Source: Patescibacteria group bacterium (GTDB lineage Bacteria; Patescibacteriota; Dojkabacteria; J137). Taken from it: DNA of 64,000 bases. This document shows, piece by piece, positions 1-64,000 of this stretch; the first letter of the stretch is position 1, and each line of letters opens with the position of its first letter. Location of the stretch: assembly GCA_963169855.1 (NCBI GenBank), contig CAUJCN010000002.1, positions 133,508 to 197,507 on the forward strand, read 5' to 3'. A program made the position numbers and the translations under genes. The notes under the pieces are model-generated. The model did not search any database, was not told the DNA's origin, and saw nothing but the letters and a program-made list of their open reading frames with translations.

Positions 1-2
1 GA

Positions 3-287
3 CTTAACATTCTTTACAATGCAGAAATCGCATCTGGAGGATACTGGTACTTTATCGCCGCTCTTGTTGCAACTTTGTTGAATATTATCAATGCAGTTGT
101 ATTTGCTTACTATTACGCTGTAGATAAATCGAATTTAGTAAGAAATATAACAGTGGTCGAAACAATAATCTACTGTTCAGCAGCCTTTATAACAATATCT
201 GATATAAACGCTTTTGTGCTAACAAACGTTATAACTAACATCGGAGGACTACTTTTATCCATCCACTACTTCAGAAAGCTTATCTAA
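3..287 (+). CDS. 5'-truncated hydrophobic membrane protein fragment (open from the window edge)
   Basis: The frame is open from position 3 with no stop until 287. The translation is very hydrophobic (…YWYFIAALVATLLNIINAVVFAYYYAV…). The track ORF 75..287 is the same frame. Confidence 0.35.
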   Translation, partial: LNILYNAEIASGGYWYFIAALVATLLNIINAVVFAYYYAVDKSNLVRNITVVETIIYCSAAFITISDINAFVLTNVITNIGGLLLSIHYFRKLI

Positions 288-496
288 TAAGCATAATCGT
301 TATCCCTAATCTGTTGCCAACTATTGACATTTTTACCTTTTTGATCTATAATAAATATATAAAGAATCAATACAAAAGTGAAGGTAGAAGGAAAGTACGT
401 AGTCCTAACCAAGCTAAGTAACTCCACAAACCAAAGTTCCTTAAATTTGTAAGAAAGTACATAGAATCATTCATAGCTAGTAGCTATTATCGATTC

Positions 497-895
497 ATGG
501 AAAAACTTACTAAATACTCAAGAAATCTAAGAAGAGATGCTACCCTCGGCGAAAGAAGACTCTGGAAACTACTTCGTAACAGAGAGTTTGCTGGATATAA
601 ATTTCGTAGACAGCATAAGCTATTTCATAGGTTCATTGCAGATTTTTACTGCAGGCAACTTAAGCTTATCGTTGAAATTGATGGTAGTAGTCACGACGAA
701 AGCAGATACGATGCTGATAGAAAACGTCAGCGGTTCTTAGAAGATAAAGGTTTAACAGTACTACGTTTCTCGGAATACGAGGCGAGGTATCAAACGAACC
801 AAGTTCTTGAGAGCATAGAGGTGTTTGTGTGTGAAGCGTTTGAGCTCCTCACCCCAACCCTCTCCTCTAAAGAAGGAGAGGGAGCTGTAACTTAG
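497..895 (+). CDS. DUF559 (Vsr-like endonuclease fold) domain protein
   Basis: The sequence RRLWKLLRNREFAGYKFRRQ…IVEIDGSSHD…DADRKRQRFLEDKGLTVLRF is a typical DUF559 signature. The last 13 codons are encoded by a GC-rich hairpin. Confidence 0.6.
   Translation: MEKLTKYSRNLRRDATLGERRLWKLLRNREFAGYKFRRQHKLFHRFIADFYCRQLKLIVEIDGSSHDESRYDADRKRQRFLEDKGLTVLRFSEYEARYQTNQVLESIEVFVCEAFELLTPTLSSKEGEGAVT
858..882. repeat. GC-rich perfect palindrome CCCTCTCC-N9-GGAGAGGG overlapping the 3' end of the DUF559 CDS
   Basis: An 8-bp inverted repeat read directly from the sequence. Confidence 0.6.
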
Positions 896-910
896 TTAGC
901 TAAGTGCGGT

Positions 911-936
911 GCCTTCTCCCTTGTACAAGGGAGAAG
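911..936. repeat. GC-rich perfect palindrome CCTTCTCCCTT-GTAC-AAGGGAGAAGG
   Basis: An 11-bp perfect stem with a 4-nt loop. It could be a terminator or structured RNA for the DUF559 gene, but no U-tract follows. Confidence 0.6.
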
Positions 937-1036
937 GTTAGGATGAGGGATAAAAAACGTTTTACACGTGGACATCAATCTTAGATACCGAAAGGGGCTG
1001 AGAAATGTTTACGACTTTTGTACTTAGTATAAAAGA

Positions 1037-1054
1037 TCCCTGCCTACGCAGGGA
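1037..1054. repeat. Palindrome TCCCTGC-CTAC-GCAGGGA (core CCTGY-N4-RCAGG)
   Basis: A 7-bp perfect stem with a 4-nt loop. The same core recurs at 51165 and 51275. Confidence 0.55.
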
Positions 1055-1182
1055 GAACCTTAAAAACTGTAATAACATACAGTTAAAGCAATTTAGGAAG
1101 CATATTCTTCTACGCTAGAGCTATGAAGAACTGAGCCTTTTTTGTATTAACCTATGTTTACACAATCTGATAAAACGCAAAC

Positions 1183-1229
1183 CCTAGGCTACACTAAGCA
1201 GTCATCGACTCTTTAGTGTAGTCTAGGGG
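1183..1229. repeat. Inverted repeat (CCCTAGGCTACACTAA / TTAGTGTAGTCTAGGG) at the left border of the GC-rich island
   Basis: A 16-bp stem with 15/16 matches around a 15-nt loop. Local GC content jumps immediately to its right. Confidence 0.5.
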
Positions 1230-1308
1230 TCCGCCGAAAAGCCCCACTACAAAGGTTCCGCCAAATATCTGGTGGAACATTTTGGGGCGATGCCCCAAGG
1301 AGATCGAG

Positions 1309-1764
1309 ATGAAGAAAATCGCAATGATCATCATGTTTGGCGTTATCGCGTTGGCATCGGTCGGCTGCATCGACCCGCGGTGGTTCGTTCCGCCCGCGGC
1401 TCGCGGTGCGGCGAATCCCAACACCCCCGTTCCGGCGGCACCGACGGCTCTGCCCACGTTGCCCCCTGGCAACGGCGGCGCGTGCGTTCCGGTCGCGCTT
1501 GGGGTCAATTTCCCGGCGCAACTCACCGTCATCAGCCTGTCGCAGGGTGCGTACACGTTCATGCCGAACGTCGTCTTGACCGCGCCATGGATCATTGTCA
1601 TCGACAAGTTCCCGGACGGCACCAACGACCGCAGCACGAAACGTCTCGTTCGCAGCACGTACACGACCGGCATCAACGGCTCGCACGTGGTCGGCCTCGG
1701 CGGTCCGGCGATTACCAGTCCGGATCAATGCGATCCGACGCTGGAATTCAACGCCGGCAACTAG
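1309..1764 (+). CDS. Secreted lipoprotein of unknown function encoded by a high-GC (~65%) gene with foreign codon usage
   Basis: A strong RBS (AAGGAG) lies 6 nt upstream of ATG 1309. The N-terminus MKKIAMIIMFGVIALASVGC carries a signal peptide and lipobox. A Pro/Ala-rich linker follows. GC3 is near-saturated, unlike every other gene in the window. The other ORFs in this region (1194..1676, 1213..1728, 1272..1841, 1337..1579, 1595..1855) are high-GC artefacts. Confidence 0.6.
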   Translation: MKKIAMIIMFGVIALASVGCIDPRWFVPPAARGAANPNTPVPAAPTALPTLPPGNGGACVPVALGVNFPAQLTVISLSQGAYTFMPNVVLTAPWIIVIDKFPDGTNDRSTKRLVRSTYTTGINGSHVVGLGGPAITSPDQCDPTLEFNAGN

Positions 1765-1833
1765 GCATCGACGCGGACATCAGAAAGGGGAAACATGGGC
1801 GTCCCTTGCACTTCCGAAAGGAGGTGCGGGGAC

Positions 1834-1868
1834 AACCTTAAGTCAATTAGCTTAGTTGATTTAAGGTT
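1834..1868. terminator. Hairpin (AACCTTAAGTCAA / TTGATTTAAGGTT) at the right border of the GC-rich island; possible terminator
   Basis: A 13-bp stem with 12/13 matches and a 9-nt loop lies 70 nt after the lipoprotein stop. No clear U-tract follows. Confidence 0.35.
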
Positions 1869-1919
1869 GGTAACAACATCCCCGCATTCGCGAGGATTAC
1901 AAGGAAAGTTCTTTAATTT

Positions 1920-3125
1920 ATGGACATCATTTCAATATCACATTTCTTCTACCCTAGAGTAGGAGGATTGGAAAAAATGGCATACTTAGTTTTAAAACAC
2001 CTTTCAGAAAAAGGTTATTCTTGCATATCTATATTTTCTAATAATCAAAACAATTCTTACAGATCAGAAGGATTTATTTGGAAAAGTTTCAACACTTTCA
2101 ACTTAATGGGTGGAACTTATCCAATTTTTGGGCTAAAGTTCTTAGCTTACATTTTCAAAATAATCAGAAAAAATCCAAACGCATCTGTTCTAATTTACGA
2201 CAGACATTTAACTAGTAGCGTTTTTGCAGCATTAATTTGTAGAATCCTTAAAAGAGACTATATCCTTGTTTCTCAAACAACTTACTCTGGATATTTTAAA
2301 AATAGATTCATCAACTTTATTGCTGAAATTCTAGATAGAGTTGTTTTTAGTAGCGTTGTTAAAAATGCAAAGTTAGTAATTTGTGTTTCTGGAGCTAATA
2401 GAAATTACCTTTTGAACAAATTCTATAAGAAGGGATCTGCTGAATTGAAGAGAGAAATTTCTGATAAATTCAAAGTAATTTTCAACACTTATAACAATTC
2501 AGTAAAAAGACATACCCCATCAGTAAAAAGAGAAAAAACAGCAATTTTTGCTTCGAAACTAATCGGAGTTAAAGATCCCGATACTACAGCTGCAGCATTC
2601 TTACATCTTGCTCAATTATTACCTGATTGGAAATTTGTTTTTATTGGAGAAGGAAAGACAATTCTGGAAGATATCGAGGACTTACCAATTAACTTCGAAT
2701 ATATTCCAAGATTGTTAGAGCAGGATAGTCTGCATGATCTTTTATCTAGATCTGCGATTTTTGTTAACTCATCTATTCAAGAAGGATTATCGCTTGGCGT
2801 TATCGAAGCTGCAATTTTAGGAAACGAACTTGTACTTTCTGATGCACCAAGTAACTTAGAAATTCTTGAACTTGCCAGAGCAAAATCAAATTCATTCAAG
2901 AGAGGCGATGCAGAAAGCTTAGCAAACAAACTATTAGAAAAAATCCAAGAACTTGAATCAGTAAATATGATCAAAGAAGATACATGGAGAGACGAGTTCT
3001 TAATTTTATGTTCTCAAGAAGAAGTGCTTCGATCTTACGAAGGGATAATCAAATCCCATAAGGCTGCAAAAGAGTTTCAAAGTAGATTAAACTTAAAGAA
3101 AGCAGCTTTTAATTATGAAAAGTAA
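1920..3125 (+). CDS. Glycosyltransferase family 4 (GT-B, GT1-type)
   Basis: N-terminal FYPRVGGLEKMAYLVLKHLSEKGY and C-terminal EGLSLGVIEAAILGNELVLSD match the GT4 nucleotide-sugar-binding motifs. Confidence 0.7.
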   Translation: MDIISISHFFYPRVGGLEKMAYLVLKHLSEKGYSCISIFSNNQNNSYRSEGFIWKSFNTFNLMGGTYPIFGLKFLAYIFKIIRKNPNASVLIYDRHLTSSVFAALICRILKRDYILVSQTTYSGYFKNRFINFIAEILDRVVFSSVVKNAKLVICVSGANRNYLLNKFYKKGSAELKREISDKFKVIFNTYNNSVKRHTPSVKREKTAIFASKLIGVKDPDTTAAAFLHLAQLLPDWKFVFIGEGKTILEDIEDLPINFEYIPRLLEQDSLHDLLSRSAIFVNSSIQEGLSLGVIEAAILGNELVLSDAPSNLEILELARAKSNSFKRGDAESLANKLLEKIQELESVNMIKEDTWRDEFLILCSQEEVLRSYEGIIKSHKAAKEFQSRLNLKKAAFNYEK

Positions 3126-4947
3126 GTTACCAGCAATTTTAAGCGTTTGTTTAGGGGGAGTTTTCGTTCTCTCTGAAATTTTATATTCAGATCTTCTGAT
3201 TTTGAATTTAGGATTATCCCTTGCAGCATTCTTGTTTCTTCCAAAGCTAATCAAAGAAGTTTTTAATATCAAGTTTCATTTCAGCTTAATTTACTTAGCT
3301 TATCTAGGAGCTTACATTACAGCCGTTTTCTTAGCTAGAACTTTCTCTTTAGATTTATTTGTTCTTTCGACAATTATTCGATTACTCGTAGGAATTGGAT
3401 TCTATGGATTACTTTCACTCAATTTCTACGTAAGAGAATACAAAATTGATTGGAGATATATTGCTCTTTTAGTAGTTGCACTGATAGGAATTTTGTTCCT
3501 TAATTTTGGAGTTTTAAGGCAGCCAGGATCGATCATTTCTCTTGATTCGCTCCAACACCAATCTGTTGTAAATCAGAGCTACAGCGACCTTAAAATCTGC
3601 ATTTCTCCATCCCAATGTAACAATTTGTTTCTGAAGGACGGTTATACAACTACTTACCATTCAGTTCTGTTCTTTGTCTCACCTTCAGATTTCCTAACTC
3701 AAAGCAGAATTGCTGCAATGGATATTGTTTGGCTTGTGATTTCTGCGATAGCTGTATTCATGTTTGTTAAACACTTTATTAAAGATCAAAGAATGCAAGT
3801 TATAGTTACAGCAGTTTCTCTTCTTGTGTTTGTGAATGGTGCGTATGAATTCATCTTGTTTATTCCACAAACATTCTCATTCTTTATATTCATGATGTCA
3901 TTTACTAGGAAGAAATTATCGAATCTTGAACTGGTAACTTTCGCTATTTCGATGCTTTTAGTTCACTTAATAATGGGAGCTTTCTTAACTTTCTTGATGG
4001 TTATGTTTGAATTAATCAAAAGAAAGACGGTTGGACTTAAATCTATTACGCTGGTTGCTACTTTAGGCATGATTCTGACGTTTCTTTTCAGTGCTTTACA
4101 GCTTACTTTCGAAAAGATATTCCAATCTAGTGAAATTGAGTTTTTAGGAAATGCTACAAACAAAGCTTTTCCTGAGAATTTAACAGAACTTGCAAATATA
4201 AATTTAATTTTAGTAATTGGTTTACTAGCAACAACACTAGTTTACTTACTGGGATTCAGAAAAGAGAAAGCATCATTCACCCTTTTACCACTGGCTTTAA
4301 CGTCTGTAGCTGTGTATTTCTTTTCCCCGACTTACGCTAACAAGTTTTTAATCGGAATTGGACTTTACGGTGCAATAGTTGTTATCGAAATTATTAGCGA
4401 TCTTATTAAAAATGCTACTACTGAATTGATTGTGATTACTTTGTGTATTGCATTCTCAGCATTGGCATTTGTGGGGAACTACAAGCTAACTTTATCTTTC
4501 TACAAAACTGGAGATAATGTCTACTCTGCTCTGAATGGAAAAGAAAAAAGCTTAATTAACTTTTTGAAAAATACTCAACTAGATTGCGAAGTTGTTACAG
4601 ATCCATTTTCTCAAATAGCGATTACTGGATTAACAAAGTTTCAAACTTATCAAGGACAGTACATGAGCCCAGATTACAGAAAGATTATTCATAACTTCCT
4701 TCAGAAACCAAACGAAGCTACCTTGGGTGCTGTTTTAGCTTACCTTGATCAAGAGAATACATGCTTTATTTATTCTTACAGATTAGAAGAAGCAAGAGTC
4801 GAGAAAATCGACATGTGGGCGAATCAGCTTTACTACTATGTTGTAGATAGTTCGAAAACATTGAACGACGATTTAGAGCCAATCAAAGTTTTAGATAAAG
4901 ATATGAATCTTGTTTACAGAGATAAATATTATTACGTTTTTAAGTAA
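3115..4947 (+). CDS. Polytopic membrane protein (>12 predicted TM helices), possibly a GT-C-type glycosyltransferase or polymerase partner of the GT4
   Basis: The start overlaps the GT4 stop by 11 nt, suggesting translational coupling. The protein is hydrophobic throughout, and no soluble catalytic motif was recognised. Confidence 0.45.
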   Translation: MKSKLPAILSVCLGGVFVLSEILYSDLLILNLGLSLAAFLFLPKLIKEVFNIKFHFSLIYLAYLGAYITAVFLARTFSLDLFVLSTIIRLLVGIGFYGLLSLNFYVREYKIDWRYIALLVVALIGILFLNFGVLRQPGSIISLDSLQHQSVVNQSYSDLKICISPSQCNNLFLKDGYTTTYHSVLFFVSPSDFLTQSRIAAMDIVWLVISAIAVFMFVKHFIKDQRMQVIVTAVSLLVFVNGAYEFILFIPQTFSFFIFMMSFTRKKLSNLELVTFAISMLLVHLIMGAFLTFLMVMFELIKRKTVGLKSITLVATLGMILTFLFSALQLTFEKIFQSSEIEFLGNATNKAFPENLTELANINLILVIGLLATTLVYLLGFRKEKASFTLLPLALTSVAVYFFSPTYANKFLIGIGLYGAIVVIEIISDLIKNATTELIVITLCIAFSALAFVGNYKLTLSFYKTGDNVYSALNGKEKSLINFLKNTQLDCEVVTDPFSQIAITGLTKFQTYQGQYMSPDYRKIIHNFLQKPNEATLGAVLAYLDQENTCFIYSYRLEEARVEKIDMWANQLYYYVVDSSKTLNDDLEPIKVLDKDMNLVYRDKYYYVFK

Positions 4948-5383
4948 TGGTTCTCTACCTGGCGGCAGACAGGGACAAGCTCACCACTCGAAAGAGTTTG
5001 TATTGCAAGACATGGAGAAAGAAATTAAATATAACGATAATAAATTAGTTAATAAACAAAAATGTTTTACTTCTACATTTTCAAAACAAAAAAGGATCAA
5101 TACATTCAAGGTGTAACTAAGAACATGCAGACTACAATAATCGAGTACGCACTAGCCTACAAAACAGGAATAAAACTTCTGGATGTTCAAGCTTTCAAAC
5201 GAAAGAAAGATGCAGAAAGCGTTTTGCAAGAATTTCAAACTGCACCTACAGTTGTTATCGAGAGAATCGAAACTTCCAAAAAGATTTAAGTATCAATCAC
5301 CCCTTGATCCAATCAATTGGATCACTCACCTCGAGGGGAGAAAGTTCGCCACTGGCGAGCTGGAGTGGTGATACAATTTATAA

Positions 5384-6379
5384 ATGATACTTGAATTCAC
5401 TAGCAAAGGAATCTATTGCCCTCAGGGAGATTTCTACATTGATCCAATCTCCGCAGTTGAAACCGCAGTAATTACGCATGGACACTCAGATCACGCTAGA
5501 GGTGGACATAAACGATACATTGCCACACCGGAAACCATCGCCATTATGAAATTTAGGTTAAGCAAGAAGATTAATGCTGACCCACTTGAATATAGAAAAC
5601 AAATCAACATAAAAGACGTAATAGTGTCGCTACATCCAGCAGGTCACGTTTTAGGGTCTGCTCAGGTAAGAATTGAGTACGGTGGCGAGGTAGCGGTGGT
5701 TACTGGTGACTATAAAGTTGAATACGATAACGTCTCGGAACCTTTTGAGCTTGTTAAGTGCAACACTTTCGTTACAGAATGCACTTTTGGATTACCATTA
5801 TTCAACTGGCAACCTCAGGAACAAGTATTCGACGAAATCAACGAATGGTGGAAAAAGAATTCTGAACAAGGGATAAATAGTGTTCTCAATTGCTATTCCT
5901 TAGGTAAAGCTCAAAGAATATTAAAGAATATTGATCCCTCAATTGGACCAATAGTTTGCCATGATACTATTGAGGATCATAATAAAATCCACGAGCAATT
6001 TGGGATCAAGCTACCCAAAAGAACTGACGCTTCCAACCATGATAATAAAGCCTTGATCCTAACACCAACATCATCTTCCAAAACTGAATGGTTTAAACAA
6101 TTTGGAGATCACAGACTTGGAAATGCCTCTGGCTGGATGATGTTTGATGGCTTTCACAGAGGTGTTCACAAAGGATTTGTTTTATCAGACCACTGTGATT
6201 GGAAAGCCTTAAATTGGGTCATAAAAAATACAGGTGCAGATTTAATTTATTTAATGCACGGTTATACTAAAGAATACTCCAACTATTTAAACGGACAAGG
6301 AGTTTTTACAAAGGTTGTTGAAGAATTAGGAAAGACAATTTCAGAAAACTATGCAGAATCTTCCGAATATGCTGAATAG
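5384..6379 (+). CDS. MBL-fold metallo-hydrolase resembling the ligase-associated DNA-damage-response exonuclease
   Basis: The N-terminus ILEFTSKGIYCPQGDFYIDP…AVITHGHSDHARG shows the HxHxDH MBL motif in the context typical of that exonuclease family. No ligase or Lhr helicase is adjacent. Confidence 0.5.
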   Translation: MILEFTSKGIYCPQGDFYIDPISAVETAVITHGHSDHARGGHKRYIATPETIAIMKFRLSKKINADPLEYRKQINIKDVIVSLHPAGHVLGSAQVRIEYGGEVAVVTGDYKVEYDNVSEPFELVKCNTFVTECTFGLPLFNWQPQEQVFDEINEWWKKNSEQGINSVLNCYSLGKAQRILKNIDPSIGPIVCHDTIEDHNKIHEQFGIKLPKRTDASNHDNKALILTPTSSSKTEWFKQFGDHRLGNASGWMMFDGFHRGVHKGFVLSDHCDWKALNWVIKNTGADLIYLMHGYTKEYSNYLNGQGVFTKVVEELGKTISENYAESSEYAE

Positions 6380-6863
6380 TTAATCTGACCGATACTTTTA
6401 ATAGATTAATCCTCTCTTTTAAATTAACCATAATTGTTCATATAAAGTGAACACTATTTTTCTTTCAATGAATATCGTGACACTTAAATTTAAGTGTTCA
6501 TTTTTTGAACAAAACAATTTTACCCAAAATTACTCAAAAACTATTGTTATAAAAGAATATTAATTGATTATTCTCTATTGTGAGAATAATGGTAGTAAAA
6601 CATGAATTCTAGCGATGTAATATTAACGTAACACAAAAGTATAATTATATATGTTACGATTATATCTACGTAAATTATTGTGTATCAATAACACTTCTAT
6701 TTATTTACTATCCCTTTCGGACTCAACAATGGGCACATCCACACATTTGTCCTAATGTCCTAATAGCCATTCAATATATTGTGGATAAAAAGAGAAGCCC
6801 TAAAGATAAATGTATCGTATACGGAACAGATTTAACCTGCAATTTTAAGTGTGTGGATAAGTT

Positions 6864-9632
6864 TTAGTGAGTCAACGTATCTAGGTAAGTTATCAATGTG
6901 GCAACTTGCCCTCCCTCTAGGGTTAACATGTGCGATCTGTAAGACTTTCTTCCTAGCCAAGATTTCCAGCCTACAATAGTATTTTTATCGGCGAAGTTTT
7001 TAGTTATCAAAGAGAGTGCGGATGGAGTAAAAGCCTCCACGTCTACTTTATCTGCTGACTTTATACCTAATACATATTCAAGAATCTTTCTAGAAACAAC
7101 ATTTCCGTGAATCTTCCAAAAGTCTGTTAAAGAGAATCTTTTAGACAGAACTTCTTCTCCAAAAATGATACCTAGTTCCGACAAGTTACTACCACCACAA
7201 ACAAGCCCTTCGATATGTGATCTAATTTTTTCTTGTGCACCTAAAAAGATATTTCGATTACTTTTAATAAGCTCGACCACTTTACTAGCTCCTTGTAACT
7301 CGTCTCTGTAATACCCAGATTCTTCCCTTAGAACAAAGTTAATGACAAAATCGCCAACGGCTACTCCACAATTTAAAGACTCCGTCTCTAGAACAGGAAC
7401 TACAGGAAATCCAAAGAAGCTATTTAGCTGATCTGCTAATTCAACATCCTTTTTAATTTCATCCTTGACTTCTACTTTTTCAGCCATTCTTTTTTCAACG
7501 TCAATTTTCAACTGCTTAATAGAAAATCTGATTTTCTGATCAGCGAAATCATACTCGGAGACTAAATATAGATCCCCTTGAACATTGTAAAATTCGTATC
7601 CGGTATCATGATGAACTTCTCTACAGCCATCAATATTCTTTCCCCTAACAACACCTCCTCGGTTAAATATAGAGCCTTTTTCGTAAGGATATGTTCGGTT
7701 AAACCCATCCCAATCCATGTTAACATCATAATATTGAGGACTTAATCTCAGTTCAATAGCATCTTTGAGCTTTTTCAAGCTTCTACCTTCGATACTATGC
7801 TCGGCTGTTATTTTATCTATTATCGAATCTAAGCAATCAACTAATTCACCATTATATTCGTAGTTAGCAAAATCAGTTTGCGGTTTCAATTCTGGAGTAT
7901 TTACTCTCTTCATTTCCGGGATTGCAGTATTATTCTGAGGATGAGTAATGTTAAAGAAGTACTCGTTTGATTTTCCCCATCTGTTTCTGAATTTCTTATA
8001 AATTCTTTTCAAACTCTCTAAATCGAGCTCGCCCTTAAGAACTAAATCATTTAAAAAAGATAAATAGGAATTTAGTAACTTAGATACATTAGTTTTCACG
8101 ATGCTTAGGAATTCCCCAGATAGCTCAAAATCCTTCATCATCGAAACAAATTGTAAAAACTCTTCTATTTCTACATCTAAAATACCCGATACCTCTGTCT
8201 TATCTAACTGGGTAAATTGGGTTTCCATCAAGTTAATTACCTCTGAATCCCACGAATTCTTTTCATAAAGGGAGGATCCTGCCAAAAAAGATGCACATTT
8301 GTTTAGCAAGATAAGTCGCATTCTGGATCCTCCAAGTGGATTTAAATCATCGATCACAAACGACTCGAATCCAATTATCATACCAAGACTGATTCTTTGC
8401 ATTTTTCTCGACAAATTCGTCACAACACCGGTAGCATTTAAACCAGTAATATTAAGAATTGGTGCTATTTTCATAGCAAGCGAAACTAAATCAGAATGGT
8501 TTTCATAAAGACCCTTGTAGATCAACTGATAGAACCCTTTTACTGTTGCACCAAATTTGTAAAAATCCTCTGGATTGATTCCCATGTATTCTTGAACATA
8601 TGAAACCATTTGACTAAGAGGAATTTTTTCGAGATCTTGGGCATGTGTCAAAAATCTGGCAATCCAAATCGCTGCCTTTTGAGTAGAGAGATCTTCAACG
8701 CCACTAAGACTCCTAAGCGGCTCCATGTATTTCATGATTGCTGTAGTCAAGTCTCTTACTGTGTCCTCTGACAAACCTTGCTCTACAGGTTTGGCATTAT
8801 TTACTTTCCTTACAACTACAGATGGATTAGACTCAAACCAAGTAGTTCCATATAACTCCCTTCTACTCTCAACCTCTTCGGGATGATTTTTTTCTAAGTA
8901 CACCAAGTATTCATTGATTTCTTTTTCGATTTGCTTTGCAAGCACAGCTTTTTTCTCTGGAAACATCGTAGCAATATCCATAATTACATTCATCTTTTGT
9001 ATATATGAAACATCATCACTTAACGGGGCATTCCAGTACTCACGACTATATTTAGATCTATAATCAATTATGCTGTCTAGAAGTTCAGGAAGAAGGGCTT
9101 CATCTCCGAAACCAACTCCCAACGCATAAAAAGTGGATACAAAGAAATCCTCATACACTCCTGCAATAAATGATTTCTTCCATTTTCGCAAATCCAGAAA
9201 TCTAGCTTTTGTAGTAAAGTATTTAAAAAGAATCAGAAAATCTGAATCAGACATCTCTCTTTCCAGGAAATCTTCAGCGAATCTCTTTGCATAGCTTGCA
9301 AATCCATTCTCGACCAAACTAAAACCTTCGAAATCTATAGACTGCTCAAAAATTTCGGAAAGTTCTCTAATCATCTGCCTAAGAACATCAAACCCTAAAA
9401 TGCCCAATCTATCTTGGATATTCGATAAATCACTTTGAATAATTACTCTAAAGTTTACAAACAGGAATTCACACGCCATTTTTAAACGATCCTTGTCTGC
9501 AGATTGTGGAAAACGCTCCGGGTGTTTTTGAAGGACATGATCGTAAAGAAAATTCCCAAGCTTTTCAGCTTGCTGTGGAAGACCTTCACCGTGTTCAAAT
9601 ATGCTCATTTTGTCGCCAATGACTGCGACCAA
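6864..9632 (-). CDS. Large (922 aa) uncharacterised cytoplasmic protein
   Basis: A long uninterrupted ORF lies 10 nt downstream of pepF on the same strand. It has no P-loop, no HExxH, no TM segments and no recognisable domain motifs. Confidence 0.5.
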   Translation of the reverse strand: MVAVIGDKMSIFEHGEGLPQQAEKLGNFLYDHVLQKHPERFPQSADKDRLKMACEFLFVNFRVIIQSDLSNIQDRLGILGFDVLRQMIRELSEIFEQSIDFEGFSLVENGFASYAKRFAEDFLEREMSDSDFLILFKYFTTKARFLDLRKWKKSFIAGVYEDFFVSTFYALGVGFGDEALLPELLDSIIDYRSKYSREYWNAPLSDDVSYIQKMNVIMDIATMFPEKKAVLAKQIEKEINEYLVYLEKNHPEEVESRRELYGTTWFESNPSVVVRKVNNAKPVEQGLSEDTVRDLTTAIMKYMEPLRSLSGVEDLSTQKAAIWIARFLTHAQDLEKIPLSQMVSYVQEYMGINPEDFYKFGATVKGFYQLIYKGLYENHSDLVSLAMKIAPILNITGLNATGVVTNLSRKMQRISLGMIIGFESFVIDDLNPLGGSRMRLILLNKCASFLAGSSLYEKNSWDSEVINLMETQFTQLDKTEVSGILDVEIEEFLQFVSMMKDFELSGEFLSIVKTNVSKLLNSYLSFLNDLVLKGELDLESLKRIYKKFRNRWGKSNEYFFNITHPQNNTAIPEMKRVNTPELKPQTDFANYEYNGELVDCLDSIIDKITAEHSIEGRSLKKLKDAIELRLSPQYYDVNMDWDGFNRTYPYEKGSIFNRGGVVRGKNIDGCREVHHDTGYEFYNVQGDLYLVSEYDFADQKIRFSIKQLKIDVEKRMAEKVEVKDEIKKDVELADQLNSFFGFPVVPVLETESLNCGVAVGDFVINFVLREESGYYRDELQGASKVVELIKSNRNIFLGAQEKIRSHIEGLVCGGSNLSELGIIFGEEVLSKRFSLTDFWKIHGNVVSRKILEYVLGIKSADKVDVEAFTPSALSLITKNFADKNTIVGWKSWLGRKSYRSHMLTLEGGQVATLITYLDTLTH

Positions 9633-9642
9633 TTATACTATT

Positions 9643-11403
9643 CTACATTGCTTTCTGTATAGCGGATTCTACTTCAGACAAGCCTTTCTGCCAGAAAGAT
9701 GCATGAGAAATATCTAGCCCTGCTTGCTTAAAAATTTGAAGAGGAGATTGTGATCTTCCTGCTCTCATAAAATCTTTCACCTTTTCAATATTTTTTGAAT
9801 CAGCCCTGACCAAAGATTGCAAAGCCTTTGAAATCAGCAATCCAGAGGAATACGAATAAACATAGAAAAAACTTCGAATATGACTCCAATAAACCCACCA
9901 GTTCTCTGCCCCTGTATTCATCTTTACAGCATCGCCCATATAACTCTTCATATGCTTCAAAAAGATTTCTCCTATTTCTTTGGTTGATAAGAAACCCTTT
10001 TCTCTGAATGTTTTATGCAGCTCAGTTTCAAAGTTGTAGCAAGCTACTTGTCTAAAGATAGTAGAAATCTCATCATTTAATCTTTCCATTGCTAGAAGAC
10101 GTTTTTCCTGAGGCTTTAATCCTTTTTCCACTTCTTCTAAAACGAAATCCTCCATGAATGTACTTGCAACTTCCGCAGTTGCTAATGATGCTCCAAAATT
10201 GACTGAATTTTGAGCCCTAGCCAGTGTAAAATGGATCCCATGCCCAACTTCGTGTGCTAGTGTTAGAACATCATTAAGCCGGTCTGTATAGTTCATTAAA
10301 ATGAAAATTGGGTCTTTGTTGTTTAACGCCGAGCAGTAAGCTCCGCTTCTTTTCCCAGTTTTAGGATAAAAATCTACTTGTTCATTATTAATAAAATCGA
10401 AGTAGATACTTTTGAATTCTGAATCTAAGTTTCCCAAAGTCTTTCCGACTAAATCAACCCCTTCTTCAATTGTATATTTCTTTTCTACATCGCCAACTGG
10501 AACATTTCGCTCATGGTAATCAAGTTGCTTAACTCCTAAATATTTTGCTTTCAGCCTGTAATACTCTTGGGCCAGATGAAAGTTAGAAGTCACAGTTTGA
10601 ACTAGTGCGTCTACTACATAAGATTCAATATCATCAGACATATGTCTTTGACTATCAGGTCTATCGAACCCTCTCAGCTTGTCTGTATTGAACTTATCCT
10701 CAAGAATTGAATTCAATTCGTAGGTAGCAGCTTCTGAGTGTTTTTTGTTAATTTTATGAACTAACTTAGCTGCGGAATCTCTTTCAACTTTATCTGTGCT
10801 GTTAATTTTAGACATAATTTCGGAGAATGGAACAACTTCAGATTTACCTTTAGAATTTGTAACTTTGCCTTTTTCTTTTGCAATGAAATCAGAAACCATC
10901 TGAACCCAGTTACTTTTCGAAGTCTTGGATTTTATATTCATAATCTTTTCTTGGTCCTCTGTTAACCAGTGTTTTGCATTGTTATATGCCATTTCCAAGA
11001 AGTGCTTATACTCCGAAAGTAAAACACTTTCCAGCATAGCTTTCTGATTCGCTACAGGAGTTTTTGCAACTTTAAGATTGAAGAATTCAACTTGATTGTA
11101 TAAATCGATAGCTTTTACATGTAGCTTATTAATCCTAGCTTTGATTTCGGTATTTTCTTGCTCTAAATCCTCCCATAATCCTAAGTACTGACTTTCTCTA
11201 GCGTAAAAATCGTAATCAGTTGTTAAAACGCAGTATTCATCCAAGGCTTCTTTAAGAACTTTATCCGAAGTTTGAAAATCATCTCTAACTGACCATTTTT
11301 TTATAAAAGCTTCAGTCTTCATTAGAACTTCAGATTCGTATTCTGCAATATACTTTTCTTCATCTTTGAAAAGTTTAGAAAGATTCCATTTTGTTTTAAT
11401 CAT
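9643..11403 (-). CDS. pepF: Oligoendopeptidase F (peptidase family M3B)
   Basis: The HEVGHGIH zinc motif, the DFYPKTGKRSGAYCS motif and the overall ~590 aa length match PepF. Confidence 0.8.
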   Translation of the reverse strand: MIKTKWNLSKLFKDEEKYIAEYESEVLMKTEAFIKKWSVRDDFQTSDKVLKEALDEYCVLTTDYDFYARESQYLGLWEDLEQENTEIKARINKLHVKAIDLYNQVEFFNLKVAKTPVANQKAMLESVLLSEYKHFLEMAYNNAKHWLTEDQEKIMNIKSKTSKSNWVQMVSDFIAKEKGKVTNSKGKSEVVPFSEIMSKINSTDKVERDSAAKLVHKINKKHSEAATYELNSILEDKFNTDKLRGFDRPDSQRHMSDDIESYVVDALVQTVTSNFHLAQEYYRLKAKYLGVKQLDYHERNVPVGDVEKKYTIEEGVDLVGKTLGNLDSEFKSIYFDFINNEQVDFYPKTGKRSGAYCSALNNKDPIFILMNYTDRLNDVLTLAHEVGHGIHFTLARAQNSVNFGASLATAEVASTFMEDFVLEEVEKGLKPQEKRLLAMERLNDEISTIFRQVACYNFETELHKTFREKGFLSTKEIGEIFLKHMKSYMGDAVKMNTGAENWWVYWSHIRSFFYVYSYSSGLLISKALQSLVRADSKNIEKVKDFMRAGRSQSPLQIFKQAGLDISHASFWQKGLSEVESAIQKAM

Positions 11404-11669
11404 ACTTTTAATATAACTTCGTAAGCACCCTTTTGGCCATTAAAGTAACCAGCTTCCGAAAACTCCTTTACCAATCTGTGAGTCTTCAGTAGCTTTGCCA
11501 CTAATGGTTTAACCATCTTACCAGTGCCTGTAATAATTAATAAAGCTTTATTTCCACTAACATGCTCATCCTCCAAGTATTCGTTCAAAATCTTTTCTAC
11601 ATCGAAATGATCCAATATTCCAAACTCATGAAAATCCAATTTTGACTGGTATAGAAATTTTAATCTCAT
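11400..11669 (-). CDS. Smr (small MutS-related) domain protein
   Basis: LDFHEFGILD…ALLIITGTG…NGQKGAYEV resembles the Smr domain pattern (LDLHG…vIhGkG…GGdGa). The stop overlaps the pepF start by 4 nt. Confidence 0.5.
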   Translation of the reverse strand: MRLKFLYQSKLDFHEFGILDHFDVEKILNEYLEDEHVSGNKALLIITGTGKMVKPLVAKLLKTHRLVKEFSEAGYFNGQKGAYEVILKV

Positions 11670-11754
11670 TTTTTTATTTTAGCAAAAATGTTGTTGAAAC
11701 ATACTTTTTTGACATTGTTAGCTGACAAAAACAGATTACATGTTATAATTCGGC

Positions 11755-12849
11755 ATGTACAGAGAAGCTGTAAGAACATTTCCAAAGGACTATTCGGAGA
11801 CTAATGTCAGAAGAATAGTGGGTGCAATAGACATCTCACGCTCGCTGACAGTCTTCGCACCTCAAGGTTATGGCAAAAGCGTCTTAGCTAGATATCTAGT
11901 ATATAACAGTCGCTTCAAAAGAAAATACAGTAAAATGAGAAATATCCACATGGTTTACGTAAATCTCACTGAACTGTCTGCCGAAGCATTCGATGAGATT
12001 ACAATTAACAACATTCAGCCAGAAAATAACAAACAACGTAGATTCTTAGAAATTTTGGCAAAGAGCATATTTAATTCCTATACAGAACTTTCTCAAACGC
12101 AGCTACAAGAAAAATTAAGACCTATTGTCGAAAATGCTGATTATAAAAATGAATTCTACAGAATCTTTGAGAGCTTCTTAAACAATGTTAAATACAAAAC
12201 AGTATTCTTTGTTCTTGATGGAATGGAATCTATAGCTGGAAAACGGTTCGAAGCTCAAAGAGAGTTTTTAAGTACATTGCGAGAGCAGCAAATCCCAAGA
12301 ATCGAATATATTTTCTTCATGGGAGATTTAGAATTCTTGGCGAATATTCATCGAGAACAATGGGGAAGCCTAGCCAACATAATTGCCTCTAAAATTCTTT
12401 TGATGAAGATGCCCGAAACAGCAGAGTCTATTTTGCCAATGCATTTTGACCAGAGTCGGTTCAGATTCAATTTCTTTACGAAACGAACATCTGCCTTTAG
12501 AGAAAGACTGAAGCTTATCAGGAAAATAACGGGAGGTTATCCACCATACTTTAAGTATTTGTTCAAACTAAGAAGTACTCGTGAACTAGAGACTGCAGTC
12601 CTAAGCAGGGAATTGCACTCAGTTTCTCAGAGCCTTTACGATTCTCTAAACTCTGAACATAGAGAACTCCTTATTCAATTACTTTCAGGAGAAAGAATTA
12701 GCCAGTCATCCCAAGCAGCAATTGAATTAATTGCACTTGGAATTTTGATTCCCCACGGGAAAGAGATAGGTATGTTCTCGGCAATTTTTGAACACTTCAT
12801 TAGAAACGAAGTGAAAAAACTACACCAGAATTCCCAACAGCCTCAATAG
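11755..12849 (+). CDS. Degenerate P-loop NTPase (AAA+/STAND-like) with a C-terminal helical domain
   Basis: It has a Walker A-like FAPQGYGKS and a Walker B-like VFFVLDGME. It is divergent from the Smr-pepF-922aa operon. Confidence 0.45.
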   Translation: MYREAVRTFPKDYSETNVRRIVGAIDISRSLTVFAPQGYGKSVLARYLVYNSRFKRKYSKMRNIHMVYVNLTELSAEAFDEITINNIQPENNKQRRFLEILAKSIFNSYTELSQTQLQEKLRPIVENADYKNEFYRIFESFLNNVKYKTVFFVLDGMESIAGKRFEAQREFLSTLREQQIPRIEYIFFMGDLEFLANIHREQWGSLANIIASKILLMKMPETAESILPMHFDQSRFRFNFFTKRTSAFRERLKLIRKITGGYPPYFKYLFKLRSTRELETAVLSRELHSVSQSLYDSLNSEHRELLIQLLSGERISQSSQAAIELIALGILIPHGKEIGMFSAIFEHFIRNEVKKLHQNSQQPQ

Positions 12850-14193
12850 GTTTATTGAAATAATTGACATCAGAATCAATACTGCAACCACAACAACCTT
12901 TCTTATTATCTTTTTCCATTTAGTTTCAAAGAATTGAAACTCACTTCTTATCAAGAAAGGTTCAACTTTATCACTTTCGGTTAGGACGAACAAGAAAATT
13001 AGGCTCATGTAAATTCCCAACGGTACAAATAAGCTTGTTACAGCTATTGTCACTAAAACAAGAATATTCAATATCGAGTTCAAGCTTAAAGCCGATTTCA
13101 GTTTACCTCCATTAATAGCTTCTCTTCTGAACAAGTAGAAGAAAATAGATAAGTATCCTGTCAAGCCTAAGAGTCCAAAAGAACTAATAATTCCAAACAG
13201 AGTCGAACTAGTTTTAACCGATGGTAATACACCTCTTCCTGCTATTATTTGCATAAAGTCCTGACCATCAAGATCACCAAAATTCGAGAAATATGTAATT
13301 AACTGCTTTAGAGCATTAAATTCAACTTTCGTAGATAATAGTACAAAAAGCAGAACTACTAAGCTAACTACTCCAGATACAACATACAGCTGAAGCACCT
13401 TATTATTTAAAAACTCTGCTTTAAAATTCTTCAATCCAACTCTTTTAATTGCTCTTAGTACCAATACATAAAAGAATAAAACTAAAACAAAAGTCAGAAT
13501 AATTAGGAGTTCTGGAGAAACTGATCTGAAAAGGAGAGCTGCAGTTACTAAAAAGACCATCACATTTACAACTCGAACTTTAAAATCAGCGACCTTTAAA
13601 GCAAAGAGAAAGTTAGCAAAGATAGTTGCAAAAGCTAATCCGCCAGCTAAGTAAAGGGATGAGGTATCTCTAGGAGTCCACAAAGTGTAGTTTATTATTA
13701 ATCCGAATAGAATTGAAATGTTCGAAACTACAGCAACTACTGGAAGGTTTCTTTTAAGTCTACTTCCAATATTAAACAGATTTATAAAGTAGAAGGCCAT
13801 CACAAAAAGAATCGCTGCAAGTCCAGAAATGGTTCTTGCTCCAATTAATCCGAATGTATTAGCAGAAGTTCCTGGAGATGTAGCAACCGAAGGAATAATT
13901 ATTAACAATGCAAAGATAAGAACGTTCAAAAAACCTGCAGGATCCAGGAAAAGATTTCTTCCTTTGTACAGAAACAATCCAACAAACGCACCAACAGTCA
14001 GTAACACAGCACATGCAAAAATCCCAAATGCCAGTTCTTCGTTGTATAAATTAGCCGAGGTAACAAACATCAACGGAGTTAGAAATAAAATTGAAGTTAA
14101 TAAACCTCTTCCCATACGAAAAAGAGTTTTAATAACATTTGGTTTTTCGACTTTAATAATTCTGTCGTTGAATTTTAACTGGATTGCTTGCAT
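12820..14193 (-). CDS. Polytopic membrane protein, O-antigen ligase/polymerase (Wzy_C)-like
   Basis: There are about 12 hydrophobic segments with a periplasmic loop pattern. The call rests on weak similarity only. Confidence 0.4.
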   Translation of the reverse strand: MQAIQLKFNDRIIKVEKPNVIKTLFRMGRGLLTSILFLTPLMFVTSANLYNEELAFGIFACAVLLTVGAFVGLFLYKGRNLFLDPAGFLNVLIFALLIIIPSVATSPGTSANTFGLIGARTISGLAAILFVMAFYFINLFNIGSRLKRNLPVVAVVSNISILFGLIINYTLWTPRDTSSLYLAGGLAFATIFANFLFALKVADFKVRVVNVMVFLVTAALLFRSVSPELLIILTFVLVLFFYVLVLRAIKRVGLKNFKAEFLNNKVLQLYVVSGVVSLVVLLFVLLSTKVEFNALKQLITYFSNFGDLDGQDFMQIIAGRGVLPSVKTSSTLFGIISSFGLLGLTGYLSIFFYLFRREAINGGKLKSALSLNSILNILVLVTIAVTSLFVPLGIYMSLIFLFVLTESDKVEPFLIRSEFQFFETKWKKIIRKVVVVAVLILMSIISINLLRLLGILV

Positions 14194-14207
14194 ATAGATT
14201 ATTAAAT

Positions 14208-15242
14208 TTAATTACTTATCCCTTGAAGGATATTACCAAATACACCTCCTGAAACAACAACTATTGCCAGGATGACAAACAAAGCTAGATGAAAATGGCT
14301 TAAGCTTTTTCCGTTTCCAACTATATTTGTCTTGTATATTAAGAATAAATCTCCTAAAAAGATCATTATAACTAATACTACAAATATGAGGTTAATATTA
14401 CTTTTTAAATCTATAGAAATTCCTGAAGTCTGCAAGTCTTCGATATCTCTTCCTTCGTACCTAATTACAACGTTAGATGGAGCAACAACGGTATTTGGAT
14501 CAGGAGAAGAGAATACTAAACTATTGTTTCCTTGAATTAAATTGTTTACTGGTATTTTAAAACTACTATCCATTAAGTTGTAGTTTGTTACAATCCCATT
14601 TAAATCAACAGTAAAGTTTGCTTCCGAGTTACTAACTCCGTCTAAATCAAGAGGGAGTGAAGTTACTACTTCCCCATCAATAGGGCTTAGTATGTTTATT
14701 CTATTTGTATTCATTACTGCTCCACTTTTGGGAGTTCCAAAGTGTGCTACAACAATTGTATTTCCTTCTCTCCCCTGGTAGTTTCCAGAAATAATTCCAA
14801 AACCAACTTCAGTGAACTCGGTTCTCATAATGTTTTCCTTATGAGTTTTGCTATTCATCCAAGCAGTCATTGCCGTATTTGAATTTGCAAAACCTTCCGC
14901 AAGATTTTCACCTGCAAATACATATTGATAACCAGATTCAGAGAAAAACTCCCAAGGAGATTTTCCATCAGGGCAGTAGTGGTCCCAACAGTTGGAATTC
15001 AACATAGCTAACGCCTTGCTTTCTGCAGATAAATTGAGCGATTCATTAAGTCTAAGACTACCTAAACCACCTTCAGCTCTGACTTGATTATGTTCTTTAA
15101 GTAACTGATCTATTGTAAGTGCTGTATTATCAGCTTTTACTGGGATAAAAACGTTAAACGCAAAAATAAAAATTGTTACGAGAAGAAGTATCCCTCTTCT
15201 AAATTTGTTATGATTCTCTACGATGTTACTCGAATGTATCAT
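14208..15242 (-). CDS. Secreted CAP/SCP/PR-1 domain protein with an N-terminal signal anchor and a C-terminal TM helix
   Basis: LKEHNQVRAEGGL…YVFAGENLAEGF…WMNSKTHKENIMRTEFTEVGFG matches the CAP domain signatures (HN.R, GEN, HxxN). Confidence 0.65.
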   Translation of the reverse strand: MIHSSNIVENHNKFRRGILLLVTIFIFAFNVFIPVKADNTALTIDQLLKEHNQVRAEGGLGSLRLNESLNLSAESKALAMLNSNCWDHYCPDGKSPWEFFSESGYQYVFAGENLAEGFANSNTAMTAWMNSKTHKENIMRTEFTEVGFGIISGNYQGREGNTIVVAHFGTPKSGAVMNTNRINILSPIDGEVVTSLPLDLDGVSNSEANFTVDLNGIVTNYNLMDSSFKIPVNNLIQGNNSLVFSSPDPNTVVAPSNVVIRYEGRDIEDLQTSGISIDLKSNINLIFVVLVIMIFLGDLFLIYKTNIVGNGKSLSHFHLALFVILAIVVVSGGVFGNILQGISN

Positions 15243-15291
15243 TTTCGTAAAAGATTTATGATATATTTAACTTATTCAGTATATTATTTAC

Positions 15292-16110
15292 ATGAGATTT
15301 AGTAAACGTTTTTTGACAATAGCACTTTATTCTCTAGGAGTAACCGGTGCAATCTACATATCCATAACGAGATTGGTGCGTGAAGGAAATTCATCTGTTT
15401 TTGTCATTTTTGCTCTTTTAGCTCTGTTCATCTTTGTTTCTGAAATTTTTATTGACTATGTCTACAAGAATAAAAAACTCGAAATTAACTTTGATATTAA
15501 CGACGAAGTTAATGAAGCCAGCGAAGTTTTGAACAAAATACTCTTGCCGTTTCTACTATTTATTGCATTGTTTGGTTATACATACTTCAACTTTTCAGCA
15601 AGATTTGTATTTATTGTATACGCAATTATTTATGTATCTTTCTTAATGCTATTCTTGAACATTAAGGCATTTTTTGAACTTGACGTAAAAACTCAGAAGA
15701 ATACTAATTTGGTTTATGATTTAATAAAGTTTGTGACCTTCTTTTGCTTTGTCGATACTATACTCAATTTATTTAATGCAGGTACAATTTCCAGTGTAGC
15801 TTATGTGATTCTATACCTGGCTCTTTTTGTTATCTTGAGTTATCTGTTCTTAATTAGATACGTTAAGGAAAACCAGCAAATTAGAAGATTTTTGTGGATT
15901 CAGTTTTTTGCGGGGTTGTTCTCGTTAACAATCATCTTTTTACTTGGGAACTACTCACCCCTACTCTTATCTTTATCAGCATTCTTTGTTTTCTACTCCT
16001 CTTTAGCTGTAATTCACCACATAGTAGACAACACTTTGTCGAAATGGGTTGTGTTTGAATATGCCCTAGTATTAGTTATGGCACTCAGCGTTTTGATAGG
16101 TGTTGGATAG
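15292..16110 (+). CDS. Hypothetical integral membrane protein
   Basis: An ORF with about 8 hydrophobic helices. Confidence 0.4.
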   Translation: MRFSKRFLTIALYSLGVTGAIYISITRLVREGNSSVFVIFALLALFIFVSEIFIDYVYKNKKLEINFDINDEVNEASEVLNKILLPFLLFIALFGYTYFNFSARFVFIVYAIIYVSFLMLFLNIKAFFELDVKTQKNTNLVYDLIKFVTFFCFVDTILNLFNAGTISSVAYVILYLALFVILSYLFLIRYVKENQQIRRFLWIQFFAGLFSLTIIFLLGNYSPLLLSLSAFFVFYSSLAVIHHIVDNTLSKWVVFEYALVLVMALSVLIGVG

Positions 16111-16147
16111 CCTTAAATCCGTTTCCTTGATATAATTCCAAGTCTAC

Positions 16148-16218
16148 TCGGGGATCGTCTAGTGGTAGGACTACAGTTTCTGGAACTGTCGACTGGGGTT
16201 CGAATCCCTGTCCCCGAA
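16148..16218 (+). tRNA. tRNA-Gln (anticodon CUG), no encoded CCA
   Basis: The cloverleaf was folded by hand from the + strand. The acceptor stem UCGGGGA/UCCCCGA has a U1-A72 pair. The D-arm is GUCU/GGAC, the anticodon stem ACAGU/ACUGU with loop UUCUGGA, and the T-arm GGGG-UUCGAAU-CCC. Position 37 is G, which is unusual for Gln. Confidence 0.75.
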
Positions 16219-16284
16219 ATAGTTCAAGTTTAAGTCTCCAGTTCAAGTTCTTAAACTTACACCTAAACATAAACTTACACTACC

Positions 16285-17532
16285 TCATCTAAATCTCTGA
16301 AGCTTTACTGATTTCTCCCCTCCTTGGCTTACTTTGATCAAAGTTGCAACAGAAATTAAAGAAATAACCGTACTACTACCTCCATACGAAATGAAAGGAA
16401 GTGTGATTCCTCCAAAAGGAATAACTGCAAGATTGGCGGCAATGTTCAGGAACGCTTGCGAAGCAATTCCAGTCGTGATTCCTGTTGCCAAAATGTTATC
16501 GAACTTACTGGTCGTGCTTTTAGCTATCGTATATCCTTGAGAAATAAATACCATGAATAAAACCATCACACTAACAGAGCCAACTAAACCAAATTCTTCA
16601 CCAACAATTGCGAAAATAGAGTCTGTGTAGGCCGCTTCTTGCAAGAAGAATAATTTCTGCCTAGATTCTCCGTAACCCAAACCGAAAATACCTCCTGAAC
16701 CAATACCAACTAACCCATTCCAGACTTGAAAACCTTCATCTGCTTTTGCTGCGTTTGACGGTTCACCATCTACAAGAATTTGCACAAATGCATTAACTCT
16801 TTCTCTTCTGTATTCAACGCCAACTAAAGCAAAGATACTTGCGATAATTCCCATTAGAGTTACAACCACAATCGCAGTTTTTTGATACTTTTTATCCACA
16901 CCTATATAGTAAGCAGCAATGAAACCCACATAAATAATTACTATTGTGTCAAAGTCTTTCTGTAACAAAATTAAAAGCGAACCCAGCAAAACGACGACGA
17001 CAGGGAATAGCAGGTAAATAAAGTTTAAAAGTTTGTATGTGTATTCTCTATCTCTATAGTTCTTAAGGAATTGCTCAATGCTTTTCTGGGTTGAAGAACT
17101 CATCGTAAGCCAAGCTGCCGTAAAGATAATTATTCCGAATTTAAAAAGCTCACTGGGCTGAAGGTCAAACAACCCTAAATCGATCCATCTTGTAGCTCCA
17201 TTTAAAGTATTTACAAGAGGCATATCAATATTAAATAGCGCTTTGGGGAGAGTATAAACAATCAGTAGAAGAGAAAACCCTGTAAAAATGTAACCTAGCT
17301 TTCTTAACCCTTCGTACTTAATCTTAATAAAATAGTAACCAACTAAACAACCTAGAATGATCCATATACCTTGTCTCTTAAAGTAGTAAAACAAGTCACC
17401 ATCTCTATACACATATGCTAACGAAGAACTTGCGCTGTAAATCATCAGAAGTCCAAAAACAAGAAGAATTGCAACAACTATTACAAGCCCTAGATAACTT
17501 TTAGGTTTTTCTTTATTTGCGTAAACATCCAT
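16285..17532 (-). CDS. SEDS family peptidoglycan glycosyltransferase (FtsW/RodA)
   Basis: The N-terminus LGLVIVVAILLVFGLLMIYSASS and the ~10 TM topology are typical of FtsW/RodA/SpoVE. Confidence 0.8.
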   Translation of the reverse strand: MDVYANKEKPKSYLGLVIVVAILLVFGLLMIYSASSSLAYVYRDGDLFYYFKRQGIWIILGCLVGYYFIKIKYEGLRKLGYIFTGFSLLLIVYTLPKALFNIDMPLVNTLNGATRWIDLGLFDLQPSELFKFGIIIFTAAWLTMSSSTQKSIEQFLKNYRDREYTYKLLNFIYLLFPVVVVLLGSLLILLQKDFDTIVIIYVGFIAAYYIGVDKKYQKTAIVVVTLMGIIASIFALVGVEYRRERVNAFVQILVDGEPSNAAKADEGFQVWNGLVGIGSGGIFGLGYGESRQKLFFLQEAAYTDSIFAIVGEEFGLVGSVSVMVLFMVFISQGYTIAKSTTSKFDNILATGITTGIASQAFLNIAANLAVIPFGGITLPFISYGGSSTVISLISVATLIKVSQGGEKSVKLQRFR

Positions 17533-17606
17533 AAAAACATTCTACAATATACACCTAATTGATTGATATTACTGTATAATTTGTATATTAAATTGACTAC
17601 TGTACT

Positions 17607-19019
17607 ATGAGAAAGTTCTTTAATTTATTGTTGATTATTCTAGGAATTCTAGCATTTGCTGGATTTACAATTTTCATTCTTCTTTACGCGCAGGGAAAGA
17701 CATTTGATGGATCAACTGGATTCACAGAAACCGGGATTGTAAGAATCAATTCGAATCCTAAGGATGTAGAAGTGTATGTAAATGGTGAAAAAAGACCTAT
17801 GGTTGAAAGCAAAATTGATAATCTTAAGCCAGGAAAAGTGAATTTCACTTTAAGAAAAGATGGTTATTATGATTGGAGCAAAGAAATACTTGTAGAAGCA
17901 GGAATTTTAAAAGACTTATTTGCTCAAATGATTCCAACTACAATTGAACTATCTGAAGTTACAAACGACGAAATCACGCAGATTCTACCTTCCAACTTAA
18001 GCGATTACATTTACTACATTAGTCTCGAAAACGGAACTAGTGAACTAAAAAAGATCAAAATTAGAAGAGATTTCTTGGATTTCGCAGAACCATCAGCAGT
18101 TAGAATTAAAGCTTTATCCAATATCGAACTCGAAGTTCTTACCATGAGTGAAATTCTAAAGGTTTCGCCAAACAACTCATTACTTCTTTTTAGTAACAAT
18201 CCTAGAAGTTTAACTGGAACTATAAATCTAGATAACGGAGAAATCACATATATTACAGACTTACCTACAAAAGTGAATACAACAATTAGTTGGTTGAATG
18301 GATCGAATTCGATTTTAGTCACTTCTTCGGGGAATCTTAACTATGAATATACATTAGCTCCAAAGGTTTCTACTATCATTGCTTTTGAGCCATTAGCTAT
18401 TTACGAATCAGTTAATTTTGCTATTTATAAAACTGCAGCGGGAGTTTCTTTATACGAAAATCAAAGGACATTACCTCTTACGACAAGCACATCAATTAAC
18501 GGTGTATTGCTTGCTAGCTCTAATATTATTCCAAATCGAACTACAACTAAGATCTTTGCTGTTCAAGATGCAGAGAAACATATAACGCTATTCGATTTAG
18601 ATCGAAATTTAACTTTAAAATCTAACTTAACTGGAGATATTATCTTCTCGTCTTCGGATGCTACACATTTTGTTGTAGAAAAAGATGGCGGTGTATTTTC
18701 AATAGGTTTTGAATATTCAATTGCTACTAGCACATACAAATTATCTGAAGGAGTATTACTGAAAGATCAAGCAATTAGTAGCACAGACGTTATTACTTAC
18801 GAATTCTACAACAACAATAAGAATCTGCTTTACACAGCAAAATCCAATATTTTCACATCTGATATAGATGGTGGAAATTTTAGAGAAATCTCTATCCCAG
18901 AAGGTTATAGCGTTTTGGAAGCAAGCATTACAGCAGACAACCAATTCATCTACACAATTCTTAAGGATAACGAAACTCAAGCAATCAAGATTTACAAAAT
19001 CAGTATTGTTTTGAAATAA
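17607..19019 (+). CDS. PEGA domain-containing secreted/membrane-anchored protein
   Basis: An N-terminal TM anchor is followed by PKDVEVYVNGEKRP…LKPGKVNFTLRKDGYYDW (PEGA-like) and then a long beta-rich region. Confidence 0.5.
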   Translation: MRKFFNLLLIILGILAFAGFTIFILLYAQGKTFDGSTGFTETGIVRINSNPKDVEVYVNGEKRPMVESKIDNLKPGKVNFTLRKDGYYDWSKEILVEAGILKDLFAQMIPTTIELSEVTNDEITQILPSNLSDYIYYISLENGTSELKKIKIRRDFLDFAEPSAVRIKALSNIELEVLTMSEILKVSPNNSLLLFSNNPRSLTGTINLDNGEITYITDLPTKVNTTISWLNGSNSILVTSSGNLNYEYTLAPKVSTIIAFEPLAIYESVNFAIYKTAAGVSLYENQRTLPLTTSTSINGVLLASSNIIPNRTTTKIFAVQDAEKHITLFDLDRNLTLKSNLTGDIIFSSSDATHFVVEKDGGVFSIGFEYSIATSTYKLSEGVLLKDQAISSTDVITYEFYNNNKNLLYTAKSNIFTSDIDGGNFREISIPEGYSVLEASITADNQFIYTILKDNETQAIKIYKISIVLK

Positions 19020-19037
19020 GACAAAGTAAGCAAAAGA

Positions 19038-19066
19038 AAAAGCTAGGAGTATTTCTAGCTTTTTTA
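19038..19066. terminator. Bidirectional rho-independent terminator between convergent genes
   Basis: AGCTAG-GAGTATTTC-CTAGCT followed by TTTTT. An A-tract lies on the other side. Confidence 0.6.
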
Positions 19067-19085
19067 TATTCGAAATTAGAGTTTC

Positions 19086-20792
19086 TTACATCATGAATTG
19101 CTTCTCGTCTTCTATGTCTCTTAAATCTGTAACTCTTTTTGTAGCGTAGAAATTATTCTTATTGTATCCTTCCTCTACTTTCTGAACAATTTGTTGTAAC
19201 TCAGCAACATCAGAAGCTGTGTAAAGTTTATCTTTCTCATCTGCACTCAAAAGAGAGTTTAATGATGGAAGTTTTGCTTTCCACCCTTCTCCAAAAAGAA
19301 TAACTGGCTTATGCTTTCCGTAATACATTTTTTGCATCGCTAGCAAGAACATAATGTCTGTTAGGTTTACCAATCCATGTGTGTCTACAACAATAAACAA
19401 TTCAGAACTTGTGTATAAATATCTAAGTCTTTCTACGATATTCGAGAATAAAGTTTCTGTATAGTTCTTTAAATCAGGAATTTCTCCATTAGGTTCATCT
19501 GAATATGCAGAGAAGTATGGTCTTAGGTAAGCACCATTAATCTCCAAATTTGTAGCATCTTTTAACTCATCCATAACAACCTTTCCATATCCTTGTGACG
19601 AGTCTAAGAATATTCTAGAAATCGATGATTTAAGTGCTGAAACTAACGATCTTAATGTTGATTCGTAGTTAGAGTCGTTCAAGTCCGAGTTCAATCCAAT
19701 GAAAGCAACATCTTTGAAATACTTAAGTTCTAAGTTAGAAACTGACTTACTTGGAACTTTCTCTACAGCAGGAGCTTTAGGCAGATCAAATTTTGATGCA
19801 TCTAATGGATTAGCCGCCTCTGTCTTTGGTTTTACAAATTCGACAGGAGTGATTTCCTCAAATTGCTTTGGAATCCCCTTTGGTGCTTCATTTTTAGGTG
19901 CAGGGGCAATATCTTCAAACTCTTTAGCAGGTCCTTGTGGTTTTAAATTTTGAAACGATTCCTTCTTTGGAGCTGGTTGAACGTTTTCGAATTGCTTTGG
20001 AGTCGTATTGCTCATTGTTTGTTGCGTAGCATTATTCACAGTCTCAGGAGAAAATTCATCTAGCCAACTCAAATCTAATTCTTTATTTTCGCCACCAGCT
20101 ATAGGTGCGACAGGCTTAACTGGAGATTCATTTGCTGATCCTGTAAGCTGTGACCAATCAATCTGAGGCATGTTTGTAGTTTGTGCGGGAACATTGCCCT
20201 TGCTCGAAACTGTTTCCGAAACACTAGGTGCGGGCTGGAAAGACATATCAAGTTCATCATTTAGTGATTTTGCAGGTGTAGGTGGTTGTGAGTTAAAAAC
20301 AACAGAATCCATAGCTGGGTCGAAGTTAAATTTCGTTGTGTTTTCAACTACAGGTTCTTGTTGAACTGATGGTGCAGGTGTGTCTAAACTAATTTTAGGT
20401 AACTCTTCATTAAAATCTAAATCAATTCCACCCAAGTCCAACTTATCATTCTGACTAGGATTTTGCTGAGTAGTCATGCTAACCCCATCGTTCATCATTG
20501 CAGTTTGTGTAGAAGATGATTGCACATTACTTTGAGCAAATTGATTAGGATCAATTGCTGAATTCTGTGCAGGATTTGTTTGAGGACTAGCTTGGCCTCC
20601 ATAATTTGGAGTCAATGGCGCTCCGGCTGATGGAAGCGGATAAGATACAGATGAATTGCCAAAGAAACTTCCGTAACTGGCTTGAACATCATTGTTATCA
20701 TCATCGTCGTTTTGTGTTTGAAAAGATGCAGCTCCCTGCTGTGAGTTGGTATCTTGCTGCGGACTCTTCTTTAAAAAATCTAATACGCCCAT
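19086..20792 (-). CDS. LOG/SLOG-like (TIGR00730-type Rossmann) domain protein with a ~380-aa Q/N/P/S-rich disordered N-terminal region
   Basis: The C-terminal FIVVDTHGLVNLTDIMFLLAMQKMYYGKHKPVILFGEGW resembles the LOG PGGxGTxxE…KPxxL motif. The N-terminal two thirds are low-complexity. Confidence 0.45.
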   Translation of the reverse strand: MGVLDFLKKSPQQDTNSQQGAASFQTQNDDDDNNDVQASYGSFFGNSSVSYPLPSAGAPLTPNYGGQASPQTNPAQNSAIDPNQFAQSNVQSSSTQTAMMNDGVSMTTQQNPSQNDKLDLGGIDLDFNEELPKISLDTPAPSVQQEPVVENTTKFNFDPAMDSVVFNSQPPTPAKSLNDELDMSFQPAPSVSETVSSKGNVPAQTTNMPQIDWSQLTGSANESPVKPVAPIAGGENKELDLSWLDEFSPETVNNATQQTMSNTTPKQFENVQPAPKKESFQNLKPQGPAKEFEDIAPAPKNEAPKGIPKQFEEITPVEFVKPKTEAANPLDASKFDLPKAPAVEKVPSKSVSNLELKYFKDVAFIGLNSDLNDSNYESTLRSLVSALKSSISRIFLDSSQGYGKVVMDELKDATNLEINGAYLRPYFSAYSDEPNGEIPDLKNYTETLFSNIVERLRYLYTSSELFIVVDTHGLVNLTDIMFLLAMQKMYYGKHKPVILFGEGWKAKLPSLNSLLSADEKDKLYTASDVAELQQIVQKVEEGYNKNNFYATKRVTDLRDIEDEKQFMM

Positions 20793-20898
20793 AAGAAATT
20801 TAGTTAACTTAGTTACTAGTTATAAAATACTATAAATTTAAGATGACTACAAGTTTATTTGAGTTTTAAGTAGAATTGAGAATGTTTATCTGCAAGGG

Positions 20899-21150
20899 CT
20901 ATTCGGCGTCAATGTCATCTTCAGAATCATTTAAAATACTTTCTAAATGTTCTACCATGTCCTGAAAATCTTCACCTTCGATTCCATGAAGTCCAGCACC
21001 TTCGATTAGATTATCAAATCCTGAGAAAAGGCAATTCACACAATGGAATTCATAATCTTCAGTAAGTACATCCACAAGTTGTGGGTATGTATCAATTAGA
21101 TCCGAGATCTGCATATTTGGATCAAGTTTTATTTTCTTATCTTTTCCCAT
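20899..21150 (-). CDS. Small acidic Cys-containing protein, DUF1858-like
   Basis: An 83-aa protein with ISDLIDTYPQLVDVL…HCVNC; the family assignment is tentative. Confidence 0.35.
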   Translation of the reverse strand: MGKDKKIKLDPNMQISDLIDTYPQLVDVLTEDYEFHCVNCLFSGFDNLIEGAGLHGIEGEDFQDMVEHLESILNDSEDDIDAE

Positions 21151-22460
21151 ACTTCTGAAATTTTAAAATTCATTTCTTCCGGCTTTAAAGTAGATACGGC
21201 TCCAATATTTAGTTGATCCCAATTGTAAGTTCTTCGAATTTCTTCTAAGATCTCTTCAAATTGAATTCCTTTTACAAGCTCGATGTATTCTTCTAAAGTG
21301 TAGCTTTTTCCATGAAGTTCTTGTTCCTTATCTTGTTTAATTATCCAATTAAGTACTTGCTCAGGATTATCGTAACGCATTTCTTCTGTATCAACCACTC
21401 TCTTTACAATCATCTTGAAAATCTCTTCGCCTTCACCTTTTTCTTTAATTCTCTCTAAGCCTGAGTAGGCTTCTTCTAAAACTGTTTGAAGATTTTCTGG
21501 AGCAAACGAAGTCTCGATGTAATTCATAGATCTACTGAACAGCCCTAAATTATCTGCGTAAACTCCGTAAACCATTCCTAATTCTTCTCTCAACCTTCTC
21601 CATAAAATCGATTTCTGAAACTGTGGATTTGCTATTACAAAATTAGCGAATTTAGCAATCAATCTGTTTCTGAAGGTGTCGTGTTTAACGCTTAATCCTG
21701 GGAAACTTAAAGTTAGGTATAGCTGATCAACATCCCCTTTAAATTTAGATTGCACTGTAAACCCTGTATATTCAGGGAATTGCGTTTCGTAAGAATGCAA
21801 CGATTGATTAGAATTCTTTAAGCCTCCAAAATGTTTCTCGAGTGATTTTTTCAGATCATCAATTTCGAAATTTCCAACCACAAAAATCTCAATATTGCTT
21901 GTAGTATAGTTTTCTTCGTAAAAATTTCTTAAATCATCTCTAGAATACTTTTTAAGATTCTCAACAGTTCCGATGATTTGTCGGTTAAAAGGTGTTTCTT
22001 TTTCAGCAAATCTTGATTCCATTAGAACCTCTATTACTTTTGTGTCTACAGAGTCTGCATCGCGTTTTAATTCATCAAGAATAATTCCCCTTTCTTTTTC
22101 CACGTCTTCTTTTGTATGGTTTGGGTGAATTACAAGCTGACTGTAGTATCTGATTGCGTCGTCCAAATATCTATATGGATAAACTCCATGATATGAGGTC
22201 ACATCGAAAGTAGTATATGCATTTCCATTTCCACTAATTGAGTTTGAAAAATCATCAATTTCTTCCCATGTTTTAAAATCTCGAGTACTATCAAAAGCTA
22301 AATGTTCTAAGAAGTGAGAAATACCTGTTGTATCTTTGGTTTCGTCTAACGAACCGATTTTTACACTTACATTTATGCTTACTGAGTGAATATCTGTAAC
22401 TCTATAACATATACACTTTATACCGTTTTCAAGTTGAAATTTGTAACTTTGTCCTTTCAT
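21129..22460 (-). CDS. M16 family (pitrilysin/insulinase-type) zinc peptidase
   Basis: It carries the inverted zinc motif GISHFLEHLAF (HxxEH). Confidence 0.75.
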   Translation of the reverse strand: MKGQSYKFQLENGIKCICYRVTDIHSVSINVSVKIGSLDETKDTTGISHFLEHLAFDSTRDFKTWEEIDDFSNSISGNGNAYTTFDVTSYHGVYPYRYLDDAIRYYSQLVIHPNHTKEDVEKERGIILDELKRDADSVDTKVIEVLMESRFAEKETPFNRQIIGTVENLKKYSRDDLRNFYEENYTTSNIEIFVVGNFEIDDLKKSLEKHFGGLKNSNQSLHSYETQFPEYTGFTVQSKFKGDVDQLYLTLSFPGLSVKHDTFRNRLIAKFANFVIANPQFQKSILWRRLREELGMVYGVYADNLGLFSRSMNYIETSFAPENLQTVLEEAYSGLERIKEKGEGEEIFKMIVKRVVDTEEMRYDNPEQVLNWIIKQDKEQELHGKSYTLEEYIELVKGIQFEEILEEIRRTYNWDQLNIGAVSTLKPEEMNFKISEVWEKIRK

Positions 22461-22577
22461 TCATATGTCTTAACCGCAAGTATTATACCACTCATGGATT
22501 AAGATCGAAGTTAGAAGCTTGAAGATAGAAAAGACGAAGAGTCGAAGATGTTAAGATGAGAAAACAAAGATGTCATA

Positions 22578-23309
22578 GTGAGCAGCGAGGCACGAGCGTG
22601 TCGAACTATTGAACATTATAAGAATAACCCGTATTATAGTTGTATGATCGATGTTAATAAACTACAAAGTGTAAAATTATTCAGATGGACTAGAGACTAT
22701 CTATTCCAAGTAATTGCAAAGATTGTGATTGATGATCCAATTCTTCTCTCTGCTTTTAAAGAGATAGACAGAGCTGATTTTGTGCCTGAAAAGCTTCTAG
22801 ATTCTGCATATGCTGATTCTGAGTTAGAATTAGCCTACGGAGAAAAACTTACCAGCCCTATAATTGTTGCTGATATGCTGAACCAAGTAAAACCAGTCCC
22901 TGGTGGAGTTTATCTTGATATTGGAACAGGCACTGGATATGTAGCTGCTCTTCTGGCGTATTCTGCTACCGAAACTGGAAAGGTTTACAGCATAGAAAGA
23001 ATACAATGGTTATGGGAAGCAGCAAGATCAAATGTTAGGAAATATAAATTCAGTAACGTAGAAATTGTCTATCGAGACGGGATGGAAGGACTTCCCTTAA
23101 AAGCACCTTTCGATGGAATTCATGTTTCTTTTATTCTTGACGACGCTACTGTAGATAGATTAAAAACACAATTGAGAAATAATGGTGGCAAGTTAGTCTA
23201 TCCTGATTCAAACAACAATATTATTGTATTAGAACGGTCAGGAGATAACTATACAACAGAAATAGTAAAAGGACATGTTTTTCAAACTGGGAAAATTGGA
23301 CTTAGTTAA
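22578..23309 (+). CDS. pcm: Protein-L-isoaspartate O-methyltransferase
   Basis: YLDIGTGTGYVAALLA…TGKVYSIERI is the SAM-binding motif in PCMT context. The true start may be the internal Met at 22644 (MIDVNKL…). Confidence 0.7.
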   Translation: MSSEARACRTIEHYKNNPYYSCMIDVNKLQSVKLFRWTRDYLFQVIAKIVIDDPILLSAFKEIDRADFVPEKLLDSAYADSELELAYGEKLTSPIIVADMLNQVKPVPGGVYLDIGTGTGYVAALLAYSATETGKVYSIERIQWLWEAARSNVRKYKFSNVEIVYRDGMEGLPLKAPFDGIHVSFILDDATVDRLKTQLRNNGGKLVYPDSNNNIIVLERSGDNYTTEIVKGHVFQTGKIGLS

Positions 23310-23631
23310 TTTTTGAGATTTTACCTTCTCCAACTAAGTAAACAGCAGGGATTGAAATATCGTATTGGTCTAATTGACCTTCAGTCAGCTTTTCAGCACT
23401 AATTTTATACCCTTTGATTGATCTTAGTGTAGTTTCACTCTGAAGTTTAGCATCGCACCATCCACACCAATTTGTTTCTACAACCAATACGCTCAAGTTA
23501 GATGAGTTTATTAAGGAATCGATTTCGGAAATTTCTTCCACAGCATCGTTAGAATATACGTCTACTTTAAGGTATCCGCCGAATACCAAGACTCCAACAA
23601 TCAATAATGTAACCAAAAAATATTTTTTCAT
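23302..23631 (-). CDS. Thioredoxin-like protein with N-terminal signal anchor
   Basis: It has a WCGWC redox motif and an N-terminal hydrophobic helix. It overlaps pcm convergently by 8 nt. Confidence 0.5.
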   Translation of the reverse strand: MKKYFLVTLLIVGVLVFGGYLKVDVYSNDAVEEISEIDSLINSSNLSVLVVETNWCGWCDAKLQSETTLRSIKGYKISAEKLTEGQLDQYDISIPAVYLVGEGKISKIN

Positions 23632-23705
23632 ATTTTGCGATATATAGAATATCAGTAATTCAATACTATGTAAAGAGATATGACCATTGTGTTGTATAAT
23701 TAATT

Positions 23706-24512
23706 ATGATCAATTTTAATAAAAACGTTACCCTACTTGGTGGACAGGCTTTTAATTGGATGCCAAAAAATGACATTTTTGTAGGCTTCTTTACTGACAA
23801 AATTGTTGTTGTCTCAGACAAAATTGAAGTTTTCGGTAACGATAATTTTGATGCGGAAACATACTTTAATCCAAATAAAAACTTGGATGAGATACGAAAA
23901 TCATATTCAAATGATCAGTTTGTAACCGAATCAATGTCTAAATACCGCGATTTGAGGGTGCTAAATCAAGATTTCGAGGTAACCTTACTCAGCTTTATCT
24001 TAACTTCCCATAAAAATATCAAAGCTGTTAGGAAATTGGTATCTGACCTTACACAAAAATATGGAAGAGAAATTGAGACTCCTTACGGAATTTTCAAGAC
24101 TTTTCCATCTGCTGAAAATATAGCTAATGCTTCTGAGAAGGAACTGCGAGATATTGGTGCTGGTTTTAGAGCAAAATATCTTTTACAAGCTGCCCAAAAA
24201 CTTGCGAATGAAAAAGAAAAATACTCTACTTTCACTACAAGACAAGAATGGGAGGACTATTTGATAAGTTTTACAGGAATTGGGGAGAAAATCCGAGACT
24301 GCATTCTCGTTTTTGGACTAGGATTCACTGATATAACCCCTTTAGATGTATGGGGAAAAAGAGTTCTGACTGATTTTTATGGTGTTGATCCTAAACTTTC
24401 TTACGAACAAATGCGAAATAAATTTACTGAAATGTTTGGTGAGAATACTTCCATTATCGGCCAGTATTTATTTGAGTATATTAGAGAGTTCAAAGCTGAA
24501 AAGCTTTTATAG
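23706..24512 (+). CDS. HhH-GPD superfamily DNA glycosylase (Ogg/AGOG-like)
   Basis: FTGIGEKIRDCILVFGLGFTDITPLDVWGKRV contains the helix-hairpin-helix and the Gly/Pro…Asp motif. Confidence 0.55.
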   Translation: MINFNKNVTLLGGQAFNWMPKNDIFVGFFTDKIVVVSDKIEVFGNDNFDAETYFNPNKNLDEIRKSYSNDQFVTESMSKYRDLRVLNQDFEVTLLSFILTSHKNIKAVRKLVSDLTQKYGREIETPYGIFKTFPSAENIANASEKELRDIGAGFRAKYLLQAAQKLANEKEKYSTFTTRQEWEDYLISFTGIGEKIRDCILVFGLGFTDITPLDVWGKRVLTDFYGVDPKLSYEQMRNKFTEMFGENTSIIGQYLFEYIREFKAEKLL

Positions 24513-25055
24513 ATCGTTAACTTCTTCTCTATTTTTCTTTTTCAGTTCTGCTGCCGTGTAAAGCTCTTGCGGATTTTCTACATATCTTAGAAATAGTTTT
24601 CCATCTAAGTGATCAATTTCGTGCTGAAAAACATGAGACTGATAATCTCTAACTCGGACTACTTTCTCTTCTCCATTAATATCTAGAAATTTCACTTCTA
24701 CTTCAACTGGCCTTGCTACCTTCCCAAAAAGATCACCATCTTTAATACTTAGACAACCTTCCCATTCTGTAGATAGTTCTTCTGATCTATACGTGATTTC
24801 TGGATTAATAACTACTTCCCAGATCATTTCTTTTGATTTAGGATTAGCTTCTTCAATATCAAATCTCCTTAAAACTGTAATTCTTTTGCCGTAACCAATT
24901 TGGGGTGCTGCAAGCCCAGCTGCATGGTCTAACCTAGATTCGATTGTCTCGAAGAGATCTTCAATAATTTTGGTCACTTCAGATGACATTGGATTTTTTA
25001 CGTTTTCTGCAGGAGTCTCCAGGATTGGATTTCCCATTTGAATGATTTTTCTCAT
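24507..25055 (-). CDS. def: Peptide deformylase
   Basis: The three conserved motifs GLAAPQIG, EGCLS and HEIDHLDG are present. Confidence 0.85.
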   Translation of the reverse strand: MRKIIQMGNPILETPAENVKNPMSSEVTKIIEDLFETIESRLDHAAGLAAPQIGYGKRITVLRRFDIEEANPKSKEMIWEVVINPEITYRSEELSTEWEGCLSIKDGDLFGKVARPVEVEVKFLDINGEEKVVRVRDYQSHVFQHEIDHLDGKLFLRYVENPQELYTAAELKKKNREEVNDL

Positions 25056-25456
25056 TATCTTTCTCTAGCAACTAGTATAAATGTTAGTACAGCGGTAATT
25101 ATACTAAATACTAGTAAAGAAATGGTAGCGTCTGGGAATTCTATAGGCTGAATAGAATTTATACCTAGATTTATTGTAGATTTTGTAAATACCAAAAGTC
25201 TTAGTAAATAAGAAGATCCAAGAGCAAATGCCAAAGATAACAGAACAGTAGAAACTAACAGAAGAACGTTATTCACTTGAAGTTTAAAGAATTTGAGAAT
25301 ATTTCTAGAGAATGAAACAGTTACACCATATAAAAGACCAACTAAGACTTTATCCAAAACACCTGATGAAGTATTCAATCTTACTGCACCATCCAAAACT
25401 GTCACAACAAAGAAAAAAATGATTGTATTTACAAGAATGTCGTTTAACTTTTCCAT
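25055..25456 (-). CDS. Small integral membrane protein
   Basis: It has 3-4 hydrophobic helices. Its stop overlaps the def start. Confidence 0.35.
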   Translation of the reverse strand: MEKLNDILVNTIIFFFVVTVLDGAVRLNTSSGVLDKVLVGLLYGVTVSFSRNILKFFKLQVNNVLLLVSTVLLSLAFALGSSYLLRLLVFTKSTINLGINSIQPIEFPDATISLLVFSIITAVLTFILVARER

Positions 25457-25494
25457 AAGTTTATTATGAATAAATTAAAAATAAAAAGCAATAG

Positions 25495-26439
25495 TTACTT
25501 GGTTGAGTCTATGCGTACCCAAGTCTTTTTGAAAGATTTTTTTAAAATTTTTCTTTCCCAGAAAATTGTTATCCACAGCCACAGTCTTGTTGGATAAAGC
25601 ATAATTGACCAGAACAATTCTTTTAGATTTGTAGCGTATTTTATAGGAAACCAGAAATACTCCAGTTCTCTCCAAAACGATCTAGTTTTAGTTTCGGTCT
25701 TAACAATTCCGTAATCCCAAAGTTGAACGTAGCCTCCAACAGATCTCTTCTTTTGTTTAAAGTAATCTGAAGAATTTTTAGGATATTTGACATAAACAAT
25801 TGCATTTGGCTCGTATTCGATTTTAAATCCTCGGTTGAAAATTTCGTATGAAAAGTATGCATCCTCAACCAAAGTATCTACAGGTGCCCTGATATCTGAT
25901 TTTCGCATTGCGAAAAGATATCCACTGACTGGGAAGAACGGTCTTTTTTTAACAAATGTAGAGGATTTTCCAGAAGTTTCGTTTGATAAGTCGATCATTC
26001 TTTTATGATGAGCCGCGTCAGATAAAAGATGCCCGAAGTATTCCATCATTGAGTTTTTTGAGTCTGAAGATCTAGGTCTTCCTGTTACAGCAAATACTTC
26101 TTCGTTCTCAAAATGCTTTAGCATTTGATTGATAACGTTTTCTCCGTAATGAACATCTCCATCTCCGAAGAACCAGATATCACCTTTTGCGTTATCCATT
26201 AGGTAATTAAGTTCTGCTGGTTTACCTTTACCTTTTCCATCTTTTACAAAGTCAGAAACCCAAACTTTATCTTCAATTCCTAACTCTCTTACTTTTTCTA
26301 AAGCTTTAGCAATTGTCTCTTGATCTGGAATACCTAAAAGCACCTCAAAATCGCCTCTAAAACCGTTTAGGAACGTTTCGATACATTTACCGATAGTTTC
26401 CTCTTCGTGCCAAGCTGTAATTAGTAATGAGATTTTCAT
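25495..26439 (-). CDS. Glycosyltransferase family 2
   Basis: The GT-A features (ISLLITAWHEEETIGKCIE…WFFGDGDVHYGENV) include a DxD-like motif. Confidence 0.7.
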   Translation of the reverse strand: MKISLLITAWHEEETIGKCIETFLNGFRGDFEVLLGIPDQETIAKALEKVRELGIEDKVWVSDFVKDGKGKGKPAELNYLMDNAKGDIWFFGDGDVHYGENVINQMLKHFENEEVFAVTGRPRSSDSKNSMMEYFGHLLSDAAHHKRMIDLSNETSGKSSTFVKKRPFFPVSGYLFAMRKSDIRAPVDTLVEDAYFSYEIFNRGFKIEYEPNAIVYVKYPKNSSDYFKQKKRSVGGYVQLWDYGIVKTETKTRSFWRELEYFWFPIKYATNLKELFWSIMLYPTRLWLWITIFWERKILKKSFKKTWVRIDSTK

Positions 26440-26466
26440 AACGAAATTATACCTTATCCTGATAAT

Positions 26467-26934
26467 TTAGATTAAAGGAAGTTGCTCTATTTCAACTAAA
26501 TGTTCTTGAATATGTTCTATATCAACATTTATTGATTTGTGTGGAGTATCTTCTGCACTTGGACCGTACTGAGATTTCCAGTTATCCAACGATAAAGATT
26601 TATACTTGTTGAGTAAGTTGCCCCAAGAAGCGGTAAACTCATCGTAAATTTGATCCCATGACTTTCCAGAACGTTTTTCTACTTCATATTTATTAAAAGC
26701 ATCAAGCTGACTATCTTTTATCCAATCCATTGGCGGTTTTCCGGAAGTAAGCAGACCCAGCTGTTTAATAGTTAACAAATTCCAACCGCTGAAGTGTGAC
26801 ATAACGTCCTTAATTGTCCATTCACCGAATACAATCTCATTTCTTTTATTTTCTGGAAAGTTATTGACCGCAGAAGTCATTTCTTTTATTGCTGATTCCA
26901 ATTCAGTGATCAGCAGATTAACATCATTCAACAT
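26467..26934 (-). CDS. DinB/ClbS-like four-helix-bundle protein (tentative)
   Basis: A 155-aa helical protein with WTIKDVMSHFSGW; the family assignment is weak. Confidence 0.3.
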   Translation of the reverse strand: MLNDVNLLITELESAIKEMTSAVNNFPENKRNEIVFGEWTIKDVMSHFSGWNLLTIKQLGLLTSGKPPMDWIKDSQLDAFNKYEVEKRSGKSWDQIYDEFTASWGNLLNKYKSLSLDNWKSQYGPSAEDTPHKSINVDIEHIQEHLVEIEQLPLI

Positions 26935-27033
26935 AATAATTCTAAGTGATTAATAATAAAATTATACATATTGTTGATGGAAGTGTCGAACTATAAATGA
27001 GATGGCAACTTAGAACTTGTAAAAAATTCCGCA

Positions 27034-27537
27034 ATGAATATACAATGTAATATGGAACAGAAACCAGAATTTGAAACTGTTTTAAACCTTCTAGCTGATA
27101 TTGCTGGATACTTCGATGCTCTAAAAGTAAACTATCTCGTTTACGGCTCAATAGCTTATCTCATTTTTACAAAAGATTTGGGTCTTTACGTGAATGACAT
27201 AGATATTATCGTAAGCAAAGATGACTTTGACAGAATATCCGAAGTTTTCGCAAACAACGATCTTCCTTACAATTTAAATATCACTGAAAACGCAATTCAT
27301 GCTAATCACAAAACACTAACAGGTAATGATGGTAAGCCCTTCGATGTATCGTTAGATTCCTTCGAACACTATTTCGAAGGACGGGGAATAACATTCGAAG
27401 ATTTCACTTCTGTCAAAATTGACGGAGCTGAAGTCAAAGTACTACCAAAAAACAAACTGATTGAGCTTTATGAAGGTAAGAGCAAGGATCAGATTGTGGC
27501 GAGACAGCGATTAGAAACACTTATGAGGTCAGCCTAA
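27034..27537 (+). CDS. Nucleotidyltransferase of the ANT(2'')/Lnu (PF10706-like) family
   Basis: LKVNYLVYGSIAYLIFTKDLGLYVNDIDIIV resembles the Gly-rich hG(G/S) and DxD catalytic region of ANT(2'')-Ia and Lnu(A). The size (167 aa) also fits. Confidence 0.5.
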   Translation: MNIQCNMEQKPEFETVLNLLADIAGYFDALKVNYLVYGSIAYLIFTKDLGLYVNDIDIIVSKDDFDRISEVFANNDLPYNLNITENAIHANHKTLTGNDGKPFDVSLDSFEHYFEGRGITFEDFTSVKIDGAEVKVLPKNKLIELYEGKSKDQIVARQRLETLMRSA

Positions 27538-27930
27538 TTGATTTAATATCCTCAACTGCAAGCCAAGCAGCAGCACTTCCAAAACCTTTCTTATTAATTT
27601 CAAATGGACTTTCAGTTTTTGGATTAGTTAATCTGATGAGAGTTACAAATCTTTTTGGTTGATAAAATTCACTGTAAGTTCTATCAATCAAACAAATATC
27701 ATCTCCATAATCTCTTACAATTTTGTAGAACAAACTTTCATCTAAATTCTCAAACCGGATAACTTCGGAAACTTCTGCTGAAGCTGTAACTGGCTTTCCA
27801 GAATCTTTGAAGAATATTGTGTCGTCTTTACGTACCTTTCCCTAAGGAGTGATTTTGTTTACAGATCAACGTGATTCGATAACTTTTTCGCCAGAAAGTA
27901 TTTTGGAAATGTAGCCATATTTTTTATTCA
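27521..27930 (-). pseudogene. Disrupted ASCH-domain gene (in-frame stop and frameshift)
   Basis: The minus strand from ATG 27930 reads MNKKYGYISKILSGEKVIESRW*, an ASCH-like N-terminus. After a shift it continues …GKVRKDDTIFFKDSGKPVTASAEVSEVIRFENL…, joining the track ORF 27521..27733. Confidence 0.5.
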
Positions 27931-27949
27931 TTATGGCAACGTGATGCAT

Positions 27950-28570
27950 TTACTTCAGACTAGTTATTAATCCCGATTCTATCTCATCTTTGACTGTATC
28001 TTCGATAGTTTTATCTGTGAACTTAACTTCCCACAAATCATTCATTTTGAATATTAAAGTTCTGTGATGACCGTTATCTGATCTTACGAATTCTAAATCC
28101 CTTAAACCAAATTCTTTTTCAAGTTCATCAAAGTTAGGAACCCAAATTTCTGCATGGTCCAATCCAGATTTAAATGTCCCAACTTTTTCTGGCTTCGGCT
28201 CCATTATTTCTAAATAGAAAACACTACCAAAAGATGTAGTTTCAATTGCATTCTTAAGTCTAACTGTGGTGATCCTCCGATTATTCATCTGGATGTAATT
28301 TGCTGAGGCGAAAAAAGCAAGGTTATCATTTATAAAGTTTTCATACTCTGAAGTATCTGAAAGCTTTACGGCAATGTGATCTATTTTATAAGGTACTAAA
28401 TCTCGTAACCCTTTCACATCAAGATACTCTGTTAGAACACCTTCATATTCTTCAATTTTAGATACTAAAGTTTCTAATGTTAGTTTCTGCATATCATTTT
28501 GTGAATAAATATATTTCAAATAAACCTGTAGAATATGACGAGACTCGAACTCGTCTTTCGTAAAACTCAA
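27950..28570 (-). CDS. VOC (glyoxalase/bleomycin-resistance)-like protein (tentative)
   Basis: IDHIAVKLSD and LDHAEIWVPNFDE resemble VOC metal-binding strands. The first 12 codons overlap a tRNA T-arm-like fragment, so the true start may be Met27 (28492). Confidence 0.35.
   Translation of the reverse strand: MSFTKDEFESRHILQVYLKYIYSQNDMQKLTLETLVSKIEEYEGVLTEYLDVKGLRDLVPYKIDHIAVKLSDTSEYENFINDNLAFFASANYIQMNNRRITTVRLKNAIETTSFGSVFYLEIMEPKPEKVGTFKSGLDHAEIWVPNFDELEKEFGLRDLEFVRSDNGHHRTLIFKMNDLWEVKFTDKTIEDTVKDEIESGLITSLK
28538..28556 (-). repeat. Duplicate of the tRNA-Gly T-arm/3' end (GACGAGTTCGAGTCTCGTC) about 40 nt downstream of the intact tRNA
   Basis: A 16-nt stretch is identical to the T-arm of tRNA-Gly at 28603..28620 and no acceptor partner is found. 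It could be an att-site or recombination scar. Confidence 0.5.
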
Positions 28571-28595
28571 GAGAGACTTATGTTGAAATCTTAAA

Positions 28596-28668
28596 AGCGA
28601 TGGACGAGACTCGAACTCGCGACCTTTTCCTTGGCAAGGAAACGTTCTACCAATTGAACTACCATCGC
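28596..28668 (-). tRNA. tRNA-Gly (anticodon GCC), no encoded CCA
   Basis: The cloverleaf was folded by hand. The acceptor stem is GCGAUGG/CCAUCGC, the D-arm GUUC/GAAC, the anticodon stem UUUCC/GGAAA with loop UUGCCAA, and the T-arm GCGAG-UUCGAGU-CUCGU. Confidence 0.8.
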
Positions 28669-28690
28669 TTTTAAGATTCTAACTGTACTT

Positions 28691-28753
28691 CCTTGGCAAG
28701 GTGAGAAATGCCTCGGAGGCATTTCGGAATTCTACCAATTGAACTACATCTGC
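28691..28753 (-). pseudogene. Degenerate 5'-half copy of tRNA-Gly with an inserted GC hairpin
   Basis: The acceptor and D-arm GCAGATGTAGTTCAATTGGTAGAA show 22/24 identity to tRNA-Gly. An inserted hairpin GAAATGCC-TCCGA-GGCATTTC follows. An anticodon-arm-like CCTTGCCAAGGAAG follows that. There is no T-arm. Confidence 0.5.
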
Positions 28754-28843
28754 GTTTCAAGATTATATCAGATGAAAAGCATTATGGTAATCCCACCAAA
28801 GTGTTTCATCGTAATGAAACTCAAATAAGTGATACAATAAGTT

Positions 28844-29239
28844 ATGGCATACAACGAACTTACAAACGAAGAAAAAAGAGTAATCGAAGACAAGGGAACT
28901 GAACATCCTTTTACAGGAGAATACGATGATTTTTACGTGACAGGAACTTTTATTTGCCGTAGATGCAATCTCCCATTGTTTAGTTCCAAAGCAAAATTCA
29001 ATGCAAACTGCGGATGGCCAGCTTTTGATGATACATTTCCAAATGCGGTGAAAAGACTTACAGATACAGATGGGTACAGAACTGAAATTGAGTGCGCGAA
29101 TTGCGATGCTCATTTGGGACATGAATTTACTGGTGAAGGATTTACCAAAAAAGATACTCGTCATTGTGTAAATTCAGTTTCAATAAAATTTGTTCCAGAA
29201 GGCGAAACATTGCCGGAAGGTTTAACACAACAAACATGA
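28844..29239 (+). CDS. msrB: Peptide-methionine (R)-S-oxide reductase
   Basis: The zinc motifs CRRC and CANC are present, as is the GCGWPAF…HLGHEF catalytic motif. Confidence 0.85.
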   Translation: MAYNELTNEEKRVIEDKGTEHPFTGEYDDFYVTGTFICRRCNLPLFSSKAKFNANCGWPAFDDTFPNAVKRLTDTDGYRTEIECANCDAHLGHEFTGEGFTKKDTRHCVNSVSIKFVPEGETLPEGLTQQT

Positions 29240-29721
29240 AAGGAGAGGATTACATAACACAAGGGTTAATTTTGGAATTCCAAGGAAAGGCAGATACTTA
29301 CGGAGAAAGAACAGATTCAAATGGCCAAGAAGTTAAGTTTGCTGAGGTTAAAAACCCAGATTTCAGATATACTGATACCTATCTAAATGCGAGAATTTCC
29401 AGTGGGGTAGACGAAGCAACATTCCCAGGAGGAAAGATAACAAGGGAATACGGCGGGCAAACAGAAGATGCTTCAGTTTTAGAACCCCTCGGAATAACCG
29501 AAGCCGAAGTGTTTGAATTTCTTATTGAAATTATCTTAGCTAATGGTCCATTAACAAGATTAGCAAACGATTTTTCAACAACTGATGATGATTGGAAATA
29601 CGAGTACATAGTAACTTACAAGGACAAAGATGAGACTGAAGTTTTAGGCACAGAGAAAATTTTCTACAAAGGAGTTCAGGTATTCATACATTACTTCGAC
29701 ATCAAAGTAACCGAAAGCTAA
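29236..29721 (+). CDS. Hypothetical protein
   Basis: ATG 29236 overlaps the msrB TGA stop (ATGA). The track ORF 29164..29721 is the same frame. No family was recognised. Confidence 0.4.
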   Translation: MKGEDYITQGLILEFQGKADTYGERTDSNGQEVKFAEVKNPDFRYTDTYLNARISSGVDEATFPGGKITREYGGQTEDASVLEPLGITEAEVFEFLIEIILANGPLTRLANDFSTTDDDWKYEYIVTYKDKDETEVLGTEKIFYKGVQVFIHYFDIKVTES

Positions 29722-29762
29722 TCATTCAAGCTCAAATTTCCGGATTCAAACTTCTGGCTTCT

Positions 29763-29790
29763 AGCTTTTAGCTTTTAGCTTTTAGCTTTT
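29763..29790. repeat. Tandem heptamer (AGCTTTT)x4
   Basis: Read directly from the sequence in the intergenic spacer. Confidence 0.7.
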
Positions 29791-29852
29791 TAAGTATTAT
29801 CTTCAAAACCACATGGTTTTAATATAGTATGTAAGAGTAACATCACAAAATT

Positions 29853-31100
29853 ATGTATCACGTTTACGATTGCATTATAGTTGGAGGCGGAATTTCCGGT
29901 CTTGTTTGTGCGCACGAATTAAAAAAGCAAGGTAAAGATGTTTTAGTAATCGAATCTGGAAGTATTGGCGGAAGGATGGAAACTATAGAAATGCATGGAC
30001 ACAAGATAGATCTAGCTGCAGGATTCATTCTCGACTCTTACAAGGAGTTACTCAAGGTAGCTAAGGACGTTGGATTAAAGCCTGTTAAAAGTAAAATTGA
30101 AATGAATATTGGTATTGTAGAGAAAAATCGAAAAATCAAAGATGCATCACCTATTCATACAAGCCTGGCTACCAAAGTTGAACTTGTAAAAACTGCAGTT
30201 TTAAACCTACACCAACTAGCAACCCACGATATTACAGACTATTCAACTTTAACAAAAAAAGACGAAAACTTAGCCGCTTGGCTTAATCAACAAATCAATC
30301 ATGAATTTCTCGATGAGATTATCAACCCTCTTAGTAACGATTTATTTTTTTACGGAGCAGAACATTTCTCAAAAAACCTTTTCTTTGGACTGATGCGTTA
30401 CGTAATTGGTAGCAATCAAATGAACTTTCCTAACGGAATTGGCGAACTAAGTAAGAAGCTAGCTGAGAATCTTTCAATAATCGAAAACACACGAATTGGC
30501 AGTATAGTTGAGAAAGCAGATCATGTTGAACTTACATATGGTTCTTTCCCATTTAGAAAGAAGATAAAAGGGAGAAAAGTGATAGTTTCTGTTCAAGGTA
30601 ATCGGGTACTAAACTTGCTGTCTGTTCCAACTGAATCACAGAGAAACTTTTTCAAACAGATAAAATACTCATCTACAATAAAGCTGTTTGGGATAAGTAA
30701 CGCAGATGAATTTAAGTCTCATAATCGCGTTTACTTTAATGGTCATAAATCCCTTGCATCTGTGAACGTAGTTAATCAGGAGGAAAATGAATCATTAATC
30801 TCAGTTGGCTTAAAACACGAGTATTCAAAACATATTTTAGATGAAAAGTGGAGTGATAATCATATTATTCAGGAAGTAAAGAAACTCGATCCTAGTCTAG
30901 CAAATGTAAAATTTATAAAAGTTCAGAGATGGGCATCGGCTGTACCTATGTTTACACCTAATCACATTCAAAACATAGACTCATACCAAAACACGATTAA
31001 TACTAGTGGGATAGTATTCTGCGGTGATTATTTAGTTGGTCCTTTTGTAGAAGGCGCTGTTATTTCAGGACTTCGTGCAGCAGAGAAAATATTAGGTTAA
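29853..31100 (+). CDS. FAD-dependent oxidoreductase, amine-oxidase/protoporphyrinogen-oxidase-like
   Basis: The N-terminus DCIIVGGGISGLVCAHELKKQGKDVLVIESGSIGGRM has the GxGxxG dinucleotide fold. The C-terminal GDYLVGPFVEGAVISG motif is typical of the amine oxidase family. Confidence 0.6.
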   Translation: MYHVYDCIIVGGGISGLVCAHELKKQGKDVLVIESGSIGGRMETIEMHGHKIDLAAGFILDSYKELLKVAKDVGLKPVKSKIEMNIGIVEKNRKIKDASPIHTSLATKVELVKTAVLNLHQLATHDITDYSTLTKKDENLAAWLNQQINHEFLDEIINPLSNDLFFYGAEHFSKNLFFGLMRYVIGSNQMNFPNGIGELSKKLAENLSIIENTRIGSIVEKADHVELTYGSFPFRKKIKGRKVIVSVQGNRVLNLLSVPTESQRNFFKQIKYSSTIKLFGISNADEFKSHNRVYFNGHKSLASVNVVNQEENESLISVGLKHEYSKHILDEKWSDNHIIQEVKKLDPSLANVKFIKVQRWASAVPMFTPNHIQNIDSYQNTINTSGIVFCGDYLVGPFVEGAVISGLRAAEKILG

Positions 31101-31147
31101 CCTTCCGCTGCTTTCCATATCACAGAAAATATACGATAATAGAACTT

Positions 31148-32062
31148 ATGAAAAAATTTGCAAATATAATTCGAGGTTTTGTAATGGGAGTGGCCGAAAT
31201 AGTTCCAGGGGTAAGCGGATCAACATTAGCGCTAGCTATGGGAATTTACGATGACTTTATTGGACTGCTTTATTCTGTTGCTGAATTTGCAAAGACTTTA
31301 ACAAGATTTGTAATTCGAAAAACTGATTTGGCGTCTCTTAAAAAGTCTTTCTTCGACATTAAATTTGAGTTTGGAATCCCACTAGTTGTGGGAATGGGAA
31401 TTGCGATCGCACTACTGGCAGGAGTATTGTCTCACTTACTAGAAACTAATAAGCCGGAAGTATACGCATTCTTTTTTGGACTTGTGTTGACATCAATATA
31501 CCTTCCATATAAAGAACTTACCAAGTTTGGCTTTAGAGAATTTTTAATCGCAGCAGTAACTTTTGGCATATTTTTCATTCTTTTCAGTTTGAATTCGGTA
31601 GAATTTACAGAATTGCCTTCTCCAATCTACTTCTTCGGTGCCGGTATGCTTGCTATTTCAGCAATGGTGTTACCTGGTGTTAGCGGTTCATTCATAATGG
31701 TTTTACTAGGAGTTTACGATTTCGTTTTAGGATTTATTAAAAAACTTCTGTCCTTCGAAATTAGCCAGTCAGAATTCATTTCATTTGCCTTATTCGGTTT
31801 TGGAATTCTTTTAGGATTTATATTCTTCGTAAGACTATTGAAATACACTTTAAATAATTACTCTAACGTTGTATTTTCTTTCCTGATAGGAATTATGATA
31901 GCTTCTTTGAAAGTACTATGGCCATTTGATGCAGGAAGTTCTGCAACTCCACTTGCACTAGTTCTATTAGTAGCGATTGGAGGATCGGTGACTTTCTTAG
32001 TAACTTGGGTTTCGAATCAAAGCAACAAAGACAAACTCGAAATAAAGCCTGAACCAGTTTAA
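31148..32062 (+). CDS. DUF368 family membrane protein (putative polyprenyl-phosphate transporter)
   Basis: The duplicated signature VPGVSGS (EIVPGVSGSTLALAMG and MVLPGVSGSFIMVLLG) is present in about 8 TM helices. Confidence 0.7.
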   Translation: MKKFANIIRGFVMGVAEIVPGVSGSTLALAMGIYDDFIGLLYSVAEFAKTLTRFVIRKTDLASLKKSFFDIKFEFGIPLVVGMGIAIALLAGVLSHLLETNKPEVYAFFFGLVLTSIYLPYKELTKFGFREFLIAAVTFGIFFILFSLNSVEFTELPSPIYFFGAGMLAISAMVLPGVSGSFIMVLLGVYDFVLGFIKKLLSFEISQSEFISFALFGFGILLGFIFFVRLLKYTLNNYSNVVFSFLIGIMIASLKVLWPFDAGSSATPLALVLLVAIGGSVTFLVTWVSNQSNKDKLEIKPEPV

Positions 32063-32122
32063 GGTTCAATTAATCTTCCTCTATATGCCATCAACACAGC
32101 TTTTACTGTATAATCCAACAGT

Positions 32123-34036
32123 ATGAATAATATTAGAAACTTTTGCATAATCGCACATATAGATCACGGCAAGTCAACTCTTGCGGATAGACTTATTGAG
32201 TACACAGGTGCAGTTGCAAGCCGAGAAATGAAGGACAGAATGATGGACACCTTGGAATTGGAGCAAGAAAGAGGTATTACTATCAAATTACAGACAGCAA
32301 GATTGAATTATCCCTACAAGGGTGACAAAGCTGAAAAGGGTGCTTACATTCTTAATATGATCGATACTCCAGGGCATGTAGACTTTAGTTACGAGGTTTC
32401 TAGATCTGTAGCTGCTTGCGAAGGATGTTTGCTATTGGTAGACGCTACTCAAGGAATTCAAGCTCAAACTCTAACAACAGTTTACAAGGCAATGGAATAC
32501 AATCTACAAATTATTCCTGTACTGAACAAAGTAGATATGGATATTGCAGAAGTCGATAGAGTAAAAAAAGAAATGATCGACACTTTTGGATTTAAAGATG
32601 AAGACATAATTTTGGCTTCTGGTAAATCAGGAATTGGAGTTCCAGAAATCTTAGATACTATTGTGGAGAAAATCCCAGCTCCCGATTTAGATATGAGTTT
32701 GATCTTTACGCCTGATAAAGGTTTTGCTACTCAACCACCAAAAGCTTTAGTTTTTGATGCATTTTATCACGAATACAAAGGAGTAACCGCTTTAGTAAAA
32801 GTACTTTCAGGAGAATTCAAATTTGGGGATGAAATGTATTTGCTTGGAACTAGTGAAAAAATCTCTCCAATTGAAGTTGGGTACTTAACTCCAAAAATGT
32901 TCAAATCAAATGTTATTAAACAAGGCGAAGTAGGATACATCGCAACTGGACTTAAAGACATTCATAAAGTTCATTCTGGAGATACAATCACAAAAGTTTT
33001 AGATGATGAGCAGCAGCTTTTAGTCGAACCAATTACTGGATATAAATCTCCGCAGCCAATGGTTTTTGCCAGTTTATACCCTGTAGAAGCTAACGACTAC
33101 GAACAATTCAAAGAAGCTTTAGAGAAACTATCTTTGAACGATGCAGCGTTGACTTATCAAAAAGAATATTCTGCAGCATTAGGAACTGGCTTTGTCTGTG
33201 GATTTCTTGGACTATTACACTTAGAAATTACTCAAGATAGATTAGAAAGAGAATATGGAATTGATTTGATTGGAACAACACCAACTGTAGAATTCAGAAT
33301 TAAATTATCAACAACAGATTATTCAAAAGTCTCTAATATCAACGTTTCAAATATTGATACCGAAACAAATATCGCAACAATCAGAACTGCCGCAGAATTC
33401 CCGGATGGAAGTTTATTCTCTGTAGTTTACGAACCATTTGTAAATTTGGAAATCTTAACCCCAGAAGAATATATTGGACCAATAATGCAATTGTGTCAGG
33501 AGAAAAGAGGGACATACAAATCTATGGATTTCTTGACTAAAACAGCTTCAGAAAAGAAGCATGCAATTTTGAAATATGAAATGCCAACTGTAGAAATTAT
33601 TGTTAACTTCTTCGATAAGTTAAAGTCAATTTCTCATGGATACGCATCCATGGATTATTCTTTCCTAGATTACAAACCAGGAGATATTGTTAAAGTTGGG
33701 ATTCTTGTAAACGACGAACCAGTCGAAGCGTTATCGTTCTTGACACATAGAGGAAACGCGGCTAGAAGAGGAAAAGAAGTTGTAGAAAAGTTGAAAGAAA
33801 TTATTCCAAGACAAAACTTTAAAGTGCCTATTCAAGCAGCAATCGGAGGACAAATTATTGCAAGAGAAACAATTCCTCCATTCAGAAAAGACGTTTTAGC
33901 TAAACTTTACGGAGGAGATGTTACTAGAAAATTAAAGTTGTTAGAAAAACAGAAAAAAGGAAAGAAAAAGATGAAGACTTTTGGAAGTGTTGAAATTCCT
34001 AAGGAGGCGTTCTTGGAAGCGTTAAAGGTAGATTAA
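32123..34036 (+). CDS. lepA: Translation elongation factor 4
   Basis: NFCIIAHIDHGKSTLADRL, DTPGHVDF and NKVD are the GTPase motifs, and the LepA C-terminal domain is present (637 aa in total). Confidence 0.95.
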   Translation: MNNIRNFCIIAHIDHGKSTLADRLIEYTGAVASREMKDRMMDTLELEQERGITIKLQTARLNYPYKGDKAEKGAYILNMIDTPGHVDFSYEVSRSVAACEGCLLLVDATQGIQAQTLTTVYKAMEYNLQIIPVLNKVDMDIAEVDRVKKEMIDTFGFKDEDIILASGKSGIGVPEILDTIVEKIPAPDLDMSLIFTPDKGFATQPPKALVFDAFYHEYKGVTALVKVLSGEFKFGDEMYLLGTSEKISPIEVGYLTPKMFKSNVIKQGEVGYIATGLKDIHKVHSGDTITKVLDDEQQLLVEPITGYKSPQPMVFASLYPVEANDYEQFKEALEKLSLNDAALTYQKEYSAALGTGFVCGFLGLLHLEITQDRLEREYGIDLIGTTPTVEFRIKLSTTDYSKVSNINVSNIDTETNIATIRTAAEFPDGSLFSVVYEPFVNLEILTPEEYIGPIMQLCQEKRGTYKSMDFLTKTASEKKHAILKYEMPTVEIIVNFFDKLKSISHGYASMDYSFLDYKPGDIVKVGILVNDEPVEALSFLTHRGNAARRGKEVVEKLKEIIPRQNFKVPIQAAIGGQIIARETIPPFRKDVLAKLYGGDVTRKLKLLEKQKKGKKKMKTFGSVEIPKEAFLEALKVD

Positions 34037-34068
34037 AATGATTCGTGAAGTAAGTATTTAGCTCCTAC

Positions 34069-34449
34069 CTACTCTTCAGCTCTACTTCTCATATGTAGGA
34101 GTAAAGAGTCCAACTCACTCTGAGTAAAGAAATAACTTTTTACTCCAGTGATTTTCTCCCATACAATAGCGATGATACATATAGGAACTAGGCCATAAAT
34201 CAATAAAAAATAACCTGCAAAAAGTACACTATCCCAAAATCTCCAGCCTGAATAGGTAAGGATAACAATAGAAAATACTAAAATTAGTAAGGCCGAAATA
34301 ACCATAATGCTAATAATCTTATCTAACAGGCCTTTCCATGTAAAACCCTTTACAATTATGTATATTGCAGATGAGTCTGGAGTTAAAAAGCATTGTCCAT
34401 AGGAATAGTTCACTGCTAAAACGTATTCTGCCAATGTATGCCCTGCCAT
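34069..34449 (-). CDS. Small membrane protein
   Basis: A 126-aa ORF with 3 hydrophobic helices. Confidence 0.3.
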   Translation of the reverse strand: MAGHTLAEYVLAVNYSYGQCFLTPDSSAIYIIVKGFTWKGLLDKIISIMVISALLILVFSIVILTYSGWRFWDSVLFAGYFLLIYGLVPICIIAIVWEKITGVKSYFFTQSELDSLLLHMRSRAEE

Positions 34450-34501
34450 AAATACTATAAAACTAATGCATTATACACTTAAATATTCTGTTTTATAATT
34501 G

Positions 34502-35572
34502 CTATCTATTGTCTTCAATTCTCTTCAAAACTTCCTTCACGTCTCCAGATCGATCTCTTCTGCAAATAAATAGAGCTTCATCTGTGTCTACGATAACCAA
34601 GTTATCTACACCAATTGTCGCGATGATTTTCCCTTTTTTACCTTTGATTAAAGAATTTGTAGTATCGATGTCTATGATATCTCCGTCTTTGTAATTCTCT
34701 CCTTTTCCTTGAACAGAATATTCATAAAGAGAATCCCAAGTTCCTACATCTGTCCATTTGAATGGAAGCATAAAAACCGCACCCGATTCTTCAAAAATGT
34801 GACTTGTTACCTCTTCGATATTTCCTGGATTGGTAATTTCAGAATAAAGTTTTTCTGTTAATTCATCTTCATTATGTTTGCCGAAAGTATCTCGAATCTG
34901 AATCATTTTCTCGTACCAATCGTTGTGATACTTTTGAGTAGCTTCTAAGAGTAGATCTGAATACCAGCTCAAGTGATTACAGTGTATTACCACATGGAAA
35001 TTATCAACCATAGCTTTGGTTTCTTCATAAGTTGGCAACCTTCCGAGAAATTTCTTAACTCCATAAATTTCTGCGTTTCCTTCTGAGGGAATTTGATTTG
35101 ATAATTCAAAATAGTCTACTCCCATTACTGGATAAAGAGGATTTCGAACACCTGTTGTGATTTTTTTATGTGTTGAAACGAATTTATCGGTTTGATTAAT
35201 TAGATCAAGAAATTTATGATTTGGTTCTCGAATACAATCAGATTGAACAACATAGAAAGGTTCTCCAGGATACATGTAGTCAGTTTTCATTGCTGAGTAA
35301 AGAGTTCCAGGACCTTGGTTCTTTTTAGCATCTGGCTCAGCAATAATGTTTTTCTTAAGAATTTCTGGTGTCTGATTTAATACATGATCAACATACATTT
35401 TCTTTGTCGAGATGATAATGTCTTCCGGTCTGAAACCTTCCAATAATCCATACACAGTATCTTGGAATAAAGTCTGGTTCCCTACAACACTTTGAAAATG
35501 TTTCGGCTTTTTTTCGGTACTGTATGGCCACATCTTTGTTCCTTGGCCTCCAGCTAAGACTATTAATTTCAT
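34502..35572 (-). CDS. manC: Mannose-1-phosphate guanylyltransferase-like nucleotidyltransferase
   Basis: The N-terminus MKLIVLAGGQGTKMWPYSTEKKPKHF matches the ILAGGxGTRLWPLS…PKQF signature. Confidence 0.65.
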   Translation of the reverse strand: MKLIVLAGGQGTKMWPYSTEKKPKHFQSVVGNQTLFQDTVYGLLEGFRPEDIIISTKKMYVDHVLNQTPEILKKNIIAEPDAKKNQGPGTLYSAMKTDYMYPGEPFYVVQSDCIREPNHKFLDLINQTDKFVSTHKKITTGVRNPLYPVMGVDYFELSNQIPSEGNAEIYGVKKFLGRLPTYEETKAMVDNFHVVIHCNHLSWYSDLLLEATQKYHNDWYEKMIQIRDTFGKHNEDELTEKLYSEITNPGNIEEVTSHIFEESGAVFMLPFKWTDVGTWDSLYEYSVQGKGENYKDGDIIDIDTTNSLIKGKKGKIIATIGVDNLVIVDTDEALFICRRDRSGDVKEVLKRIEDNR

Positions 35573-35579
35573 GTTAAGT

Positions 35580-36035
35580 TTAGTTAAACTCTAAAGTAAA
35601 TTTATATCCAAGGTTATCACCAACAAGCTCTTTATTCATCAGTTTTAATTGTTTAGGAGAGATTCTAAAAACACCTGCAGTATTACCTTCAGCTGTTTGT
35701 TTGGCATCATATTTCTCTGGAGTATCTGTCCATTCATTTATAAACCACTGAACTTTATCAACATCCGTAATTCTTTCTATTGTTCCCCAAGCTTGAACTG
35801 CCTCTTTATTTCCATGAACTTCCTGTGGAGAATCAGCAACAGTTAATGCAGCTTTTCCATTCTTTAACGCTTGCTGAACGTGGATTGTGCTTAACGAGGA
35901 GTAGAAATAAATGTTAAAATCTTTATCTACAACATACCAGACAGTACAAATCCAAGGATGAGTTTCATCGTATGTAGAAATAACAATTTGCTTTCTAGAT
36001 TTAAGAAAATTATAAATGTGCTCTCGAAGTTCCAT
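35580..36035 (-). CDS. Pyridoxamine 5'-phosphate oxidase-like FMN-binding split-barrel protein
   Basis: A 151-aa protein with QIVISTYDETHPWICTVWYVVD…AALTV, the PNPOx-fold pattern. Confidence 0.45.
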   Translation of the reverse strand: MELREHIYNFLKSRKQIVISTYDETHPWICTVWYVVDKDFNIYFYSSLSTIHVQQALKNGKAALTVADSPQEVHGNKEAVQAWGTIERITDVDKVQWFINEWTDTPEKYDAKQTAEGNTAGVFRISPKQLKLMNKELVGDNLGYKFTLEFN

Positions 36036-36054
36036 TCAACTTAATTAACTAACG

Positions 36055-36609
36055 CTATTTTACACCATTAACTAATGGTTTTACTAAAGATAGGAAAGTT
36101 TCATCTCCTTCAGTCAATTCCATGAACACTTCTGGGTGAAATTGAAATCCAATTTGTGGTTTAAGATTATGTTTAACAATTTCTATTCCATCTTGTGACT
36201 CTCCTAGGATTTCGAAATCATCACTCAATCCGTTCACAATCCACTTGTGCCTAGAGGAAGCAGTAATTGTTCTTCCATCAGCTAATTCAATAGTAATAAT
36301 ATCTTTAGTTGGTTCGATCATTCGCATCATAGTGCCACCATAAGCCTTACATAACAGCTGGAATCCAAAACAAACTCCAACTACAACTTTGTCGGTTTCA
36401 GTGATGAATCTCATTATATGCTGAAAGTTTTCGGAATCGTTATCAACGTTGTACGTACTACTTCCAGAGAAAACAACAATTTCGTCTTCTACCAATTCTG
36501 GATGAAAAACTTCTACACTTACAACTCTGACTGGGCCAAGTTTGCTCAGTAGTTTAACTAGTAGGCCAAGTGAGTTAGTCCCATTGTTAACAACTAGAAT
36601 GTTTTTCAT
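36055..36609 (-). CDS. Class I glutamine amidotransferase
   Basis: The GVCFGFQLL motif carries the nucleophilic Cys. FQFHPE, downstream in the sequence, carries the catalytic His. Confidence 0.65.
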   Translation of the reverse strand: MKNILVVNNGTNSLGLLVKLLSKLGPVRVVSVEVFHPELVEDEIVVFSGSSTYNVDNDSENFQHIMRFITETDKVVVGVCFGFQLLCKAYGGTMMRMIEPTKDIITIELADGRTITASSRHKWIVNGLSDDFEILGESQDGIEIVKHNLKPQIGFQFHPEVFMELTEGDETFLSLVKPLVNGVK

Positions 36610-37313
36610 TAGTATTTCTCTCCAAAAACATTTGAATACCCTTTAATTAGAAGCATTGTTTTAACATCCTCAACCATTTCTGGATTTCCACAAATATAAA
36701 ATTCATCTGATTTACTATAGTTGATAAGATTTTCTTGTAGAAATTTTGTTACTCTTCCATTAAAAAATAATGCGCTTGGAAACCTTGTCGTATCTGAATT
36801 TTCCTCTTTCGTAATACACTGTATGTACCTAAAGTTCTGATTTATGAATGGTTCGAAATATTCGTAAGAAACTTCGTTTTCAAAGAATCTACATCCAAAT
36901 AAGAAATCTATCTGAACATTTTCCATTTCATTTGAGTTCTTAATTTGCTCAACCATTGGATAAAAAGGAGCTATTCCAGTTCCAGTCGAGATAAAAACTT
37001 TCTTATTTACACTTGGCTTCAAAGTGAATCTTCCGTAAGGACCAACTATTAAATTTTCTGCACCAACTTGAACTTGCTCAAAATATTGAGATGCGATTCC
37101 TCCAGGAATTGTATCGATCAAAAACCAGATTCCATCTTCATCAGTTTTGAAAATTGAGTAAGCTCTTCGGTGGGTTGGGGTTGTTTGAATCCCCACATAC
37201 TGTCCTGGGACAAATGAAAAGCTCTTGTCGATCGAATATTTAAATAGATAAGTAGTTTCAGCAATTTGAATTTTTTCTAAAAGTTTTTCAGTTTTATTAT
37301 AGAAATTCAGCAT
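36609..37313 (-). CDS. FNR-like FAD/NAD(P)-binding oxidoreductase
   Basis: RAYSI (RxYS), GPYGRF and ISTGTGIAPF motifs are present. The stop and start overlap the neighbouring genes (ATGA). Confidence 0.6.
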   Translation of the reverse strand: MLNFYNKTEKLLEKIQIAETTYLFKYSIDKSFSFVPGQYVGIQTTPTHRRAYSIFKTDEDGIWFLIDTIPGGIASQYFEQVQVGAENLIVGPYGRFTLKPSVNKKVFISTGTGIAPFYPMVEQIKNSNEMENVQIDFLFGCRFFENEVSYEYFEPFINQNFRYIQCITKEENSDTTRFPSALFFNGRVTKFLQENLINYSKSDEFYICGNPEMVEDVKTMLLIKGYSNVFGEKY

Positions 37314-38125
37314 TATCCAAAAAGTGTAAGTTCAGTTAAATATTCATACTGATCAATATGATCTTCGATATTTCTTCCAATTATATAATTAATATCGAAA
37401 GCTTTGCACCCATTATTTTCTAACAACAGATATCTTCCACGAAGCCCTAGAAATTTCCCAACCAAGTTGTGATCATTTTGAATCACATTGTAGTCTTCTG
37501 GATAAAAATAATAGTCTGTAAGATCTACTAAATTACCTTTTTCGTTAATTCCCAAAGTTTCCATTTTTGAGTCGAAAATCTTTTCTACATTCTCTTTTTT
37601 GGGTTTAATTCCCAAGTATTTTGATTTGTGAACAGACTTTACAGAAGTTGTGAGATTTAGTTTTATAGATACTTCTTTTTCCTTTTTCTGAATTTCAAAA
37701 CCATCAGATTCATCTATAAATGAATAAAATTGAGCATCTTGTTCTAACAATCTTTTTTCACCTCTATCTACATTTGCAGTGCCCACTTTTACCAATCCGG
37801 GTTCAAAATAGGCTAAATACAAAAAATGTTTTTTCTTTAAATATTTGTTCATTTCTTCGTTGGGAGTTGCATTCATAAAGAATGCTGACTTAAATCCTAT
37901 CGCTCTTTCACAATCATCACACAACACAGATTTCTCACCTATCTTGTTCCCTCTTAAACATTTCTGAAAAGTACCATTTTTAAAATAGCCTGGGCAAAAT
38001 TTCTCTACTGAAAGTTTAAAATCGAATTTGTAATTTTCTAAAGGAATGGACGAAACCGAGGAATCCGAAATTAGATCTAAGTAAACTTTCCGATCTGATT
38101 TGTAGTAAATATCTAGTATAGTCAT
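37313..38125 (-). CDS. Hypothetical Cys-rich protein, first gene of an operon with the FNR-like, GATase1 and PNPOx-like genes
   Basis: It is 270 aa with a CPGYF…C…CDDC cysteine cluster. No family was recognised. Confidence 0.4.
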   Translation of the reverse strand: MTILDIYYKSDRKVYLDLISDSSVSSIPLENYKFDFKLSVEKFCPGYFKNGTFQKCLRGNKIGEKSVLCDDCERAIGFKSAFFMNATPNEEMNKYLKKKHFLYLAYFEPGLVKVGTANVDRGEKRLLEQDAQFYSFIDESDGFEIQKKEKEVSIKLNLTTSVKSVHKSKYLGIKPKKENVEKIFDSKMETLGINEKGNLVDLTDYYFYPEDYNVIQNDHNLVGKFLGLRGRYLLLENNGCKAFDINYIIGRNIEDHIDQYEYLTELTLFG

Positions 38126-38193
38126 AATATTGAGTGTATGGATTCGACAGGCTCACCATGACACTCAATTGTCATCCTGAGCTTGTCGAAGGA

Positions 38194-39549
38194 TTATCCG
38201 ACACTTCCCTTCATCGACATCTTGATTAGCTCATTCATTTCAACTGCATACTCCATTGGAAGTTCTTTTGCTATTGGTTCCACAAATCCTGCAACTATTA
38301 ATCCACCAGCTTCTTCTTCAGAAAGGCCTCTAGACATTAGATAGTAAAGCTGGGATTCACTAACCCTAGAAACACTTGCTTCATGTTCAACTTTAGCAAG
38401 TTTTTCGTTAATTTCATTGTAAGGATACGTATCTGTTTGGGAAATGTTATCCAAAATTAATGCATCACAAACAACTTTCACTTTCGCATTCTTTGCTCCT
38501 TTAGTAACTTTGACTTGTCCTCGATAACTTGTTCTACCACCATTTTTGCAAATGGATTTAGTGGTGATTACACCACTGGTGTTTTTTCCAATGTGGATCA
38601 TTTTTGCTCCCGTATCTAAATGCTGACCTTTATCTGCAACCGCTATCGACAAAACCTCTCCGTGTGATCTATTTCCTACCAAAATTACGCTTGGATACTT
38701 CATAGTTTTCTTCGATCCCATATTGCAATCAACCCATTCAATTGTCGCATCTTCGTAAGCCAAGCCTCTTTGCGTTACTAGGTTATACACATTTTTAGAC
38801 CAGTTTTGAATTGTTGTATATCGTATTCTTGCACCTTTTAAGGCAATCAGTTCTATTACTCCAGAATGCAGTACATCTGTCGAATAAGTAGGTGCTGAAC
38901 AACCTTCCACATACTGAACTTCAGACCCTTCGTCAGCGATAATCAAGGTTCTTTCAAACTGACCTAGGTTAGCGGTTTTAATGTAGAAATATGCTTGTAA
39001 CGGAACTTCAACCTTGACTCCTTTTGGAACATAAACGAAACTTCCTCCACTCCAGCATGCTGTATTCAAAGCTGCATATTTGTTGTCTGTTGAAGGTATT
39101 GCTTTACCAAACCATTGTTTAAATAGTTCTGGATATTTTTTCAAAGCAGTATCTGTATCTGTAAAAATAACACCTTGTTTTTCCCACACTTCTTTAACTT
39201 TTCCATAAACTACACTCGAATCATACTGAGTCTCTACTCCTGCTAGAAATTTTCTTTCAGCTTGAGGAATTTTAAGCTTATCGAACGTTTCTTTCATCTC
39301 TTCAGGAACTTCATCCCAAGTTCTAGATTTTTTAGACTCTGGAGTTACATAAAATCTAATGTCATCTTCTTTTAGTTCTGATAAGTCGACACCCCAAGTC
39401 GGCATAATTCTTTCCTCATAATGATCATAGGCTTTCAGTCTATTTTCTGTCATCCATTTCGGCTCTTCTTTAAATAGAGATAGAGCTTCAACCACATCTC
39501 TGCTCAATCCTGGTTTGGATAGAATGTCTTTTGCTTCTTGAATATTCAT
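38194..39549 (-). CDS. sufB: Fe-S cluster assembly protein SufB
   Basis: FERTLIIADEGSEVQYVEGCSAPTY and the C-terminal beta-helix region are typical of SufB. Confidence 0.85.
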   Translation of the reverse strand: MNIQEAKDILSKPGLSRDVVEALSLFKEEPKWMTENRLKAYDHYEERIMPTWGVDLSELKEDDIRFYVTPESKKSRTWDEVPEEMKETFDKLKIPQAERKFLAGVETQYDSSVVYGKVKEVWEKQGVIFTDTDTALKKYPELFKQWFGKAIPSTDNKYAALNTACWSGGSFVYVPKGVKVEVPLQAYFYIKTANLGQFERTLIIADEGSEVQYVEGCSAPTYSTDVLHSGVIELIALKGARIRYTTIQNWSKNVYNLVTQRGLAYEDATIEWVDCNMGSKKTMKYPSVILVGNRSHGEVLSIAVADKGQHLDTGAKMIHIGKNTSGVITTKSICKNGGRTSYRGQVKVTKGAKNAKVKVVCDALILDNISQTDTYPYNEINEKLAKVEHEASVSRVSESQLYYLMSRGLSEEEAGGLIVAGFVEPIAKELPMEYAVEMNELIKMSMKGSVG

Positions 39550-39658
39550 GATCTGATTATATCATTTCGGATTGTGAAGAAATTTTCAAATTTGTATTCC
39601 AACACAATGTTTAGAATTCTCATCATCTCTATATTGAAGGAAGTTAATATTTTTTTAT

Positions 39659-40405
39659 ATGAAAAATCCTACAAAAAAGGTAATGACTTTTTTTGCACTA
39701 GGGACGATTATGTTTTCAATGTTACAAGCACCAGTACATGCGGTGGCAGGACAATGGTCGGCAAATGGGAATTCTATTTACTACATGGATGGATCTTTAG
39801 GAATAGGCTCTACCAACCCGGCAGGAAAGTTTACAGTTGTAGGTAACGATTCAAGTGTTAATACAACTATACTCAAACTGGGAAATCTTGATGCAAGGAA
39901 CTGGCACTTCGTTGCAGCTAAATATCAGCATAATGCTTATGGAGACTATGCTTTGGTTTTGTCTCAACCTGCATATTCTGGGGGATGTGCTAACGCTTGT
40001 AGAGGGGATTTAGTCTTACAGCCAGGCAGAAATACAGTGATAAATACAGGCAACGTAGCCATAGGAACTAATAATCCTGGCAATTATAAGCTTGCAGTCA
40101 ATGGAACAATAAAGGCTAAGGAAATTGTCGTTTCCATGAATAATTGGGCAGATTACGTATTTGAAGACGATTACAAATTACTGCCACTTAACGATGTTAA
40201 GTCATTCATTGAAGCAAACAAGCACCTACCTGGAATACCTTCTGCTAAAAACATCGAATCTAGTAACTTACCTATTGGAGAAATGCAACGTTTACAGATG
40301 GAAAAAATTGAAGAATTAACTTTGCATTTGATTGAAAAGGATGAAGAGATTGGCGAGTTAGAAGAAAGGTTGGAGAGATTAGAATATTTAGTTAGTTTAA
40401 ATTAA
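39659..40405 (+). CDS. Secreted protein with a Gly/Asn-rich beta-rich N-terminal region and a conserved C-terminal domain ending in a coiled coil (tail-fibre-like)
   Basis: It has a signal peptide (…MLQAPVHAVAG). The C-terminal WADYVFEDDYKLLPLNDVKSFIEANKHLPGIPSA…EKIEELTLHLIEKDEEIGELEERLERLE resembles a domain seen in tail-fibre-like surface proteins. Confidence 0.45.
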   Translation: MKNPTKKVMTFFALGTIMFSMLQAPVHAVAGQWSANGNSIYYMDGSLGIGSTNPAGKFTVVGNDSSVNTTILKLGNLDARNWHFVAAKYQHNAYGDYALVLSQPAYSGGCANACRGDLVLQPGRNTVINTGNVAIGTNNPGNYKLAVNGTIKAKEIVVSMNNWADYVFEDDYKLLPLNDVKSFIEANKHLPGIPSAKNIESSNLPIGEMQRLQMEKIEELTLHLIEKDEEIGELEERLERLEYLVSLN

Positions 40406-40411
40406 GAGCAT

Positions 40412-41704
40412 ATGAATAAGAAAGCAAAATTCCTGGTAATGTTTTTGCTGCTGGTTGCGATGGTACCAGCGGGAATGTATTCGATTGTAGAAGGCCGGGT
40501 TGTGAGTGGTGGTGTTGAGGGTATCTCAGAAGATGCTTCTCGAATAAACTCACTTCCGGAACTCCCACCAGGCACAGAATTGGACTATGATACAAGTGAC
40601 CTACAGGAGCTATATTCAAAGGATGAGATTGCGAGGTTAGTTAATACAACTAGAGTTGTTTATAAGCATAAAACTTCATCACTAAAATTCAAGGTAGATT
40701 CTACTATTATTCCAGAATCTTTTGAGAATAACGCCGCTTTCAACTCTATTAATTGGCAACGTACATTTATGTTAGCCTCTGGAGAAGCTGTGCAAATTTC
40801 AGTATGGAACCTTGATAAAAAGAAAGCTGCAAAAGCACTTCATGAAGCATTGGCGAATCGGGACGGTTGTTCAATAGACATATCAAAATATTGCACAACT
40901 AATTTTCCTGCACAACCACGAGTCAGCTCGGCATACTTTAAGTATCATATATTTGAAAACTCATTGGTAAGAGTTATGTATACTTTTACGGAACTTTACG
41001 AAGTTGAAGCATTTAAACAAATTGCTAATAGCGTAAAAGTAGATGGAGTAAAATTATTCGAGAAAAAAGATTTTAAAATTTTAGAAGGAAATATAAAAAT
41101 ACGGACAACTAGTGCTTTGCGTGGAGCAAATACATGTGGAGGCCTCACGGATACAAACAATCCTTATAATTGTTGTTCCAGTAGCATAACGGGACAACAC
41201 AATGCCAATTGTACGTGGTATGCGGCATATAAAAGACCCGATTTAAAAGGTATCATAACCCAGTACCCGGGTGGTCTTTGGAATCAAGTTATAGAGACCA
41301 AACCCGAATTAATCAGTTCAACCCCTGTAGCAGGAGCATTAATTGTTTGGGAGTTGCATGTTGCATATGTAGAATCTTCTGACAGTAACTCTGTGACTTG
41401 GTCTGAACAAAACTGTTACAACGCATGGTACCATGCAGATGGAAGCTATGGTGGCGCAGTAAACTCATTCAATGCAGCTGTAACTAAACACTCCCATTCC
41501 CCAGACTATGGTGCAGGATACTTTTTGGGGTATATCCTACCGCAAGGTGGAACTAGTTCAAATTCATGCAGTGGGAATAATCCTGTAATGGCTAATTGGA
41601 ATAGTTCTGGGGGATTATCATGCTCACCCACAGGGACGTTAAAAATACATCCTACCAGTACCTTGCAGAGTACGACTGGAGATATTAATATTAAACCAAG
41701 ATAG
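40412..41704 (+). CDS. Secreted CHAP-domain protein (putative peptidoglycan amidase/peptidase)
   Basis: It has a signal peptide. The Cys (NCTWYAAYKRPDL) and His (LIVWELHVAYVES) of the CHAP catalytic dyad are in the correct spacing. Confidence 0.6.
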   Translation: MNKKAKFLVMFLLLVAMVPAGMYSIVEGRVVSGGVEGISEDASRINSLPELPPGTELDYDTSDLQELYSKDEIARLVNTTRVVYKHKTSSLKFKVDSTIIPESFENNAAFNSINWQRTFMLASGEAVQISVWNLDKKKAAKALHEALANRDGCSIDISKYCTTNFPAQPRVSSAYFKYHIFENSLVRVMYTFTELYEVEAFKQIANSVKVDGVKLFEKKDFKILEGNIKIRTTSALRGANTCGGLTDTNNPYNCCSSSITGQHNANCTWYAAYKRPDLKGIITQYPGGLWNQVIETKPELISSTPVAGALIVWELHVAYVESSDSNSVTWSEQNCYNAWYHADGSYGGAVNSFNAAVTKHSHSPDYGAGYFLGYILPQGGTSSNSCSGNNPVMANWNSSGGLSCSPTGTLKIHPTSTLQSTTGDINIKPR

Positions 41705-41717
41705 TTAAAAGTATTAT

Positions 41718-42815
41718 ATGAAAAAAACATACATAATCGTTTCGATTTTATTACTAATAACTTTATTAGTAGTACCATTAGCTTTCATACTCTTAAGGAC
41801 GAATTCCGAAACCCTAAATGTATCCACGAATTCTCAGTCAGTCGAGGACACTGTTGAAGTTGATCCGTTTCACTCGTCCATTTATTACGTTCATTTAAAT
41901 AATGTTCATTTTTTGCATGAGGATAATTCTATAAAGCTGACAGACTTTCCAGAATCTGAGGATTGGAACTTCACCGAAATAACTAGGTTTGGGGATAAAC
42001 TTGGATTTGGAGTTTGCGCTACAGAATTAAATAATTTTGGATGCGAGATAATGTTGGTGAATATTAATACCCAAGAACTGGTTACAATTTTCTCACTAAC
42101 GCCAGATGATCTATTGGAAAACCTAACCTTTCACTCTGAAAATACATACGCATTCGATTACTTCAGAAATGGCAATAGTTGGATACTAGAACTGCACAGC
42201 AATGGAACTAGAAGCCAGCTACACAACATCGAATTTGACGGTTACGGCCGAAACAGGAGTATCAATGATGCTGACTATCTTTCGTTTTCTCCTGAAGGAA
42301 ATCATTTATTGCAAATCGCTACTGATTCACCACGCAGCCAGGTAGATTTTAATACTTACATTTACGATGTAGATACCCGTGAACAAAATGTGGTTAGTAA
42401 TGCAACCCATCCGACATGGGCAACAAATGATTCTATTATATTTAAGAACTATCCGGATGGTGGTCTCTCTAGCTACAATATTGAAAACAGTTCAACTCAA
42501 GCTGTTGACGAAAGCGCCTCTGCATTAATAATTGAAAGAGTTGGAAATTTGATACTTTATCTTGCTGGTGGGGTCATTAATTCAGTTGGTAACGATAGTA
42601 TAACGAACCTAAACGACGGCGCAGTTTATAAGTTTAGAGGTTATGATAATCTAGTAGTCTATCAAATTACTGAACCTTGTTTGGGACCAGATTGTCTGGG
42701 AAGGAACAGCGACTACCAGCTTAGCGAATATTTAATTATGGATACTCTGACAGGCGAATTGTTAGATCTTGAGATACCGAAGGATACTGTCTTGTTTCAT
42801 AAAGGAATGTTTTAA
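41718..42815 (+). CDS. Secreted/anchored hypothetical protein
   Basis: It has an N-terminal signal anchor (MKKTYIIVSILLLITLLVVPLAF) and a beta-rich sequence. Confidence 0.4.
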   Translation: MKKTYIIVSILLLITLLVVPLAFILLRTNSETLNVSTNSQSVEDTVEVDPFHSSIYYVHLNNVHFLHEDNSIKLTDFPESEDWNFTEITRFGDKLGFGVCATELNNFGCEIMLVNINTQELVTIFSLTPDDLLENLTFHSENTYAFDYFRNGNSWILELHSNGTRSQLHNIEFDGYGRNRSINDADYLSFSPEGNHLLQIATDSPRSQVDFNTYIYDVDTREQNVVSNATHPTWATNDSIIFKNYPDGGLSSYNIENSSTQAVDESASALIIERVGNLILYLAGGVINSVGNDSITNLNDGAVYKFRGYDNLVVYQITEPCLGPDCLGRNSDYQLSEYLIMDTLTGELLDLEIPKDTVLFHKGMF

Positions 42816-42904
42816 AAAATATGAGCCATAAAACAAAAAAATACATTTTAATCTGATTAGGACTAGGCTTAGTTTTAATAATCTCGCTTTTAGTAAATTA
42901 TCTA

Positions 42905-43516
42905 GTGAGTATAAGGGTGAACCTTAATACAGCCCCTGTCTCCTATCTTACCGAAGAGCCTCCTCTAGAACTTATTGAATACAGTGGTGAATTTCTGAGA
43001 GCAAAGTTACCTCCAGACTGGGACATACAAGAGCTTACAAACATCGATGGAATGGATGATTTGAGGACAAACGCAGACTACATAGGCCTGACTGGTATAA
43101 ATGTTTTAAAGAATGGTGAAACCCTTATGCAGTTAAGGGGTGTTGATGGAATTGGAGGAATTAAAGTTTGTTCAGAACTACATCAATTCTTGGATACTAA
43201 TCCAAGTTACATAGAAAATAATGTTCTATTTGCACGAGAACAAGGCTTAAGTGATCCTATAGTAGTTGATCTTAGCGAGCATGATTTTGTAGAGATAGAG
43301 ATTTTAGGTCATGATGTCAGAAAAGTTGGGGATAATTACTATTGGAATAATTCCAACTCATCATCAGAATTTAACCCAATATGCGGAGATTTAGGATCTA
43401 TTCAAGAGTTGGAGGGTTTGAGCTTTTCTATTGAAAACACCGCAAAACCAATATTGGAGCTGTACAAAGTAACTTTCGCCGATAATCTTACTGATTCAGA
43501 CTTTAAAGGTGATTGA
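42905..43516 (+). CDS. Hypothetical protein (GTG start; start uncertain)
   Basis: An open frame with no ATG before 42905. No family was recognised. Confidence 0.3.
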   Translation: MSIRVNLNTAPVSYLTEEPPLELIEYSGEFLRAKLPPDWDIQELTNIDGMDDLRTNADYIGLTGINVLKNGETLMQLRGVDGIGGIKVCSELHQFLDTNPSYIENNVLFAREQGLSDPIVVDLSEHDFVEIEILGHDVRKVGDNYYWNNSNSSSEFNPICGDLGSIQELEGLSFSIENTAKPILELYKVTFADNLTDSDFKGD

Positions 43517-43571
43517 AAGTATAGTTAACTCATTGGAGTTTAACGATGTGGATTAACTTTAATGCCAGTAA

Positions 43572-43910
43572 CTACTCCACAGGAAAAATCATCTCCCCCG
43601 TTTCTTTGTCAAAAATCTTAATGGCAAAGACGGGACATGATTGTGCTCCCATTAAAATATCGTCATCAGAATCAAAATCTTCTGATTCGGTATTAATTTC
43701 AGCTCTGTTCTCATCATTCATTACAAAAGTTAGAGGTGCAATTACCGCACAACTCGCTGCACCAATACATTGATTCTTATCATATTCAACGATGTACTTT
43801 GAATTCACTGATGTTGCCCTGTACAATCCAGGACCAATCTCTTCTACCGTAATATTACCTTTTTTGAAAACCTTTTTAGGTTTTGTATTTTCGTCATTTG
43901 TATCTTCCAT
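43572..43910 (-). CDS. Ferredoxin (single [3Fe-4S]/[4Fe-4S] cluster type) with an acidic insert
   Basis: The Cys pattern CIGAASCAVIAP…CP is present. Confidence 0.5.
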   Translation of the reverse strand: MEDTNDENTKPKKVFKKGNITVEEIGPGLYRATSVNSKYIVEYDKNQCIGAASCAVIAPLTFVMNDENRAEINTESEDFDSDDDILMGAQSCPVFAIKIFDKETGEMIFPVE

Positions 43911-43992
43911 TACTCAATTTTAACAAAGAATTCATTATAAATCGCTGATATATGTTTTTGGATTTTGTTTTTAACTATGATACACTATAGGA

Positions 43993-45327
43993 ATGCTTGA
44001 ATTTAACCACGTCTCAAAAATATACGATAACAATATAGTAGCTGTAAATGACATTTCGTTCAAAGTCAAAGAAGGAGAATTTGTTTTTCTAATCGGTGCT
44101 TCTGGAAGTGGAAAAACCACAGCTATTAAAATGTTGATTCGTGACGAGAACCCAACTACGGGAGCTGTATACTTCAGAGATCGAGACATCACAAAGATCG
44201 GTAGGTCAAGAGTTTATAAATTAAGACGAGAAATCGGAGTTATTTTTCAAGACTATAAACTTATTCAAGATAAAACCGCATACGAAAATGTAGCTTTCGC
44301 AATGGAAGTTGCAGGTAAGAAGAATAAAGAAATCAAAGAAACTGTACCATACGTTTTAGATATTGTAGGACTTAATCATAGATCGAACTCTTTCCCTAGA
44401 CAATTATCCGGAGGGGAACAGCAGAGAGTTGCTATCGCAAGAGCTATTGCGAATAGTCCAAAAGTATTGATTGCTGATGAACCGACAGGAAACCTTGACC
44501 CTTCAAGTGCATGGGACATTGTTCAAATTTTGAACAAAATAAACAACTGGGGAACAACTATTATCATGTCTACCCACGGTACCGACATTGTCAATTCTCT
44601 TAACAAAAGAGTTATTCAAATGGAGTCTGGAAGAATCATTCGAGATGACAGTAAGGGGCAATACGAATTAGCTCAGAAAAAAGACTTTGAACAAAAAATG
44701 GATCAAAATGCTGAGGAAGTTGTAAAGAAGAAAGACAAATTAAAAATCAAAATCGATATGGATGAACCATCCGAAGAACCAGAGTTGGAAGTCGAAGAAG
44801 GATTAGAAATTTCTGAAGCTCCTCGTAAAGGAATTTTTGGATTCTTTAAAAGAGTAAAACCAAGAGTAGAAACATTCAATGCCTTAGAGCAGATATTAGG
44901 AAAGCCTTCAAAAGAGAACGATAGCCAAGAATACGAATTAGAAGAAGAAACAGATTCTGAAGCAATAAATAACATCGAGGAAAATACTGTAGCAAATCAA
45001 ATGCAAACTTCAGAGAAGGAAGACAAGAAAAAAATCAAAAAAGAATCTGTAAAAAAAGAAGTTAAGAAAAAGCCAACAAAGAAATCCAGACCATTGAGTA
45101 TGGATAACTCTAATGGAGAAATTCACACTGGGTTAGGAAACACTTCTCTTGACCAGCTTGAATTAGAACCTGAGTTAATAGAAGTATTAAAAGAAGCAGG
45201 GTACAATAATGTAGAGGAAATAATAAACGATGGGGTTGAAAACCTAAGAGAAAAAGTTGATTTAAGTAAAAGAGAATTATTAAAAATAGCTAGATCAATA
45301 AAATCTACTCATTCATCAGAAGAATAA
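43993..45327 (+). CDS. ftsE: Cell-division ABC ATPase FtsE with a ~220-aa C-terminal K/E-rich extension ending in a helix-hairpin-helix (RNAP alpha-CTD-like) domain
   Basis: Walker [10 protein letters not shown], the signature [14 protein letters not shown] and Walker B LIADEPTG are present. The tail ends in [42 protein letters not shown]. Confidence 0.85.
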
Positions 45328-45328
45328 A

Positions 45329-46330
45329 ATGTTATCAAGAATATTAGCAAATACAAAAAAACAGATTCAACGAAGCGGATGGGCTGGTTGGGGATCTGTA
45401 AGTGTTATGACACTAGCTCTGTTAGTAGCTATTATTTTTGGAGGGTTAGCTTACTTCAGTAATCTTTGGATCCAATACATCGAATCCAGAAGTAACATTT
45501 TAGTTTTCTTCGAAGTTGGAATGGACAAGGAAGTTGTAGAAGCTCTTAAGGAGAAATGGGAAATGAATCCTCAGATCAAATCTATAAACTACACTACAGA
45601 AGAAGAAGCTTACTCTATCTATGGCGACTATTCTTCAAAAGTTCAACCTATTCAATATGAAGTTCTAAGCACCAATCAATTTATCGATGGAAAGCTTCCA
45701 TCGAGTTTAGATATTCAAATTTACACACTAAACGATCTTAAATCAGTTACAGAACTTGTTAAGAAAGATATTGATAGTGAGGTTAAGAAATTAGAAATTA
45801 TCCCAGCAGATTCAAGCAAACCTGTTGAGTATAAGTATTCTCAAGATCCAACAGTACCACCTATTACTTTAAGAGTTGATAGTGAAAGTCTAGACAAATT
45901 ACGAGAAGTTTTACTCACTTTAAGAATTGCTGGAATTGCAGTTATAACATTGCTTTTTGTTGTCATTTTCTTCTTCACATTCATGACAGTTGAGTTCAGA
46001 TTATATAACCAGATGGAGGAAATTGGAGTCATGCAACTGGTCGGTGGAAGCCTCTACTTTATACGTACACCCTATATTCTCGAGGGAAGTTTCTACGGAT
46101 TTATTGGTGCATTGATTTCTACGTTCTTAATTGGAACCGTTTTAACTGTAGTATTCGTTCTTAACCCAACTTCTGCAATTAGTGTATTCTTATACGAGAA
46201 TTTTGCAAGATTACCGTGGCCACAAGTGACACCTTTCGGTTGGGCGGGAGTTATTGCTTTAATAGGATTTGTTGGTGCATTTATCGGAGGATTCAGTACA
46301 TGGTTCTCTATCAGAAGATATATCAGATAA
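45329..46330 (+). CDS. ftsX: Cell-division permease-like protein FtsX
   Basis: It lies 2 nt after ftsE. It has an N-terminal TM helix, a large periplasmic domain and three C-terminal TM helices, which is the FtsX topology. Confidence 0.8.
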   Translation: MLSRILANTKKQIQRSGWAGWGSVSVMTLALLVAIIFGGLAYFSNLWIQYIESRSNILVFFEVGMDKEVVEALKEKWEMNPQIKSINYTTEEEAYSIYGDYSSKVQPIQYEVLSTNQFIDGKLPSSLDIQIYTLNDLKSVTELVKKDIDSEVKKLEIIPADSSKPVEYKYSQDPTVPPITLRVDSESLDKLREVLLTLRIAGIAVITLLFVVIFFFTFMTVEFRLYNQMEEIGVMQLVGGSLYFIRTPYILEGSFYGFIGALISTFLIGTVLTVVFVLNPTSAISVFLYENFARLPWPQVTPFGWAGVIALIGFVGAFIGGFSTWFSIRRYIR

Positions 46331-46372
46331 AACCTAAAACTTCTATACCCTCTATTCATAGACTATCGTATA

Positions 46373-47860
46373 ATGACTAAAACCAGCGATTATATGATTG
46401 AATTTACAAAAAAAACATTCCTAGAAAAAATTCCCGACTATGTGATTTCTATTGCCGAAACTCTACAGAAAGCCGGTTTTCAGTCTTATCTAGTAGGTGG
46501 CAGTATCAGAGATATCTTACTTGGAAAAACTCCCTTAGATTTCGACATTGCAACCAATGCGTACCCAGAAGATGTGCAGAAAATATTTCCTAAAAGTGTG
46601 CCTACAGGTGCTAAATTTGGGACTATAACTGTAATTGGGACATCCAATACTGGAGAAAACTTTGACGTTCAAATAACAACATACAGAAGTGAAGCTGACT
46701 ATTTTGGAGGCAGATGGCCAGCTAAGGTTGAGTTCGCAAGGACAATTGAAGAAGATCTATCTCGTAGAGACTTTACTATCAATGCTATTGCTCTAGATTT
46801 GCAGAACTTCGATAATGAGCAAATTGACGTGATGAATTTATTTGTAGATCCATTTAACGGATTAGAAGATTTAAAAGCTGGCGTGATTAAAGCTGTTAGA
46901 GAACCTATGGAAAGACTTACAGAAGATGGATTAAGGGCAGTTCGGGCTTGTAGATTAGCTTCTCAACTTGGATTTCAGATAGATGCAAATACCTTGAAAG
47001 CTATCAAAGAAACGAATCATGTTACTGCTCAAGTTTCTGTAGAAAGATTCAAAGATGAATTTCTAAAGATTTTGTACAAAAGTAGTAAACCTTCAGTTGG
47101 TTTAAATTTACTAAAAGAAACAGGAATTCTAAAACTATTTATTCCAGAGCTTTTAGAAGGAATAGATGTAGTCCAACCAGAGTTCCATACAGATGATGTT
47201 TTTACACACTCGCTTCAAGCCTGTGATATTGCTGAAGACAGAGTAAAAGTAGCAGCTTTACTGCATGATATTGGCAAATCTCGAACCAGAACAGAAGATG
47301 AAAAAGGAATCCATTTTTATGGACACGATGTTGTGGGAGCACGAATGACCGAAGAAATTTTGAAAAGGCTAAAATTTCCAAATGACGAAGTTGAGCGAAA
47401 CATTAGATTGGTTAGATGGCACATGTTCTACTACCCTTCAGCAGATTGGAGAAAATCTGATGATGAAATAAAAAAAGGAGAAGATATGGGATGGACGGAT
47501 GGTGCTATTAGAAGATTGATTATTAATGTCGGAGGTGAGGAGGGAATTGACGATTTACTCAGACTTCGCATCGCTGATGCTGCATCCAACCCAAAAAACG
47601 ATTTTGACCCAAAGGAGCTTGATGAATTAGCTTCCAGAGTAGCTTCCGTTAGAGCAAATGATATGGCTCTTAAAATCACTGATTTAGATATAAAAGGACA
47701 AGATCTTGTGGAGAATTTTGGATTACAACCAGGTCAAAAGTTGGGTGAAACTCTCAAGTTCTTACTCGAGAAGGTTTTAGACGATCCAGCACTGAATAAA
47801 AAATTAGATTTATTAAGATTAGCAAAGAGCTTTTTAGATAGTCACCAAAGTTCCGTTTAG
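46373..47860 (+). CDS. cca: CCA-adding tRNA nucleotidyltransferase (class II NTase head plus HD domain)
   Basis: GGSIRDILLGKTPLDFDIAT is the polymerase-beta-like head. HTDDVFTHSL…LLHDIGK is the HD motif. Confidence 0.8.
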   Translation: MTKTSDYMIEFTKKTFLEKIPDYVISIAETLQKAGFQSYLVGGSIRDILLGKTPLDFDIATNAYPEDVQKIFPKSVPTGAKFGTITVIGTSNTGENFDVQITTYRSEADYFGGRWPAKVEFARTIEEDLSRRDFTINAIALDLQNFDNEQIDVMNLFVDPFNGLEDLKAGVIKAVREPMERLTEDGLRAVRACRLASQLGFQIDANTLKAIKETNHVTAQVSVERFKDEFLKILYKSSKPSVGLNLLKETGILKLFIPELLEGIDVVQPEFHTDDVFTHSLQACDIAEDRVKVAALLHDIGKSRTRTEDEKGIHFYGHDVVGARMTEEILKRLKFPNDEVERNIRLVRWHMFYYPSADWRKSDDEIKKGEDMGWTDGAIRRLIINVGGEEGIDDLLRLRIADAASNPKNDFDPKELDELASRVASVRANDMALKITDLDIKGQDLVENFGLQPGQKLGETLKFLLEKVLDDPALNKKLDLLRLAKSFLDSHQSSV

Positions 47861-47918
47861 TGCTTCTAGCTTCATTATTGGGTCAAAAAATGATATAATT
47901 ATGTGGTAAAAAACTTTT

Positions 47919-49589
47919 ATGGCAAAGAATATAAATAAAACAAGAACAGATGTCATTTTAGAGAAAGTGCCTCCTCTAATGGGTGTTGTATTACTATTAA
48001 CCCCACTTGTTGTGAGCTTTATTAGTCCAGAAATTGCAGCTGTAATAATCATTCTTTTGAATGTATTTTTCTTATACAAATCCTTCTCATTTGCCGTTCT
48101 ATTCGCAATCTCTCTAGTGAGAATTCGAAGAGAAGAGTCTGTCAATTGGAGAAAAAGACTAGATTCGTTACTAAATATTGGTGATGCTATTAAGCAAATC
48201 GATTTAAACATTGATGGAGCTAGGAAACTTACTTATCAAGAATACTTGGTTGCTAACACTAATAAGAAAGTTTCTCGTCTTAGATTCTGGCTTGATAAAT
48301 TCGAGACTCTAAGATTCCTAAAGATAGAAAGAAACGAGTTAAGAAGAGTACAAACAAATGTAACCGACTGGAAAGACATTCAACATGTGGTAATTGTCCC
48401 ACATGTTAAAGAACCTGAGTCCATCCTAAGAGCTACAATGGAACATTTAAAGAATCAATCCTTTCCTACAAAGCAAATCAGTGTTGTTTTAGCAGCAGAA
48501 GCTGCAGACCCAAATGGTGTTATCGTTTCCGAAAAGTTACGAGAAGAATATAAAGAAGTATTCAATAACATCTGGGTAACAAACCACATACTTCAAGAAG
48601 GAGAAGCTGTTGGAAAATCTGCAAACATGGCATGGGCCGGAAAAGAAGTTACTCAACATATTAATAAGCTTGGATGGGACAAAAAGAGAGTAACTTTAAC
48701 AAGTTGCGATGCTGACTCTAAACTTCCTAAGGACTATTTCTCTTACCAGACTTATCTATTCTCAACTACCCCAGATAACGAGTATCTGTACTTCAACGGA
48801 GCATTGGTTCTTTACAACAACATCTGGAGGTTACCTTTCTATGCTAGAGTTAAAAATTCGATGTCTACTATTTACAACGTTGGAAGACTTGTTAGAACTG
48901 ACAAATTAGTGCCTTTTTCTACCTACACAACTACTCTTTGGTTAATCGAAGAAATTGGATACTGGACACCTTGGGTTACACCAGAAGACTTCCATATGTT
49001 CTTTAAAGGATTATTCAAATACCCTAAGAAAGTACGAACTATCCCAATGTACATGAAGATTATGTCAGACGCTGCTGAAGGAGAATCTCACTGGGAAACT
49101 ATTAGAAACAATTACAAGCAAGAAAGAAGATGGCAATGGGGAATTTCTGACGATGGGTGGGTTCTGAAAAATTTATTCACAACTCCGTTCTCAAAACTAT
49201 CTCCACGAATGATTTACCTATCTGTACATACAATTTTTGACCACATCTTTGGTCCAGTAGGATCTTTAATGATTCTAGTTGGAGGAAATATTCCTGCATT
49301 GATTAGTCCTGAATTCGGTTATACAGTATTTGGTGCGAATTTACCTAGAGTTTCTTCTAGCATTATTCAACTTACATTATTCTGCTTCATACCTGTAATC
49401 ATTTTGGATATTTTCTTAAAACCTCAAAGTAATAAGTCGATTATTACGAGAATTAGATACTTACTTGAATGGGTTACCCAGCCATTTGTGGGCTTTATTC
49501 TATCGGTATTACCAGGTTTAGAGGCTCATACAAGACTAATATTCGGAAGATATCTTGAGTATTACGTTACTAAAAAGAAGGGAGATTAA
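47919..49589 (+). CDS. Membrane-embedded processive GT2 glycosyltransferase (cellulose/chitin-synthase-like)
   Basis: N-terminal TM helices are followed by a GT-A core (VIVPHVKEPE…TSCDADS) and the QxxRW-type motif QERRWQWG, then C-terminal TM helices. Confidence 0.55.
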   Translation: MAKNINKTRTDVILEKVPPLMGVVLLLTPLVVSFISPEIAAVIIILLNVFFLYKSFSFAVLFAISLVRIRREESVNWRKRLDSLLNIGDAIKQIDLNIDGARKLTYQEYLVANTNKKVSRLRFWLDKFETLRFLKIERNELRRVQTNVTDWKDIQHVVIVPHVKEPESILRATMEHLKNQSFPTKQISVVLAAEAADPNGVIVSEKLREEYKEVFNNIWVTNHILQEGEAVGKSANMAWAGKEVTQHINKLGWDKKRVTLTSCDADSKLPKDYFSYQTYLFSTTPDNEYLYFNGALVLYNNIWRLPFYARVKNSMSTIYNVGRLVRTDKLVPFSTYTTTLWLIEEIGYWTPWVTPEDFHMFFKGLFKYPKKVRTIPMYMKIMSDAAEGESHWETIRNNYKQERRWQWGISDDGWVLKNLFTTPFSKLSPRMIYLSVHTIFDHIFGPVGSLMILVGGNIPALISPEFGYTVFGANLPRVSSSIIQLTLFCFIPVIILDIFLKPQSNKSIITRIRYLLEWVTQPFVGFILSVLPGLEAHTRLIFGRYLEYYVTKKKGD

Positions 49590-49706
49590 TAAAACAAGTT
49601 CGAATAAAAGAAACTCGAAGTTCGAAAGTTAAGGTAATCTTCTTCCAAGTCTCGAAAGCTCTATTATTTTGACCTCCTAGTCTTTCTAGCCTTTGATCTT
49701 TTCTTA

Positions 49707-49778
49707 AGGTAACGGCGGGATTCGAACCCGCGGATAAGAGTTTTGCAGACTCTCGCCTTACCACTTGGCCACGTCACC
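49707..49778 (-). tRNA. tRNA-Cys (anticodon GCA), no encoded CCA
   Basis: The cloverleaf was folded by hand. The acceptor stem GGUGACG/CGUUACC has one G-U pair. The D-stem is 3 bp (GCC/GGC), the anticodon stem AGAGU/ACUCU with loop CUGCAAA, and the T-arm GCGGG-UUCGAAU-CCCGC. Confidence 0.8.
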
Positions 49779-49794
49779 ATTTATTTCTTTTTCT

Positions 49795-49860
49795 TTTGCA
49801 GACTCTAGCCTAGACTTTATCCTTCGTAGCGTAGCGAAGGGGGAACTTGGCCACGTCACC
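49795..49860 (-). pseudogene. Degenerate 5'-half copy of tRNA-Cys with an inserted GC hairpin
   Basis: The first 16 nt (GGTGACGTGGCCAAGT) are identical to tRNA-Cys. An inserted hairpin CCTTCG-CTACGCTA-CGAAGG follows. Then AGAGTCTGCAAAA is identical to the anticodon 5' stem and loop. The 3' half is missing. Confidence 0.5.
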
Positions 49861-49926
49861 GTTTAGAAATTTTCTTTTCGATTATACCTTTTCAAGGTGA
49901 AAAATCCTACCCCAACTGAAGAATCA

Positions 49927-50583
49927 TTACTTATCCATTACCCAAAGGAAACCTTCATTTGTAATAAACACAGTATATTCATGTGGCTGACTTGTAATAG
50001 GTTGTCCTTCTGAACTGATTTGCGTTGAGTCAACTATACCTCGTACAATCCATCCCCAGAAACCATTATCATTTTGATAAAATTCAAAAACTCTTTGCCA
50101 ATCCGAAATGCCTCCATTTATATCCCAAGACGAGAAAGCTTCATCAGGTCTGTTTTCTTCAGCTTCGTTATTAAAATTGTATCTTCCATAAACCTGACCC
50201 AGTTTGAAGATTGTCTTAAAGTTAACAAAAATAAGTTCATTTCTAAATTTGATGATTGGGCCAGAAAGATGCACAGTATCTCCATACACTTTAAAGCTGT
50301 ATTCTTCTAACTTTGCCTCCTCTGGTGTGCTTCCAGCACCAAAAAGCTGACCTAGTGCAGTATTTTCTGATTTCTTTATTTTGAGATAAACATCTGCATA
50401 CGTTCCATTAGAATCAACTTTTCTCTCCGAAACCGTTACTTTTGCTACCTCTTCTCTTTGAGTAAATACAGAATATGTCCTTAATAGCAACGCAGTATAG
50501 CCTCCAACTGTTATAATTAGACAGATTACTAGGAATAAGCAGAATAACAAAAGGGTTGCAGTTACTTTTACAATGCTTCTCAT
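49927..50583 (-). CDS. Hypothetical protein with N-terminal signal anchor
   Basis: The N-terminus is hydrophobic (VTATLLLFCLFLVICLIITV), so the protein is probably exported. Confidence 0.4.
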   Translation of the reverse strand: MRSIVKVTATLLLFCLFLVICLIITVGGYTALLLRTYSVFTQREEVAKVTVSERKVDSNGTYADVYLKIKKSENTALGQLFGAGSTPEEAKLEEYSFKVYGDTVHLSGPIIKFRNELIFVNFKTIFKLGQVYGRYNFNNEAEENRPDEAFSSWDINGGISDWQRVFEFYQNDNGFWGWIVRGIVDSTQISSEGQPITSQPHEYTVFITNEGFLWVMDK

Positions 50584-50615
50584 ATATAATTTAAACTACA
50601 TTTCAATTATACAAG

Positions 50616-51119
50616 ATGGGAAAGTTTATAGAAAGACAAAAGGAATTCAGAGGTGATTTTCTTAAACGAAGAAAAAATAAAATAATTTTGGTTTTAGATA
50701 ACTTCAGAAGCGCTACTAATGTGGCATTGGTGATGAAAACTGCTTACGCACTTGGTGTAGATCGCGTTTATCTAGTTGGGGTCACTGCAAAACCTCCTTT
50801 TGGAAAGGAACTAGCTATAGTTTCTGATGGTGCAGAAGGAAGATTGGATATTCGGGAAAGTGTTTCGACAAAAAAACTAATTCAACAACATAGAGAAAAA
50901 GGCTTCCTAACAATAGCCGTAAACATGGTTCGTGATACCGTTTCTTTGGATACTGTAGACACTACAGATACCGATGTTTTAATAGTCCTTACTGATCAAA
51001 ATCTATCCAAGGAGGTTATGAATGAGTGTTCTTATATTATTGCTACAAACAAATTCAGAAAGTATACCGATGCTGGATTAATTAACGATTTGGCAATAAT
51101 CCTCTACTCGATTAGATAG
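50616..51119 (+). CDS. SPOUT (SpoU/TrmH-like) RNA methyltransferase (tentative)
   Basis: IILVLDNFRSATNVALVMKTAYALGVDRVYLVG resembles SpoU motif 1. Confidence 0.4.
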   Translation: MGKFIERQKEFRGDFLKRRKNKIILVLDNFRSATNVALVMKTAYALGVDRVYLVGVTAKPPFGKELAIVSDGAEGRLDIRESVSTKKLIQQHREKGFLTIAVNMVRDTVSLDTVDTTDTDVLIVLTDQNLSKEVMNECSYIIATNKFRKYTDAGLINDLAIILYSIR

Positions 51120-51164
51120 TTTTACGCCATTGACGAGAAGCAGCTTCATTATCTCCAAAACGTC

Positions 51165-51184
51165 ATCCCTGTGAATACAGGGAT
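51165..51184. repeat. Perfect palindrome ATCCCTGT-GAAT-ACAGGGAT
   Basis: An 8-bp stem with a 4-nt loop and the core CCTGY-N4-RCAGG. Confidence 0.6.
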
Positions 51185-51274
51185 CTCGTGTGTAAAAGTA
51201 TTAACAAAACAAACTCTTTGATTGGGAAATCGTGAAGAATGCTATCTTGAATTATCGTAACTTACCAAAACAAG

Positions 51275-51294
51275 ATTCCTGCTTTCGCAGGAAT
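51275..51294. repeat. Perfect palindrome ATTCCTGC-TTTC-GCAGGAAT
   Basis: An 8-bp stem with a 4-nt loop and the same core, 90 nt from the previous palindrome. Confidence 0.6.
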
Positions 51295-51321
51295 GACATT
51301 GTTGGTTATTTTGAGTTTAGA

Positions 51322-51789
51322 TTAAAACGGTAGATCTGATGGATCGATATCGTCTTCACCTCCTGTAGATTCAGGTAGAATCTCAGAATCAGCATCAGAT
51401 TTGCTAGAAGATGATTTTGCTTTTGGAGTGTAACTTGAACCTCCCTCGCTATTGTCCCCTTCGAATCTTGCAATCAGGATTACTTTTTCTGCAACAACTT
51501 CTGTTTTGTATTGCTTCTTTCCATCTTGCCCATCCCAGCTTCGTGTTTGAATTCTTCCTTGGATCAAAATTCTTGTTCCTTTCTTAATTCTTTGAGCTAA
51601 TGATTCTGCATTATTCCAAACTACAATATTATGAAAAGATGGCTCATCTACCCACTCTTCTCCTTTTTTATATCTTCGGTTTGTTGCTAAGCTAAATGAA
51701 ACAACTCCTGCTCCACTTGGTGTATATCTTAAATCTGGATCTTTTGTGATGTTTCCTAATAAGGATACTTCGTTTAAATCGCCGAACAT
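51322..51789 (-). CDS. ssb: Single-stranded DNA-binding protein
   Basis: An OB-fold N-terminus (LLGNITKDPDLRYTPSGAGVVSFSLATN) is followed by a Gly/Ser-rich linker and an acidic C-terminal tip DDIDPSDLPF. Confidence 0.85.
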   Translation of the reverse strand: MFGDLNEVSLLGNITKDPDLRYTPSGAGVVSFSLATNRRYKKGEEWVDEPSFHNIVVWNNAESLAQRIKKGTRILIQGRIQTRSWDGQDGKKQYKTEVVAEKVILIARFEGDNSEGGSSYTPKAKSSSSKSDADSEILPESTGGEDDIDPSDLPF

Positions 51790-51852
51790 AAAAATGTTTT
51801 TAACAGTTATTGCTTTATTATAAGTTAAATTTTGGATTTCGTAAAAGACTTA

Positions 51853-52341
51853 TTATGATTCAGGAAATTCCATAATAACTCCTGCACTTAACAATGCTTG
51901 CATGTTTGTATAGTACCTGTACAAAGGCTTATCCGCTTTCACTTTTGGATTACACCAATGAGGATCAGACTCAAACTCTGCAGGAGTTTGAATAACCAAA
52001 TCGGGTTTGTTTGCTAATTGAATTTTAAAGAAAGCCAATTGCTCGAACGACATAGGGTGTTTTTGTATAGCGAAGATTGGAGTTACCTGTTCAGGAGATA
52101 CTATTATTCCTGTTTCTTCCCATACTTCTCTTAACAAACACTCCAGTAAAGTCTCTCTTTTACCTCTTATGAATTCTCTTTTTCCACCCACCAACGAAAC
52201 AGTTTCTGCACCATTCATAGATTTTCTTCTATGAAAACAAACATCTCCATCATCCGCGACAATGATTGCTATACATCCTGTTATGCTCTCATACTCTAAA
52301 GTAAGATCTAATTTTGTAACTGGCTGATTAAACTTTTCCAT
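51853..52341 (-). CDS. NUDIX hydrolase
   Basis: The Nudix box is GGKREFIRGKRETLLECLLREVWEETGI. Confidence 0.7.
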   Translation of the reverse strand: MEKFNQPVTKLDLTLEYESITGCIAIIVADDGDVCFHRRKSMNGAETVSLVGGKREFIRGKRETLLECLLREVWEETGIIVSPEQVTPIFAIQKHPMSFEQLAFFKIQLANKPDLVIQTPAEFESDPHWCNPKVKADKPLYRYYTNMQALLSAGVIMEFPES

Positions 52342-52534
52342 CCGATGATTATACCTTGCAAGAAACTTTTCTGTATAATGATTTTATGAAGAGATTGTTT
52401 AAGTATTTGTTCCTCGCACTACTTATTTTAATAATAGGGACGTTCTTGTTATATCTTTCAAGAAATATGAAGCCTAACGAGCTACCAAAGAAGGATAATT
52501 ACGTAACTCCACGAACTTTCGAAGTTCTGTTAAG

Positions 52535-53053
52535 CTAGCTTTCAAAATAATATTCTTTGATCTTTCCATCTTCGTATAGAACAGTTCCTTGAACAATTTG
52601 ACCATAGAGAACTTTGTTCAAAAATAATTTATTATCCTCCCACATCTCATCAAAAGGAATGTCATCAAAAGCATATGGACCAACTGGTTCCATTGCATCA
52701 CTTGCAACAGGTGTACCTTCCCACTCTGTACACACAAAAATCTCCATTACAAAATCGTATTTATTATTTACGTTTAAGTATGTAATGGTTCCTGAGCTTT
52801 CGAATTTTGAAGGCTTACACACAATATTTCCATCTTTATCTGTTCCAAATTCTTCGATAAATTCTCTTACAAATGCTTCCTCGTTGGTTTCTCCTGATTC
52901 TGGTTTGCCGCCCACCCCTGCAATTAAACCAGGACCTAAATTGTTCGACACCTTAACTCTTCTTCCTAGTATCACAGAATTATCTTTAACTAAATAACCT
53001 ACTACAGTTGGAATAAAAGTCCTTTCAGTTTTTAAATACTTTTCAATGTTCAT
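52535..53053 (-). CDS. NUDIX hydrolase
   Basis: The Nudix box is GGKPESGETNEEAFVREFIEEFG. Confidence 0.7.
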   Translation of the reverse strand: MNIEKYLKTERTFIPTVVGYLVKDNSVILGRRVKVSNNLGPGLIAGVGGKPESGETNEEAFVREFIEEFGTDKDGNIVCKPSKFESSGTITYLNVNNKYDFVMEIFVCTEWEGTPVASDAMEPVGPYAFDDIPFDEMWEDNKLFLNKVLYGQIVQGTVLYEDGKIKEYYFES

Positions 53054-53366
53054 ATTCGTGTTCTATAACTAGATTCTTTATAGCAGCCTCAATTAGCTTT
53101 GCATAGTCAACTAAACTTGAGTATGTTTCATCATCGGCATCTGTAAGTGGTTTTACATTCTGAAGATCACAAAATCTATCCATCAAGCCTCCCGCTGAAT
53201 CTAACAATTGAAGCCTTACTGCCTCTCTGGGTAATCCTTCTTTCATTGAAATCTCTGCAATCTCGAGAAATTGTTTTCTTACATTTTCATCTCCGAGCAA
53301 TGCTTCGTATTGTTCGCTATTTTTAAGTTGTTCCATATAGGTTATTAATATGATTTGAGTATACAA
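53043..53366 (-). CDS. Small hypothetical helical protein upstream of the NUDIX pair
   Basis: A 107-aa ORF (possibly starting at the internal MEQLKN) that overlaps the NUDIX start. Confidence 0.3.
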   Translation of the reverse strand: MYTQIILITYMEQLKNSEQYEALLGDENVRKQFLEIAEISMKEGLPREAVRLQLLDSAGGLMDRFCDLQNVKPLTDADDETYSSLVDYAKLIEAAIKNLVIEHEYEH

Positions 53367-53385
53367 ATTTTATGCCAAAATCGTC

Positions 53386-53417
53386 TATGCACATCTTGCA
53401 CATTTTTTGCACATAGA
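53386..53417. promoter_or_regulatory. Three TGCACAT repeats in the divergent promoter region (candidate operator of the RHH protein)
   Basis: In CTATGCACATCTTGCACATTTTTTGCACATAG the repeats are spaced 10 and 11 nt apart and are flanked by CTATG/CATAG. Confidence 0.45.
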
Positions 53418-53431
53418 GTTATCATCACTTT

Positions 53432-54031
53432 ATGAAAATTTACTACACATGCTCCACTTCTGAGTTTTTGAAGTATGAGAAAAACTATAATGCAATTAGA
53501 GAATTTTTGATTAAAGAAAATCATATTCTTACAAGAGATTGGATTCCCCATACAAAAGAAATGATTGTTAACGACAAGATTGCAGTACGAGATATTAAGA
53601 AAATCTATAAGGAATGCATGCGAGCAATAAACGAAGCTGATCTAGTAATCATTGAAGACACTGTTTCTAACTTTAGTACTGGACACCAAGTTACAGTTGC
53701 TTTGCAAAGACAGAAGCCAACTTTAGTTCTTTGGGCGAAACCTAAACAGGCTCATTTTAATACATCATTTATACAAGGAGTAGAATCTGATCTTTTAGAG
53801 TTCCAAGTTTACAACGAAGAGACTTTGCCAAAAATTCTAAAGGCATTTATAAAGAAATACGAAAACGCAAAACAAAAGAATCGATTTCACTTGGTGATAA
53901 ATGATGTTGAAAGAAAGTATCTTGATTGGGCTCAGTTTAGTAAAGGAAAAAGTAGAACTAATTTAATTAGAGAATCGTTAAGAAAAACAATAGAAGGTGA
54001 CAAGGACTATTCTAAATATTTAAGTGAATAA
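53432..54031 (+). CDS. Fusion of a nucleoside 2-deoxyribosyltransferase-like (NDT/SLOG-fold) domain and a C-terminal ribbon-helix-helix DNA-binding domain
   Basis: KIYYTCSTSEF and ADLVIIEDTVSNFSTGHQVTVALQRQKPTLVLW fit the NDT pattern kiYlAgP…D.GT.fElGyA.algKPvi. The tail RFHLVINDVERKYLDWAQFSKGKSRTNLIRESL fits an RHH (CopG/Arc-like) domain. Confidence 0.5.
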   Translation: MKIYYTCSTSEFLKYEKNYNAIREFLIKENHILTRDWIPHTKEMIVNDKIAVRDIKKIYKECMRAINEADLVIIEDTVSNFSTGHQVTVALQRQKPTLVLWAKPKQAHFNTSFIQGVESDLLEFQVYNEETLPKILKAFIKKYENAKQKNRFHLVINDVERKYLDWAQFSKGKSRTNLIRESLRKTIEGDKDYSKYLSE

Positions 54032-54034
54032 AAA

Positions 54035-54059
54035 AGATCCCGCATCAAGTGCGGGATCT
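54035..54059. terminator. Stem-loop AGATCCCGC-ATCAAGT-GCGGGATCT downstream of the NDT-RHH gene
   Basis: A 9-bp perfect stem sits 4 nt after the stop codon. It has no U-tract, so it may act for the convergent helicase gene or as an RNA stability element. Confidence 0.4.
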
Positions 54060-54126
54060 GCGTTCGAACTTATCGATAAATCTTCAATGTATCGGACTTG
54101 TCCGACGAAGCTTTAGCGTAGTCGGA

Positions 54127-55746
54127 TTAACCAACAAATGTTAAAGCTTTACCTTTCTTTCCGTATCTTCCTGTTCTTCCAATTCTATGAACGTAATCTT
54201 CGTAAGATTGCGGTTCATCGTAGTTAATCACAAGAGTAATATCTGGTATGTCCAAACCTCTAGCAGCAACGTCTGTTGCAACTAAAATGTTAATCTGGTC
54301 TGTCTTAAACTTAGAAATTACTTTGTTTCTAATATACTGTGATTTATCTCCATGAATTGCATCAACTTGTAAATTTCGTGCGTACAAATTATCAGATACT
54401 CTGTCAGCTTCTCTCTTAGTCTTTGTAAAGATAAGAATCTTCTGATTAGGTTCTGATTCGATAATTTCAACAAGTTTATCAATTTTACTTCCGTCTCTTC
54501 CTACTCTTACAATATCTTGATCAACACTCTTTGTAGGAGATGTTCTAGCAAGTTCGATTGTAACTGGATTTCTCAATAATGAATGAGCAATCTTTTCTAC
54601 AGGAGTATCCATAGTTGCAGATAAGAATAATGACTGTCTTTCTGATGGAAGTTTAGCAATCAATGCTTTGATTTCATCAACAAATCCCATGTCTAACATT
54701 CTATCCACTTCGTCTAGAACAATTGTATTGAAGTTTTCAAGTTTTAACACTCTTCTATCTTCTAAATCTTTAAGTCTACCTGGTGTTCCGATAACAAATT
54801 GAGGATTTCTTCTTAATCCAGAAATCTGTCTGTAAGCACTAGCTCCTCCGATAATAGTTTCAGCTCTTAGGTTAGTTCCTTTGTTAAGAGATCTGAATTC
54901 TTCATAAATCTGAGTTGCTAATTCTCTAGTAGGAACAACAACTAATACCTGAGTATCGTTCTTAGTAATCGCTTTATTCATTAGTGGAACTAAGAATGCA
55001 GCTGTTTTACCTTGTCCAGTAGATGCTAATCCAACAACATCTTTTCCAGCAAGAATATGCTTTATAGTTTTGTCTTGAATTTCTGTTGGATGAGTGTATC
55101 CTTTTTCTTTGATGTTAGCTTTGATTGTTGAATCGATATCCATTTCCTCGAAAGATGTACTTGCTACATAACTGTTGATCTGTTCTAGAGTCTCAGCTTT
55201 TGCAATATATTTTTCGTGACCGATTTTCTTTCCTTCAAATCTACCACCCCTTGATCCTGAAGATCTTCCTCTTCCACCAGATCTGAATCCTCCAGAGCTT
55301 CTTCTACCTCCGAACGAAGATCCACCTCGAGAACTGTTTCTTCCGAAACTTCCTCCTCTATCTCCATATGATCTTAAAGAAGATTCGCTTGAGTCATTTC
55401 TGTCATAGCTATCACTTCTTTCTGATCTTTCTGAGTTTGAAGATCTATCACCATAAGATGATCGTCCTCCAAAAGATCTTCCTCCTCTAGATGAACCACC
55501 TCTTCTATTATTGAAAGGTCTTCTTTCTTGAGAGTCTCCGAATGATCTACTTTCTGAACGTTCTGGTCTTGTTGGTGTTTCTAGAAAGTCTTTTTTGTTG
55601 CTAGTCCAAGTTCTTACGTCTCTTCTTTCTGAAGAACCTTCTGATCTTGAATTAGTTGATCTACCGCCTCTTTCTCCTCTGTACCCTGAATTAGATCTGT
55701 CTCCAGATCTAGACGTGGAATACTTACGTCTGGTTTTATTGAACAT
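54127..55746 (-). CDS. DEAD-box ATP-dependent RNA helicase with a ~180-aa N-terminal Arg/Gly/Ser-rich disordered region
   Basis: The motifs found are PTEIQ, AQTGSGKT-like (ASTGQGKT), PTRELA, GTPGRL, DEVD, SAT and HRIGRTGR. The N-terminus has RGG/RSS repeats. Confidence 0.85.
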   Translation of the reverse strand: MFNKTRRKYSTSRSGDRSNSGYRGERGGRSTNSRSEGSSERRDVRTWTSNKKDFLETPTRPERSESRSFGDSQERRPFNNRRGGSSRGGRSFGGRSSYGDRSSNSERSERSDSYDRNDSSESSLRSYGDRGGSFGRNSSRGGSSFGGRRSSGGFRSGGRGRSSGSRGGRFEGKKIGHEKYIAKAETLEQINSYVASTSFEEMDIDSTIKANIKEKGYTHPTEIQDKTIKHILAGKDVVGLASTGQGKTAAFLVPLMNKAITKNDTQVLVVVPTRELATQIYEEFRSLNKGTNLRAETIIGGASAYRQISGLRRNPQFVIGTPGRLKDLEDRRVLKLENFNTIVLDEVDRMLDMGFVDEIKALIAKLPSERQSLFLSATMDTPVEKIAHSLLRNPVTIELARTSPTKSVDQDIVRVGRDGSKIDKLVEIIESEPNQKILIFTKTKREADRVSDNLYARNLQVDAIHGDKSQYIRNKVISKFKTDQINILVATDVAARGLDIPDITLVINYDEPQSYEDYVHRIGRTGRYGKKGKALTFVG

Positions 55747-55984
55747 AGTATTTTGTATAATAATTAATTTTCGGCCTCCTACACTTATTTCTAAGAGTTT
55801 GACCCTTCCCGCCTAAATGCGAGGTACAATCAAAATAGACTGCGAAAACCAATTAACCAAAATACTTATCGCAGAGAGCTACTTTGAAGTTATACAACTA
55901 TTATATCATATTTCCAGGAAGAAAAGTAGAAAATATATACCCTATAGTCTGAGCGGTTTAAACGATAACCTTTAATATTTCAGG

Positions 55985-56941
55985 CTATAGAAGCTTAAGC
56001 ACGGCCACGTTTCGCCATGGATCTTCTAGCTCGTATGTATTTTCTGATGTTTTTATGTAAGATACACCTTTTTCATCCAAGACAGAGATAATTGAATTGT
56101 AAAGTTCAGAATCGATGTAATTGATTGCAAAACTCTTTAATCCCAGTTGAAGGGGCACTCTTCTTCCTGCATTAGCACTCTCCCAAATATTCATACCAAT
56201 ATGATGATGATAATTGTCTTTCGACACAAAAAGTGTTTGTGGATTCATCGACATAATATCGAATTGAAGTAGATCTACGTAAAATTTTCTTGCTTCTTCA
56301 ATATTTCCAACTTTAAAATGAATGTGACCTACTTTTATAGACTCCTTATTAGTGACCGTATTTAGATGGTTAGCTATGTAAAGTTCTTCATTAATATAGA
56401 CACTTCCCATAATTGGTTTCCCCGAAGCATCAAATTTAACTTCTTCCAAGGGCTTATCGAAGTATAATTCCAACCCATTTCCTTCTGGGTCTCCAAAATA
56501 AAAGGCTTCGGTAGCTCCGTGATCAGAACTTCCTTGGTAAATTTGAGGCATACTATCGAGAATTCTATCTACTGCATTTGCTAGCATTTCTCGAGTCTCA
56601 AAAACTAATGCTGAGTGGTAAAGACCCGCAGATCTTGAACTTGGCAGAGTATATTCAGGCTCTTCGATAAGCTCCAAAACACCTTTTCCATTAGAACCTA
56701 GCAAAACCGAGTTATCCGCAGAATTAATTGTTTCAAGTCCAACCATTTCTGTATAAAACTCGCGCTGAAGATCTATATCACTAACATACAGCTGTATTGT
56801 TGATAGTTCAATTGATTTTTTTGAATTCATATTATTAATTATACTGATTATTAAAAGTCCTGCGACAATTATTGTTGGGATTGCAGCCAAAATGTAAAAA
56901 CCGTATTGTCTGAGCTTAGATGTTTTAATCTGAATAGTCAT
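55985..56941 (-). CDS. Membrane-anchored VOC family protein with two glyoxalase/extradiol-dioxygenase-like modules
   Basis: An N-terminal TM helix is followed by two beta-alpha-beta-beta-beta modules (LSTIQLYVSDIDLQREFYTEMVGLE and VGHIHFKVGNIEEARKFYVDLLQFD). Confidence 0.5.
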   Translation of the reverse strand: MTIQIKTSKLRQYGFYILAAIPTIIVAGLLIISIINNMNSKKSIELSTIQLYVSDIDLQREFYTEMVGLETINSADNSVLLGSNGKGVLELIEEPEYTLPSSRSAGLYHSALVFETREMLANAVDRILDSMPQIYQGSSDHGATEAFYFGDPEGNGLELYFDKPLEEVKFDASGKPIMGSVYINEELYIANHLNTVTNKESIKVGHIHFKVGNIEEARKFYVDLLQFDIMSMNPQTLFVSKDNYHHHIGMNIWESANAGRRVPLQLGLKSFAINYIDSELYNSIISVLDEKGVSYIKTSENTYELEDPWRNVAVLKLL

Positions 56942-56987
56942 AAGTTTTTAGTAATTAAGCTTATTACTCGATTCAACTTAGGATATT

Positions 56988-57698
56988 TCAGCCATAAGTT
57001 TTTTTCTCCCAGAACTTCTCGTAAAGTTTCTGAATATCTCTCGATAGATCTGGAATTTTAAATTCTTCAAAATATTTCTCAATATTTTTAATATCTTGAG
57101 AAAATTTTTGATAACAGTTTGGATTTTTTGAAATATTCAGTACTTGCGGGAAATCTATTACCACAGGATGACCTTTAAACCACAAAATATTGTACTCAGA
57201 AAAATCGCCATGCACAAAGTCTTGATCTATAAACAGATTTAAGCAATCAATTATTTCCTCGAGACACTGTTGAGCTTCGGAATTACTCAATTCCACATCA
57301 GAAAGTCTTGGTGCAGGAACATCATTCTCACCTATAAATTCCATTAATAGATAGTCTTTCCCAAACAAATATACTTTTGGAATATTTGAACTTAACTGAG
57401 ATAGCATTCTCATTATTTTAAATTCTCTTTGAGTCCACTCAGCCATAAATGAGTCCTTTCCTTTATTAGTTTTGTTCTTCATTGCACGAGCCATTCTCTG
57501 ATCGCCTATTTCTCCAATACCAAGATAATCGTGTTTACTAGAATACTTTTGATTTTCTTTATAGATTTTAAGGGCGAAATTCTCTCCATCTGCCTTTATT
57601 AAATGAACAGATGCTTCTTTTCCTGATCGAATTTCCTTTACATACTCAACTTCTGAATACGTAGATAGTAATTCGTTAAAAATTATTTCAATTTGCAT
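56988..57698 (-). CDS. RIO-type atypical serine protein kinase
   Basis: SGKEASVHL…ALKIYK is the nucleotide-binding loop and Lys. VHGDFSEYNILW…VIDFPQ are the catalytic and metal-binding motifs typical of RIO1. Confidence 0.55.
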   Translation of the reverse strand: MQIEIIFNELLSTYSEVEYVKEIRSGKEASVHLIKADGENFALKIYKENQKYSSKHDYLGIGEIGDQRMARAMKNKTNKGKDSFMAEWTQREFKIMRMLSQLSSNIPKVYLFGKDYLLMEFIGENDVPAPRLSDVELSNSEAQQCLEEIIDCLNLFIDQDFVHGDFSEYNILWFKGHPVVIDFPQVLNISKNPNCYQKFSQDIKNIEKYFEEFKIPDLSRDIQKLYEKFWEKKTYG

Positions 57699-57841
57699 AA
57701 AATGTGAAGATCCTTAGGATTTCAGTTGTGGATTTGCGAAGTTATTTACCCTGTAGAATAATTCGATCCATTGATTGTGGTTTGATTCCTGAAGTTTCCA
57801 TGGGATCGAATTAATAAGTAAATGCCTAATTATAACAGAAA

Positions 57842-58249
57842 TTACTGTTCAATCTGAATATTAACACTGTACTCAAACGATTGGCTGAGTATCTCATCCT
57901 CGATGTATCGCTCCAACTGGCTCTGTAGGAATACTAGTGAATCTTCTAAAGTAGAAAATGGCAGGAGAACTCTGAGCCTTGAAGTATCGTCAGAAAAGTA
58001 AAAGTCTTCTTCTGTAGGGAAAAGTGGTATATATTGTGGTAACTTAAGCAAAAGTCCTGTAAAACAACCCAGAATGTATTGCCTAGATTTTAATCCTCCA
58101 TCTTCTAGATTCCCTATCGCTTCAACATAATTAGCTTTCGATAAAGTTTCAGAACCTCCTAATGCAGAATTAATAACATCAACGAGAACATCGTTCTCTT
58201 CGTGTCTTCTAGTACTCGAAACTAAAATTTCTGCTGTTGCGTATTCCAC
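57842..58249 (-). CDS. Hypothetical protein
   Basis: A 135-aa ORF with no recognised family. Confidence 0.3.
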   Translation of the reverse strand: MEYATAEILVSSTRRHEENDVLVDVINSALGGSETLSKANYVEAIGNLEDGGLKSRQYILGCFTGLLLKLPQYIPLFPTEEDFYFSDDTSRLRVLLPFSTLEDSLVFLQSQLERYIEDEILSQSFEYSVNIQIEQ

Positions 58250-58312
58250 TAAGTTTGACTAATCGATTGATTATACAAAGCTATCGCATGGAAACGCAAT
58301 CAACAATTAGTT

Positions 58313-58720
58313 TTAGTCCTTTTTCCCTATGTAAACAATTTCGAATAGAATTTTGTCTGGAGATTCAAACATTATTTGATAGTAAGTTTCTGATTGGTCT
58401 CGCGTAAATTCTGGTCTATGTTTTGGAGTGTCGAAAAGCATGTCAGAAGCCATTTCTGTTACCACTTTTGCAATCTCATCTACATCAGATTGTTTAGAAA
58501 CTTTGATAGAAATGTGGTTTGTTCCAAAAGCGTCGTAATTTTGCTTTTCTTGAACATCAGCATCTGAAAACCACAGACTAACTCCAGCTTGATCAGAGAA
58601 TCCCAACATTGATTCGTCATCGTAGATTTCGTTCCAACCAAGAGCTTCCATAAGTTGGCCATACCAAGCTTTGTTTTCGATATTTACATTTACTTGAAGA
58701 TGGTAAAAAGATGATTGCAT
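58313..58720 (-). CDS. Hypothetical protein (possibly a VOC-like fold)
   Basis: A 135-aa ORF with a weak beta-alpha-beta-beta-beta pattern. Confidence 0.3.
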   Translation of the reverse strand: MQSSFYHLQVNVNIENKAWYGQLMEALGWNEIYDDESMLGFSDQAGVSLWFSDADVQEKQNYDAFGTNHISIKVSKQSDVDEIAKVVTEMASDMLFDTPKHRPEFTRDQSETYYQIMFESPDKILFEIVYIGKKD

Positions 58721-58768
58721 AATTTTGTTTTAACTAAAAACATTATTACATAAAATTACTGTTGAAGA

Positions 58769-59584
58769 CTATCTAAACAATTTCTTAAATCCCAGTGTCA
58801 AAAAGAAAATTGAACTAAGAACCAGAATTATTGTTGCGCCAGTTGGGATATTTAAATAATAAGAAAGATACAGTCCAATTACGCTAGAAATCAAACTTAG
58901 CAGAATTGTTAAGTAAATCATTTCATCGATTCTTCTAACCATTAGCCTAGAAGTTACAGAGGGAATAATTAATAAAGCTATAACAAGAATGTTTCCGACA
59001 GCTTGGATTGAGATAACAACAGTTATCGCAACAAAAATATTCATTAGCAAATCGAGCCTGTTTGTGTTTATTCCCAACGCATCAGCATATTCTTTGTCAA
59101 ACGCGGCAATTACAAACCTCTTATAAAACATTGTGAATGTAATTACCAAAACAATAGTAAAGATCAAAGTTATTAGTAAATCCAAAGCGGAAACACCTAG
59201 AATGTTTCCAATCAAAAATTCTGATAAAGACGCTGCAGTATTTACAGTTAATCCTCGAATAATTATTCCGAGCGCAAACAAAGTAGTAAAAAAAATCACA
59301 ATTGAATTGTTTTCTGAAATTCGTTTATCTCGAGAAGTTAGTGTAATTCCAACAATCGAAAGAATTCCAACAATCATTGCTCCTATGATATTACTGACTC
59401 CGAAAACAAAAGACAAAACGATTCCTGGGTAAACTCCGTGAGAAAGACCTTCACTGATGAAAGCTGTGTTCTTCAAAACCAAGAACGTACCGATCAAACC
59501 AGCAATGATAGAAATCAGCACCAATTCAAGCAAAGCTCTTTGCATGAATGTGTTTAGAAATGGATTTATTAAAAATTCAAACAT
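58769..59584 (-). CDS. znuB: Metal (Zn/Mn) ABC transporter permease, ABC-3 family
   Basis: It has about 8 TM helices and the N-terminus RALLELVLISIIAGLIGTFLVLKN typical of ZnuB/MntB. It is adjacent to the ATPase and binding-protein genes. Confidence 0.8.
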   Translation of the reverse strand: MFEFLINPFLNTFMQRALLELVLISIIAGLIGTFLVLKNTAFISEGLSHGVYPGIVLSFVFGVSNIIGAMIVGILSIVGITLTSRDKRISENNSIVIFFTTLFALGIIIRGLTVNTAASLSEFLIGNILGVSALDLLITLIFTIVLVITFTMFYKRFVIAAFDKEYADALGINTNRLDLLMNIFVAITVVISIQAVGNILVIALLIIPSVTSRLMVRRIDEMIYLTILLSLISSVIGLYLSYYLNIPTGATIILVLSSIFFLTLGFKKLFR

Positions 59585-59585
59585 A

Positions 59586-60320
59586 TTAATGATGATGATG
59601 ATCGCTTAAAGTAATATCTCCCGTTTCCGAAGAGATTAAAATATTCTGTCTAAATGTTTCTAATAAATGTTCTTTTGTGCAAACATCTTTAGGACTTCCG
59701 TAACAAACAACTGTTTTATTCAATAGTACAATTTTAGTGGAAATTTCTTGTGCCTGTTTCAGATTATGAGTAGACATCAAAACTGTTTTTCCTTCTTTAA
59801 CGAGATCCTTAATCAAAATCAGCAAGGATTCTTCGGTGATCGCATCAGTATTACTGAATGGTTCATCTAAAATAATTAAATCCGAATCTTGAGCTAATGC
59901 TCTTGCAAGAAAAACTCTCTGAAGTTGTCCTCCAGAAAGTTCAGAAATATTTCTTTCTTCTAAGCCTTCAAGCTGAACATTTTGAATTGCATCAGAAACT
60001 TTCTTTTTGCTGAATCTTTTACCTAATTGTGATTGCTCTACAACTTCTTGAACCGTGATTGGGAAATTCACGTCTACATCACTTGATTGAGGCATGTAAC
60101 CAATTTTATTGAATTGATTTTTGGATGACTTTCCTTTGAATTTAATTTCTCCAGAGTAATCGAGTAAATTTAATACTGCTTTGAAAAGTGTACTTTTACC
60201 AGAGCCATTTGGTCCTATAATGCTTACGAGTTCTCCGTTCTCAATAGAAACATTAACTGACTCTAAAGCAGGAATTTCTCCGTAATGTACATTCAAATTT
60301 TTTAGCTCAATAATGCTCAT
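59586..60320 (-). CDS. znuC: Metal ABC transporter ATP-binding protein with a C-terminal His tail
   Basis: GPNGSGKST, LSGGQLQRVFLARA and LILDEP motifs are present. The protein ends in SDHHHH. Confidence 0.8.
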   Translation of the reverse strand: MSIIELKNLNVHYGEIPALESVNVSIENGELVSIIGPNGSGKSTLFKAVLNLLDYSGEIKFKGKSSKNQFNKIGYMPQSSDVDVNFPITVQEVVEQSQLGKRFSKKKVSDAIQNVQLEGLEERNISELSGGQLQRVFLARALAQDSDLIILDEPFSNTDAITEESLLILIKDLVKEGKTVLMSTHNLKQAQEISTKIVLLNKTVVCYGSPKDVCTKEHLLETFRQNILISSETGDITLSDHHHH

Positions 60321-61253
60321 CTATATTAGTGCTTTTACAATTTCTAAAGTATTGAACATCATCATTTCAATATAAGTATCTCCCTTCGATCCTTCTCTAC
60401 CCAATGTATCACCAAACAAAGTAGAAATCACCTTTGTGCCTGTTTCGTTAGCAATCTGGCTTGCTAGCTTTGTACTTGCAGTGTTTTCAATAAAAATTGC
60501 TTTAACATTTTGTTCTTTGATTTTTTGAATCAATTCTGCTGTCTCTGCAGGAGTTGGTTGATCTTCAGTAGAAAGACTTGGAATAACTGACCCAACATAC
60601 TCTAAATCATAAGCTTTTACATAATATCCAAAAGCATCATGGTTAGTTACCAATTTTCTATTTTCTTCAGGAATTCTTTGTATCTGAATTTTTATATACG
60701 TATCTAATGCTTCTAATTCATTTAAATATTCTCCTGTATTTGTTCTGTAAATTTCTAGATTATCAGAATCCATTTCTGAAATTTTATTTTTAATACTCGT
60801 TACAATTTTAATCACATTCGAAACATCAAACCAAATATGTGGATCTCCAGCCTCGTGACCATGATCTTCTTCTGTTTCTGACTGTTCTTCATGGGATTCC
60901 AATATTTCTAAAGATTCGGAAGCATTTAGTTTTTGTGCGCTTGATTCTTCGATTGTATCTTCTATCGCGTGTTCTAAATCAACCCCGTTAAAAATAATTA
61001 AATCTGCTGATTGAAGTTTTTCGATATCTGCTGGCGTTGGTTGATATTCGTGAGGATCTGTATTTGAAGAAAAGATTACTGCTAAATCGACATTTTCTCC
61101 AACAATATTCTTGGTAATATCGTAAAGTTGTGTTGTTGTTGTTACAACTTTTAGTTTATCAGAAGCTACTTTGCTACTTAAGAATCCAACAATAACTATT
61201 GTGAGCAATGCAATCAAAACGAAGCCGATTAATAATAGGAATTTCTTTTTCAT
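60321..61253 (-). CDS. znuA: Metal ABC transporter substrate-binding protein (TroA/ZnuA cluster) with a His/Glu-rich loop
   Basis: A signal anchor and the metal-coordinating His positions are present. The acidic His-rich insert is ESHEEQSETEEDHGHEAGDPH. Confidence 0.75.
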   Translation of the reverse strand: MKKKFLLLIGFVLIALLTIVIVGFLSSKVASDKLKVVTTTTQLYDITKNIVGENVDLAVIFSSNTDPHEYQPTPADIEKLQSADLIIFNGVDLEHAIEDTIEESSAQKLNASESLEILESHEEQSETEEDHGHEAGDPHIWFDVSNVIKIVTSIKNKISEMDSDNLEIYRTNTGEYLNELEALDTYIKIQIQRIPEENRKLVTNHDAFGYYVKAYDLEYVGSVIPSLSTEDQPTPAETAELIQKIKEQNVKAIFIENTASTKLASQIANETGTKVISTLFGDTLGREGSKGDTYIEMMMFNTLEIVKALI

Positions 61254-61268
61254 AAAATTGAATAATAA

Positions 61269-61622
61269 TTATTTACAGTCCGGACAAATGCCTTTTAAAT
61301 TTAATTCGAAATCTTCAAAATCAATTCCTTGAGGAAGTATACTTTTGATTTTTTCAACATCAACTTCTACAGGAATAATTTTTTCGCAATCATCACAAAT
61401 AAAATGCTGATGGTAATCTCCTTGTTTATTTAATTCGTAGCTTGTGATCCCTTTTTTGACATTAACTTCTCTTAAGATTCCTTTCGCTGAAAGCATAGCT
61501 AAATTTCGATAGATAGTAGCTCTGTCAATTTCTGGAACTAAACTACAAACTTCTGTAGCCGTTAATAAATCTCCCTTTTCGAAGATTGAAATAATTTGTT
61601 GTCTTTTTTTGCTGTGCTTCAT
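61269..61622 (-). CDS. zur: Fur-family metalloregulator (Zur-like)
   Basis: A winged helix (ATIYRNLAMLSAKGIL) is followed by the HQHFICDDC…CPDC metal sites. It is the first gene of the zinc-uptake operon. Confidence 0.75.
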   Translation of the reverse strand: MKHSKKRQQIISIFEKGDLLTATEVCSLVPEIDRATIYRNLAMLSAKGILREVNVKKGITSYELNKQGDYHQHFICDDCEKIIPVEVDVEKIKSILPQGIDFEDFELNLKGICPDCK

Positions 61623-61623
61623 A

Positions 61624-61662
61624 TGCGACTTAGTTGCATAATAATAACGCGACTTAGTTGCA
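61624..61662. promoter_or_regulatory. Two direct copies of the near-palindromic 15-mer TGCGACTTAGTTGCA (candidate Zur boxes) immediately upstream of zur
   Basis: The copies are at 61624..61638 and 61648..61662 and abut the zur start codon. Each is an imperfect inverted repeat around the central TA, as in Fur/Zur boxes. Confidence 0.55.
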
Positions 61663-61731
61663 AAGTCAACTTTGTATATCGAATATTGTGGGTTAAAATA
61701 TAGCAGGTACTTTATTTCTTAGAATTGTTAT

Positions 61732-61983
61732 ATGGATCCAGAACTAATACCTATACTTGCACCAATTGACGCTCAAATTTTACAAGCAGCTGCAATTCTT
61801 AAGTTTCCTTCGGATGAGCTAAAAAGAATTCATTCTATGAGATCAGAAATTGATGACCGAATCAGAACTGTTAGGGAAGAAATTATAAGAAAGAGTAAAG
61901 AATTAAAAGAGGAAGTTGAAAGAAGAACAAAAGAAATCAACACTAGAATTTCTACAACGATCACTAATATTCCAGCAAACTAG
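61732..61983 (+). CDS. Small coiled-coil hypothetical protein
   Basis: An 83-aa charged helical ORF. Confidence 0.3.
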   Translation: MDPELIPILAPIDAQILQAAAILKFPSDELKRIHSMRSEIDDRIRTVREEIIRKSKELKEEVERRTKEINTRISTTITNIPAN

Positions 61984-62040
61984 AAATTCCCTCTGCACTC
62001 TATGGTATACAAAGGGAATTCAATCTTTCAGACGGGTATC

Positions 62041-62598
62041 TTATCTCATCATTGGCGGCACTCCACCATGTCTACTCATTCTAGGATCAAAGTCCAAATT
62101 TGCAGATCTTGCAGCCTCCCGTGTAGACTCAAGTTCTTCTAAGGTAGTATTTAAACCTTGTTCATTTAATGCATCTACTAGCTTCTGATCTCGTTCATCT
62201 TTCATTTCGCCAAAGTGAGCTTGTCGCTCTTCTTCTGTCAGTTCTGACCAATTCTGTCGCTCAAGAAGTCCACGATCTTTTGGGCGAATGGTTTCGAAAG
62301 CTTCGTACAGTGCAGCTAAAATCTCTCCTTGACGTTCAGTCAAAGTTCCATCTGTAACTGCCTGAGTAATTGCGGCTTCCCGCTCGACCTCATGTTCTGA
62401 TCTAATTTCTGTATGAACCGATTCAACAGCAGTCTCCACTGTAGCTTCATCTATTCCTAGCTTCTCTGCTAACTTCTGCACAAAAGTATTAACTTCTTCT
62501 GGATTTTCTGCAGCGTATACCCCAAAGGGGATTAATGTACTTACACCTCCAATTACAGCAACTCCCATCGTACCTAATAATAATTTTTTGTTTTTCAT
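62041..62598 (-). CDS. Secreted acidic helical hypothetical protein
   Basis: A signal peptide (MKNKKLLLGTMGVAVIGGVSTLIPFGVYA) is followed by a Glu-rich helical sequence. Confidence 0.4.
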   Translation of the reverse strand: MKNKKLLLGTMGVAVIGGVSTLIPFGVYAAENPEEVNTFVQKLAEKLGIDEATVETAVESVHTEIRSEHEVEREAAITQAVTDGTLTERQGEILAALYEAFETIRPKDRGLLERQNWSELTEEERQAHFGEMKDERDQKLVDALNEQGLNTTLEELESTREAARSANLDFDPRMSRHGGVPPMMR

Positions 62599-62759
62599 TT
62601 TTGTTTATTTTAATAATTAAATAGTTTCTAATTTTAACTTTGTCGACCTAAAGTAAATTAGATTATGTTCATAATAAAACCGACATGTGAATTTGGTATT
62701 AATTTATCGAGAAAATTATCAGAATACGATATAATATATATAATCACTATTTAATAAAA

Positions 62760-63269
62760 ATGAACAATTCAGTTTTAGAACTTTACAAATTAGAACTAGT
62801 ACCTGAGCGTAAATTTTTCATAAATTCTGTACCTTCAAGGGATTTATTTGCTTCTCAATTAGGAATTCGACAAGATAGCATGACCAGAGCAATAAGAATC
62901 ATTTCGCAGTGCCCAGAAGATATTTCCCTTGAGGAATTGGAATCCAGGACATTAGCAATTAATCCGACCTATACTGGAGTTTATGACCATCCGACTTTAC
63001 TAGGAGTAGTTCGGGATACAAAAAAAGGTCAAAGAAAAACTTATATAGTTCTAGGAGGCCATCACAGAATTGCAGCTGCTAAACTTTTCTCGAAATCAAT
63101 AGAGGTTGTTTTATACGAATCTGATTTTAATATAGGGACAAGATACGGCATTAATTCAGACTACACAGACAAAATCAAAAGTAGCAACCACCCATCCGCT
63201 CTTCTTCTCAATCAGATACCTTATTTAGTAAATTTCTCTGTGATTACAAATCCGTTTAAGGAAGTTTAA
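62760..63269 (+). CDS. ParB/Srx-fold (ParB N-terminal nuclease-like) domain protein
   Basis: TYIVLGGHHRIAAAKL contains the GxHR(x)xA motif of the ParB/sulfiredoxin fold. Confidence 0.5.
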   Translation: MNNSVLELYKLELVPERKFFINSVPSRDLFASQLGIRQDSMTRAIRIISQCPEDISLEELESRTLAINPTYTGVYDHPTLLGVVRDTKKGQRKTYIVLGGHHRIAAAKLFSKSIEVVLYESDFNIGTRYGINSDYTDKIKSSNHPSALLLNQIPYLVNFSVITNPFKEV

Positions 63270-63944
63270 TCACATATCTCGAACAACTGCCTTAAGAAAT
63301 TCTCCCATATCACCCACGAGATATTGCTTACCATCTGACGTTCTTAAGTACATCGCACCATCCACAGAGTGACAAATTACTGCGCAACTAATTATTAAGT
63401 CGAACTCTACACCATATTGTTGCTTAATCTTTTCTGCTTCTTCGAGAACTTTATTATAACCATCTACAGTAGAAACTATAATTGGCATCACTATTTGTGA
63501 TGGCCTGTAACCTTTTTCAAACATTAATCTAAGACTGGCAACCTGACTCATACCAGTACTTAGACAATCGTCAAACAAAATGAACTGTCTTAAGGTTTCG
63601 ATATCATACTGTGATGGTTCAGCTACATCACCAGTTCCTACTGCGTAATCTCCATCTTTTCCTCCGAGTCTTTTTACCTCTACTTCAATTTTCTTATCTC
63701 CGAAGAACTTTGCATAAATTTGTTCAAAAAATTTTGCACCACGTAAAGCTTCCCAAGCTGCAGTTTCGTCTGGTGAGTATCTTGAAATATCATCTTCGTG
63801 TGCTTGTGCTATTAATCCAGCAATCATCCTTATAGATTTCTGATACTTCAACTTATCTTCATCTTTTTCCGAATCTCCATTGTTTGCCAGATTTGTAACT
63901 TCTGAGAAATACTCCTTAACAAGAATTTGATCGATTTCTAGCAT
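63270..63944 (-). CDS. Type I phosphoribosyltransferase-domain protein with an ~80-aa N-terminal extension
   Basis: FILFDDCLSTGMSQ is the PRPP-binding motif (hhhhDDhhxTGxT). Its stop abuts the stop of the convergent ParB-like gene with 0-nt spacing. Confidence 0.5.
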   Translation of the reverse strand: MLEIDQILVKEYFSEVTNLANNGDSEKDEDKLKYQKSIRMIAGLIAQAHEDDISRYSPDETAAWEALRGAKFFEQIYAKFFGDKKIEVEVKRLGGKDGDYAVGTGDVAEPSQYDIETLRQFILFDDCLSTGMSQVASLRLMFEKGYRPSQIVMPIIVSTVDGYNKVLEEAEKIKQQYGVEFDLIISCAVICHSVDGAMYLRTSDGKQYLVGDMGEFLKAVVRDM

Positions 63945-64000
63945 TCTATTTTCTAACTCACTTGGTATAGGAAATTCTCCAACTCTGCCTACACAATGCA

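Follow-up and report, generated by a model that had tools for sequence, protein, structure and literature searches.

A partial 5′ copy of a tRNA-Cys gene, split by a GC-rich palindrome, lies between the promoter and the intact gene in a Patescibacteria genome

The stretch of DNA analysed here, referred to below as the window, comprises 64 kb of a Patescibacteria group bacterium with a GC content of ~35% and housekeeping genes on both strands. The genomes nearest to it are metagenome-assembled Patescibacteria, namely uncultured Candidatus Saccharibacteria and, more distantly, Dojkabacteria. A phage origin of the window was considered and rejected, the phage matches being to the tRNA itself alone. 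No mobile-element genes were found among the 29 window open reading frames that we scanned, and none of the scanned frames matched a splicing endonuclease or ligase. ARAGORN and Rfam identify three tRNA genes in the window: tRNA-Gln(CTG), which occupies a plain locus (16148-16218, plus strand), tRNA-Gly(GCC) and tRNA-Cys(GCA). The last of these is preceded by a partial copy of itself that is split by a hairpin-bearing insert. Read in the direction of transcription, the tRNA-Cys locus contains the following features.

49881..49886, minus strand: TATAAT, the −10 box of the tRNA-Cys promoter, read from the sequence and homologous to the tRNA-Cys promoter of the sister species
49861..49880, minus strand: native 5′ leader of 20 nt, CGAAAAGAAAATTTCTAAAC, the first 13 nt of which align with the leader of sister species L005
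49845..49860, minus strand: block 1 of the pseudo-copy, tRNA-Cys nt 1-16, GGTGACGTGGCCAAGT (blastn-short 16/16, E 8e-4 against the whole window)
49812..49844, minus strand: 33-nt insert TCCCCCTTCGCTACGCTACGAAGGATAAAGTCT in place of D-loop nt 17-20 (GGTA), from the sequence
49840..49821 (arms 49840..49835 and 49826..49821), minus strand: hairpin CCTTCG-CTACGCTA-CGAAGG within the insert, with perfect 6-bp arms and an 8-nt loop, from the sequence
49794..49811, minus strand: block 2 of the pseudo-copy, tRNA-Cys nt 21-38, 17/18 (AGGCtAGAGTCTGCAAAA; AGGCTAGAGTCTGCAAAA; blastn-short, E 0.012 against the whole window)
49779..49793, minus strand: A-rich spacer of 15 nt, GAAAAAGAAATAAAT, delimited by eye
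49707..49778, minus strand: intact tRNA-Cys(GCA), CCA not encoded (ARAGORN; Rfam RF00005, 68.8 bits)

Block 1 covers the acceptor 5′ strand, nt 8-9, the D-stem 5′ strand and the start of the D-loop, and block 2 covers the D-stem 3′ strand, the anticodon stem 5′ strand and the entire anticodon loop. The copy ends at the 3′ end of that loop and is without an anticodon-stem 3′ strand, T-arm or acceptor 3′ strand. For block 1, the composition-based expectation of a chance match within 200 offsets is ~7e-9, and the occurrence of both blocks, in order and directly upstream of tRNA-Cys, is far beyond chance. A preliminary description of this DNA had reported an exact upstream repeat of the first 16 nt of the tRNA together with an exact 13-nt copy of the anticodon stem and loop; we recovered the former in full (16/16 at 49860..49845), and the latter is contained in the 17/18 match to nt 21-38. 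The hairpin that it placed in a 36-nt insertion is present as described, but the length is not: the exact blocks lie 38 nt apart and, because the D-stem 3′ strand (AGGC) is also kept, the insert measures 33 nt and replaces four D-loop nucleotides. The helix predicted to form locally within the insert would prolong the D-stem. By eye, the spacer resembles the native leader (GAAAA.GAAA..TAAAY), with TAAAY preceding both copies of the tRNA sequence; since the sequence is A-rich and of low complexity, this likeness is only suggestive.

The preliminary description would have been refuted by a covariance-model score for the upstream piece as part of a canonical intron-containing tRNA; the piece appears to belong to neither a canonical nor an intron-containing tRNA, for RF00005 and ARAGORN score 49707-49778 alone. 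In particular, the piece at 49779-49860 gives no RF00005 match even at E<=10, is passed over by ARAGORN and matches no other Rfam family, and ARAGORN calls no intron at tRNA-Cys. Consensus scans found no −35 match at the tRNA-Cys promoter and no second promoter between the pseudo-piece and the gene. Nor did we find a terminator-like site, or an Rfam hit beyond noise, at the pseudo-pieces of either the Cys or the Gly locus, which thus match no known cis-regulatory leader of the T-box, riboswitch or attenuator kind. The Cys piece folds no better than shuffled sequences (z −1.45). In the minimum free energy (MFE) fold of the precursor, the sole acceptor 3′ strand is paired with the acceptor 5′ strand of the upstream piece; with that strand captured, the leader would, if anything, be a cost. 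The locus was also read in Logan assemblies, four of which (L001-L004) were fetched through the 218-aa protein that flanks it. Across two studies, five independent assemblies have the identical sequence: L001-L004 and L098 (run ERR10655384), the last being tied to the locus solely by BLAST with the hairpin, ARAGORN finding no tRNA there.

To compare the locus with its counterparts in other genomes, we recovered two sister species, L005 and L006, through the downstream glycosyltransferase (87% and 80% identical, respectively). Both retain the flanking genes on both sides and the promoter (for L005, CTTGAAGGTATAAT), and their tRNA-Cys is nearly the same as that of the window, which differs from it at one variable-loop base. 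In both, tRNA-Cys starts 12-13 nt past the promoter and the partial copy is absent. The promoter context, CTTGAA..GGTATAAT, is kept in L005, the leader of which (TCAAAGGAAAATT) directly adjoins its tRNA-Cys, and the flank downstream of the window gene aligns with L005 as well. Because the promoter abuts the intact tRNA in the sister species, the 82-nt block is a recent gain in the window lineage and is dispensable for the expression of tRNA-Cys. Consistent with this, the 16/16 and 17/18 matches of its two blocks indicate that the pseudo-copy is young. The absence of any piece from the two closest species also speaks against a plain tandem duplication found in relatives, an explanation that the preliminary description had named as one that would undo its own.

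The tRNA-Gly locus of the window contains a second 5′ pseudo-piece, together with a displaced T-arm.

28688..28753, minus strand: 5′ pseudo-piece of tRNA-Gly, reading GCAGATG TA GTTCAATTGGTAGAA, the palindrome, then TCTCA CCTTGCCAAGGAAG
28725..28705, minus strand: perfect palindrome GAAATGCCTC-C-GAGGCATTTC within a 28-nt insert, from the sequence
28596..28668, minus strand: intact tRNA-Gly(GCC) (ARAGORN, Rfam), with complementary leader and trailer, ATCTTAAAA / TTTTAAGAT
28531..28555, minus strand: displaced copy of the T-arm, GACGAGTTCGAGTCTCGTC, then ATATTC (exact 17-mer)

Here a promoter, TTACCA-17-TATAAT with an upstream TG (TGnTATAAT), ends 8 nt before the pseudo-piece, and a 19-nt spacer separates the piece from the functional gene. 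The copy is exact over nt 8-25 and reaches nt 43 through the anticodon stem; its hairpin sits past the D-arm, after nt 24, with nt 25-29 replaced. The preliminary description had given the two loci an identical layout. Roughly, the succession of 5′ segment, hairpin and anticodon segment does hold for both, but the positions do not agree, and with the Cys insert in the D-loop and the Gly insert after nt 24 the common target pattern that it envisaged, immediately after the D-stem 5′ strand, is lost. Similarly, the T-arm that it described as missing from both loci is indeed missing at Cys, but at Gly an exact copy lies displaced downstream, ~40-42 nt beyond the functional gene. This is the only orphan T-arm found in the window. 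The Gly piece has a fold z-score of −3.9, which is due to its perfect 10-bp palindrome.

Where the Gly pseudo-piece and the functional gene of the window disagree, the piece carries the states of the functional genes of two relatives, L011 and L012, which we found through their MsrB genes: its acceptor strand reads GCAGATG and its anticodon stem ends in GGAAG. The functional tRNA-Gly of the window differs on both strands of these two stems (GCGATGG/CCATCGC and TTTCC/GGAAA). Likewise, the tail of the T-arm copy, CATATTC, is nearer to the CATCTGC of the relatives than to the CCATCGC of the window gene, although the trailer beyond the remnant gave no convincing alignment with the trailers of L011 and L012. 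On these sequence states, the 5′ piece and the T-arm remnant are probably the two ends of an older resident tRNA-Gly gene, with the present gene nested between them.

In L011 and L012 the corresponding copy, which starts from nt 8, is found downstream of the functional tRNA-Gly and carries a hairpin (TTACGAATGCACAACGTGCATTCTCA) at the site used in the window piece; relative to the functional gene, the element is thus upstream in the window and downstream in these relatives. The Gly hairpins of the three species have a common stem base and flanks (TT.CGAA.TGC / GCATT.CTCA), and their upper stems differ between species on both arms while the pairing stays perfect. The presence of a hairpin-bearing Gly copy in the window, L011 and L012 indicates that it is older than the split of these three species. 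The L012 copy has disruptive mutations and extra palindromes, one of 20 nt within its D-loop and others, GC-rich, that separate its T-arm from its acceptor 3′ strand. L011 has a further 5′ piece, absent from L012, between its promoter and tRNA-Gly; in this piece a tandem pair of palindromes (TCACTC-GGA-GAGTGA, then TCACCC-TCT-GGGTGA) stands between nt 1-12 and nt 13-20, and TTTAAT follows. The two genomes form a recombination mosaic, 55-99% identical depending on the stretch, and their tRNA-Gly blocks are 93-99% identical. That these blocks nonetheless differ by three partial-copy or palindrome indels shows that such events are fast relative to point substitution. Between the window and these relatives the tRNA-Gly locus is a spot of variable gene content. 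When we sought more orthologous loci through the MsrB and Ser-hydrolase neighbours, tRNA-Gly synteny was found in L011 and L012 only, and a search of JGI metagenomes with the pattern of the hairpin-bearing Gly piece gave 0 hits.

A mirror-image case was found in L076, a metagenomic contig of 48% GC and unknown affiliation. There, 15 nt after tRNA-Gln(CTG), begins a copy of nt 14-72 of the gene, exact from nt 22 onwards, whose D-loop is interrupted after nt 21 by a 32-nt double palindrome (GTCGCC-TCTTC-GGCGAC, then CCCTCC-GATGA-GGAGGG). We therefore took a census of the distinct tRNA loci readable in the window and in the contigs fetched from relatives, which contribute few loci. Five loci have partial tRNA copies, six pieces in all (window Cys, window Gly, two at L011 Gly, L012 Gly and L076 Gln), and seven are plain (window Gln, L005 and L006 Cys, L029 Ser, L061 Thr, L102 Glu and L103 Gln). 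Each of the six partial copies contains at least one perfect palindrome. The inserts are 20-39 nt long and lie in or beside the D-arm, after nt 12, 16, 17, 21 and 24, and in one case after nt 65. All of their stems are perfect Watson-Crick helices with no G-U pairs, closed by loops of 1-8 nt, features that point to palindromes made at the level of DNA, with the second arm copied from the first, rather than to selected RNA hairpins.

To place these palindromes against their background, we counted GC-rich hairpins, defined as perfect stems of at least 6 bp with at least four G/C pairs. The 64-kb window contains 16-17, of which six fall within a single anomalous region of 1.8 kb and two lie inside the 5′ pseudo-pieces, which span ~170 nt, or 0.27% of the sequence. 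In L012, three of the four non-tRNA GC-rich hairpins fall inside the 160-nt pseudo-copy. This concentration ties the palindromes to pseudo-tRNA sequence specifically and not to intergenic DNA generally. Their sequences have little in common: the longest word shared by the Cys and Gly inserts of the window is 4 nt, and the other inserts share scattered 7-9-mers only, among them CTCCGA(G) in three inserts and the 9-mer CCTGCCTGT in both L012 inserts. No further copies of the hairpins were found in ~95 kb of the same genome (the window plus ~30 kb more, ~12% of the genome), in ~650 kb of related loci or in IMG/VR; the added ~30 kb contains no tRNA genes. By eye there are no consistent target-site duplications at the six insertion sites, and no nearby or tRNA sequence was found from which the palindromes could have been templated. 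Three candidate matches were set aside. Neither the 16/17 match to the L012 D-loop hairpin found at window 4958-4974 nor that to an L076 hairpin found in L090 is a convincing hairpin, and their contexts are unrelated. A second CCTTCG...CGAAGG, at 27358-27381, is probably due to chance, as it falls in what is plausibly a coding sequence.

Starting from the observed anatomy of the Cys locus, its absence from the sister species, the recurrence of such pieces and the enrichment of palindromes in them, we infer, for the Cys block, transcription and processing, an order of events and a lack of function. We hold with moderate confidence that the 82-nt block at 49860..49779 is a young, lineage-specific, non-functional scar, left by a micro-duplication and a palindrome insertion and co-transcribed as a leader. 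The promoter-proximal part of the locus, consisting of a few to ~19 nt of leader and nt 1-38 of the tRNA, would have been duplicated in tandem, probably with its joint at an AAAA microhomology. The D-loop of the upstream copy would then have been replaced by the 33-nt insert with its perfect GC-rich palindrome. The preliminary description had proposed instead that an interrupted gene was followed by regeneration of an intact copy, and the sequence of the Cys locus fits either order. As the sole promoter lies upstream of the pieces, they should be present in primary transcripts as long 5′ leaders. In the case of Cys the remnant would form a leader of ~90-100 nt on the tRNA-Cys precursor, which RNase P would take off by cleaving at the true start of the tRNA. 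Indeed, with a piece that covariance models do not see and no second promoter, a long 5′ leader removed by RNase P is probably all that it is; it presumably serves no purpose, and its effect on folding may be a slight hindrance.

More broadly, the recurrence and speed of the partial-copy and palindrome events show a lineage with an unusually active source of them. On this reading, the Cys scar is one instance of fast turnover at the tRNA loci of this Patescibacteria lineage, in which partial duplication goes together with perfect palindromes, mainly in or near the D-arm. Several observations sit awkwardly with this reading. The presence of palindromes in 6/6 partial copies calls for a coupled mechanism or for survivorship: copies whose long direct repeat is interrupted may simply persist longer, uninterrupted ones being lost by slippage, or else duplication and palindrome could arise in one event, for example through serial template switching at a heavily transcribed gene. 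The palindromes have no template nearby, and the likeness of spacer to leader lies in low-complexity A-rich sequence. Finally, three species retain the Gly hairpin with perfect pairing despite changes in both arms, which could reflect selection on RNA or DNA structure.

Alternatively, the pieces might be footprints of small mobile or integrative DNA that targets tRNA genes, either an element carrying part of a tRNA or a miniature palindromic element preferring the D-arm, which integrated, duplicated part of the gene and was later reduced to its palindrome. We think this unlikely, although it is the main rival. In prokaryotes, partial tRNA genes are documented to stem chiefly from the integration of elements (van der Gulik et al. 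2023, PMC9897764), and the resulting att-site duplications, like the loci described here, combine a complete tRNA with a same-strand, near-identical partial copy that tRNA finders score poorly or not at all. L076, with its classic arrangement of a complete gene and then a 3′ partial copy, fits best. Apart from its piece, only the downstream pieces of L011 and L012 are 3′ partial copies of the att type, the upstream Cys and Gly pieces of the window being 5′ parts. Known integrations involve the 3′ part and place the copies kilobases apart (PMC9897764), whereas the Cys copy is a 5′ part, lies 15 nt from the gene and is split by a palindrome, with no integrase, transposase or element body at hand and with synteny to L005 kept on both sides of tRNA-Cys.

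Certain details of the window loci do suit mobile DNA. The tRNA-Gly locus lies where gene content varies, and the functional tRNA-Gly, with its acceptor GCGATGG in place of the GCAGATG that the relatives have and the pseudo-piece keeps, looks foreign or strongly diverged. Likewise, the Cys duplication ends at nt 38, the 3′ edge of the anticodon loop, which we take to be a classic crossover sublocation of tRNA-targeting integrases (Williams 2002); the Cys spacer is similar but not identical to the native leader, as if it had come from the locus of another strain; and the 9-mer common to the two L012 palindromes may be counted here too. However, the palindrome of the Cys piece lies within the partial copy and not at the duplication junction. 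The insertion of a hairpin element into tRNA genes, which the preliminary description had offered as one mechanism, finds no support in the inserts themselves, which share no family sequence, occupy differing tRNA positions, lack target-site duplications and have no other copies in the sequence searched. Its wider claim of a specific mechanism is likely to hold, since lesions of this style recur independently, at further tRNA loci and in further genomes; neither a mobile hairpin nor a regulatory RNA is supported as that mechanism.

A functional role, as a structured 5′ leader that modulates the folding, processing or yield of the tRNA, or as a small RNA or decoy after release by RNase P, seems to us improbable. 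At both window loci the piece does lie between the promoter and the tRNA, the Gly hairpin is kept at one site in three species and folds well for its composition (z −3.9, as above), and the capture of the acceptor 3′ strand predicted for the Cys precursor could influence maturation. Against this, the Cys piece is missing from the two closest species and has an unremarkable z of −1.45, so that the tRNA-derived regulatory RNA of the preliminary description finds no footing at this locus. For the Gly element, the position relative to the functional gene varies, the L012 copy has accumulated disruptive mutations and extra inserts, and the identity between L011 and L012, being part of a recombination mosaic, gives no sign of constraint. 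Neither window piece has an Rfam match, and stems without G-U pairs and with tiny loops are typical of DNA palindromes. A functional leader RNA is accordingly possible for the older Gly element and unsupported for Cys.

It is very improbable that the locus is a disrupted tRNA gene (intron-containing, split or permuted) that needs RNA processing, with the hairpin or the 82-nt block spliced out. Removal of any 82-nt register between the 16-nt repeats would restore the tRNA, but explanations of this type fail because a complete, high-scoring tRNA-Cys gene is present immediately downstream. For a 3′ partner the upstream piece could draw only on the already complete gene, and no bulge-helix-bulge geometry was seen by eye around the insert in the one MFE structure inspected. 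We know of no splicing endonuclease in bacteria. There are archaeal and algal tRNA genes with short D-arm introns and with extra 5′ halves beside them, and in Ostreococcus lucimarinus an extra 5′ half lies beside a permuted tRNA-Cys(GCA) gene, for which tandem-duplication intermediates were proposed (Soma 2014, PMC3978253). Such intermediates resemble the present loci in having an extra tRNA half beside a gene for the same tRNA, and in the partial loss of one copy after local duplication, and the Gly locus of the window looks nested. Permuted and split systems, however, employ an archaeal or eukaryotic splicing endonuclease and a bulge-helix-bulge motif to yield functional tRNAs, whereas here, in a bacterium, the complete gene works and the pieces look dead. 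Finally, an assembly artefact of a repeat-containing region is scarcely credible, even though contig L004 stops within tRNA-Cys, beyond the pseudo-copy and in the repeated segment, since five assemblies from different runs (L098 on the strength of hairpin BLAST alone) have the identical sequence, and analogous, different structures occur in other genomes.

Other known systems share single features with these loci. Rickettsia palindromic elements (RPEs) occur inside tmRNA and RNase P RNA genes (Delihas 2008, PMC2229807). Like the inserts described here, repeats of this type are short GC-rich palindromes, sporadic among relatives, in the structured-RNA gene sequence of an AT-rich genome. They form recognisable multi-copy families, however, with RPEs of at least 100 nt, whereas the present inserts are unique except for short words in common, 20-39 nt long and seen in non-functional tRNA copies alone. 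Other small palindromic mobile repeats are REP elements and the GC clusters of yeast mitochondria. The intervening sequences of bacterial rRNA, which interrupt functional genes and are cut out by RNase III, are also patchy among relatives and also replace a terminal loop (here the D-loop) with an extended helix; in the Cys case, by contrast, the host sequence is a truncated, non-functional pseudo-copy. At E. coli tyrT, 178-bp repeats downstream of tRNA-Tyr hold the last 19 nt of the tRNA. These too are local direct repeats with a co-transcribed tRNA fragment, but the fragment is a 3′ one and there is no palindromic insert. None of these systems unites a promoter-proximal 5′ half-copy, a unique D-arm palindrome, the lack of an element and recurrence at several loci, and literature searches found no such pattern in Patescibacteria.

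In kind, the Cys feature is a partial tRNA gene duplication, and its interest rests on the recurrence of such pieces and on their unexplained coupling with palindromes. Partial tRNA genes of prokaryotes normally signpost integrated elements; those described here are on a scale of <100 nt, on the 5′ side, without an element and always with a perfect palindrome. A bolder reading, which we put forward tentatively and consider rather unlikely, is that a process undescribed until now and still active in this lineage, whether a micro-element or a repair or template-switch reaction, acts on tRNA genes and seeds unique, perfect GC-rich D-arm palindromes while duplicating part of the gene in the same event, giving rise to nested and half-tRNA architectures; in a related vein, the Gly piece of the three species would represent a new class of tRNA-derived structured leader RNA. 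Should the recurrence fail, the two window loci would be a pair of decaying duplicates and no more. If it holds genome-wide, it would reveal a process, mutational or mobile, that is peculiar to the tRNA genes of the streamlined genomes of the candidate phyla radiation, would warn annotators of unusually long, structured pre-tRNA leaders, and would provide natural bacterial examples of the duplicated or nested intermediates from which split and permuted tRNA genes have been proposed to arise.

Seven GC-rich palindromic inserts interrupt partial tRNA copies. The exact 14-mer TCCGAAATGCCTCC from the hairpin insert of the tRNA-Gly pseudo-piece occurs a second time at 50102-50115 (+), inside the ORF at 49927-50583 (-), a coding sequence that immediately precedes the tRNA-Cys locus. 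This match (E 0.004-0.03), the sole off-site match found for any insert, probably arose by chance. Three of the seven inserts (28705-28725 in the window, 8878-8892 in L011, a related-species contig, and 121-137 in L076, a metagenomic contig) have in common the core CTCCGA(G), which lies at the stem's top or close to it, on either strand, and both inserts of L012, a second related-species contig, contain CCTGCCTGT. These matches are too short for the palindromic inserts to be called a family. In L076 (48% GC), the minus strand of positions 69-245 carries tRNA-Gln(CTG) and, after it, a 3' partial copy (nt 14-72) whose D-loop contains a double GC palindrome, an arrangement that is the mirror image of the pseudo-piece architecture in the window.

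The tRNA genes of these genomes do not encode CCA, and most are preceded at a distance of 8-22 nt by TGnTATAAT, an extended -10 motif, with no clear -35 element; an exception is the promoter of the window tRNA-Cys, GGTATAAT. The relevant features are as follows.

Window 16125-16133, 28762-28770 and 49881-49889: tRNA promoters (others in L011 and in L029, a contig with a plain tRNA-Ser locus)
Window 46373-47860: gene for the CCA-adding enzyme

At the functional tRNA-Gly, complementarity between leader and trailer lengthens the acceptor stem to about 16-19 bp, both in the window (28587-28680; ATCTTAAAA/TTTTAAGAT) and in L012 (3222-3317; TGTGTAAAAA/TTTTTACACA). Because the pairing is retained even though the two sequences differ, this complementarity suggests a processing stem of the precursor. 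For tRNA-Cys there is no comparable leader/trailer pairing.

Near the start of the window, positions 850-1900 hold an island of about 570 bp (around 1200-1770) with ~60% GC in a 35% GC genome. It resembles a small insertion of foreign DNA and is found again in the independent Logan contig L097, and is therefore not a chimera.

497-895: DUF559/Vsr-like endonuclease ORF adjoining the island
858-882, 912-937 and 1037-1054: three GC-rich perfect hairpins ahead of the island ORF
1309-1764: island ORF of 151 aa that matches nothing in Pfam and has a signal peptide of lipoprotein-like type (MKKIAMIIMFGVIALASVGC)
About 1828-1890: long imperfect hairpin after this ORF

Between L011 (5000-10900) and L012, identity fluctuates from 55% to 99% across stretches of a few hundred bases. 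The two contigs form a recombination mosaic, which means that local conservation between them is not readable as constraint. Bounded by a conserved glycosyltransferase/deformylase block and MsrB, the tRNA-Gly interval of the window (26467-28844) differs wholly in gene content from those of L011 (4483-9998) and L012 (154-4000): the window has a nucleotidyltransferase-like and a YecM-like ORF, whereas L011/L012 have NYN, DUF1706, DUF2200 and a Ser-hydrolase with about 70% identity to actinobacterial proteins. The tRNA-Gly locus therefore lies at a hot spot of gene flux.

Follow-up and report, generated by a model that had tools for sequence, protein, structure and literature searches.

A candidate nucleotide-responsive autorepressor of nucleotide-pool sanitation in Patescibacteria, combining a DNPH1-like pseudo-enzyme domain with a ribbon-helix-helix domain

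A 199-aa protein encoded in the window, by which we mean the whole 64-kb stretch of DNA that was analysed, carries an N-terminal domain with the fold of nucleotide-cleaving enzymes and a C-terminal ribbon-helix-helix (RHH) domain. Its gene is preceded by an array of three direct TGCACAT repeats and is transcribed divergently from a gene for an MTH1-like NUDIX hydrolase. Judged by its sequence and that of its relatives, the protein appears to be an undescribed yet widespread transcription factor of the ultra-small Patescibacteria bacteria. We consider it likely that it acts as a nucleotide-responsive autorepressor of nucleotide-pool sanitation.

The regulator gene and its family

The regulator gene is an ORF at 53432..54031 (+). 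It consists of a region coding for a Rossmann-like domain (residues 1-142; 53432..53857, +), followed by the RHH region (residues 150-189; 53879..53998, +). The sequence-only reading had named four ORFs, namely the 199-aa ORF, two NUDIX genes (here NUDIX-A and NUDIX-B) and a small ORF; all of them are present at the coordinates it gave, and the peptide motifs that it quoted occur in the translation of the 199-aa ORF. The AF2 model of the protein has a pLDDT of 85.8 and a pTM of 0.80. Downstream, a GC-rich, terminator-like hairpin (54035..54059, listed without a strand) is located between the regulator gene and the convergent DEAD-box helicase gene, and the scan put the hairpin with its T-run on the - strand.

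A homologue search returned 348 full-length homologues of the regulator with 55-80% identity. In total the fusion family comprises >1000 clusters at 50% identity, almost all labelled Patescibacteria, which are now annotated as 'hypothetical' or mis-labelled as 'nucleoside 2-deoxyribosyltransferase' (NDT). The architecture had been called non-standard, and indeed the fusion passes no model in Pfam or NCBIfam and no curated family model matches it. A full-text literature search for the fusion, the operator and the circuit found no description.

The N-terminal domain

The N-terminal domain adopts the flavodoxin-like Rossmannoid fold of NDT, DNPH1 and MilB. An NDT-like Rossmannoid domain had been read from the sequence before, and this part of the reading stands. 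LOG and SLOG, which had been listed alongside NDT and DNPH1/Rcl as sharing the fold, are however not the closest relatives in fold or sequence; these are the nucleoside-5'-monophosphate N-glycosidases DNPH1 and MilB. PF05014 scores 16.1 bits against the window protein (E 0.013), which is below the Pfam gathering threshold of 28.8 bits. The threshold is passed by many more distant RHH-fused relatives and by NDT-Tmk fusions.

The GYELG motif of Rcl aligns with GHQVT in the regulator, and the position of the catalytic Glu (Rcl E93) is occupied by Gln86. This Gln is invariant in the clade of the window protein (32/32 members). Among 127 representatives of the whole family, 80 have Q at position 86, 15 have E, 12 L, 7 I and 3 M. 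Where DNPH1 has its phosphate-binding Ser (S87), the window clade has Asn80 and most members of the wider family a Ser. E/D75, T/S77, G84 and K95-P96 are kept across the 127 representatives. The active-site loop of the window clade also contains an invariant acidic pair, E75-D76. The most conserved stretch of the regulator, EDTVSNFSTGHQ, is the former active-site loop, which binds sugar and phosphate in the enzymes. The replacement of Glu by Gln favours a sensor over an enzyme, and from these alignments we infer that the N-terminal domain is a pseudo-enzyme sensor.

Alternatively the protein might be a bifunctional enzyme-repressor, whereby the N-terminal domain still cleaves the (d)NMP coming from the neighbouring NTP pyrophosphatase and the RHH domain merely serves autoregulation. 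Bifunctional autoregulated proteins are well known (PutA, BirA, NadR), DNPH1 itself acts on hmdUMP, and an NTPase followed by an NMP glycosidase would form a chemically sensible pathway. Moreover the domain is closest in fold to active NMP N-glycosidases, the acidic pair E75-D76 is retained in the same loop, and 15/127 representatives keep the Glu nucleophile (e.g. P0349 with GYE), so that catalysis is possible for a part of the family. Yet Gln occupies the nucleophile position throughout the clade, most of the family has Gln, Leu, Ile or Met there, and Cys62 stands where Rcl has Asp69. DNPH1 and NDT lose their activity when this Glu is mutated to Gln. Hence we regard a bifunctional enzyme-repressor as rather unlikely and favour the pseudo-enzyme sensor.

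The C-terminal domain

The C-terminus shows a strand-helix-helix topology of ~45 residues in the AF2 model. It consists of an extended segment (151-156, strand NRFHLV), two helices (158-171 and 175-189) and an extra helix at 191-198. The pLDDT of the isolated domain is 94. The RHH strand is unpaired in the model, in which a monomer was modelled. A profile of the C-terminus matches TTHA0139 (E 0.0036) as well as CopG-family regulators and CopG itself (E 0.017-0.15). Pfam RHH_1 is matched by 14/44 relatives with a best E of 7e-5, and it gives no match to the sequence of the window protein alone. Foldseek with the isolated C-terminus returned mostly RHH proteins as best matches (VapB, ParD, SegB and an SSV protein; TM 0.5-0.66), none of them significant (all with E >1). 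The profile matches to CopG-family chains, the RHH_1 matches of the relatives and the predicted topology bear out that the C-terminus is an RHH domain, as had been proposed.

A paralogue clade has its own ATGTGTAT repeats, and the DNA-reading strand of its members is RFQ, not RFH.

TGCACAT repeats upstream of the regulator gene

The three direct TGCACAT repeats form an array at 53387..53414 (+) with copies at 53388-53394, 53397-53403 and 53408-53414, resulting in a start-to-start spacing of 9 and 11 bp. All three copies fall inside the interval in which they had been noticed (53386..53417). The heptamer as such is found at chance level in the whole window (6 observed, 6.15 expected). Three of the six copies are located on one strand within 27 bp; such a triple occurred in 0/5000 shuffles and a pair in 23/5000.

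The array was followed across species by a search for TGCACAT-NN-TGCACAT with ≤2 mismatches in 34 intact genome loci from species other than that of the window. It is present in 32/34 of them, where ATGCACAT-N-TTGCACAT and a weaker third repeat are located at -27 to -47 relative to the start codon. With ≤1 mismatch, the only further occurrence elsewhere in the 34 loci is an inverted copy in L023, and the 13 control loci contain none. The cross-species logo shows ~2 bits per position for repeats 1 and 2, and the DNA flanking the array is unconserved. The repeats had been described as operator-like, a view that their conservation at a fixed position across species supports.

Two promoter-like sites were found in the intergenic region, both by consensus match only. 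The site for the regulator gene (53396..53425, +) has its -35 (TTGCAC/TGCACA) in repeat 2, repeat 3 within the 17-bp spacer and a -10 reading TATCAT. The site for the divergent operon (53358..53387, -) reads TAGACG, 18 bp, TATACT, with a -35 that adjoins repeat 1 and reaches into its left edge in the consensus scan. The -35 / 17 bp / TAnnnT geometry is also seen in the cross-species logo.

As repeat 2 doubles as a -35-like hexamer (TTGCAC, 17 bp from the TAnnnT -10), part of its conservation could be owed to promoter constraint. The whole block might even represent a specialised promoter, or the site of another factor, to which the RHH protein does not bind. Against this, there are three direct repeats, the first of which lies outside any standard promoter element, and the conservation of ~2 bits over 15 positions is far above that of the -10. 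Six loci have the array right against the ATG, whereby the array is intact and the promoter geometry is different. Moreover, in the loci compared, the array precedes the regulator gene and no other. We therefore consider it very improbable that the block is something other than an operator of the RHH protein.

A search for a second operator in the 64-kb window with ≤3 mismatches gave 2 matches including the true site (0.77 expected). As no second operator site was found in the window, the regulon may consist of this locus alone. In a metagenome scan with ATGCACATNTTGCACAT, a family gene is located downstream of 4/122 sites among the matches listed, and these matches are mostly unrelated sequence with much CA/TG-rich simple repeat. 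With so few sites preceding family genes, the scan is uninformative with respect to extra targets.

Genes divergent from the regulator

Three genes lie on the opposite strand. The first gene of the divergent operon is a small ORF of unassigned function (53043..53336, -), which overlaps the start of NUDIX-A by 11 bp. It encodes 107 aa if started from TTG (53043..53366) or 97 aa from the ATG at 53336, as in an independent gene call. Taking the ATG, the divergent region measures 95 bp; the 65 bp given previously applies with the TTG start only. For the 97-aa ORF a single homologue was found, in L001, the closest relative of the window locus (68% identity); the homologue search otherwise returned only the ORF itself, and neither a family match nor a PADLOC match was obtained, which leaves it as an ORFan that the window has in common with L001.

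NUDIX-A (52535..53053, -) and NUDIX-B (51853..52341, -) both pass the Pfam gathering score, confirming them as NUDIX hydrolases. For NUDIX-A the Pfam NUDIX match has 34.1 bits (E 3e-8; cut-off 21.1), and the canonical NUDIX box (G-x5-E-x7-REUxEExGU) reads GGKPESGETNEEAFVREFIEEFG. A profile built from the partner proteins aligns with human MTH1 along the full length (E 6e-34), the C-terminal MW-x-D-N/D-x-x-W-x-P motif included, and scores E 2.5e-9 against E. coli MutT. NUDIX-A is hence an MTH1/NUDT1-like hydrolase. Some of the base-recognition residues differ from MTH1, and the substrate is putative: as we read the alignment, Asn33 of MTH1 presumably corresponds to Ala and Asp120 to Asn in NUDIX-A.

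NUDIX-B matches Pfam NUDIX with E 4e-8 and PDB entries only weakly, and it probably has a promoter-like site of its own at 52377..52348. Together with the small ORF it adjoins the regulator only in the window and in L001. To judge from this distribution, both are lineage-specific additions, and NUDIX-B is ruled out as a conserved part of the system. Both NUDIX hydrolases had been proposed as targets; of the two, NUDIX-A is the conserved partner.

At most loci the gene next to the regulator on the divergent side is an orthologue of NUDIX-A. The 35 divergent neighbours comprise 30 NUDIX (MTH1-like), three Ham1/RdgB ITPase and two YjjX ITP/XTPase genes. The sequence-only reading had tied its idea of a functional system to a co-occurrence of the fusion with NUDIX genes elsewhere, which is what we observe. 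The link is not restricted to divergent genes, as two loci of another clade (L179, L180) have a NUDIX gene 4 bp downstream of the regulator. Over several clades the partner genes are NUDIX, Ham1, YjjX, guanylate kinase/CYTH and Ppx-GppA. NUDIX, Ham1 and YjjX are three unrelated families, all of which clean damaged purine nucleotides from the pool. Since Ham1 or YjjX replaces the partner in other species, the system looks like one of nucleotide-pool sanitation.

A nucleotide-salvage regulon or an antiphage module had been suggested for the locus instead. The replacement by Ham1 and YjjX speaks for sanitation, which is neither of these two; PADLOC and a scan of viral contigs were negative. A conflict module sensing a signalling nucleotide, or an RHH antitoxin belonging to a toxin-antitoxin pair, can hardly account for the locus. 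PADLOC gave no match for the regulator and only a weak generic match to PDC-S07 for the NUDIX genes, and 2.9 million viral contigs (IMG/VR) yielded no confirmed relative. No effector or toxin gene is present, the neighbours being NUDIX, Ham1 or YjjX to one side and unrelated housekeeping genes to the other; in particular, the co-transcribed toxin gene of a type II toxin-antitoxin pair was not found at the locus. The flanking housekeeping genes (SSB, SpoU, DEAD-box helicase) show conserved synteny, and an identity of 55-80% across many Patescibacteria lineages is unlike that of fast-evolving defence genes.

Proposed circuit

Based on this analysis, the 199-aa protein would be a one-component transcription factor. 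Its C-terminal RHH domains would pair and bind directly to the array of three TGCACAT heptads. The array would cover the -35 and the spacer of the regulator promoter and abut the divergent -35; from this placement over both promoters, the protein would repress, rather than activate, itself and the divergent operon consisting of the 97-aa ORF and NUDIX-A. The N-terminal domain would have its origin among nucleoside-5'-monophosphate N-glycosidases like DNPH1 and MilB, having lost the Glu nucleophile (Gln86) and kept the sugar/phosphate-binding loop, and would thus bind a nucleotide without cleaving it. A putative ligand would most likely be a (deoxy)nucleoside monophosphate whose purine is damaged or non-canonical, or a closely related compound. 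Its binding would shift the affinity for DNA and in this way tune the enzyme that removes damaged purine NTPs. The more specific idea that the protein directly senses damaged purine nucleotides (e.g. 8-oxo-dGMP, dIMP or XMP) and thereby switches on pool-sanitising pyrophosphatases is tentative, and we hold it to be possible rather than probable.

The N-terminal domain could also be used for oligomerisation alone, with no sensing. The protein would then be a ligand-independent autoregulator, in which assembly of dimers or hexamers through this domain sets the RHH dimers on the three repeats and holds the gene pair at a constant set-point. NDT and DNPH1 folds are obligate oligomers, three repeats at about one helical turn would suit a trimer of dimers, and the catalytic residue is dispensable. 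However, the most conserved stretch is the former active-site loop and no obvious interface, and the gene's steady pairing, across several clades, with genes for nucleotide enzymes points to a nucleotide as the signal. For these reasons we give a ligand-independent autoregulator a small chance only and prefer a nucleotide-responsive repressor.

Enzymes such as MutT/MTH1, RdgB/ITPase and YjjX commonly count as housekeeping enzymes that are produced constitutively. If a dedicated regulator is linked to all three of these unrelated families, sanitation of the nucleotide pool would be under active control in ultra-small, salvage-dependent bacteria. To our knowledge, no transcription factor has been shown to sense damaged purine nucleotides directly. 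If the proposal holds true, Patescibacteria would possess a dedicated 'nucleotide-damage response' derived from a disabled DNPH1-type enzyme, with a DNA site almost unchanged across those sampled. For a group in which most conserved proteins lack an assigned function, this offers a protein together with a precise operator and a target gene, and the circuit could be studied with a small soluble protein and a 28-bp DNA site.

Relation to known enzymes and regulators

DNPH1/Rcl and MilB/BlsM are nucleoside-5'-monophosphate N-glycosidases of the NDT superfamily. The regulator differs from them by lacking the catalytic Glu (Gln86) and the Asp69 of Rcl (Cys62), by carrying a DNA-binding domain and by remaining below the PF05014 cut-off.

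NikR and MetJ are ligand-controlled RHH repressors, and the omega repressor of pSM19035 binds arrays of 7-bp repeats. Common to these and the regulator are an RHH domain, ligand control (putative here) and tandem short repeats overlapping a promoter, with presumably one RHH dimer on each repeat. In contrast, the regulator has its RHH domain at the C-terminus and, as putative sensor, a Rossmann-like pseudo-enzyme, whereas NikR uses an ACT-like Ni domain and MetJ a SAM pocket within the RHH itself. Moreover the heptads do not adjoin one another but follow at spacings of 9 and 11 bp.

NrdR, an ATP/dATP-sensing repressor, likewise has a short operator (NrdR boxes) upstream of genes of nucleotide metabolism, which is conserved among bacteria over very large phylogenetic distances. 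Its domains (zinc ribbon and ATP-cone) are unrelated and its target is ribonucleotide reductase instead of pool sanitation.

In its logic the regulator resembles NrtR, in which a Nudix-derived ADP-ribose sensor is joined to a winged HTH, and to PyrR/GfcR-type regulators, which derive from phosphoribosyltransferases. In each case the fold of an enzyme of nucleotide metabolism is reused as effector domain in the control of nucleotide-related genes, often with loss of catalytic residues. What differs is the fold of the sensor (NDT/DNPH1) and of the DNA-binding domain (RHH), as well as the kind of gene targeted (sanitising NTP pyrophosphatases). The DNPH1/NDT fold would thus join the enzyme folds reused as effector domains of transcription factors.

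Organization of the regulator locus

The regulator of 199 aa is encoded at 53432..54031 on the + strand of the window. Divergent from it lie, on the - strand, a small ORF, NUDIX-A (172 aa, 52535..53053) and NUDIX-B (162 aa, 51853..52341). All these ORFs had been placed correctly by the sequence-only reading, which had also named both hydrolases rightly, as the two proteins exceed the Pfam threshold. The small ORF occupies 53043..53336 (-) when started at ATG (97 aa) or extends to a TTG at 53366 (107 aa). In identical contigs an independent gene call chose the ATG at 53336, hence the divergent intergenic region measures 95 bp; the 65 bp proposed before apply only to the TTG start.

The 97-aa ORF is located between operator and NUDIX-A, its stop overlapping the NUDIX-A start (11 bp), and is in this lineage the first gene behind the operator. 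The encoded protein is acidic. It matches no family, and its sole known homologue (68% identity) is found in L001, the locus most closely related to the window. NUDIX-B adjoins the regulator in the window and L001 only. It shows a non-canonical spacing before the NUDIX box and is preceded by a promoter-like site at 52377..52348 (-, consensus scan). Conservation of the system extends to neither the 97-aa ORF nor NUDIX-B. The surrounding housekeeping genes (SSB, SpoU methylase, DEAD-box helicase) show full synteny in L001.

Some further features of the region were recorded. The 193-bp gap between the two NUDIX genes contains, on the other strand, an ORF of 60 aa (52356-52538, +) that includes a hydrophobic stretch; it is a candidate membrane peptide but may be spurious. 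The DEAD-box helicase (54127-55746, -) carries an N-terminal extension of ~200 aa, Arg/Ser/Gly-rich with RGG/SR-like low complexity, which is unusual for a bacterial helicase. A 236-aa protein (56988-57698, -) contains a RIO1-type kinase domain according to a precomputed Pfam match on an identical contig; kinases of this type occur mainly in archaea and eukaryotes.

The regulator combines an NDT/DNPH1-like domain with a ribbon-helix-helix domain

The structure of the regulator was predicted with AlphaFold2 from 32 homologues, giving a confident model (pLDDT 85.8, pTM 0.80). It has a Rossmann-like alpha/beta domain at residues 1-142. In the fold comparison this domain scored highest with MilB, a CMP/hydroxymethyl-CMP N-glycosidase (15.4), and Rcl/DNPH1 (14.0), followed by nucleoside 2-deoxyribosyltransferases (NDTs, 11-13) and TIR, receiver and LOG-like domains (about 10). 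The NDT-like Rossmannoid domain suspected from the sequence is thus borne out by the model. Sequence evidence for this kinship is weak and agrees with the fold: Pfam PF05014 reaches E 0.013, under the cut-off, and the best PDB matches are DNPH1/Rcl chains at E 0.03.

In HMMER and MAFFT alignments AEVTQPSLGVGYELG of Rcl pairs with IEDTVSNFSTGHQVT of the regulator. Gln86 thereby takes the position of the Glu in the Rcl motif GYELG, the catalytic nucleophile of DNPH1/Rcl. Two tests of NDT/DNPH1 membership were accordingly negative, namely the Pfam threshold and the catalytic Glu. Gln86 is invariant in the 32 aligned clade members (32/32). In the wider family (127 representatives) this residue is Q (80), E (15), L (12), I (7) or M (3), while E/D75, T/S77, S/N80, G84, an aromatic residue at 85 and a K-P-x-L strand are kept around it. 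We read the N-terminal domain as an enzyme fold turned into a binding module, and the conserved function of the family as independent of the nucleophile. The Glu is retained in a few RHH-fused members, e.g. P0349, and a still active glycosidase fused to an autoregulatory RHH domain is conceivable; given the prevalence of Gln we regard this as unlikely. It seems similarly improbable that the domain serves for oligomerisation only; the former active-site loop is the most constrained segment of the family.

NDT/DNPH1-like domains fused to thymidylate kinase (Tmk) were found at 13 loci (L036-L048). These proteins of ~370 aa are encoded on Microgenomates/Roizmanbacteria-type contigs (e.g. L036 6001-7125). 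Their NDT domain passes the PF05014 cut-off in the three that were scanned, and the catalytic Glu is present in six aligned examples, L046 having Gln. The NDT-Tmk fusions form a bridge between the regulator family and canonical NDTs. They are possibly dNMP hydrolase/kinase fusions.

At the C-terminus (residues 150-189) the model shows an extended segment, NRFHLV, then two helices, with an extra helix afterwards. A profile of this segment, built from 44 diverse relatives, matches TTHA0139 (E 0.0036), CopG-family regulators and CopG itself, and Pfam RHH_1 is matched by 14 of the 44 (best E 7e-5). The Foldseek list for the isolated domain consists mostly of RHH proteins (VapB, ParD, SegB, an SSV protein) with TM 0.5-0.66, none being significant. 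The assignment as RHH, made earlier from the sequence and now backed by the CopG and RHH_1 matches, is well supported. The strand presumed to read the DNA is RFH in the clade of the window, RFQ in the paralogue P0278 and RFN in most of the family. Judging from this small sample, reading residue and repeat sequence may co-vary.

The family is widespread in Patescibacteria

A word-indexed search with the regulator returned 348 matches of ~200 aa each with 55-80% identity. The precomputed Pfam column was empty ('-') for every listed cluster, and all names read 'hypothetical protein' save two JGI labels 'antirestriction protein'. The exhaustive profile search yielded 1088 clusters (50% identity) at E up to 1e-3 and 456 at E up to 1e-10, most of them matched at full length. 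The fusion, for which a search in other genomes had been proposed, is common. Searching with divergent members added 1099 proteins, many of which are named 'nucleoside 2-deoxyribosyltransferase' since annotation recognises the N-terminal domain only. Source labels are nearly all Patescibacteria, including Dojkabacteria, WWE3, Microgenomates groups, Saccharimonadales and Gracilibacteria; a few contigs assigned to Gammaproteobacteria or Magnetospirillaceae probably reflect binning errors.

A conserved heptad array precedes the regulator gene

Three direct TGCACAT repeats start at 53388, 53397 and 53408 (+) between the divergent genes, as had been noticed from the sequence. Over the whole window the heptad is no more frequent than expected (6 copies vs 6.15), but three of the six copies fall within 27 bp, and no comparable triple arose in 5000 shuffles.

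For comparison we took the 130 bp 5' of the regulator gene from loci that had been retrieved with the protein. ATGCACAT-N-TTGCACAT hardly varies across these upstream regions; the flanks of the array are unalignable. In 32 of 34 intact genome loci the array (≤2 mismatches) is located on the coding strand 27-47 bp 5' of the ATG. L024 and L023 are the exceptions, the former with a degenerate copy, the latter with an inverted one (5744-5768) 250 bp upstream. At ≤1 mismatch this inverted copy was the only further array within the ~12-kb loci, and none was found in the 13 NDT-Tmk control loci. The L023 copy lies inside an odd non-coding stretch of ~800 bp (5187-6000) between a YjjX gene and the regulator with repeated segments such as GAGTTTGTTTTCTAGAAAA; it may be a rearrangement, an unannotated RNA or a mobile remnant.

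The logo of 37 sequences, four of which were located via the motif itself, reads TGTATATGCACAT-N-TTGCACAT-(A/T)4-nnCnCAT-N4-TAnnnT with ~2 bits per position in repeats 1 and 2 and a weaker repeat 3. TTGCAC of repeat 2 is -35-like and followed by TAnnnT 17 bp downstream, hence a bound protein would occlude this promoter. In the window the corresponding consensus match is TGCACA at 53397, 17 bp and TATCAT ending at 53425 (+). A divergent consensus match (TAGACG, 18 bp, TATACT; -) begins right beside repeat 1, at 53387. The array might be just a promoter or the site of a foreign factor. Six loci (L014, L016, L018, L019, L022, L028), however, keep an intact array only 27-34 bp ahead of the ATG, and their promoter is arranged differently. 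This speaks for selection on the array as such rather than on one given promoter. We consider the promoter or foreign-factor alternative very improbable.

The divergent partner is a putative nucleotide-sanitising enzyme

In most loci a NUDIX-A orthologue is located directly upstream in divergent orientation with gaps of ~76-115 bp. As the genes are ~80-100 bp apart and the operator takes up ~28 bp, the partner promoter necessarily adjoins the array or overlaps it. Among 35 divergent partners classified with Pfam and NCBIfam there were 30 NUDIX, 3 Ham1p_like and 2 NTPase_I-T proteins, so the expected co-occurrence with NUDIX genes holds; outside this census are L009 (contig end) and L031 (rearranged, NUDIX gene 0.9 kb upstream). 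The profile of the NUDIX partners aligns with human MTH1/NUDT1 over the whole length (E 6e-34), the motif MWxD(N/D)xxWxP at the C-terminus included, compared with only E 2.5e-9 for E. coli MutT. By this profile the partners are classed as MTH1-like rather than generic. A Ham1/RdgB-type ITPase replaces the NUDIX-A orthologue in L005, L006 and L032, and a YjjX-type inosine/xanthosine triphosphatase is the divergent neighbour in L004 and L008 as well as, at 800 bp distance, in L023. MTH1, ITPase and YjjX are unrelated in fold but have the same role, keeping oxidised or deaminated purine NTPs out of nucleic acids by hydrolysing them. That one of these enzymes can stand in for another beside the same regulator and operator tells more about function than any other result of our analysis.

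Other clades show different arrangements. P0278, a second NDT-like/RHH protein of the same genome (35% identical, Gln at the catalytic position), is encoded on the same contig ~23 kb past the 3' end of the window (L053 5001-5600), divergent from an operon including guanylate kinase and a CYTH protein. Its gene is preceded by three ATGTGTAT repeats, and so is that of its relative P0152 from another metagenome (L178). In two loci of another clade (P0285 and P0287; L179 4001-5092, L180 4001-5080) a different, non-MTH1-like NUDIX gene follows 4 bp downstream of the regulator, and ACACA-N-TGTGT inverted repeats are found upstream; the L179 regulator diverges from a Ppx-GppA phosphatase gene. Two further members adjoin a methyltransferase gene or PfkB and radical-SAM genes.

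Proposed mechanism and comparison with known regulators

Our analysis shows the folds, the exchange of Glu for Gln, the operator and what the partner is; from these we infer that the protein contacts the DNA, in which direction it regulates and what it senses. The regulator is probably an autorepressor that responds to a nucleotide. Dimers of its RHH domain would occupy the three heptads, closing both divergent promoters, and a nucleotide in the former DNPH1-type pocket would modulate DNA binding. The circuit would in this way set how much of a sanitising NTP pyrophosphatase is made. An antiphage module had been considered before, and more broadly a defence or toxin-antitoxin role; PADLOC was negative and no relative was confirmed in 2.9 million viral contigs, leaving this reading extremely improbable.

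The fusion, the operator and the circuit were not found described in the full-text literature searched. In its logic the putative autorepressor resembles several known systems. NikR and MetJ are RHH proteins that use an effector, and the omega repressor is one that acts on heptad arrays; NrtR and PyrR have sensor domains derived from enzymes; NrdR is a repressor that senses nucleotides and whose box is widely conserved. The putative autorepressor belongs to none of these systems. We rate the one-component logic as known, and the sensor fold and the target process as new.
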